DNA of 30,339 bases from a virus. Lineage: Duplodnaviria > Caudoviricetes. Below, one piece after another: positions 1 to 30,339 of the stretch. How positions within the stretch are numbered: position 1 is the stretch's first letter; each line of letters starts with the position of its first letter. A program made the position numbers and the translations under genes. The stretch covers positions 1 through 30,339 of the IMG/VR virus record IMGVR_UViG_3300012921_000065; one strand, written 5' to 3'. Under the pieces are notes generated by a model, which was given only the letters and a program-made list of their open reading frames with translations, was not told the origin of the DNA and ran no database searches.

Positions 1-225
1 ATGACCCCCGCCCTACTCCGCGAGGCCGGAATGCTGCTCTACGGCGACCGCTGGCAGTCCGCGCTAGCCGACGCGCTAGGCAACCGGCGCGACACGGTTC
101 GGCGCTGGGGCAAGCGCGAGGCAATCCCGCCCGGCGCGTGGTCGGATATCGTGGCGCTTGTCAACGAGCGTCGCAACGCGATTGCGGCGTGGTGCGAAGC
201 CAACAAAACAACGTCAGGGCCGTGA
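1..225 (+). CDS. small HTH DNA-binding protein
   Basis: 74 aa with HTH-like WQSALADALGNRRDTVRRW; converges on the lysis cassette; starts at the window edge. Confidence 0.7.
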   Translation: MTPALLREAGMLLYGDRWQSALADALGNRRDTVRRWGKREAIPPGAWSDIVALVNERRNAIAAWCEANKTTSGP

Positions 226-256
226 CGCTAGCTAGTCAACGCTTGGGCGCCGCTAG

Positions 257-361
257 TCAACGCCACGTCACGACCGCCGCCACTATCGCCAGCCCGAGCA
301 CCCAAACGATCCACCCGCCCGGCGCGTTGTTTTCGGGCGACGGCAGCGGCGGCGGGCACAT
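257..361 (-). CDS. 34-aa single-TM peptide
   Basis: ATG at 361, 1 nt after the holin stop; MCPPPLPSPENNAPGGWIVWVLGLAIVAAVVTWR. Confidence 0.45.
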   Translation of the reverse strand: MCPPPLPSPENNAPGGWIVWVLGLAIVAAVVTWR

Positions 362-362
362 G

Positions 363-818
363 CTATTTGGTCCGATGCGTCGCGACGCCCGCCAGCTTTT
401 CGACCGTGCGCGGGATCGAGACACCGAGCAAGCACCCGATGAGCGCCAGCACGTCGCCAATCCCGAGTTCGGGGCGCGGCACCAGCGCGCCCGCCTGGAA
501 GCACGCCCAAACCCAAAGCGCCATTCCGACAAGGAACGTCGGGATGAAATAGCAGGCAATCGAGGCCACGCAAACCCACAGAAGCGCGGGCCTCGCACCG
601 GCCACGAACAGCGACGGATGCCTGGCCTCGATCTTGTTGATGTCGCGTTGATCTTGCATCGCCTTTGCCACGTCGGCGCGCGTTGCCTCCTCGAATGCGG
701 CCTTCTCTTTCGCCGCCAAATTCTTGTCGGGCACGAGGCGGTCGATCAGCGTTTCGACGGCACCAAAAATCGGCTGCAAGGGGTTAGCGCCCTTGAGCAA
801 ATCGCCAAAGAGAGACAT
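363..818 (-). CDS. holin, GTA_holin_3TM-like
   Basis: Start re-called at 818 (GAGGT RBS); LIDRLVPD...INKIEA..SLFVAGARPALLWVC...RTVEK pattern typical of the 3TM gene-transfer-agent holin family. Confidence 0.85.
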   Translation of the reverse strand: MSLFGDLLKGANPLQPIFGAVETLIDRLVPDKNLAAKEKAAFEEATRADVAKAMQDQRDINKIEARHPSLFVAGARPALLWVCVASIACYFIPTFLVGMALWVWACFQAGALVPRPELGIGDVLALIGCLLGVSIPRTVEKLAGVATHRTK

Positions 819-829
819 CGCGACCTCGT

Positions 830-857
830 TTGTTTTTCGCTTGGGTTGTGGTAGAAG
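830..857 (+). promoter_or_regulatory. putative sigma70-type promoter for the structured RNA
   Basis: TTGTTT(830-835)-N16-TAGAAG(852-857) with extended -10 TG; TGTGGTA core shared with 4430-4436. Confidence 0.35.
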
Positions 858-859
858 AT

Positions 860-1095
860 GCGCGCGGGGCTTGGCGACATTCCCTGCTCGGACGCGGCGG
901 CGAAAGCCGTAACGGTCACTGGCGGTCCCTTGCAGGCTCCGGTCTCGCGAGCGCCCTGCAACCCGTTTAATCCCGTAGCCGGAGCGCACCGGCCCGCGTC
1001 GCTTTGCTCGCCCAAAGGCCGTCGAACTTGGCCGCGCGTACCGAGGTGCGCTTGGGTTAAGCGGGGTCGCTGCCTGACGTGGCGACCCCGCCACC
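860..1095 (+). ncRNA. candidate structured non-coding RNA, family unknown
   Basis: Intergenic run of hairpins including a GAAA tetraloop; the imperfect pairs are G-U on + and A-C on -. Confidence 0.5.
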
Positions 1096-1100
1096 CTTGC

Positions 1101-1301
1101 TCATCGCGAGCGCTCGCAAGTCGCGACGAACGCGCGTAGCTGGCTGAGCGGGATCAGCGCGAATTCGCTGCCGACCAGGACACAAACGCAGCTTTCGGGG
1201 TGCTGTGCCATCGCGCGCGCGGCGTTCAATCGAGAGACCGGGCGCACCGCGTAGTAGACAAAATCGGCTTGCGGCGCCGCGTCTTTGCTTTGGCCGGGCA
1301 T
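1101..1301 (-). CDS. hypothetical protein (66 aa)
   Basis: ATG at 1301 directly after the endolysin stop; MPGQSKDAAPQADFVYYAVR... Confidence 0.6.
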   Translation of the reverse strand: MPGQSKDAAPQADFVYYAVRPVSRLNAARAMAQHPESCVCVLVGSEFALIPLSQLRAFVATCERSR

Positions 1302-1302
1302 G

Positions 1303-1749
1303 TCAGGCGGGATGTAGCGCCATATCGACGCCCGCCGCGATATCTTCGAGCGCAAACCAATCCGCGCCGCCCGGTCGATAGCCGCTTTCCTTGCGCGCGA
1401 TTGCCGAGCAAAGCACGATCATCGTCGCCCGGTTTTCGACATCGATTGTCTGATCCGGCTCGCATTGCAGAAGCCGCGACACGAACGCGATGTATTTTGG
1501 CGTGTCGTTTTCTTTCGGTGGCGCATAGCGCGAAATGATGCCTGCGACGGTCGTGAGGCCGTATGCGCGCTTGTAGGTCAACAGCGTGCGGGCAATCGCG
1601 CGGAATCCATGGGCGGCTGTTTCGTATTCCTCGAACTCGGAATCGTCGTCGGTCGCGCGCTCGCCCACCCACTGCGTTTTGTCGCCTGCGGCTTCGCGAA
1701 TGTTGCCGGGGTTATTGTTGCGCACTGCGCGCGGGATTTTGGCCGTCAC
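1303..1749 (-). CDS. putative endolysin / lysozyme-like protein (RNNNPGN family)
   Basis: GTG overlapping the upstream TGA; motifs RNNNPGNIR, GFRAIARTLLTY, IISRYAPPKENDT..YI; located in the lysis cassette. Confidence 0.75.
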   Translation of the reverse strand: MTAKIPRAVRNNNPGNIREAAGDKTQWVGERATDDDSEFEEYETAAHGFRAIARTLLTYKRAYGLTTVAGIISRYAPPKENDTPKYIAFVSRLLQCEPDQTIDVENRATMIVLCSAIARKESGYRPGGADWFALEDIAAGVDMALHPA

Positions 1750-1853
1750 GCGAAATACCAGATCAGCAACGCGGCGGCGACGAGGCCCGCGACCACGAGT
1801 TTCCAGTTTTCGAGGGCGATGCCGATCATGTCCAAGAGCCATGCTGCTTTCAT
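1746..1853 (-). CDS. 35-aa membrane peptide
   Basis: AAAGGA RBS; MKAAWLLDMIGIALENWKLVVAGLVAAALLIWYFA; stop coupled to the endolysin start. Confidence 0.65.
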   Translation of the reverse strand: MKAAWLLDMIGIALENWKLVVAGLVAAALLIWYFA

Positions 1854-1873
1854 GTGCGCTGTTCCTTTCGCTG

Positions 1874-2149
1874 TTACGGGTTTTGGCGCGCCGTCGCACG
1901 GTCGCGCATTTGGTCGATGTACCTGTCTTGAGCGTCGTTGCGGCGGTCCATGTCGGCGAACCGCTGCTGGTATTGGCCGAGCGTCACCATGATTGCTTGG
2001 CGCTCGGCCCGGTTGCTTTTGAGTTCGGCCCAGATTTCGGTTCCCAAGAACCCGAGCAACGCGGCGGCAAGCGGCACGCCGAGCACCGACATGACGCGGG
2101 CCGCGACCGTGAGCGTGCCGTTGCCCAAAAGGTTGTCTTTGGCGCTCAT
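1874..2149 (-). CDS. TM plus coiled-coil protein (holin/antiholin-like)
   Basis: ATGA-coupled start at 2149; one hydrophobic helix followed by a charged helical tail. Confidence 0.7.
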   Translation of the reverse strand: MSAKDNLLGNGTLTVAARVMSVLGVPLAAALLGFLGTEIWAELKSNRAERQAIMVTLGQYQQRFADMDRRNDAQDRYIDQMRDRATARQNP

Positions 2150-2481
2150 GCCTGCACCCATTCGAGCGCGGACTCATCCCAGCGCCAGCCGTCGCCGTCA
2201 GGCTTTGGCGTCGGCGGTTGCCAATCGTGGTTTGCGTCAAGCGACCACGACGGAAACGGGCGCGGCGCAATAAAAACATCGGCGCCCGCGTCGTAGGTGA
2301 AACCTGCGCCGGGGAACTGCTTGCGGATGTTGCCATTGTAGCTGCATTGCAGCCATTCGGTTTCGGCGCCAAACAGCGACTTGCAGAAAGCGATGCCCGC
2401 CGCTTCGTCGGGCGCGTCGGCATTGTTGACGACGATGACGCGCATTACCGTAGCGCCGTCCATTTGCGCAAAGTGTGCCAT
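2146..2481 (-). CDS. tail-fibre/adhesin-associated protein (MAHFA...SYNGNIRK..G.GFTYD type)
   Basis: Recognisable phage family with W/P-rich C-terminus, commonly next to glycine-rich tail proteins. Confidence 0.75.
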   Translation of the reverse strand: MAHFAQMDGATVMRVIVVNNADAPDEAAGIAFCKSLFGAETEWLQCSYNGNIRKQFPGAGFTYDAGADVFIAPRPFPSWSLDANHDWQPPTPKPDGDGWRWDESALEWVQA

Positions 2482-3338
2482 CAGATCGTGATGCTCCCCG
2501 ATCCCGTGAACGTGTATTTGTGGAATCCGCCCGTGTTGGCGTAGGTCGGGCTGCCGGTCGTTGCCGCTGCGACCGGGAACGTGTTGGGCCAGCGCACGAT
2601 GACGACGCCAGAGCCGCCAGCGCCGCCGCCAGGGCTGATCCCGCCGCCAGCGCCGCCGCCCGTATTTGCGCTACCAGCAGCGCCCGCACCGCCGACCGAA
2701 CCGTTGCCGCCGCCGCCCGCCCCGCCCGCCCCCGCCGCGCCGACAGAGCTTCGAGCGCCGCCGCCGCCCGCATAGGTGGTGCCATCGAAGGCCAAGCCTG
2801 CGCCGCCGTCGCCGCCATTTGTGCCGCCCGTACCGCCAGCAGCGCCCGCACCGCCGCCGCCGCCGCCAGCACTCCCGCCCGCACTACTGCCGCCCGCGTT
2901 GCCCTGCCCGCCGCCCGTCGTAGCGCCGCCAGCACTTAGCGTGCCGCCGCCGCCGCCCGAACCGCCCGCGACGCCCGGCGTAAGCGAGGCGCCGCCACCA
3001 CCGCCGTCAGACGTGATCGCAGAGCCGCCGCCAACAGCAGAGGCGTTCCAGCTAGACGCAGAGCCGTTCGAACCGTCTGCCGTCGTCGTCGTCGCGGCAG
3101 CACCGCCTGCACCGACCGTCACCGTGTAAGCGATGCCCGGCACAACGGCGTAACTGGACGCGGTTTTGAAGCCGCCCGCACCGCCAGCGCCAAACTGCGC
3201 GCCGCCCGCACCGCCCGCGACAACGAGATATTCGATGGTCGGGGTTTTGTCGCTGCCGCCAACCGCAAACCCGATAAGGCTCGTGGTCGTCAGCAATTCG
3301 CAGAAGCGCGACCGCTCTAGTGTGTAATCGCGGATCAT
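2481..3338 (-). CDS. glycine-rich tail adhesin (polyglycine-II-type domain)
   Basis: ATGA-coupled start at 3338; EYLVVAGGAGG...YTVTVGAGG...GGSGVVIVRW...YTFTGSGSI. Confidence 0.8.
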   Translation of the reverse strand: MIRDYTLERSRFCELLTTTSLIGFAVGGSDKTPTIEYLVVAGGAGGAQFGAGGAGGFKTASSYAVVPGIAYTVTVGAGGAAATTTTADGSNGSASSWNASAVGGGSAITSDGGGGGASLTPGVAGGSGGGGGTLSAGGATTGGGQGNAGGSSAGGSAGGGGGGAGAAGGTGGTNGGDGGAGLAFDGTTYAGGGGARSSVGAAGAGGAGGGGNGSVGGAGAAGSANTGGGAGGGISPGGGAGGSGVVIVRWPNTFPVAAATTGSPTYANTGGFHKYTFTGSGSITI

Positions 3339-4390
3339 GCGTCGGTCGCCGCGTCGGTCGTGTAGTAGAGCGTGACGCCCAGCAAGCCCGCGTCGATTGC
3401 GAGCGTGTCGCCGCCCGCCGTGGCGTCGCGATAGATTTGGAAGCAAACCCAGTCTTGCGCGGCTGGCGTGCCGCCGATAGTCACGGCGGACGTGGCGTCG
3501 GAAATGTAGATATCGTTTGTGGTGCCGCCCGTGTCTGTCACGGTTTGCGCGGTGCCGAACGCCGTATCCGCTGCGTCGTCGTTCGAGAGCGCGACGCCCT
3601 GAATGCCCCACACGACGCCGAAATTCGTGGTCGTCGCCGCGTGCTTCCAGGTGAAGGCCGCAGTCACCGTCCCTTCGTTCCAGCTTTTCGGCATGCGAAC
3701 GCTGAATTGCGCGTACTCGATCGTCGTCGGGTCAAAATCGAGCGTGCGCAGCATCACGCGATTGGTTGCGGTTTCGACCGTGCCGCTTGCCGCGCCGTTC
3801 GTGGTGCGCGCCAGCATCGCACCTGCTGGGACGTAGATCGTATTCAGGCCGCCCGTGTACGGCGTGACGGAAACCGACACGCGCTGAATCTGGAACGCTG
3901 TGCCGTCGTAGGTGGCCTCGTAAAGTTTGTTCGCCGCAATGTCGTCTGCCGCGAGTGCTGCGTCGTTAAGCTGCAGCGCGCGCACCGTGAGGCCCGAGAT
4001 TGCGACAGTTGCGGCGCCCGTATTGGCCGCCGCGCTGGCCTTGAAGCGGAATTTCTGGCCGGTCGCGTATGCCGTGATCGCCGGGCTTGGCGTCAGCGTC
4101 AGCGCGTCCGCCGTGCCGCCAGCCGTGCCGCACCACACGAACGCGCCGTCCTGCGCCTGCCCTGCCGCTGCGTAGTCAGTGCGCGCCGCCGCATTGCCGA
4201 CGCCCGTGTGCCGGTAGGTTCCCATCGGCAGGTTGGCGCTCGGCACGGTCTGCCCGTCTTTGGACAGGGATTGCGTGAGGGCGGCCGCAATGTCGGAAAA
4301 GTCGGAGTTGACCGCCGTGCTGCTGATGACCGTGCCCGACACAAACGGGGCTTGCGGGAGACTGTAGGTGCCAGTGCCGTCGCGTGCCAA
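3335..4390 (-). CDS. tail fibre protein
   Basis: TTG start at 4390 with GGAGG RBS; N-terminal RDGTGTYSLP...ISST..NSDFSDIAAALTQSLSKDGQT...LPMG podoviral fibre anchor. Confidence 0.8.
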   Translation of the reverse strand: MARDGTGTYSLPQAPFVSGTVISSTAVNSDFSDIAAALTQSLSKDGQTVPSANLPMGTYRHTGVGNAAARTDYAAAGQAQDGAFVWCGTAGGTADALTLTPSPAITAYATGQKFRFKASAAANTGAATVAISGLTVRALQLNDAALAADDIAANKLYEATYDGTAFQIQRVSVSVTPYTGGLNTIYVPAGAMLARTTNGAASGTVETATNRVMLRTLDFDPTTIEYAQFSVRMPKSWNEGTVTAAFTWKHAATTTNFGVVWGIQGVALSNDDAADTAFGTAQTVTDTGGTTNDIYISDATSAVTIGGTPAAQDWVCFQIYRDATAGGDTLAIDAGLLGVTLYYTTDAATDA

Positions 4391-4400
4391 AGTGGCCTCC

Positions 4401-4428
4401 AAACGAAAAAACCCGCCGAGGGGCGGGT
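4401..4428 (-). terminator. intrinsic terminator
   Basis: ACCCGCC-CCTC-GGCGGGT hairpin followed by TTTTTCGTTT on -. Confidence 0.75.
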
Positions 4429-4445
4429 CTGTGGTAAGGTCGGAT

Positions 4446-4529
4446 ATGCTTTCAACGCTTGGTTTGGCCGTCGCCGCAATCGTTGCCGCGTGCCTCGTGG
4501 CTGCGCTTATCGATTACTGGCGCCGCTAG
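4446..4529 (+). CDS. 27-aa hydrophobic peptide (candidate superinfection-exclusion moron)
   Basis: MLSTLGLAVAAIVAACLVAALIDYWRR; TAAGGT upstream; fills the intergenic gap; stop overlaps the convergent stop (CTAG). Confidence 0.55.
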   Translation: MLSTLGLAVAAIVAACLVAALIDYWRR

Positions 4530-6583
4530 TCGGTCTGCGCGCCCGCCGCGATTCCAGCGCCGCCCAAAAGCGCGCGCGCAAGGGCTTGATTGTTGGCGAG
4601 GCTTTTTTGGCCCTGTTGGCGTTGCGCCAGAAGCCGTGCGAGCTGCGCCGCGTTTTTCTGCTGGTCGGAATTGAACATGATCGGCCCGAGATAGTCTGCG
4701 GTCGCGCTGTTCATACCTTGCGCGCGGCGCATCGTGCCTTCGATGCCTGCGCGTGCTGCAGCCGGTAAATTGCCGGTCATCAGCGCCGATATAACGCCGC
4801 CTGGCGGGTCAATCATGCCGTCAGCCGCGTCGGCTTGGTTGCGCGCGGTTGGCGAACCCGCACCCGGCCCATACACGCGCTGGCCTTCAAACATGCCGTT
4901 TTCGCGCTGCATTAGCCCTTCGAAGCGGCGATAGGCGTCCTCATTCGGAAACGCGGCCTTGAGCTTGTCGCGAAACGATTGCTTGTTGAAGAACGTCGCC
5001 ACGGCGTTGCGGCCATCGGCGCTGCTTTCTACGCGGTCGCGGATCGCGCGCGACACGCCAGCGAGGAACATTTCTTTGTCGCCCGCCGACATGCCCTTGA
5101 CCATTTGGGCCGTAATCTCGTCATCGGGGCGGAACACGTTGCGGCCCTTGGCGAGCGCGTCCATGGCCTGCGAAGGCCCGGCCCAGGCTTGGCGCGCGGC
5201 TTTGTAGTCGGGATTGAGGTCGTCAAGCGTGCCGATATACGAGCGGCGGAATTCGTCAATGGCCTTGCCCGTACGATCCAAACGCAGCTTGCCCGTCACG
5301 CCGTCGCGATAGCCTTCGAGAATATCGTCCAAGCCCGCCTTGACCATATCGAGGGCGCGCATGTTGGGCTTGCCAACAAGCACGGGGTCGCCTGCGTCGT
5401 TGAACGTCACGCCCATTTGCTTGGGGTCGAACGGCTGCCCGCGCGCGACAGATTCGAGGCGTTGAATTTGGAAGCCACGCGCAAGGCCCTGCTTGGCAAT
5501 CGGGTCGTTGATAAAGTCGTCAACACGCGGCGACCACGCATTGCGCGACATAGCCGCCTCGTAAAGCGGTTGCGCCGCTGTAGCGCGCGACTTTTGCAGC
5601 GCGTCAACGGTGCCGTGCCAATCGGCGTTGGGCGACAAAAGCCGCATAACGTCGTCTGAAATACGATCCGCCTGCCCCGCCGTGCGCTCGCCAATCGCGG
5701 CTTGCGCGGTCTGCCGGGCCGCGCCCGGCGTTTGTGTCGTCATCGCGGCCAATCGGCGCACGTTTTCGCCGCCCATGTCGGCCAAAAACTCGGGGCGCGC
5801 ATCCTGGCCAACATTGGACATGGCGCGCCCGTAAACCTGTTCGATGCCCGGCCCGCCGCCCGCTGCGTCGCGCTCGAACGCGCGCAACAGTTGCCTGTCG
5901 CCGCCCGTCTGCGGATTGCGCAAGCCCACGGCGTCAAGCGCGCGCCCGCCGACACGGCCAACGCCGGTTGCGACAAGCGGGATCGCGCCGCCGATTGCGC
6001 CGCCAAGTGCAGCGCCTGCCGTCGCGCCTTCCAGACGGTTTTCAAGCCCGCCCTCACCCGAGCCAAAGCCCGCAAGCGCGCCGCCCGCTGCGCCCGCCTT
6101 GGCCGACTGCATCGCGGCCCCGGCAGTCGTCAACGGCTCTACGCCGCGCGCCATGTTGGCGCCAGCATTAGCCGCCATGGCGGGCGCGGCGCCAAGGAAG
6201 CCGCCGCCGATTTCCAAAGCGGGGCCAAGCACGGGATTGTCCTGCTTGAACTGGTCAACGCTCGCCCGCTCGCGGCCCGTGGTGCGATTGTAGGCGTCGC
6301 CCGCGTCGGATGCGGCCTCGCGCAAGCCCTTGCCGTCACGGGTCACGCTACGCAGGAAACGGCCCGCTGCAGCGCCCGCCCCCGCCGCCTCGTCGGCAAG
6401 CCCGAACGTCGCGCCCTGCAAAAGAGTATTCATGCCGCGCGGGTTGACGGTCTGCGCATCGGCTCGCGGTGCCGGGCCGCCCATTTGCGCGCGGATGGCC
6501 TGCGCCAGCGTGCGCGCGGCCTCTGCATCGCCCGCCGCGTCGGCGTTGACCAGGGCGCGTTTCATTTGTTCCAGATCGGCCAT
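4526..6583 (-). CDS. DNA ejection / internal virion protein (685 aa)
   Basis: Ala/Gly-rich helical protein with QGATFGLADE motif; last of the ejection genes before the tail fibre. Confidence 0.75.
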   Translation of the reverse strand: MADLEQMKRALVNADAAGDAEAARTLAQAIRAQMGGPAPRADAQTVNPRGMNTLLQGATFGLADEAAGAGAAAGRFLRSVTRDGKGLREAASDAGDAYNRTTGRERASVDQFKQDNPVLGPALEIGGGFLGAAPAMAANAGANMARGVEPLTTAGAAMQSAKAGAAGGALAGFGSGEGGLENRLEGATAGAALGGAIGGAIPLVATGVGRVGGRALDAVGLRNPQTGGDRQLLRAFERDAAGGGPGIEQVYGRAMSNVGQDARPEFLADMGGENVRRLAAMTTQTPGAARQTAQAAIGERTAGQADRISDDVMRLLSPNADWHGTVDALQKSRATAAQPLYEAAMSRNAWSPRVDDFINDPIAKQGLARGFQIQRLESVARGQPFDPKQMGVTFNDAGDPVLVGKPNMRALDMVKAGLDDILEGYRDGVTGKLRLDRTGKAIDEFRRSYIGTLDDLNPDYKAARQAWAGPSQAMDALAKGRNVFRPDDEITAQMVKGMSAGDKEMFLAGVSRAIRDRVESSADGRNAVATFFNKQSFRDKLKAAFPNEDAYRRFEGLMQRENGMFEGQRVYGPGAGSPTARNQADAADGMIDPPGGVISALMTGNLPAAARAGIEGTMRRAQGMNSATADYLGPIMFNSDQQKNAAQLARLLAQRQQGQKSLANNQALARALLGGAGIAAGAQTD

Positions 6584-7795
6584 TTACTGTCCGTATTTTT
6601 GCAAGAGCGCGTCGATGTCGGTGCCCGGTGCTTGCGGCTGCGATTGGCCGCCGCCGACTGCGGGCGCGACGTTGCGGAACTGCGACGTATCGAGCGGGGC
6701 AAGGCCGTAGTTGGCGCGCATGGCATCGACCTGGGTTTGCTTGAGCGCCGCCGCGCGCTCGTTGATGCGCCGAATCTCGTCAAGCCGCTGGCGGACGACG
6801 CGCGGATCGTTGATCGATTTGAAAAGCTCGCTCCATGCGCGCTGCGCGTCGCCTTCCGTCTGCACGCCGCTGTTGAGGCGCAGGCTGTCGTTGCGCAGTT
6901 TTTCCAGGCCGCTTTCGAACGACGCGAAGTTGGCGCTTTGCTCGCTCGAACGCCCCATCATGTTGCGCGCGCGATTTTGCAAATTCGTGATCGGGCCAAA
7001 ATCGAGCTTTCCTTGCTCCATCAATTGCGCAAAACGCCCAAGATCGGCGTTGATCGCCGACGTAAGGCCGATTTGTTCGACGGCCTCGTTTTGCAGTTTG
7101 AGCGCGGCGCCCGGCAGATTCTCGGCGCGCGCCTGCGGTTTCGGCGCTTGCTGCCCGGCCGCCTGCGACTGCGGCATGTAGACGGCGCGCGTCGGATCGT
7201 TGGGGTCCGCAACCTGGACAAGCGGGTCGGCGCGATTGCCCGCGCGCAATTGCGCGGCCTCAAGCGCGGTGCGGCGCTGCATGTCCGCCAGCATTGCTGC
7301 CTGCTGGCGCTGGGCGGCGGACTCTTGGCCACGAAACGCCAGCCCTTCGCGCGCTTGGCTTGCGGCGAATTCGCGCTGCGTCGCCACATCCTCGCGACGC
7401 GCGGCAATGTCGCGCTCGAAACGCTGCCCCTCGGCTTGCGCGCGGCGCTCGTCGGCCTGCTGTTGGGCCGTCATTTGCATGCCCTGCAATTGGAACTGCG
7501 GGGCCAAGTGTGCGGTCTGCGGATTCGCGGCCAAACGCTGCGCAATGCCCGATGCGTCGCCGCCTTGCGAAAGCGCGCTGTTCAAGCCTTCGGTAAACTG
7601 GCGCTGTTCGCCCTGGCGCTGCTCCTCGCCCTTGTTCGCGAGATACCCGCCCATAAGCGCCTGCGCAAGACGCGCCGCGCCCTGCCAGCCGCTTTGAATG
7701 GGCGCGCCGCTCGATCCTTCGGCCAAGAGCGAAGACGCAAGCCGGTCGCGATAGTCGCCGCGCCGCCCGCCGCCGTACAACGGAGATTGTGCCAT
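6584..7795 (-). CDS. DNA ejection / internal virion protein (403 aa)
   Basis: Q/A-rich coiled coil; IQSGWQGAARLAQALMGG N-terminus; synteny. Confidence 0.75.
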   Translation of the reverse strand: MAQSPLYGGGRRGDYRDRLASSLLAEGSSGAPIQSGWQGAARLAQALMGGYLANKGEEQRQGEQRQFTEGLNSALSQGGDASGIAQRLAANPQTAHLAPQFQLQGMQMTAQQQADERRAQAEGQRFERDIAARREDVATQREFAASQAREGLAFRGQESAAQRQQAAMLADMQRRTALEAAQLRAGNRADPLVQVADPNDPTRAVYMPQSQAAGQQAPKPQARAENLPGAALKLQNEAVEQIGLTSAINADLGRFAQLMEQGKLDFGPITNLQNRARNMMGRSSEQSANFASFESGLEKLRNDSLRLNSGVQTEGDAQRAWSELFKSINDPRVVRQRLDEIRRINERAAALKQTQVDAMRANYGLAPLDTSQFRNVAPAVGGGQSQPQAPGTDIDALLQKYGQ

Positions 7796-7798
7796 GTT

Positions 7799-8677
7799 TT
7801 AAGGCCCCCAGAACTTGCCGCCGCCCGCGAGATAGCCGCCGCCGAGCGCGCCGCCCAATCCAAACAGGCCACCCATCGCCGCGTTTTGCTGGCCGATCTG
7901 CTGGTTGTAGATGTTTTGCTGGCCGCTGTATTGCAGCCCCTGCGCGCCGATAACGTCGGTGTTCGCGATGCCGGTCTGCGGCGTGTTGACGAAGGACGGT
8001 GCCTGCAATTGTGTGCCGCCCGCGAGCGCCGCAAGCTCGTTTAGCGACTGCTGGCGCGGCATGTAGGCTTCGCCGATCTGGTTTTGGCGCCCCTGGATCA
8101 TGCGCGCGTATTCGGCGCCCGCAAGGTTGCCCGCGTTCAAGCGAGACTGGATCGTGGCGTCGTTCAAGCCCTGATAGAACGGCTGGAAGGCGTCATTGTA
8201 CGCCTGACTGCCCGCCGTAATGCCCTGGTTTGCAAGCTGCGTTTCAAGCTGCTGGCGCTGCCGGTCGTAGGTCGAATTGCTGCGCGACATGAGGTCGTTG
8301 AACGACTGGTCGCGAAACGCATTGTCGTATGTCGGCTGCGCGCCGAACTGCGACATATCGACGGGCTGCGAAAGCATGCCCTTGACGTTGTCAAGCAGCG
8401 CGTTGCCGGTCTGCCCGTAGGTTTCCGACGCATTCTGCTGCAAATCAAGGATGCGCTGCGATTGCGGCGTCAGCGTCTGGGTAACGCTGAAACGCGGCGT
8501 GCCGTCCGACCAAGTGCCGTTTTGCGACCATTCCAGGGAGCCGGTCGGCGTGTATTGGTTGTCGGCGTTCAAGCCTTTTTGCGAGATCGCCGTTTCTTTG
8601 TTTGCAGCGCCTTGCGCGCGCGCGGTCGCCGTCGCATCGACCGGAGCCGGTGCGTTGTTGCTTCGCTTCTCGCCCAT
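7799..8677 (-). CDS. DNA ejection (pilot) protein (292 aa)
   Basis: NQYTPTGSL motif, Q/N-rich, C-terminal GGLFGLGGALGG hydrophobic tail. Confidence 0.75.
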   Translation of the reverse strand: MGEKRSNNAPAPVDATATARAQGAANKETAISQKGLNADNQYTPTGSLEWSQNGTWSDGTPRFSVTQTLTPQSQRILDLQQNASETYGQTGNALLDNVKGMLSQPVDMSQFGAQPTYDNAFRDQSFNDLMSRSNSTYDRQRQQLETQLANQGITAGSQAYNDAFQPFYQGLNDATIQSRLNAGNLAGAEYARMIQGRQNQIGEAYMPRQQSLNELAALAGGTQLQAPSFVNTPQTGIANTDVIGAQGLQYSGQQNIYNQQIGQQNAAMGGLFGLGGALGGGYLAGGGKFWGP

Positions 8678-9124
8678 TTAGGCCCCGTATTTCCGCCCGT
8701 AATCGTCGGCGGTCATCTGGCAAATTTGCGCGTGCTTCTTCTTGCCGTAGGCGTGCGGCACGATTGGCTTGCGCTTGAATCCGATATGCTCGTTTACTTT
8801 CAGCGCGCGCTCGTTTTCGAGCGGCGTCACGGTGTAGGTCATCCAGTATCCGCGCTGCACGAACGGGTAGTGCAGAAGCGCGCGGATCGTGTTCGGCGTT
8901 GCCCATAGCGGGCTGTCGGCCGCCATGCTGAGTTGGATATGGCCGTAATCCGGTTGGTCCGCGTGGTACACGATGCCCGCGTAGAGCGTTCCGCGTTCCG
9001 CGCTGCCGACGCCGATAGCGACGCACGGCCCAAAATCGCCGCCGTGCATGTGCGGGATGCGCGCGGCAACCCACTTGGCCACGTCCGCATCGTAGCCGAA
9101 CAGCAGGCGGGGTTCGGCGCGCAT
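8678..9124 (-). CDS. GNAT-fold virion assembly protein
   Basis: TAATG-coupled start; AGIVYH...LLHYPFVQ...NERALKVNEHIGFK acetyltransferase-like motifs; typical position between nozzle and ejection genes. Confidence 0.75.
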   Translation of the reverse strand: MRAEPRLLFGYDADVAKWVAARIPHMHGGDFGPCVAIGVGSAERGTLYAGIVYHADQPDYGHIQLSMAADSPLWATPNTIRALLHYPFVQRGYWMTYTVTPLENERALKVNEHIGFKRKPIVPHAYGKKKHAQICQMTADDYGRKYGA

Positions 9125-9990
9125 TATCCGCGATACGCCCAGGGCGTCGTGTATTCGCGACCGTAGGGGCTGTAGCTCGAAACGCGCGGGCCGTAGGCCA
9201 TGCGCCCGCCCATGCCGTTGTCGGGCGAGGTGCCGAGCAATGCCTGCGCGAGCGGCGAATTGACGCTGTTGCCGCCAAGGGGCGAATTGCCGGAGCCCGA
9301 TGGCCCGAACCCGCCGTCGTTCGCGCTGCCGGGGCCCGGGGGCGACGCATTGCCAGCACTGGCGCCGGTCGCAGGCGATGCGCCGTAGCCCGTCGCCGCG
9401 CGCCCGGCCGCCGTCGCCATGCCGCCAAGCGTCGGGCCGCCCACCCAACCGCTCAGCATGTTGGCCATGCCAATTGGGCCAAGCGCCATGCTGGCGAGCG
9501 CATTGATGCCCGTCGCTACGGGATTGTCGAGTGCCTTGTCGACTTGGCGCCCCGCGAAGGCGCCCGCGCGGCCAAAGCCTTGCGCGCCCGCAAGCTCGTT
9601 GCCGCCAAAAGCGAAGCCGAGATTCGGCGCCGTCGCACGATCCTCGCCCATCATGGCTTCGCCAGCGCCGCCGCCGAATGTACCGCCAGCGCCCAGGCCC
9701 ACATTGCCGTTGTTCGCATTGTTCTGCGAATTGTCGGCGGGACCAAGGCCGTCGCCGAAACCGCCGCCCGCACCGCCGCCAAGACCGTCGTTCGTGGATC
9801 CGTAATCGCTGCCGCCGCCCATGGGGTCGCTGCCGTAAAACTCCAGCAAACCCGTGCGCGGATTGATCGTCGCCGCGCCGCCCAGTGCCTTGAGCAATGC
9901 GGCCTCGCGCGGGTTGATGTGCGCGACAATCGTGTCGCCGTTGCGGCCGTGGTCGTCGAGTTTCGCCGCGAGCCGTTTCAGGTTTTTCAT
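9124..9990 (-). CDS. Gly-rich virion/ejection-associated protein
   Basis: ATGA-coupled start at 9990; N-terminal GRNGDTIVAHINPREAALLKALGG..TINPRTGLLEF module followed by low-complexity sequence. Confidence 0.7.
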   Translation of the reverse strand: MKNLKRLAAKLDDHGRNGDTIVAHINPREAALLKALGGAATINPRTGLLEFYGSDPMGGGSDYGSTNDGLGGGAGGGFGDGLGPADNSQNNANNGNVGLGAGGTFGGGAGEAMMGEDRATAPNLGFAFGGNELAGAQGFGRAGAFAGRQVDKALDNPVATGINALASMALGPIGMANMLSGWVGGPTLGGMATAAGRAATGYGASPATGASAGNASPPGPGSANDGGFGPSGSGNSPLGGNSVNSPLAQALLGTSPDNGMGGRMAYGPRVSSYSPYGREYTTPWAYRG

Positions 9991-11519
9991 AGCTGCCCGC
10001 CCGGAACAAAAATGAAGTCGGTGGCGATCCATCCCGCCGTCAGCGAATTGGACGCCGTTCGGATGCGCAATGCGCCCGCCCGCCCGATTCCACGCACGCC
10101 GAGCCAGCCGTCGTAAATGTCGGCCGCACCGCCCCAGGTATCGGTATCCCAGACCGCCGTATCCCAGAGACCGCCCGTGCCGCCCAGCGAGGTCGGAACG
10201 CTCGACGGCGGGAACACGCGGAAGTCGGTGTTCATTTCGACGGCGATTTGCGGCGTGCCATCGGCCTCGAACACGGGCCGCGCGAGCTTGAAAGCCTTGC
10301 TGTTGCCCGTGCTGCCGAAATACGAGAATGCTTGCAGCGCGTCCGTGTTGATGTTCGTGCCCGCGTCGCTTGCACCCGTGTCGAACTTGTACACGGTGCC
10401 GTTGCTGGACCCGAAATAGGCGTCGTTGTTGCGCAGGCCCCACGTTACTGCGGGAACGCCCGTAAAGCGGCACGGCGCGCGCGTGATCGTGTTGAACGCG
10501 ATCTGGTATGCGGCGCTCGATGAAATCGGCACGTTGAACAGCAGCATTGTGCGGCGCGGATAGATGAACGGCTCCCAGCCGAACAAGCTGCCGTAGTCGC
10601 GCACATAGTCGTTGAACGCGCGATTGACTTGCGCCGTCAGCGCCACGCGCTCGGTCTGCGAACGGTCAATCGAGAGGACGGACGAACACGGCACTACGCC
10701 TTCGTCCGTCACGATCAAGAGGTCGGCGCCGGCCTTGCGGAAGCATCGGCGCCCGATGGGTTTGCCGATGCGGAACACGCCAGCGAGCGACCACGTTGCC
10801 GCCGCCGCAGGGTCGGTGCCCTGATAGACAATGGCCTCGCCTTCGCTCGTCAGGAACACCGCCACGTCGTCCAGGCCGTCGCCGCCGTCGCGGGACCATG
10901 TGCCCATCGCCATGATGTAGCCGCCGCGCGTCGCGATGCCCGCAAGGCTAAACGACGACGCAGCGCCGCCAATGCTGTTGACCGCGAGATACCAAGCCGT
11001 GAGACTGTCGCGCTCGCCAAACCATAGGCGGCGTTGATGCGCGTTGATCCAGACAAGATTCGCCGCAGTCGGTCCAGTGATTGCTGGCGTCGTCGCCCAT
11101 GCGGTGCCGTTGTAATTTAGCGGCGCGTCGGCACCGTTGACGCACACGACGAATTGTCCGCCCGCCGTGCCAAAGTTCGCGTATTGCCAGCGCGCGTTCG
11201 CGAGCCCCGAAACCTCAGCCGAGCCCACGGCGCCCGCACTCGTTACGTCGTAGATGTTGCCGCCCGCGCAGCCGAACAGTTCGCCCGTGCCCGTCGTCGG
11301 CGTGTACTCGATCAGCGTTTCGACGGCGGCGCCCAAGCCCGTCGCGTGCGACGCATAGCCGGGGCGAATGTTGAGCTTATCGGTCGTCGGAAACCAGTTG
11401 TCGAGAATGACGGCGCGCTTTTCCGGCATGTCTGCCAGTGCTTCGCGCGTGTCCCAGCCTTCGACCGGGGCCGGTAGCGTCTTGCTAACGGCGCCCGCCA
11501 TTCCGATAGAACGGCTCAT
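9987..11519 (-). CDS. tail nozzle / DNA stabilisation protein
   Basis: ATGA-coupled start at 11519; LPAPVEGWDTRE...LDNWFP; beta-rich, about 510 aa; follows the adaptor. Confidence 0.8.
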   Translation of the reverse strand: MSRSIGMAGAVSKTLPAPVEGWDTREALADMPEKRAVILDNWFPTTDKLNIRPGYASHATGLGAAVETLIEYTPTTGTGELFGCAGGNIYDVTSAGAVGSAEVSGLANARWQYANFGTAGGQFVVCVNGADAPLNYNGTAWATTPAITGPTAANLVWINAHQRRLWFGERDSLTAWYLAVNSIGGAASSFSLAGIATRGGYIMAMGTWSRDGGDGLDDVAVFLTSEGEAIVYQGTDPAAAATWSLAGVFRIGKPIGRRCFRKAGADLLIVTDEGVVPCSSVLSIDRSQTERVALTAQVNRAFNDYVRDYGSLFGWEPFIYPRRTMLLFNVPISSSAAYQIAFNTITRAPCRFTGVPAVTWGLRNNDAYFGSSNGTVYKFDTGASDAGTNINTDALQAFSYFGSTGNSKAFKLARPVFEADGTPQIAVEMNTDFRVFPPSSVPTSLGGTGGLWDTAVWDTDTWGGAADIYDGWLGVRGIGRAGALRIRTASNSLTAGWIATDFIFVPGGQL

Positions 11520-12220
11520 GCGTTCCAATAGCCTTCGGGAATGACGATGCCGGGGTAGCGGCCATACTCGGGCGCTTGGCTCAGATTGATCGTGCGGCGC
11601 GGCTGGTCGTTCGTCAGCAATTGGCGCACGCGGTTTTCGTACTTGGTTTGCAGCGCCTGGAAACGCGCTTGCCCCGCCTGCTCAAGGAAACGCCACGCGA
11701 TGCCAAGCGAGAACAATTCTTCCGGCACGCGGCCCGTATCCGTGTCGGCGGTCCACACGCTCTGCGGGGTGCCGCCTGCCGACTTGCAATAGTTGCTCGA
11801 CACATACTCGAAGGCGAAAGTTTCGCCTGCGGGCGGGGCTGGCGTGACGTAGATGTCGTTGCCGTAGACCGTGAACGTGTCCTGCAGCGGGCTTGTGGTC
11901 CAAGCCTGGATATTCTGCCACTGTTGCGGCGTAACCGGCCCCATCAGCGGACGACGGCGCGAGCGGTTCCAGAAGGTCTCGTTGATGAAGCGCGCGAAGT
12001 CGGTCGGGATCATGCCCGTCTGCACCTCGCTTGCGAGGCTCGTAAACGTCGTCGGCGTGCGCAAGCCCTGCCATTCGCCGCGCGTCGGCAGCTCCTTGCC
12101 TTCGAGTTTGGCGTAGTTCAAAAGCTGCTGCACTTCGGGGTCGGTGTTGCCGACGACGGACGCGGGGCGACGCAAGCCGATCTGGTCGGCGGCATCGATG
12201 CAGATTGTGAGCAGGCTCAT
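11516..12220 (-). CDS. head-to-tail adaptor (tail tubular protein A-like)
   Basis: ATGA-coupled start; MSLLTIC...; FEYVS, LGIAWRF motifs; synteny. Confidence 0.75.
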   Translation of the reverse strand: MSLLTICIDAADQIGLRRPASVVGNTDPEVQQLLNYAKLEGKELPTRGEWQGLRTPTTFTSLASEVQTGMIPTDFARFINETFWNRSRRRPLMGPVTPQQWQNIQAWTTSPLQDTFTVYGNDIYVTPAPPAGETFAFEYVSSNYCKSAGGTPQSVWTADTDTGRVPEELFSLGIAWRFLEQAGQARFQALQTKYENRVRQLLTNDQPRRTINLSQAPEYGRYPGIVIPEGYWNA

Positions 12221-12480
12221 TCTTCGCCCCGCTCCTTGCGCGCGCGCAATTCGTCCAAGGCTTTCCGCATTTCGGCGGCCCCCTCGTGAAACTTGGCGAG
12301 CCAGCCCGCTTCGGTTGCGGGGATATCGAACGTGAAATACGGAAACCGCTTTGGGCGACAAATCGAAAGCTGGATATGGCCCGCCACGGTTACAACAAAC
12401 ATGGCCCAGGCGTCAGGCCATAGCTTTTTGACCTCGGCGTCTGTCGCGGCGACGATTGCGCGTGCCTCTTCCAGCGTCAT
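12217..12480 (-). CDS. hypothetical protein (87 aa)
   Basis: Fits exactly between neighbours with coupled start and stop. Confidence 0.7.
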   Translation of the reverse strand: MTLEEARAIVAATDAEVKKLWPDAWAMFVVTVAGHIQLSICRPKRFPYFTFDIPATEAGWLAKFHEGAAEMRKALDELRARKERGEE

Positions 12481-13071
12481 TTAAGCCGCAACCTTCGGCG
12501 GACGGCCCGGCCCGCGTTTTTCGAGCCCGGCCTTCGCGGCAAGCTCGGCAACGGTCGCGGTCAGTTCGGCGATCTGCGCGGCCTGGTCCGCAATCGTCGC
12601 ATCGCGCTCGGTGAGCGCCGCCGCAATGTGCGCATCGCCCTGCTTGGCCTGCATAAACGCCCGCGCCTTTTCGCGCATCGCCCGCGCGCCCATGCCCACC
12701 TTTTCGAGATCGGCGTCCGTCATCGCGGCAACGTCTTCGACCGTGCGAATGTGCATGAGCTTCAAGCGGTCGGCCTGCGCCGAATTGACGCCCGGCCACG
12801 CCGCAAGCGCGGTGCCCGTCGTCGGCTCTTCCTGGCCCTTGAGCCACGCGCGGTACGCGGGCTCGATCATCGGCCAAAGCGCCTGGTCTTTTTCGAGGCG
12901 CGCGATCTTCTCGCACGTCGTGGCGCCGTTGCCGCCCTTCTTCACCCACTCGCACATATGGACCTCGCGCGTGTCGCCGGGCTTGCCGGGAACGTCGGCG
13001 TATTCCGTCCAAATGCGCAGCACGGCGACATGCGGCTTGTCGCGATTGAATGCCTGTCCGTCGATCATCAT
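12481..13071 (-). CDS. conserved phage protein with coiled coil and C-terminal AT-hook-like motif
   Basis: GGAGG RBS; GTALAAWP...IRTVEDVA core; ends KRGPGRPPKVAA. Confidence 0.75.
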   Translation of the reverse strand: MMIDGQAFNRDKPHVAVLRIWTEYADVPGKPGDTREVHMCEWVKKGGNGATTCEKIARLEKDQALWPMIEPAYRAWLKGQEEPTTGTALAAWPGVNSAQADRLKLMHIRTVEDVAAMTDADLEKVGMGARAMREKARAFMQAKQGDAHIAAALTERDATIADQAAQIAELTATVAELAAKAGLEKRGPGRPPKVAA

Positions 13072-13093
13072 TTTTCGGCCCCTCCGAAATGCC

Positions 13094-13128
13094 AAAGAAA
13101 AAGGGCGGGACCCGCAAAGGTCCCGCCC
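13094..13128 (-). terminator. intrinsic terminator
   Basis: 10-bp stem GGGCGGGACC/GGTCCCGCCC followed by TTTTTCTTT. Confidence 0.8.
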
Positions 13129-13144
13129 CCGTTTTCGCCGCCCG

Positions 13145-13627
13145 TTACTGCGGGCAAGTCACCAGCACAATTTTGGCCGACGCATCGACCGCAATCGCGC
13201 AAATGTGGTCGGTGACAAGTGCCGACACGTCAAGCGTGCCGTCCGTAGCCCCGACCGGCGTGAGCGCGTTGCCGTCCGCACCCGCCGTCAGTGCCGTCGT
13301 GAGCGTCGCGACGCCGCTGATCTGAATCCAGCAATACTCGGTCGTCGCGGGCGCCGACAAAAGCACGCCAGCGCCGACGCCCGCCGAATCCGACAGATCC
13401 GACGTGACCACGGTTGTTGAGCCCGCCGACGCGCCGGACGGCGCCAAGTAGTAGGCGAAATTCCCGGCGACGGCGGCGACCGAGCCCGCGCCCGAGTTGT
13501 ACTGCACGAACTTGTACGCCTTGCCGTCGCCGTCGCGATAGATGTCGCCAAGCGCGAAACCGGCGCCCGGCGTGTTGCCGCCGAGAACCGAATAGGTATC
13601 GGTCAGGCGTGCGCCAAAATTTGCCAT
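13145..13627 (-). CDS. capsid decoration / cement protein
   Basis: 160 aa, beta-rich, immediately after the capsid gene; YKFVQY and YCWIQISG motifs. Confidence 0.7.
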   Translation of the reverse strand: MANFGARLTDTYSVLGGNTPGAGFALGDIYRDGDGKAYKFVQYNSGAGSVAAVAGNFAYYLAPSGASAGSTTVVTSDLSDSAGVGAGVLLSAPATTEYCWIQISGVATLTTALTAGADGNALTPVGATDGTLDVSALVTDHICAIAVDASAKIVLVTCPQ

Positions 13628-13646
13628 GTTCTTTGGTTCCTTTCAG

Positions 13647-13677
13647 AAAGCGAAAGGGGCGAGCCGAAGCCCGCCCC
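13647..13677 (-). terminator. UUCG hairpin / weak terminator after the capsid gene
   Basis: GGGGCGGGC-TTCG-GCTCGCCCC then TTTCGCTTT. Confidence 0.6.
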
Positions 13678-13683
13678 AATCGG

Positions 13684-14649
13684 TTAAGCCGCGTCGATCA
13701 GCAGGCCCTGCAAGCTGCGGTTGGAACACGTCAGGTTGCCCATCCACAGCATCGGAATGACCACGCCGTCCTGGTTCATGGACATTTTCTCGTCCATCGT
13801 CGTCCAGCGCGCGTCGCGGTGTTCGACGAGTTCGAGATAGTTCGTGTTCAGGAAGTACATGCGCTCGGCCGTCGTCGCGAAGTTCGAGTTGCTGTCGAAA
13901 ATCACGTCGGCATCGACGTACTTGAGCGACTTGAAGCCCGCCGTCGCACTGTCGCTTTCGGCGTAGCGCTGCAAGTCCTGCAGACTTTCCCAGTACATCG
14001 CGAAGAAGTCGTGCGAGGACACGATCAAGTCGGGCTTGTCGGCGCCGCGCACCAAGTCCAGATACAGGGCGTTCATTTCGCCCTTGATCGTCGACTTGCT
14101 GATCGTGTTCGTGCCCGCTGCCTCGCGGAACTTGTTGCGCCAGAACGTGTAGGTCGTCGAGTTGATCCCGCCGACCGTGCCCTGGCCGTTGGTCTGGATG
14201 ATGTTTTGCAGGCCACCCATCTGGTTTGCGAGCGCGCCAGACGAGTACAGGTCGATGCTCATATTGTTGGCAGCGGTGCGCATCGCGTTCTTCGTGCGAG
14301 CCGCCGCCAAGTCGATGAGCTGTTCCTTGCCGCTGTTCATGCGGAGTTCGCGGCCCGAGGCGACGACGTTGATCGCGGCCTGAACCCAATCGTATTTCGC
14401 GGCGGTCAGAACGTCCGACGCGTTGACGTTGAGGGTGTCGAAGCCCGAGTAGCGCTGGTACGTCGAGTTTTCGGCGTAATCGAGCGGGCGTACGATTTCG
14501 TAGCCGCCCGAAAGCGCCTTGATCTTGCCGCGCTTTTTGAGGCGCAAGTACATGGCGTTGTTGGCCGACACGTTGTCCGACACTTCGGACGGATGGTTGC
14601 GAAGGGTCGTCGTCACCATTTCGGTGAAAACGCTGTTGGGGCTGGGCAT
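13684..14649 (-). CDS. major capsid protein
   Basis: 321 aa; TTTLRN..DNVS.NNA, GGYEIVRPLDYA, GNLTCSNRSLQG pattern; follows the scaffold gene. Confidence 0.9.
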   Translation of the reverse strand: MPSPNSVFTEMVTTTLRNHPSEVSDNVSANNAMYLRLKKRGKIKALSGGYEIVRPLDYAENSTYQRYSGFDTLNVNASDVLTAAKYDWVQAAINVVASGRELRMNSGKEQLIDLAAARTKNAMRTAANNMSIDLYSSGALANQMGGLQNIIQTNGQGTVGGINSTTYTFWRNKFREAAGTNTISKSTIKGEMNALYLDLVRGADKPDLIVSSHDFFAMYWESLQDLQRYAESDSATAGFKSLKYVDADVIFDSNSNFATTAERMYFLNTNYLELVEHRDARWTTMDEKMSMNQDGVVIPMLWMGNLTCSNRSLQGLLIDAA

Positions 14650-14674
14650 GGCCTATATCCTTTTGAGAGAGGGT

Positions 14675-15793
14675 TTAGGCCGCGCTATAGAGACGATCCG
14701 CCACTTGGCGCATCGTGTCTTCGAGGGACTTGGGCGTCGTCGGAGAAGCGCCAATCGTGCCTTTTGTGGCGACGTTGACGGATGCCTGGCGCTTGGCCTC
14801 TTGTGCCTTGCGTTCGGCTTCCTGCTTGCGTGCTGCTTCCTCTTGGGCGCGCTGGGCCTGTGTGACTTGCGCGTACACTTCGGGATGCAGTTTGACGGCT
14901 TGCTCGTAGGCGTCGGGAAGGTCCGTAGCGAGGCCCGCTCGGATCAGTTTCGCCATGTGGGGCTTGACTGTCTCGAAGTGGACGCTCTTCGGATCGTTTT
15001 TGAACGCTTCGATGCGCGCGGCAAGTTGCGAGGATTCCGCCTCGTTCTGCATGCGCTGCTGCTGTTGCAAGTAGCTTTCGAGTTGCCCAAGCCGCTGCTG
15101 TAGCGCGGCTTGATTGGGGTCAACGTAGGCTTGCGCCTGTTGCGCCCCGGTTTGCAGTTGGCCGAGATCGATCCCGTACATGCGTGCAACCTCTTGGATT
15201 GCCTGCATCGGGTTGGTTCTGAGCGCCTCGTCCGCCGCAGCGAGATTTGCGACGTATTGCGCGGGGTGAATGTTGTTCACCTTCAAACGCGCTTCCACGG
15301 GCCGCAATGCCTGTGCGATCGGGGCGAGCATGCCCAGCTTGCCTTCGTACTCGGTCTTGAGTTTCGCGACGCCTTCCCGCATTTGGTCTTCCCGAAGCGT
15401 GATGTAGTCACGCAAAGCCGGGTCGGCCTTTTCGAGTAATGCGCGCTTGTCTGCCGACCACGTTGCCGGTAGCGGCTTGGTCGTCGGCTGTTCCGCTGGC
15501 GGTGTCGCCGCGGTATCTGTTTCGACGGGCGCAGCCTCTTTCGGCGCGGTCTCCGTCTTCGGTTTTTCGACGAACTTGCCATCGGGGCCGCGCAGTCTGT
15601 CCGATGCGGACGAAGAAGCGGGCGGCTCGCCATCATGCTCTGCCGATGGAAGGCCCGCACCCTCCGGGAGGGGCGCGGCGGGCGCGGACGCGGTGTCGTC
15701 GGCCATGGCCTTGTCGTAGGCCGCCGACATGGTTTCTTCAAAAGAAGGCTTATCGGCTTCGGGGTTTCCCGCGCCGCTCAAAACGTCGGTCAT
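14675..15793 (-). CDS. capsid scaffolding protein
   Basis: Acidic/Pro-rich N-terminus, RGPDGKF motif, helical C-terminus; directly upstream of the capsid gene. Confidence 0.8.
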   Translation of the reverse strand: MTDVLSGAGNPEADKPSFEETMSAAYDKAMADDTASAPAAPLPEGAGLPSAEHDGEPPASSSASDRLRGPDGKFVEKPKTETAPKEAAPVETDTAATPPAEQPTTKPLPATWSADKRALLEKADPALRDYITLREDQMREGVAKLKTEYEGKLGMLAPIAQALRPVEARLKVNNIHPAQYVANLAAADEALRTNPMQAIQEVARMYGIDLGQLQTGAQQAQAYVDPNQAALQQRLGQLESYLQQQQRMQNEAESSQLAARIEAFKNDPKSVHFETVKPHMAKLIRAGLATDLPDAYEQAVKLHPEVYAQVTQAQRAQEEAARKQEAERKAQEAKRQASVNVATKGTIGASPTTPKSLEDTMRQVADRLYSAA

Positions 15794-15806
15794 TTTCCCT
15801 CGCTGT

Positions 15807-16109
15807 TTAAGCGCCTACATCCGTAGGCAGGCGAACGGGCGCCGGGAGCGGATCGCCCCCGAGTTTCAGCCCGTTCTTTTTGGCAAAGCGTTCGCTGCGG
15901 TAAACCGGCGTGAATTCGCTGGGGTCAACCTCTCGGCAGCCGGAACGCTTCAAGTCTTCGCGCCGCGCCGCGCGGCCATCGACGGGCTTGCCGGTCACGG
16001 GCGAGATATAGGCAGGCGTGTCGCGCACGATCATCGGCCCGACTTGCGGGGCGCGCGCGAACGCCGATACCGGCACCCAGTCGCCCTCGTACCAAACGTG
16101 GCGGGTCAT
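15807..16109 (-). CDS. conserved hypothetical phage protein
   Basis: ATGA-coupled to the portal gene; YISPVTGKPVDGRAARREDLKRSGCRE. Confidence 0.75.
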   Translation of the reverse strand: MTRHVWYEGDWVPVSAFARAPQVGPMIVRDTPAYISPVTGKPVDGRAARREDLKRSGCREVDPSEFTPVYRSERFAKKNGLKLGGDPLPAPVRLPTDVGA

Positions 16110-18082
16110 TGCCGCACCTCTTGCGCCGCGCGCGCATCGCTTTGCGCGGCAAGCTGCGCCATTTTTGCTTCGTGGCCCGCGACGAGTTCCGTCATGCGCA
16201 TGCGATGCGTTTCGCGCGCGAATTCCATTTCCATGGCAGCGCGCTCGGCCTCTGCCGCCATGCGCTGCTGGTCGATTTGCGCTTTGACCGCCATTTCCTG
16301 CTGACGGCCGTGCATTTCGGCTTGCGAGACTTGCGCCTCCATTTGCGAGCGCTGAATTTCGGCCTGGGCCTTGATTTGCTCGGGGTCGGGCGGCGGCGGT
16401 TGCGGGTTCGCGCGCCGCTCTTCGACCTGTTGCGTGGTCTGCTGTTCCCAGGCGTCCAGCGCATCTTCGGCTTGCTTGCCGAGCTTGAACGGGCGCGCGA
16501 GACCCATAAACAGCTTGATCGCAACGTCGGGCGGCATGGCGCCGCTCTGCACCGCAGGCCCGATGGACTGAAAGAACGTGCCCGCGCCCTGGATAAACTG
16601 CCCGGCCTGCTGTTGGGCTTTTTGCACGTCGGCTTGGATGGTCGAATCCGTCTCGATATCGATGCGATACGAGCGCACGATGTCCGAGCGCAGTATCTGT
16701 TCCATTTCAGGCGTCACCTCTACGCCCGTCATCATGGTCAGGGTTTGCGCGCCGAATTTGGTCGCGATGATTTCCGCCTTCAAGCGCAGCAAGTCGCGGG
16801 CGTAGCGCTGCACGTCGCCTTGCTGCTCCTGCAAGCGCAAGCTGCCCCATTGCGCCTTAAGCTGCTGGGCGCCCAACGTCTCGTTGCTATCCGTCTGCCC
16901 GCGCATAACGTCGGCAACGCCGGTAATCTCGAAGATCGTCGCCTTGACTTGATCGCGCGCGAGATAGAGCTTTTCGAGAACGGCGATCACAACGTCAATC
17001 GGCCAATTCCAGACTGCGTTCGTCAAGCCGCCCTGCATGAACATTTCGACGTTTTCGGACGGCGTGTATTCGCCGTCTTTCGCCGACGCCATTTGCTCGA
17101 AAGCGCCTGCCATGGGCGCCGCATAGATGCCGCGCGCCTTCAAAACCGACGTAAGCGCGGTGATGCGCCGTGTGATGAGGTCAAGCTCTTCGGCCTGATC
17201 TTTGTACATGCGGTAGGGCTCGATGGGCTCCTGCGTATCCGTCGTCTCGATGGCGAGCATCGGGCGCGGGATGCAGAAAAAGCCTTCGAGGCCCAGCGTG
17301 TCCGGCTCTTTCTTGATTGGGCCAATTTTGTACGAGGGCGCGATAAACACAATCTCGCGCGCTTCCTTGTCCCAAATCTCCCAAACAGCCAAACGCTTGA
17401 ACACGTCCGGCGCTTGGTTGTCTTTGTCGTCTTGCTTGCCGTCAACGCGGCTATCGAGCGGGATACTGGCGCCGATGCGCGGATTGAGCGCGACGACCTG
17501 TTCGCGCGTCAGGAAGTGCCGAAACGCAATCCAGGGCGTTTTGGCCCATGTCGTGGCGGGTCCGATACGAAAGTCAGCCCAGTTGACCGGCTCGCATGTG
17601 ACGGCCTCGTAAACGACTTCCTTGCCGTCCGGCGACAGTTTCGGCTCGTACCGCACGCGGGACACGGCGCGACCCGGCAACAGCCTGTCCTTGGTTGCCG
17701 CGCGCATGACCGCGCTGAAATCGTAGTTGTCGACCGCAAACGAAAGCGCGCGCTCGATGACTTGCGCGACTTGCTTGTCGACAGGCTTGCCCGACATATA
17801 GCGCGGGCGAACGTCGGGGATCGGCGTCGAGTTGTAGAGCGCTGGCGCCAGCGTGTCGGTGTTCGTGGCGAGGATGTTGAAGCGCCGCGCACGCTTGCCG
17901 CCGTCCTTCGTCTGGTCGCGATACAGATTGACCGTTTCAGTCGCGCGCTTGCGCCAATCTTCCTCGAACTTGTCTTGAAGCTCGATGGCTTCGAGCCACA
18001 AGCGCACAAGCCCCGCGTCGCCCGCGCCCGCGTCTTCGCGCGTGTCGAATTGCGCGCCTTCTGCGGTTTCCTCAGCGGCCAT
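16106..18082 (-). CDS. portal protein
   Basis: 658 aa; FNILATN, FEITGVADVMRG, ETLGAQQLK; Q-rich C-terminal barrel as in P22-type portals. Confidence 0.9.
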   Translation of the reverse strand: MAAEETAEGAQFDTREDAGAGDAGLVRLWLEAIELQDKFEEDWRKRATETVNLYRDQTKDGGKRARRFNILATNTDTLAPALYNSTPIPDVRPRYMSGKPVDKQVAQVIERALSFAVDNYDFSAVMRAATKDRLLPGRAVSRVRYEPKLSPDGKEVVYEAVTCEPVNWADFRIGPATTWAKTPWIAFRHFLTREQVVALNPRIGASIPLDSRVDGKQDDKDNQAPDVFKRLAVWEIWDKEAREIVFIAPSYKIGPIKKEPDTLGLEGFFCIPRPMLAIETTDTQEPIEPYRMYKDQAEELDLITRRITALTSVLKARGIYAAPMAGAFEQMASAKDGEYTPSENVEMFMQGGLTNAVWNWPIDVVIAVLEKLYLARDQVKATIFEITGVADVMRGQTDSNETLGAQQLKAQWGSLRLQEQQGDVQRYARDLLRLKAEIIATKFGAQTLTMMTGVEVTPEMEQILRSDIVRSYRIDIETDSTIQADVQKAQQQAGQFIQGAGTFFQSIGPAVQSGAMPPDVAIKLFMGLARPFKLGKQAEDALDAWEQQTTQQVEERRANPQPPPPDPEQIKAQAEIQRSQMEAQVSQAEMHGRQQEMAVKAQIDQQRMAAEAERAAMEMEFARETHRMRMTELVAGHEAKMAQLAAQSDARAAQEVRQ

Positions 18083-18167
18083 AATGCGCGTCCCAAGCGT
18101 CGCGCCCGAGGAAGCAATCGGGCGTCGGGAAGTCGTGTTCCTTCGCGCGGACGATGAATTCAGGCAT
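18072..18167 (-). CDS. 31-aa hypothetical peptide
   Basis: TGATG-coupled; MPEFIVRAKEHDFPTPDCFLGRDAWDAHYGR; overlaps the portal start. Confidence 0.4.
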   Translation of the reverse strand: MPEFIVRAKEHDFPTPDCFLGRDAWDAHYGR

Positions 18168-18325
18168 CAGGCAAACGTCCCGTTGGCGACAAGCCAATCA
18201 ACGTGCGCGCGCGTGGTGCCGCCCTTGATGCCGAGATTGTAAAGCCGCATTGCGCGCGAGTAATGGCAGGGGTCGAGATTCGCGAGCATGATCGCGACTG
18301 CGCGGCTGGTGACGACGTAATCCAC
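18167..18325 (-). CDS. 52-aa hypothetical protein
   Basis: GTG in TAGTG overlap with the upstream stop; its own stop overlaps the next ATG. Confidence 0.45.
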   Translation of the reverse strand: MDYVVTSRAVAIMLANLDPCHYSRAMRLYNLGIKGGTTRAHVDWLVANGTFA

Positions 18326-18642
18326 TAGACCGACTGCCCGCGACGAATGGGCGAAAACCCGACGACGGTCGGGCCTGCCGCGCTGCCAATCGCGGCGACG
18401 CCGGTAATCGTGTCGTTTGCCTGCAAGATCACCTCGCCCATCGGCGGGATCAGCACGTCCGTCGTCAGCACGGCGGTCTGCGCGCCAACGCCCGCGCGAA
18501 CGGCGACGTAGAGCGTGGTGCTGGTGTTGCATGCGCGGATCGCATCGCAGCCCGTGCAATCGACCGTGCCGCCGACGCTCGACGCGGTTGCGGACACGAC
18601 AATGGAACCGCCCGGCGCGGCGGCGACGACGTTGCTGAGCAT
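18325..18642 (-). CDS. small beta-rich putative virion protein
   Basis: 105 aa, Ala/Val/Thr/Gly-rich, TGATG-coupled. Confidence 0.65.
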   Translation of the reverse strand: MLSNVVAAAPGGSIVVSATASSVGGTVDCTGCDAIRACNTSTTLYVAVRAGVGAQTAVLTTDVLIPPMGEVILQANDTITGVAAIGSAAGPTVVGFSPIRRGQSV

Positions 18643-18893
18643 CAGTTAAGTTCCTTCAATGCGCGCTTGACGGCCTTGCGGACGAAACGCTTGCGTTTGC
18701 GGTTGTACGCGCCGCGTTTAAAGCGCGGGCTATCGAAAAGCTTGAAGTTTAGATCGAAGTCCATCAACGCGCGGCTTTCGGCCAATGATGCCGCGTAAGC
18801 GCGCATAAACTTGGGCGACGCGAGAATGGTATCGGGCTTGCCTGCTGTGACACTCACACTCGCCAAGCATTCGACCCATTGATATTCTTGCAT
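18642..18893 (-). CDS. hypothetical protein with very basic C-terminus
   Basis: TGATG-coupled to terL; ends RKRKRFVRKAVKRALKELN. Confidence 0.6.
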   Translation of the reverse strand: MQEYQWVECLASVSVTAGKPDTILASPKFMRAYAASLAESRALMDFDLNFKLFDSPRFKRGAYNRKRKRFVRKAVKRALKELN

Positions 18894-20281
18894 CAATCCT
18901 CTGCCATTCTTGCGCGCTGCTTGCGCTTGATGATTTCGGCGAACGTCAGGCCGCTTTTCATGCTGCCGTCCGGCTGGCCGATGAAGTCGAATTTCTGCTC
19001 GGGCTTTGGGGGCGGCAAGCGCATTTCGCGCCACGCCAAGCCCAAATACCGAAACGCGGACCCGATATGCTCGGCCCAATCTTTGACCGGCGAATCGCGG
19101 AAGCGCTTAAAATCGTCGTCCCACTCGCGCCTGTAGCTGCGCAGCCCATCCAGCCCGTCTTTGCACCGCTCTGCATCAAAGCGCGCGATCTTGATCGTCT
19201 CGCGTCCCGCCGTGATGCCGTCGCCGACCGAGACCTTTTTGACCGGCACGGGCTTGCGGCCGTAGTCCTGCATCATCTGCACGCGGGTCCGCTTGGCGCC
19301 CCACGATTGATGGAAAATATCGTGGGGAACGTAATCGCGGCCCTTGTAGCCGCGCTCCGTCAGCCAGTCGCACCATTCTTCGAGGTCTTCGCTCGTCGGC
19401 CTGTAGAAGTCCACGATGTGCGGCACGTTGCCGACAATCTGGAAACACCAGATCGGGTTATTTGCGGGCGCGCCCAAGTCCCAAGCCGTATGCACGTCCA
19501 GACCCGGCACGATATCGACCTTGCCGACGCGGCCCGATTTTTCGGCGCGGTCCAGGTCGGCGCCCCAGTACGAGCCGATAAGCGCGCCCGCGAACGAGCA
19601 AAAGAATTCTTGCTCGACCAGCATGTCGGCCATTTCTTTGCCGAACAGCGCCTCGTATTCGCCGCGCTGCTCTTCGATTGCCTCCGGGCCGATGGCGCCT
19701 GTGTCCGCCGCCGACAGAACTTGCGTGAACCACTTGGGATCGGCCTTGAACCGATCCAGCATGGCCTTGACGTGGTTGTTGCCGCGCGGCGTGGTGATGA
19801 ACGATGCCCACCCGCCGTTTTCCGCCAAGATCGGCGCCAGATAGCCCCACGCAGCGGGGTTCGCAATCGCCCATTCCGATGCCGTCAACCCGACTGGCGG
19901 CGTGCCGACGAGGCTATCGTAGTTGTCCGACCCCACGACTTGCCACGTCGATCCATTCACGAACCGAATGAACATGTCGTTGTCGCGCGTGCTGGCGCGA
20001 ATCTCGGGCGGAAATGCCTCGTCAATGCGCCGCTTGCCCGAGTGCGGGTTCATGGCGTCCCAAATCGCTTTGCGGGCCTGCGCGTACTCGGGCAGCATAT
20101 GCCAATAGGTGCCGACGCGATTGAACGCGCCAACGGCATGCATCCGCAAATTGATGTCGTCCTTGCCCGCGCGACGATGCCAGACCAGCAGTTGGCGATT
20201 GCAGCCACCCAACCAGCTCTCCCACGCTGGCTTTTGGTAGTCGCGAGGCTCCCAATTATGGGGAAGTTGAATTTCTGCCAC
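18893..20281 (-). CDS. terL: terminase large subunit
   Basis: PRDYQ, Walker A WHRRAGKD, Walker B LTASEW, FITTPRG, RNase H-like WDLG and PHD motifs. Confidence 0.93.
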   Translation of the reverse strand: MAEIQLPHNWEPRDYQKPAWESWLGGCNRQLLVWHRRAGKDDINLRMHAVGAFNRVGTYWHMLPEYAQARKAIWDAMNPHSGKRRIDEAFPPEIRASTRDNDMFIRFVNGSTWQVVGSDNYDSLVGTPPVGLTASEWAIANPAAWGYLAPILAENGGWASFITTPRGNNHVKAMLDRFKADPKWFTQVLSAADTGAIGPEAIEEQRGEYEALFGKEMADMLVEQEFFCSFAGALIGSYWGADLDRAEKSGRVGKVDIVPGLDVHTAWDLGAPANNPIWCFQIVGNVPHIVDFYRPTSEDLEEWCDWLTERGYKGRDYVPHDIFHQSWGAKRTRVQMMQDYGRKPVPVKKVSVGDGITAGRETIKIARFDAERCKDGLDGLRSYRREWDDDFKRFRDSPVKDWAEHIGSAFRYLGLAWREMRLPPPKPEQKFDFIGQPDGSMKSGLTFAEIIKRKQRARMAED

Positions 20282-20525
20282 GCTGCACCACATTGACCGT
20301 CAGGTTGCCGTCTAGGCTTGCCTTGACCTCTGCGGGAACGATCTTGCCGAGCAGCGTCAAGAACGCCTGCGGGTTTTCGCGCGACTGTTTCACGAGGTAA
20401 TCGACGCCGCCCGCCTTGTCGAATGCCTGCGAAATAGCCTCTCGGATATCTCTGGTTAATTTATTTGCAGACCCCTTGGGTCGGCCTGGACCGCGCGCGG
20501 GGAGATTGGGTGTTGACGGGTGCAT
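20256..20525 (-). CDS. terS: terminase small subunit
   Basis: GRPKGSANKLT...GGVDYL...NPQAFLTLLGKIVP; immediately upstream of terL. Confidence 0.8.
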   Translation of the reverse strand: MHPSTPNLPARGPGRPKGSANKLTRDIREAISQAFDKAGGVDYLVKQSRENPQAFLTLLGKIVPAEVKASLDGNLTVNVVQRGRNSTSP

Positions 20526-20571
20526 TTCGTTACGGCGGGTTGCCGCCTCACAAAACAGAATTCATTGCGCC

Positions 20572-20601
20572 AAAGAAAAACCCCCGCTTTTTGGGCGGGG
20601 G
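20572..20601 (-). terminator. intrinsic terminator (tR'-like)
   Basis: CCCCCGC/GCGGGGG stem followed by TTTTTCTTT. Confidence 0.75.
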
Positions 20602-20637
20602 CTAGTCGCTGCGACGCGGCAGGCGAAGATGACACAA

Positions 20638-20683
20638 AACCTATTGCACTTTGGGCTATCTGTGCAACGTCGAATGTGTGCAA
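20638..20683 (-). promoter_or_regulatory. putative late promoter with TTGCAC repeats
   Basis: TTGCAC(20667-62)-N18-TAGGTT; inverted repeat TTGCAC..GTGCAA at 20644-20667 and a third copy at 20678-20683. Confidence 0.55.
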
Positions 20684-20686
20684 TCG

Positions 20687-20926
20687 TTATTCGCTTGGAG
20701 GTTGCGGGAGCGGCATCCAGTGGGTAGGCTGCGGCCAATTCGACGGCACAAAGACGGCTGGACCAGCCCACCAATTCCGCTCAATGAGGACGCCTTCGGC
20801 ATGCTGTTCGACCGCCCCCATCATTATGATCGGCGTCAAACTGTGCGGCGGCTCGCCCCAATACTTAAAACACAACAGAACCCACGTTCCATCCTTCGGC
20901 GCCGTCTCAATCGGTTGCCAATTCAT
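20687..20926 (-). CDS. DUF551-like protein
   Basis: WQPIETAPKDGT...PTHWMPLPQPP. Confidence 0.85.
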   Translation of the reverse strand: MNWQPIETAPKDGTWVLLCFKYWGEPPHSLTPIIMMGAVEQHAEGVLIERNWWAGPAVFVPSNWPQPTHWMPLPQPPSE

Positions 20927-21357
20927 GCCGCCGCCCTTTCCTCGTGCATCGCTTTGACCGCCACAAGCCCGTATGTCACGGCAAACACGGTCAGGGCTTG
21001 GCTATAGCGATATTTCGCCATACGCATTCCGCACCCCATGCCGGGAACGATCTTTTTCCACGGCACGTTCGCCGCCCTAGCCCAAATCAAGCTGCGATAC
21101 TCGTCCAAGTGCTTCGAAGCCATCGCGGCCACTACGGCGTCGTGAATGTCGATCCGCGCGCCAGTGAGTGTCCCAAAGCCTTTGACGGCATGGTTAAGCC
21201 CGTAGCTCTCGAAATAGTCGCGCACATGTTCGGGCATGGTGGACCTGAGCCGCGCCGGTCGCGGGTCGCTGGTCAACTGCGGGTGATAGCCCACGATGAG
21301 CGCGGTGCGGATCTGCTTTTTCGCCGTGTTGCGGATTACCCAAGATGCGCTTTTCAT
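20923..21357 (-). CDS. DUF6362-like late-gene regulator (sigma region-4-like HTH; Q position)
   Basis: STMPEHVRDYFESYG...RSLIWARAANVPWKKI...AKYRYSQAL; located just before the late promoter. Confidence 0.65.
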   Translation of the reverse strand: MKSASWVIRNTAKKQIRTALIVGYHPQLTSDPRPARLRSTMPEHVRDYFESYGLNHAVKGFGTLTGARIDIHDAVVAAMASKHLDEYRSLIWARAANVPWKKIVPGMGCGMRMAKYRYSQALTVFAVTYGLVAVKAMHEERAAA

Positions 21358-21394
21358 GTGCTGGCCTTTCGTGTTTCTGACGATCTTATGATGT

Positions 21395-21607
21395 TCACTT
21401 CCAAAACGGTTGCCCGCCCCAAACTTTGTAGAGGCCGCCGTCATCGCCCCTAATGACGAGCCAATTTCCATCAGGCGTCGGTATTGGCCCCAAATACATG
21501 CCGCCGCCATTGTAGAATTCGCCGTTCGGCATTTGATTTATTTCAGGCGGCCATTTTACGGCTGGATTTTTGGCTTTTCGAACTTCGTCCAAGTTAACGA
21601 CGTTCAT
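21395..21607 (-). CDS. hypothetical protein (70 aa)
   Basis: ATGA-coupled; MNVVNLDEVRKAK. Confidence 0.65.
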   Translation of the reverse strand: MNVVNLDEVRKAKNPAVKWPPEINQMPNGEFYNGGGMYLGPIPTPDGNWLVIRGDDGGLYKVWGGQPFWK

Positions 21608-21801
21608 CGTTTCATCCTCTTTCCAAACCGTTTCGTAGCTTCGTTCTTCAGTCCCTGCCGTAGCCAATCGTCGCTGATTTCGTCGGGGTGCAGCACCACG
21701 ATGCCTTTCTCGATCCATGCGCGTTGCCGCAGGGTTTCGATCTCGGCGGGATTCGTGGGGCCGCTTGGCACAAGGCGGGCGAGGTTAGATGTAAAAGACA
21801 A
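21604..21801 (-). CDS. hypothetical protein (65 aa)
   Basis: TTG start with AAGGAGG RBS; LRQRAWIEKGIVVL...DDWLRQ. Confidence 0.65.
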   Translation of the reverse strand: MSFTSNLARLVPSGPTNPAEIETLRQRAWIEKGIVVLHPDEISDDWLRQGLKNEATKRFGKRMKR

Positions 21802-22036
21802 CCTGTCCCTCCTTGACGACGTAAACAGTGTAAACCAAAAAGCAGATGGGCATGTCACCCCTTGCTTTAAGTGGCCTAACATCCCACGCATGGCACACGA
21901 CACCGGCGCTGTTAGCTTGTTCAATTGCCGCCCATGCGCGATCTTCGCTGCTGTACACACCAACCAAAATACGCTGTAACTTTTTAGCGCGTTTTGTTGT
22001 GACGGTAAAATTGATGCCTTTAACAGAAAAAGTCAT
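21785..22036 (-). CDS. hypothetical protein, AT-rich insertion
   Basis: Visibly lower GC than the flanks; start at 22036 or 22048. Confidence 0.55.
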   Translation of the reverse strand: MTFSVKGINFTVTTKRAKKLQRILVGVYSSEDRAWAAIEQANSAGVVCHAWDVRPLKARGDMPICFLVYTVYVVKEGQVVFYI

Positions 22037-22102
22037 GTCAGGCTGCATTGTCAGGCTCCGGCGGTTGCGGGCAATGGACGGTGCGGGCGAGGCTAGATTG
22101 CA

Positions 22103-22294
22103 TCACGGCAGCCCCGTCACTATGCGAGTTTCGAGTTTGACGACGCCCTTGATTTTGCCGCGCACCCTACCCGGCTCGCTTTCCAAAACCGCGATCCAGC
22201 TTTCCGCGAGACTGCGCGTCGTCCACGTCGAATCCCAGATAATCTTGCCGCGCGTGGTCACAAGACCCCACGTCGTGAATTTGCGCTTGGTCAT
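22103..22294 (-). CDS. hypothetical protein (63 aa)
   Basis: GGAG RBS; fits the operon. Confidence 0.6.
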   Translation of the reverse strand: MTKRKFTTWGLVTTRGKIIWDSTWTTRSLAESWIAVLESEPGRVRGKIKGVVKLETRIVTGLP

Positions 22295-22307
22295 GTCAAT
22301 GCTCCAT

Positions 22308-22490
22308 TCATATGCCCAAATCCTTCGCAGTCATTGGACGGCGAGGCCAGTGCTCTTCGTATAAATCTCCCAAAGATATTGGGGGCGGCAAAAAGAATTT
22401 CGGTTCGACGTATGCCGAAAACGGCGAGCGTTGTTTATCATAATACTCATGCCACCGCTCGCGCGCGCACTCCCAAACATCTACACTCAC
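22308..22490 (-). CDS. hypothetical protein (60 aa)
   Basis: GTGA-coupled; ends RPMTAKDLGI. Confidence 0.6.
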   Translation of the reverse strand: MSVDVWECARERWHEYYDKQRSPFSAYVEPKFFLPPPISLGDLYEEHWPRRPMTAKDLGI

Positions 22491-23206
22491 GCCGCGTCCT
22501 CCTGGCTATCGTCAACGCTATGGCTGTTTTCCGGGCCGCCCTGTGTGGTTGCCGCTGTACCCTGCATGGGGTGTAGCGGGCCATCATGCCGCACCGCTGT
22601 ACGGCGCTTATTCGCCGGTTTTCCCGATAGCGCCTCTTTGCGCGCTTCGTTGGCCGCTCGCAATTCCGCCATCGCGGCATCCGCCGTCGCCAATTCCTCC
22701 GGCGTGCGCTTGCGCTTCCGGGGTTCGACCGTGCCGAACATCTGCATTTTCAGCAGCCCGCTTTTGACCCTGTGGCGCGTGGCGATGTCGTCGGCGACGT
22801 GCGCGCGGATTGCGGCGGGCAGCGGCAGGCGGAACGTGTCGCGCGTCGTCGCCATCGCGGCGTCGAACGCCTTGCCGATCAAGTCAGGCGGGATGCTGGC
22901 GAGGCTCGCGAACGCGGCGGGCATGGCGCGCGGATCGTGGGGCACGTTGAACGATTTGGCCCACGCCGCCAGCCGGTCCAGTTGCACGGCAAGCGCGCGC
23001 TCGCCTGCGGGTCGCAAGTGCCAATCGCAGACCGCGAGCGCGTCAGGGATCGCCGCCGCCTGTTGCGCCGAAACCCAGCCCCCCGAGCCCTGGAACGCCG
23101 TCGCGGAATCCTTGAGCGAGAGCAGCGCGTCGATCTGCAACCGCGTCGGCGCTTGTGGCGTCGGCCGGATTGCGGCGCTGGGTGTTTTCGCGAGTTCCGC
23201 TGCCAT
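22487..23206 (-). CDS. replication partner (helicase loader / P-like) protein
   Basis: Directly downstream of the initiator; GAGG RBS; LASIPPDLIGKAF...FRLPLPAAIR helical motif. Confidence 0.6.
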   Translation of the reverse strand: MAAELAKTPSAAIRPTPQAPTRLQIDALLSLKDSATAFQGSGGWVSAQQAAAIPDALAVCDWHLRPAGERALAVQLDRLAAWAKSFNVPHDPRAMPAAFASLASIPPDLIGKAFDAAMATTRDTFRLPLPAAIRAHVADDIATRHRVKSGLLKMQMFGTVEPRKRKRTPEELATADAAMAELRAANEARKEALSGKPANKRRTAVRHDGPLHPMQGTAATTQGGPENSHSVDDSQEDAA

Positions 23207-23951
23207 TGGTCAATCCTCGTTCGGCTGTTTTCGTGATCCAATTTTGCCACGTCGCGCGCCAGCCTTTCGGCGTGCGCCGCGTGCCGCCGCCCTTGCCATC
23301 CGACCAGTACGCCGCGAATTTGGTCTGTTCGCGGGCAATCTCGACGGCGCTCAGGCCCATGCGCTCGGCAAAGCCGCGATCCGCGTCGTCGGCAACCCAG
23401 TCGCGCGGCAACGTCAGCGCGGGTTCGCGAATTTTTCGCGAAGCCGGTATCGTAGAGCGCGGTGATTCAGGATATAGCTCTAATCTATCTTCTGCGGTTG
23501 CGGTTGCGGGGCTGGTGTTGGGCTGGACGTTTTCACCAGGGGGGCTGGCTGCTTCATCCAGGGGGGCTGGCTGTTGGGCTGGTGTTGGGCTGGCTGGCAA
23601 AAGTTTGCCATCGGGGCCGCGCGCCGCTTTCGACGCCCGCGTTTTGCCGCCGCGCACCGATTGGTCGATCAGGTTTTGGGCGCGCGCCAATTCCTCGTCA
23701 ACGCGCTTGTGCCGCCACACGCCGTCCGCGATCTGGAAAAACGCGGACAGGGTTTCGCGCACGCCCGGCCAGTCCGCGCGCTCAACGCGGCAGATCGCAG
23801 CGAGCTTGCGGTCGTCGTCGGGCAGCGGGCCGCTCGTCCAGTAATTCATGATGGCCAGCAAATACGCGCCGTGCTCCTGCGCCGTCAGGTGCATCGTGTC
23901 CTTGAGATAGTCGCCGATCACGAGCGGCATGTAGGTGTCGGGCTTGGCCAT
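23043..23951 (-). CDS. replication initiator, DUF1376/YdaU family
   Basis: YMPLVIGDYLKDTMHLTAQEHGAYLL...YW, WRHKRVDEE; C-terminal KFAAYW...WRATWQNW. Confidence 0.88.
   Translation of the reverse strand: MAKPDTYMPLVIGDYLKDTMHLTAQEHGAYLLAIMNYWTSGPLPDDDRKLAAICRVERADWPGVRETLSAFFQIADGVWRHKRVDEELARAQNLIDQSVRGGKTRASKAARGPDGKLLPASPTPAQQPAPLDEAASPPGENVQPNTSPATATAEDRLELYPESPRSTIPASRKIREPALTLPRDWVADDADRGFAERMGLSAVEIAREQTKFAAYWSDGKGGGTRRTPKGWRATWQNWITKTAERGLTNGSGTRENTQRRNPADATSADAVADRRAALAQGFRDGVPGLGGLGFGATGGGDP
23471..23597. repeat. iteron array / putative replication origin
   Basis: GGGCTGG at 23509, 23520, 23542, 23564, 23576 and 23587 (spacing 11/22/22/12/11) beside an AT-rich tract, inside the initiator gene. 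Confidence 0.75.
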
Positions 23952-24148
23952 TACGCGCATCCCAGATCGGCCGCCGTCATCGCGCGGCCCGGTGGATCGC
24001 TGTTGCGCTCGCGCTCTTCCAGAATTTCAGTGCAAATGCGAATGCACGCGCCGCAAATCATCGCGGTTACACCGGCAACCATAAATCTGACTTCGGGGTC
24101 GGTGTTCGATTTGCCGCAGAAGCTGCACCAGAGTTTTTCGGCCATCAC
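23951..24148 (-). CDS. stand-alone ClpX C4-type zinc-finger protein
   Basis: CSFCGKS...VRFMVAG..AMICGACIRICTEIL matches the ClpX N-terminal zinc-binding domain. Confidence 0.88.
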   Translation of the reverse strand: MMAEKLWCSFCGKSNTDPEVRFMVAGVTAMICGACIRICTEILEERERNSDPPGRAMTAADLGCA

Positions 24149-24399
24149 TCGCCTCCCTCAGCAAGCGCGTCGTCGATCATGGCCTGCCAGCACGCAAGCG
24201 CGCCGTCGTCTTCGGCAGGCCATCGACCGGCGGCAAGCATCGCCTCGCTCGGCTCTCGCATTGCTGCGATTGCGGCGCGGGCTTGTGCCAGATACAAAGC
24301 GCGATGCGGACTGCCCAGGCTCAACGTCCAAACGTCATAGCCGGGGTCGCCTTGCTGTTCTTTGCAAATCGCCCGCGCGACCTTCTCGACCATGTTCAT
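24145..24399 (-). CDS. conserved hypothetical phage protein
   Basis: MVEKVARAI...ARAAIAAMREPSEAMLAAG. Confidence 0.8.
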   Translation of the reverse strand: MNMVEKVARAICKEQQGDPGYDVWTLSLGSPHRALYLAQARAAIAAMREPSEAMLAAGRWPAEDDGALACWQAMIDDALAEGGE

Positions 24400-24623
24400 T
24401 TGCGGAGAACCTCTTTGACCAAAGAAATCATCGCGCCATCAATAGGAATTCGCCTCGCATCGGCGGCGCCATTACGCCAGCCATGCCAATAGCTTTTACT
24501 GCGGTTGTCGCCCGGCTCGGGGTCGCCATCAAACCCATCGCGATAACCATCAAGCATCTCTTTTTCATCTAGAGACGCAAGTTCTGCCACCGTCGAAACT
24601 GGCGCGCGGATATCAGCGTTCAT
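24396..24623 (-). CDS. hypothetical protein (75 aa)
   Basis: Coupled on both sides; GYRDG...SYWHGWRNG. Confidence 0.75.
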   Translation of the reverse strand: MNADIRAPVSTVAELASLDEKEMLDGYRDGFDGDPEPGDNRSKSYWHGWRNGAADARRIPIDGAMISLVKEVLRK

Positions 24624-24766
24624 CGCGTCACCGTGATTTTGATTGCGGGTGCGCCGAGGGCAAGCGAAGCGACGTGCTGGCCAATGACAATGCCGCTGCC
24701 GATCAAAATTCCAACCGCAACATAAATCGCGCCGTATTTTGCGGCCTCAAAAATGTCTTTTTTCAT
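24620..24766 (-). CDS. small membrane protein (48 aa)
   Basis: ATGA-coupled; one hydrophobic helix. Confidence 0.6.
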   Translation of the reverse strand: MKKDIFEAAKYGAIYVAVGILIGSGIVIGQHVASLALGAPAIKITVTR

Positions 24767-24942
24767 AACCCAACCTCCTTTCCAGCGCGCCGAATCGCAG
24801 CCGCAATGCCGAGACAAACCTGTCGTTGCACAAAGCGAAAATCGCCTGGGTATTCGCTCACGCACGGCAAGTCCAGCGTGATCGCGGGCTGCTCGGCAAT
24901 GCGCGCACACGCCTCGTATATTTCCTGTGTTTGGTCGGTCAT
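24763..24942 (-). CDS. hypothetical protein (59 aa)
   Basis: ATGA-coupled; EACARIAE...IAAAIR phage motif. Confidence 0.65.
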   Translation of the reverse strand: MTDQTQEIYEACARIAEQPAITLDLPCVSEYPGDFRFVQRQVCLGIAAAIRRAGKEVGL

Positions 24943-25100
24943 TTCTTCACCTTTTTCTTGCGCACAATCCTTACGGCGTGCGTCGAATGGCGCCCGTGAT
25001 GCGACCCCTTCGCGCCGTCGCGTGGCGTGAATCCGGGTGGTGGTTTCTTGCCGTGCGACACGCGGACCACGATCATGGTGTCGCCGGGTTTCATTTTCAT
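24939..25100 (-). CDS. small basic protein (53 aa)
   Basis: ATGA-coupled at both ends. Confidence 0.5.
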   Translation of the reverse strand: MKMKPGDTMIVVRVSHGKKPPPGFTPRDGAKGSHHGRHSTHAVRIVRKKKVKK

Positions 25101-25870
25101 GCGGCGCCGTCCAAGAACGATTGCTGTTTGGGCTTCTGCGGTGGCTCGGCAAATAGGCGCGGCTGGCGGTAGGCTTCTTCGATGCGGCGGCAGGCAATAT
25201 CGAAATAGCGCGGCTCCATTTCGATGCCGATAAACTTGCGCCCAAGTTTCGCGCACGCCACGCCCGTGGTGCCGCTTCCGGCAAACGGATCGCAGATGAT
25301 TTGCCCGAACGCCGTAAAATCGGAAACAAGTTCGGACATTAGCGCGACGGGTTTTTCCGTGGGGTGTTCGCCATGCCGAAGTCCGCCGTTGACGCAATGC
25401 GTGTAAACGCCACGCTTGCCGCCACTGTTCCAGCGCGCATGCCCAGCGCCGCACCACGCCGAGACAAAGCACTCCGCGCCCTGCGCTGGCCCCTGGCCGT
25501 TTAACTGCGGCGTCGAGTCCGGCTTCACCCATATGCACGCGCGCTTATATTTCATGCGCGACGGGTTGATCACGTCGGCCCACTTGGCAACGCCCTCGAT
25601 TGTGCAAAAAGCAATAAACCAGCCGCCGCAAACGCTCGCGGCTTCGCTGACAAAGGCTGTGCGTATATCGTCAATCGGCGCAAAATCAAGGCCGCGAAGA
25701 TCCGGCCCCGAGTCTACGCGGGCGGGTCCGCGTAGACTATTCTTGCTGGCATGAAGTGATGCTTCGTATGGCGGGTCGCAAATCACATGGTCAACTCGCC
25801 CAAGCGTCGGCAGCACTTGGAGACAATCCCCGAGATACAGCGTCGCGTCTCCAATCGTTTCAACGCGCAT
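25097..25870 (-). CDS. orphan DNA methyltransferase (N6-adenine/N4-cytosine, beta class)
   Basis: GDCL, DPPY, HPTEKP, DPFAGSGTT, IGIE motif order; no partner nuclease. Confidence 0.92.
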   Translation of the reverse strand: MRVETIGDATLYLGDCLQVLPTLGRVDHVICDPPYEASLHASKNSLRGPARVDSGPDLRGLDFAPIDDIRTAFVSEAASVCGGWFIAFCTIEGVAKWADVINPSRMKYKRACIWVKPDSTPQLNGQGPAQGAECFVSAWCGAGHARWNSGGKRGVYTHCVNGGLRHGEHPTEKPVALMSELVSDFTAFGQIICDPFAGSGTTGVACAKLGRKFIGIEMEPRYFDIACRRIEEAYRQPRLFAEPPQKPKQQSFLDGAA

Positions 25871-25874
25871 TGCG

Positions 25875-26003
25875 TCAAACCCTCGCCTTAAGCATCGCCG
25901 TCGTGAACTTGCGCAAGCGTTTCGCAGCCGCGCCATTGTCGGCCTGCGGTCGCGCACGGGCCGCGCGGATCAGGCGGGACCACGCCCAGTCGAAAAGGGT
26001 CAT
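25875..26003 (-). CDS. 42-aa basic peptide
   Basis: ATGA-coupled; MTLFDWAWSRLIRAARARPQADNGAAAKRLRKFTTAMLKARV. Confidence 0.5.
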   Translation of the reverse strand: MTLFDWAWSRLIRAARARPQADNGAAAKRLRKFTTAMLKARV

Positions 26004-26182
26004 TGCGCACCCGTGGGGAAGCAGCGGTAGGCTTCCGCGATCCGCCGCTTTTCAGTCATCCAGATTGCCGCTACCTCGCACGCCTCGCGTGTCGCGAAGT
26101 ACGCGGCCTCTTTCGGTTGTGCGCCGCTTAAGAGACCGGGGTTGGCGATTAGCACCCACGCTGCAATTGCCAAATTAATCAT
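26000..26182 (-). CDS. small protein with hydrophobic N-terminus (60 aa)
   Basis: GGGGAG RBS; FATREACE...C motif. Confidence 0.6.
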   Translation of the reverse strand: MINLAIAAWVLIANPGLLSGAQPKEAAYFATREACEVAAIWMTEKRRIAEAYRCFPTGAQ

Positions 26183-26196
26183 GTCGATATCTCCCC

Positions 26197-26505
26197 CTTG
26201 TGCGCGTGTTCGAATAGCGTCATCGCGCGGCCTCATCTTGCAAAACCTCAAACCGATGCCACGGGTACGGCGTATCCTTGACCTCTTTGATGCGTCCTTG
26301 GGCGGCCAATCTTTTGAGCGTCGCCCAAAGCGTACCGGTCATTTCAAAGGTTGAAACTTTCGGGTCCCGCCTAAGTGCGGCCAACACAGCATCGCCGTTA
26401 TCGTGCTGCTTTTTCGTGAGTACGGCGTTTTCGAAACTGTCGATAAAGATCACGCCTCGACGCTTACTCATTTTGCGCCTCCTTGCGCTTGTGCGCGTGT
26501 TCGAA
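26197..26505. repeat. 18-bp direct repeat CTTGTGCGCGTGTTCGAA
   Basis: Exact copies at 26197-26214 and 26488-26505, each just upstream of an RBS on -. Confidence 0.85.
26220..26471 (-). CDS. hypothetical protein, possibly winged-helix (83 aa)
   Basis: AAGGAGG RBS; LWATLKRLAAQGRIKEV. Confidence 0.7.
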   Translation of the reverse strand: MSKRRGVIFIDSFENAVLTKKQHDNGDAVLAALRRDPKVSTFEMTGTLWATLKRLAAQGRIKEVKDTPYPWHRFEVLQDEAAR

Positions 26506-26537
26506 CAGTGGCGCCGTGGGTTTCTTGCGGGCGGGTT

Positions 26538-27026
26538 TCATGCGCGCGCACTCGCTGGCACGCGGCGCAACGCGGGCGGGATATCGGGCATGTCGTCGAG
26601 CGGTGCGATGGCAGGCGCTGCAAACACTTTTGCGACCGTCGCGGGCGAAACCGTGGCCTTTGGCGTGTCGGGCGCGCGGGCGATGCGCTCCGGCTCGCTG
26701 TACGGCCCGGCCAAAATCCCGCGCACGTCGGCATAGGTCGGCAAATCCTCGTCGCGCTCCAACGGCAATTCCGATTGCTCGCCAATGCCGACTGCATCGC
26801 GGTATAGCGCGAGAACCTCGTCTTCCTCTTTGCGCGCGTCTTCCGCCATTTTGCGCAGCTTGACGACTTTGCGCATGATCTTGGTATCGAAGCCGTTGCC
26901 TTTGGCTTCCGCGTAAACCTCGCGAATGTCAATTGCGAGATCGGCTTTTTCCGCCTCCAGACGCTCGATCCGCTCGATGAACGAGAGGAGTTTTTGCGCG
27001 GCCACGCCGGGTTGTGCTTCGGTCAT
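26538..27026 (-). CDS. gapR: GapR/DUF2312 nucleoid-associated protein with C-terminal extension
   Basis: LLSFIERIERLEAEK...IREVYAEAKGNGFDTKIMRKVVKLRK...LALYRDAVG. Confidence 0.9.
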   Translation of the reverse strand: MTEAQPGVAAQKLLSFIERIERLEAEKADLAIDIREVYAEAKGNGFDTKIMRKVVKLRKMAEDARKEEDEVLALYRDAVGIGEQSELPLERDEDLPTYADVRGILAGPYSEPERIARAPDTPKATVSPATVAKVFAAPAIAPLDDMPDIPPALRRVPASARA

Positions 27027-27038
27027 TGGCTTTGCCCC

Positions 27039-27335
27039 TTAAATCACGCGATGGAGGGCCGCATTCATCGCGGCGATGCGCGACGCGGCATCGCGAACAA
27101 TGTCGCTTTGCACGTTGACGGCGTAAATCAAGCCGCCCGGCATGGGGGCGCTCAGTTTCGCGGATTCTGTCGCGGGGTGGTCCCCAACCAATCGCGAAAC
27201 GGCTGCTTCGAGGCCGCAAATCTCGGCGATGAGCACCGCCGTTGCGTTTTCGAGCGCAGAAAACGGCGTTTCGCGGGCTAGCGGGCGATTGTCGATTTGT
27301 CCAACGTATAGGCTTTTTTCGGCGGCGTTCAACAT
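27039..27335 (-). CDS. helical hypothetical protein (98 aa)
   Basis: CAGGAG RBS before ATG at 27335. Confidence 0.65.
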   Translation of the reverse strand: MLNAAEKSLYVGQIDNRPLARETPFSALENATAVLIAEICGLEAAVSRLVGDHPATESAKLSAPMPGGLIYAVNVQSDIVRDAASRIAAMNAALHRVI

Positions 27336-27359
27336 GATGGCGTTCTCCTGATTTTCGGT

Positions 27360-27504
27360 TGCGGTAAGGATCGCGGTTAGTCGCGGCATAAATCAAAGTC
27401 CCATTGTTAAACGGCTTGATGTGCCACGAGCTTCGAGACAGAAGCGGAAAATCCGCATCATCTACGATTGCCACATATCCATGATTTATTTTCATCTCGA
27501 TCAA
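27360..27504 (-). pseudogene. N-terminal remnant of an HNH/AP2-type homing endonuclease
   Basis: MIEMKINHGYVAIVDDADFPLLSRSSWH...YA matches the usual N-terminus; no HNH motif follows; AT-rich. Confidence 0.55.
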
Positions 27505-27830
27505 GCAGCGGCCTCCGCCATTTCCAAAGCCTTGCGGCCAAGTTCAAGCGCGCGGCGGTCACGCGGCGAAAGGATCGCCGCTTCCTCGTAAACCTCTGCG
27601 ACGAACGCAGGGCCAAACAGGCGCATGAGCGCGTAAACATCGACGGCGGATAGCTGCGATTCGCCGCGCATCAATCGAAGCGCCGTGTCTTCGGACTTGC
27701 CGAGCGCGTGCGCCAGTTGCTTGGCGTGCAGCCCGCTATGTGGATACATGCGGCGCGCCAGGGCCACGCGTGCGCGGTCCAGAAACACGCTCATTGCGCG
27801 CCCCCGCATTTTTGCGGATCGGGTTGGCAT
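27501..27830 (-). CDS. CII-like HTH transcriptional regulator
   Basis: AKQLAHALGKSEDTALRLMRGES HTH; downstream of cro; alternative start at 27794. Confidence 0.7.
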   Translation of the reverse strand: MPTRSAKMRGRAMSVFLDRARVALARRMYPHSGLHAKQLAHALGKSEDTALRLMRGESQLSAVDVYALMRLFGPAFVAEVYEEAAILSPRDRRALELGRKALEMAEAAA

Positions 27831-27833
27831 ACT

Positions 27834-27881
27834 TGCCTGCCTTTCTGTTGCACGTTAAGGGCAACAGAAAGCGAGCAGGCA
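27834..27881. promoter_or_regulatory. long inverted repeat occluding the cII-like RBS
   Basis: TGCCTGC-CTTTCTGTTGC / GCAACAGAAAG-(CGA)-GCAGGCA, 18 bp in total. Confidence 0.7.
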
Positions 27882-28080
27882 TGATCGAGAAGCGCAGCAG
27901 AACGGGCCTCAATGCGGACGGCTTGGCGGCAGACGGCATCGAGGCTCAAGGCAAACGGAAACCGGGCGACAGCATTCGCGCAACCGAAGCGCCGCCGCCC
28001 GGCAGCGGCCCCTCAAGCGACGGGACGCGGGGCTTGCGACCGATTGGGCACGCTATCTGGCGCGCGGTGAATCGATTGCG

Positions 28081-28317
28081 TCATAGCGCAAACCGCAGCC
28101 GGTGAACGCGCGCGGCGGGCAATGGGCGCGCCTTGACGCGAACAACTTTCTTGCCGCGTCGCAACTTGCCGGGGATAAAATCGCGCGCGAAGCGACTGCG
28201 GCGATCCACGGCCTGCCGCACGATATCGTCGGACCAAGCGCAATAATTCGGCCACGTCGGATCGGCCAAATGAGCGGCGTGAATTCGCGCAAGTTTTTGG
28301 CTTTCGCGGCTCGTCAT
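28081..28317 (-). CDS. basic hypothetical protein (78 aa)
   Basis: ATG at 28317 in ATGA overlap. Confidence 0.55.
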   Translation of the reverse strand: MTSRESQKLARIHAAHLADPTWPNYCAWSDDIVRQAVDRRSRFARDFIPGKLRRGKKVVRVKARPLPAARVHRLRFAL

Positions 28318-28379
28318 GCCGCCGCCTTGCCGACGCCCGAGCGCCGCGCCATACTCGACGTCCAACCCAGGAGCAAACC

Positions 28380-28760
28380 ATGCGAACGATTGCCGCCGCC
28401 GCCGCACTTCTTGCCGTCAGCGCCTGCACGCCCGCCTGGGAAACCGGACGCGAGGCCACGCGACGCGAACGGGACCAAATCTACTGGGCGTTCTACAGCG
28501 GCGGCGACGATACCCAGTGCCGCGCCAGGGCCGCGCAAAACAGCCCGCGCGCCACGGCCGAACAATTGGCGCAAATCTGCGAATGCGTGACGGTCAAATT
28601 CGTCGACAATCTGCCCGATGCCTTCGTTATCTGGGCAGCGCCGAACCCCGAACGCGCGTTCAACGACCCGAACCCGCCAGCCGAGATCAGCCGCTTGGTC
28701 GCGCGAACGTTTCCGACGATCTTGCCCAGCGCGCACGCCGCGTGCCGCCTGCTGGATTGA
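28380..28760 (+). CDS. lipoprotein (candidate superinfection-exclusion moron)
   Basis: CAGGAG RBS; signal MRTIAAAAALLAVSA-C lipobox; C..CEC..C pattern. Confidence 0.8.
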   Translation: MRTIAAAAALLAVSACTPAWETGREATRRERDQIYWAFYSGGDDTQCRARAAQNSPRATAEQLAQICECVTVKFVDNLPDAFVIWAAPNPERAFNDPNPPAEISRLVARTFPTILPSAHAACRLLD

Positions 28761-28771
28761 GGGCGGCGGCG

Positions 28772-28975
28772 TCATGCTGCCCTCGCCTTGGAGGGTTTTT
28801 CGACCGGCAGGGCATCAAAATCGCCAATGTCGAATTTAAGCCGCGTTTGCTCGGCAGCTTTGAAAAGGTCGATGCGCGCTTTGTGCGACACGCCGCGTTC
28901 GCGCCACATGCGAATGGTCTTGCGGGGATACCCGCGCGCCAGCGCAATCGTTTCTACGGTGTCCCAGGTGAGCAT
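28772..28975 (-). CDS. Cro-like regulator
   Basis: 67 aa; KTIRMWRERGVS HTH-like; divergent from the repressor. Confidence 0.75.
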   Translation of the reverse strand: MLTWDTVETIALARGYPRKTIRMWRERGVSHKARIDLFKAAEQTRLKFDIGDFDALPVEKPSKARAA

Positions 28976-28981
28976 GGCGAC

Positions 28982-29025
28982 AATATAGACACGATTTGTG
29001 TCCGCCACAAGCGCATTTTGTGTCC
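28982..29025 (-). promoter_or_regulatory. PR-like promoter with two operators
   Basis: TTGTGG-N17-TATATT; operators AGACACGATTTGTGTCC (28987-29003) and AAGCGCATTTTGTGTCC (29009-29025). Confidence 0.8.
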
Positions 29026-29049
29026 GCCGCACTATATTTTCGCAACGCT

Positions 29050-29077
29050 TTGATATTACATGCAAAACAAATAAAAT
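29050..29077 (+). promoter_or_regulatory. PRM-like promoter of the repressor
   Basis: TTGATA-N16-TAAAAT, 5 nt before ATG 29083 (leaderless). Confidence 0.6.
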
Positions 29078-29082
29078 GAATC

Positions 29083-29397
29083 ATGGCCTCACACAAAAAA
29101 ACTAAAGACGCCTACGAAAACGCCGTCGCGAGGGCAATCGGAATCGAGGTTGTCAAATGGCGCGAAAAGCGCGGACTTAGCCGCGAGAGCCTTGCGCCCG
29201 TACTGCGCTGCACGATGAGAACGGTAAAAGCGTATGAATTGGGCGCCCGGCGATTTTCGATAGCCGATATTATGAGGCTCGCGCGCACGCTGAGCGTGCA
29301 ACCCGAATCCCTGCTTATAAACGTGCCGCCGCCGCCTGCTACAATTCCCCTGGCCGTGCTTTCTGAAACTGGCCAAGTAAAAAAAATCGACGACTAA
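29083..29397 (+). CDS. CI-like XRE-family repressor (no peptidase domain)
   Basis: WREKRGLSRESLAPVLRCTMRTVKAYELGARRFS...LARTLSV HTH_3; flanked by operator pairs. Confidence 0.85.
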   Translation: MASHKKTKDAYENAVARAIGIEVVKWREKRGLSRESLAPVLRCTMRTVKAYELGARRFSIADIMRLARTLSVQPESLLINVPPPPATIPLAVLSETGQVKKIDD

Positions 29398-29425
29398 TCA
29401 AAGGCTTATATTTTTTATCCGCACT

Positions 29426-29469
29426 GGACACAAAATGTGCTTGCCCAAGACACGAATTGTGTCCATATT
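29426..29469 (+). promoter_or_regulatory. PL-like promoter with two operators
   Basis: GGACACAAAATGTGCTT (29426-42) and AGACACGAATTGTGTCC (29448-64); TTGCCC-N17-CATATT. Confidence 0.8.
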
Positions 29470-29505
29470 CTCCCCATCGCACCCAGCCACACGATGGAGA
29501 CGCAG

Positions 29506-29829
29506 ATGGACACCACGCTCACGCTTCAACTGACAATCCCGGCAGGCACAAGCCTGCTGGACGCGGCGACCAAACAATACGAGGCCGCGAATGCAATCGA
29601 AGGCGCGCGCCAGAGGATTGTGGCCATCGGCGGCTCGCTGGTCGAGGTTGCGGCCGAAAGCAATCGCGGCGGCCGTCCCCATGGCCTCCAGGGGCGGAAG
29701 CGTTCGGAGGAATCGAAAGCCAAGCAACGCGCGTATTGGGCGCAGATGAGCCCGACCGCAAAAGCGGAACGCCTTGCCAAGCTGCGCGCCGGAACCCTGC
29801 ACAGCGGCGCAAACGGGCACGCAGCCTAA
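29506..29829 (+). CDS. first PL gene; NUMOD3-like basic motif protein
   Basis: GGAG RBS; GRKRSEESKAKQRAYWA. Confidence 0.65.
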   Translation: MDTTLTLQLTIPAGTSLLDAATKQYEAANAIEGARQRIVAIGGSLVEVAAESNRGGRPHGLQGRKRSEESKAKQRAYWAQMSPTAKAERLAKLRAGTLHSGANGHAA

Positions 29830-29859
29830 CAGCGGCACCGCCGCAGATGGGAGACACAG

Positions 29860-30339
29860 ATGCCCGTGACCTCAATCAAAGCATTCAACGCAGACATGAC
29901 GTGTCGCGGCTTCCAATTCGAGCCGGGCAAGACCTATGAAGTCGCGGGCAAGATCAAGGCTTGCGAAAACGGGTTTCACGCCTGCCCCGTCGAGCATCAT
30001 CCGCTGTCGGTTCTCGAATGCTACCCGCCGACCAGCCGCTTTTACGAAGTGGTGCAGGACGGCGATACGCATGCGGACGGCACAAAGCTGGCGTCGGCGA
30101 AAATCACGGTCGGCGTCGAATTGCACTTGAGCGATCTGGCGCAGCGCGCAGTCAAATGGGTTTTCGACCGCGCGAATTGGAAAGGCGGACCTGTCGCGAC
30201 GGGCGACAATGAAGGCGCGACGGCCAGCGGCGACCAGGGCGCGGCGACGGCCAGCGGCACCCGGGGCGCGGCGACGGCCAGCGGCTGGCAGGGCGCGGCG
30301 ACGGCCAGCGGCGACCAGGGCGCGGCGACGGCCAGCGGC
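29860..30339 (+). CDS. DUF7666-like protein with 9-aa repeats (3'-truncated)
   Basis: Missing from the ORF track (no stop in window): MPVTSIKAFNADMTCRGFQFEPGKTYE...CENGFHAC...; then ATASGxxGA repeats. Confidence 0.85.
   Translation, partial: MPVTSIKAFNADMTCRGFQFEPGKTYEVAGKIKACENGFHACPVEHHPLSVLECYPPTSRFYEVVQDGDTHADGTKLASAKITVGVELHLSDLAQRAVKWVFDRANWKGGPVATGDNEGATASGDQGAATASGTRGAATASGWQGAATASGDQGAATASG
30217..30339 (+). repeat. 27-bp coding tandem repeat
   Basis: GCGACGGCCAGCGGC at 30217, 30244, 30271, 30298 and 30325 with variable hexamers. Confidence 0.92.

Follow-up and report, generated by a model that had tools for sequence, protein, structure and literature searches.

A candidate antisense small RNA in the intergenic gap ahead of a provirus holin gene

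The lysis genes and the gap between them

The window, that is, the whole stretch of 30,339 nucleotides analysed here (positions 1 to 30,339 of IMG/VR virus record IMGVR_UViG_3300012921_000065), is a provirus record whose portal, capsid, adaptor and tail genes, as recognised by Pfam and PHROG, all lie on the - strand; at the lysis end this strand carries, in order, an endolysin-like gene, a 66-aa gene, a gap, the holin gene and a 34-aa membrane-type ORF. The features flanking the gap are the following.

1303 to 1749, - strand: endolysin-like gene, 148 aa (PHROG 873 endolysin, E 3e-49)
1101 to 1301, - strand: 66-aa conserved gene (10 homologues, 64-80% identity)
819 to 837, - strand: start region for translation of the holin, comprising an A-rich stretch (837-828) and the SD-like GAGG (827-824)
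363 to 818, - strand: holin gene, 151 aa, GTA_holin_3TM family (Pfam PF11351, E 5e-13; PHROG 3427, E 2e-21)

The holin has 23 homologues besides itself, while the 66-aa protein, one of whose 10 homologues comes from Tagaea sp., falls into no Pfam or PHROG family; its structural model is a confident small alpha/beta fold (pLDDT 80), for which no fold match at E<=0.001 and, in the ESM Atlas, no match of 0.9 or more was obtained. The nearest named homologues of both proteins belong to Rhodospirillales-type Alphaproteobacteria, and the host of the provirus is therefore presumed to be alphaproteobacterial.

The gap between the 66-aa gene and the holin gene (819-1100) measures 282 nt and is the largest in the late operon; indeed, between 257 and 20393 the flanking genes are without exception on the - strand, and the next largest gap among them is 135 nt, in agreement with the unusual size pointed out in the first-pass annotation of this DNA. 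It is non-coding, all six frames scoring -0.20 to -0.55 under a codon model derived from the phage itself that gives +0.13 to +0.60 to 16 of 17 reference ORFs (the remaining one being a wrong frame); a 92-codon in-frame upstream extension of the holin ORF was rejected on the same non-coding score. The G+C content of the region is 67%, and the A-rich stretch ahead of the holin gene (837-828) is unpaired in the prediction (p>=0.97).

Two further observations concern the intergenic regions of this phage. In the gap of 135 nt (4391-4525), a hydrophobic ORF of 27 codons (4446-4529, + strand), provided with an SD-like stretch, lies antisense in the late operon and adjoins a - strand terminator with a U-tail near 4405-4430; it is possible that this ORF represents a lysogen-expressed membrane peptide, in which case another + strand unit would be located in a gap of the late operon. 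Moreover, positions 977-1020 resemble 26695-26655, in opposite orientation and within the gene 26538-27026 (44 nt, 80% similar, E 0.024), a similarity which is probably due to chance.

Promoter-like site, predicted fold and terminal hairpin

On the + strand of the gap, i.e. opposite to the late genes, the following features are predicted or observed.

830 to 857, + strand: predicted sigma-70-type promoter with +1 at 864 (matrix scan, pattern match)
838 to 847, no strand assigned: first copy of a 10-nt direct repeat, the second being at 1049-1058 (sequence)
864 to 887, + strand: predicted 5' hairpin with the GNRA-type inner loop GCGA at 874-877 (MFE of 864-1098; outer pairs p 0.5-0.96)
891 to 1000, + strand: predicted middle domain (MFE, helix list; z -1.77, 12/200; centroid poorly defined)
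962 to 1065, + strand: alternative 12-bp helix 962-973/1054-1065 with 2 G-U pairs (helix list; not significant)
1009 to 1057, + strand: predicted three-way junction of 1009-1014/1052-1057, 1016-1032 and 1036-1051 (MFE of 1000-1095)
1054 to 1096, + strand: terminal hairpin, 13 bp (1061-1091) plus a 4-bp extension (pair probabilities ~1.0)

The promoter-like sequence that had been noticed ahead of the candidate RNA is indeed present and ranks high: a -35 box TTGTTT (830-835) is followed, after a 16-nt spacer with an extended -10 TG, by the -10 box TAGAAG (852-857). The latter is devoid of the T at -7, and the site is consequently overlooked by a stock promoter scan, which requires that base; according to two published studies, the -7 T is absent from most alphaproteobacterial sigma-70 promoters (PMC8407463; PMC7703639). 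With alphaproteobacteria-like weights the site is number 5 of 60,614, and with E. coli weights number 76 of 60,614, both sets of weights being set after the site had been seen; promoters of the repressor region are also found in the top ranks under the alphaproteobacteria-like weights. The pattern TTG..TGnTAnA has its sole match in the window at 830-857, and taking 857 as position -7 sets +1 at G864, the first base of the predicted 5' hairpin. The T-rich -35 region is also accounted for by the A-rich ribosome region of the holin gene on the other strand.

As to the repressor region, a 77-nt, 70% complementary inverted repeat (28949-29025/29426-29502) flanks an HTH repressor-like gene (29083-29397), and both of its arms bear outward-facing promoter-like boxes, as if they were one duplicated promoter-operator block.

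The gap had been described as packed with helices. Each of the arms named in that description can be found, whereas their density is at the level of chance: 47 helices of at least 7 bp are present in the gap against a shuffle mean of 42.7, and 29% of 300 shuffles reach 47, because a sequence of 67% G+C yields that many. The comparison of folding energies with shuffled sequences points the same way, since the z-scores obtained, -1.25 to -1.6, leave the fold nearly no better than the shuffles. In particular, 830-1098 gives z -1.25 on the + strand (23/200 shuffles) and 0.27 on the - strand, while for 864-1098, whose ends (864 and ~1098) were picked post hoc, after the promoter-like site had been seen, z is -1.48 to -1.59 (15/200; 8/150). 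Once the terminal hairpin is taken out, these values become -0.13 to +0.85 for the region and +0.52 for 864-1098; in a sliding-window analysis, values clearly below those of the shuffles were confined to 1000-1160, and a less marked decrease was seen at 860-919 (z -2.4).

The MFE structure of 864-1098 is modular, comprising the 5' hairpin, the middle domain, the three-way junction and the terminal hairpin, and its centroid is diffuse, with an ensemble diversity that is not lower than that of the shuffles. In the middle domain, a 7-bp Watson-Crick helix (891-897/994-1000) would enclose the GAAA hairpin (897-910), the arm 930-961 and the hairpin 978-993, with a possible alternative 8-bp pairing 936-943/978-985. 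Both of these helices, together with the 12-bp helix 962-973/1054-1065, had escaped the first-pass annotation, and the three of them may permit alternative folds; the 12-bp helix is incompatible with the base of the terminal hairpin, and a second helix of its quality arises in 49 of 400 shuffles. The stretch 1000-1095, which holds the three-way junction and also takes in the terminal hairpin, has an MFE z-score of -3.08 on the + strand and -0.56 on the - strand. Among the helices originally listed, three have low probabilities in the ensemble of 857-1098 (1002-1017, p<=0.04; the closing helix at 960/1058, p~0; 1036-1051, p~0.1), and those at 1002-1017 and 1017-1033 overlap at base 1017.

The argument that imperfect pairs are G-U on the + strand and A-C on the - strand turned out to be a poor guide to the transcribed strand, because the + strand of the gap is T-rich, as it is in the neighbouring - strand genes, and an equal energy difference between strands is reached by 13% of 146 genome windows. 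The GNRA loop reported on the + strand fared better, as it was found again together with a second one at 874-877: two GNRA-capped hairpins are present on the + strand and none on the - strand, and at least two GNRA or UNCG caps occur in 2 of 322 background windows.

Loops of the GNRA type frequently take part in tertiary contacts. Along with the promoter-like site and the end hairpin, these loops are also compatible with a + strand RNA that would act in trans through its fold, whether as a decoy for a protein, by regulating host mRNAs, or as a two-state or catalytic RNA, its proximity to the holin gene being incidental; the modular multi-junction MFE, the long helices that exclude each other and a pseudoknot that may form fit such a role. 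The frequency of the 12-bp alternative helix among shuffles, the diffuse ensemble and the lack of any conservation found tell against it, and we regard it as unlikely. Still less probable is a new class of folded phage RNA, running ~235 nt from promoter to hairpin and with two GNRA-capped domains, in which the pairing 962-973/1054-1065 would compete with the terminal hairpin; such an RNA would time holin release by alternating between termination and read-through, or by binding a protein.

The 13-bp terminal hairpin at 1061-1091 is just as had been claimed, and with its extension (1054-1096) it exceeds in stability every other 45-nt hairpin of the 30-kb window, whichever strand is considered (-32.8 kcal/mol on the + strand, -29.1 kcal/mol on the - strand). 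No U-run follows it on either strand and a terminator scan makes no call there, U-runs being present at two other hairpins of this phage (near 13093-13137 and at about 4405-4430). On the - strand the hairpin begins 4 nt past the stop codon of the 66-aa gene, and its strength on that strand too is what would be expected if the gap were an ordinary spacer giving rise to no + strand RNA, made of a stabilising or pausing hairpin at the 3' end of the 66-aa mRNA, the holin ribosome region and unselected GC-rich filler. A fold at shuffle level outside the hairpin, a strand asymmetry within background and the outcome of the homologue searches (see below) argue for this explanation, which nevertheless leaves unaccounted for some 200 nt in an operon whose other gaps do not exceed 135 nt, the two GNRA caps found on the + strand only, and a promoter-like site with +1 at the start of a hairpin; neither does the - strand of the gap hold a strong holin promoter, the best site ranking 508 of 60,614. 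An ordinary spacer is nearly as likely as the antisense RNA discussed in the last section, and each of the two readings remains doubtful.

The 10-nt repeat noted at 838 and 1049 exists in both copies, which are exact; a meaning beyond chance did not emerge, an exact repeat of at least 10 nt being found in 203 of 2000 shuffles and a longer chained repeat having p 0.04-0.12, and it is probably fortuitous. A second contact, by which the repeat would target the unpaired A-rich region at the holin ribosome site, is conceivable but found no support, the duplex ranking only 22nd of 26 start regions. It might also be imagined that the repeat is a 10-bp target duplication left by a ~200-bp inserted remnant (848-1048) that interrupted a compact hairpin-SD spacer; removal of 848-1058 would indeed restore a ~70-nt spacer consisting of stop codon, hairpin, A-rich stretch, SD and start. 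Given the chance-level repeat, the lack of terminal inverted repeats on inspection and of a second copy within the window, and the absence of a similar element from 401 alphaproteobacterial genomes, such an origin appears improbable. A separate 27-nt tandem repeat is located at 30190-30324, within the DUF7666 gene at the window's end.

Known RNA families and searches for relatives

No match to Rfam 15 was obtained in the window at the gathering threshold, the best sub-threshold scores being 21.6 bits against a cut-off of 78 and 21.3 against 34.5, and the novelty of the candidate was thus not removed; ARAGORN predicts no genes, consistent with the failure to fit a tRNA or tmRNA reported earlier. 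The C4 and c4-a1b1 RNAs and IsrK (RF01695, RF03163, RF01394) are similar to the candidate in being phage RNAs that lie close to a toxic gene and are associated with short repeats, and the c4-a1b1 hairpin has a few letters in common with the terminal hairpin of the gap. C4 RNA and its targets share one strand, whereas the candidate would lie on the strand opposite to them; furthermore, RF01695 and RF03163 have no matches at E<=10 in this record, and by inspection and helix list the - strand between the repeats does not contain a full complement of the repeat, so that a C4-type RNA was rejected. IsrK was discarded as well, its weak match (760-836, + strand, 16 bits against a cut-off of 50, E 0.45) being antisense to the first part of the holin gene and not in the gap.

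The possibility of a ribozyme found no support in loose motif scans: there is one loose HDV-like match, which begins within the holin gene, and the - strand has none; no hammerhead core, in line with the failure to fit that consensus in the first-pass annotation; no group I R/S; and a pistol-like hexamer at 1058 that is accompanied, on inspection, by neither a matching first hairpin nor a cleavage dinucleotide. The lack of an Rfam match and of a known-ribozyme catalytic core in these scans also counts against an RNA acting in trans.

A credible homologue of the candidate RNA was found neither by BLAST nor by nhmmer, exact patterns or a single-sequence covariance model (R1), searches that are blind below roughly 65-70% identity. 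With blastn, the gap gave only short pieces against phages (best E 0.03, inside a coding region of a Rhizobium microvirus) and no credible match against plasmids, and blastn and nhmmer gave none over 160, then 249, then 80 loci. R1 likewise yielded no credible match over sets of 100, 13 and 100 loci, the best outside match in the unselected locus sets reaching 19 bits at a locus chosen for a 17-mer in common with the gap; it found nothing in 50 whole viral records, and in 1 of 101 proteobacterial genomes it matched at terminal-hairpin positions only. A DNA search of 401 alphaproteobacterial genomes returned pieces of 24-43 nt in 5 of them, which were taken as chance, and exact patterns in viral contigs gave 9, 2 and 8 stretches with no credible homologue among them.

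When the 66-aa gene was used as a handle in metagenome and viral contigs, only the gene itself and one relative were retrieved, and genome sets contained none (0/5, 0/401, 0/201, 0/201). In this relative (L333, identical in sequence to L336), the 66-aa homologue is 73% identical and lies behind the holin-like gene, so that the family adjoins lysis genes in both phages in which it was seen. Directly behind the homologue, at L333:2695-2780, a perfect palindrome is followed by a U-tailed terminator. L333, the only reachable relative with a 66-aa gene, has nothing like the gap or the candidate RNA; its hairpins behind the gene are in keeping with an ordinary spacer, and the different hairpin and terminator in that place speak against an antisense RNA. 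A similar upstream gap is present in none of the 13 closest holin loci among the matches listed.

A 17-nt match led, through two loci (L246 and L247), to a separate intergenic RNA family on 57-68 plasmid records. Its members (L247:363-451; L246, 367-455 on the - strand; L353-L368; alignment A4, model R2) are ~90-105 nt long, occur on plasmids and in prophages of Pseudomonas, Xanthomonas, Enterobacterales, Aeromonas, Advenella and Gluconobacter, and are predicted to form a hairpin-loop pseudoknot and a multi-way junction. In 17 aligned members, 99% of cells are paired and 13 of 24 pairs have changed on both sides (0/500 shuffles), as counted on a pseudoknotted structure drawn by hand from the same alignment; promoter-like boxes and a U-tailed terminator are recognisable by eye. 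No Rfam match was found in a scan of 12 member loci, and none of 151 sampled genomes contained the family. At 13 of 16 plasmid loci the RNA converges on an annotated gene of 143-199 aa, labelled 'heat-shock protein C' in one record; four translations of this gene look alike and have no Pfam match above the cut-off, and RNA and gene may constitute a candidate RNA-protein module. With L246 and L247 the gap has in common a 17-nt GAAA hairpin and a few following letters, while it differs in being devoid of the first hairpin and the pseudoknot loop of the family. Membership of the window in this family was rejected: model R2 gives it 8 bits (E 3.3, model positions 39-70 only) against 110 bits for the held-out L246, and the hairpin in common is therefore ascribed to coincidence or convergence. 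Strongly covarying and unmatched in Rfam, this family of plasmid RNAs may be a better lead than the RNA of the gap.

A possible antisense role and its significance

The proposal that the gap specifies a + strand non-coding RNA thus survives in part, in that the promoter-like site, the position of +1 at the start of a hairpin, the second GNRA loop and the end hairpin speak for it, whereas helix density, G-U pairs and the repeat do not. The reading that we tentatively prefer, and consider possible, is that the gap encodes a lysogen-expressed cis-antisense sRNA uncoupling the holin from leaky late transcripts. We infer transcription, both RNA ends, expression in the prophage and co-transcription across the gap.

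The sRNA, ~235 nt in length (864 to ~1098), would start from its own + strand sigma-70-type promoter and end at the terminal hairpin, covering the intergenic part of the late mRNA, with which it would pair just upstream of the holin gene. Convergent transcription, together with a ~235-bp duplex of the kind cut by RNase III-type enzymes, might cut leaky transcripts off from the holin, so that the membrane-toxic protein would be uncoupled from read-through in the lysogen, and the terminal hairpin would stop the antisense RNA from entering the upstream genes; upon induction, strong late transcription would swamp the sRNA, and lysis would thereby be delayed or be made to depend on a threshold. As the RNA would stop 37 nt short of the holin SD, we do not suggest that it masks the ribosome site directly. 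This scheme, whose every functional step we infer from known cis-antisense RNAs, is supported by the coincidence of the largest non-coding gap, the promoter rank, +1 at a hairpin, two GNRA loops and the strongest hairpin, and by the location of the candidate opposite late genes that are all on the - strand (257-20393), presumably co-transcribed across the gap. The modest fold z-scores, the missing U-run, the post hoc matrix and ends and the lack of a homologue count against it, as does a multi-domain fold that a pure antisense role would not need.

Antisense RNAs of phages have been described in comparable settings. According to passages of a review (PMC12197685), PAK_P4as15 of Pseudomonas phage PAK_P4 is antisense to the endolysin gene, with a proposed delay of lysis, and STnc6030 of Salmonella prophage BTP1 is antisense to late genes, limiting their expression without blocking induction. 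The candidate resembles the former, by description and not by sequence, in being a phage antisense RNA at a lysis gene, and differs from it in that PAK_P4as15, an RNA detected by experiment, belongs to a lytic phage and is tied to its endolysin gene, whereas the candidate is predicted, intergenic before a holin gene and located in a provirus; STnc6030, likened to it in the same way, covers a tailspike coding region and is linked in those passages to superinfection exclusion, whereas the candidate is short, intergenic and bounded by hairpins. The word 'holin' does not occur in that review. In a limited body of literature, no paper on a holin-linked intergenic sRNA was found, and six short motifs had no match in full-text papers, the alignment files and one table of PMC10690425 being outside that scope.

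The candidate RNA is a single-copy prediction; if real, it would represent a new sequence family of prophage antisense sRNA, itself a known kind of regulator. Holins must stay silent in the lysogen and be timed in lysis, and few sRNAs have been described in alphaproteobacterial podovirus-like prophages; if the antisense reading is true, the gap would provide such a prophage with a compact intergenic RNA lock on lysis.
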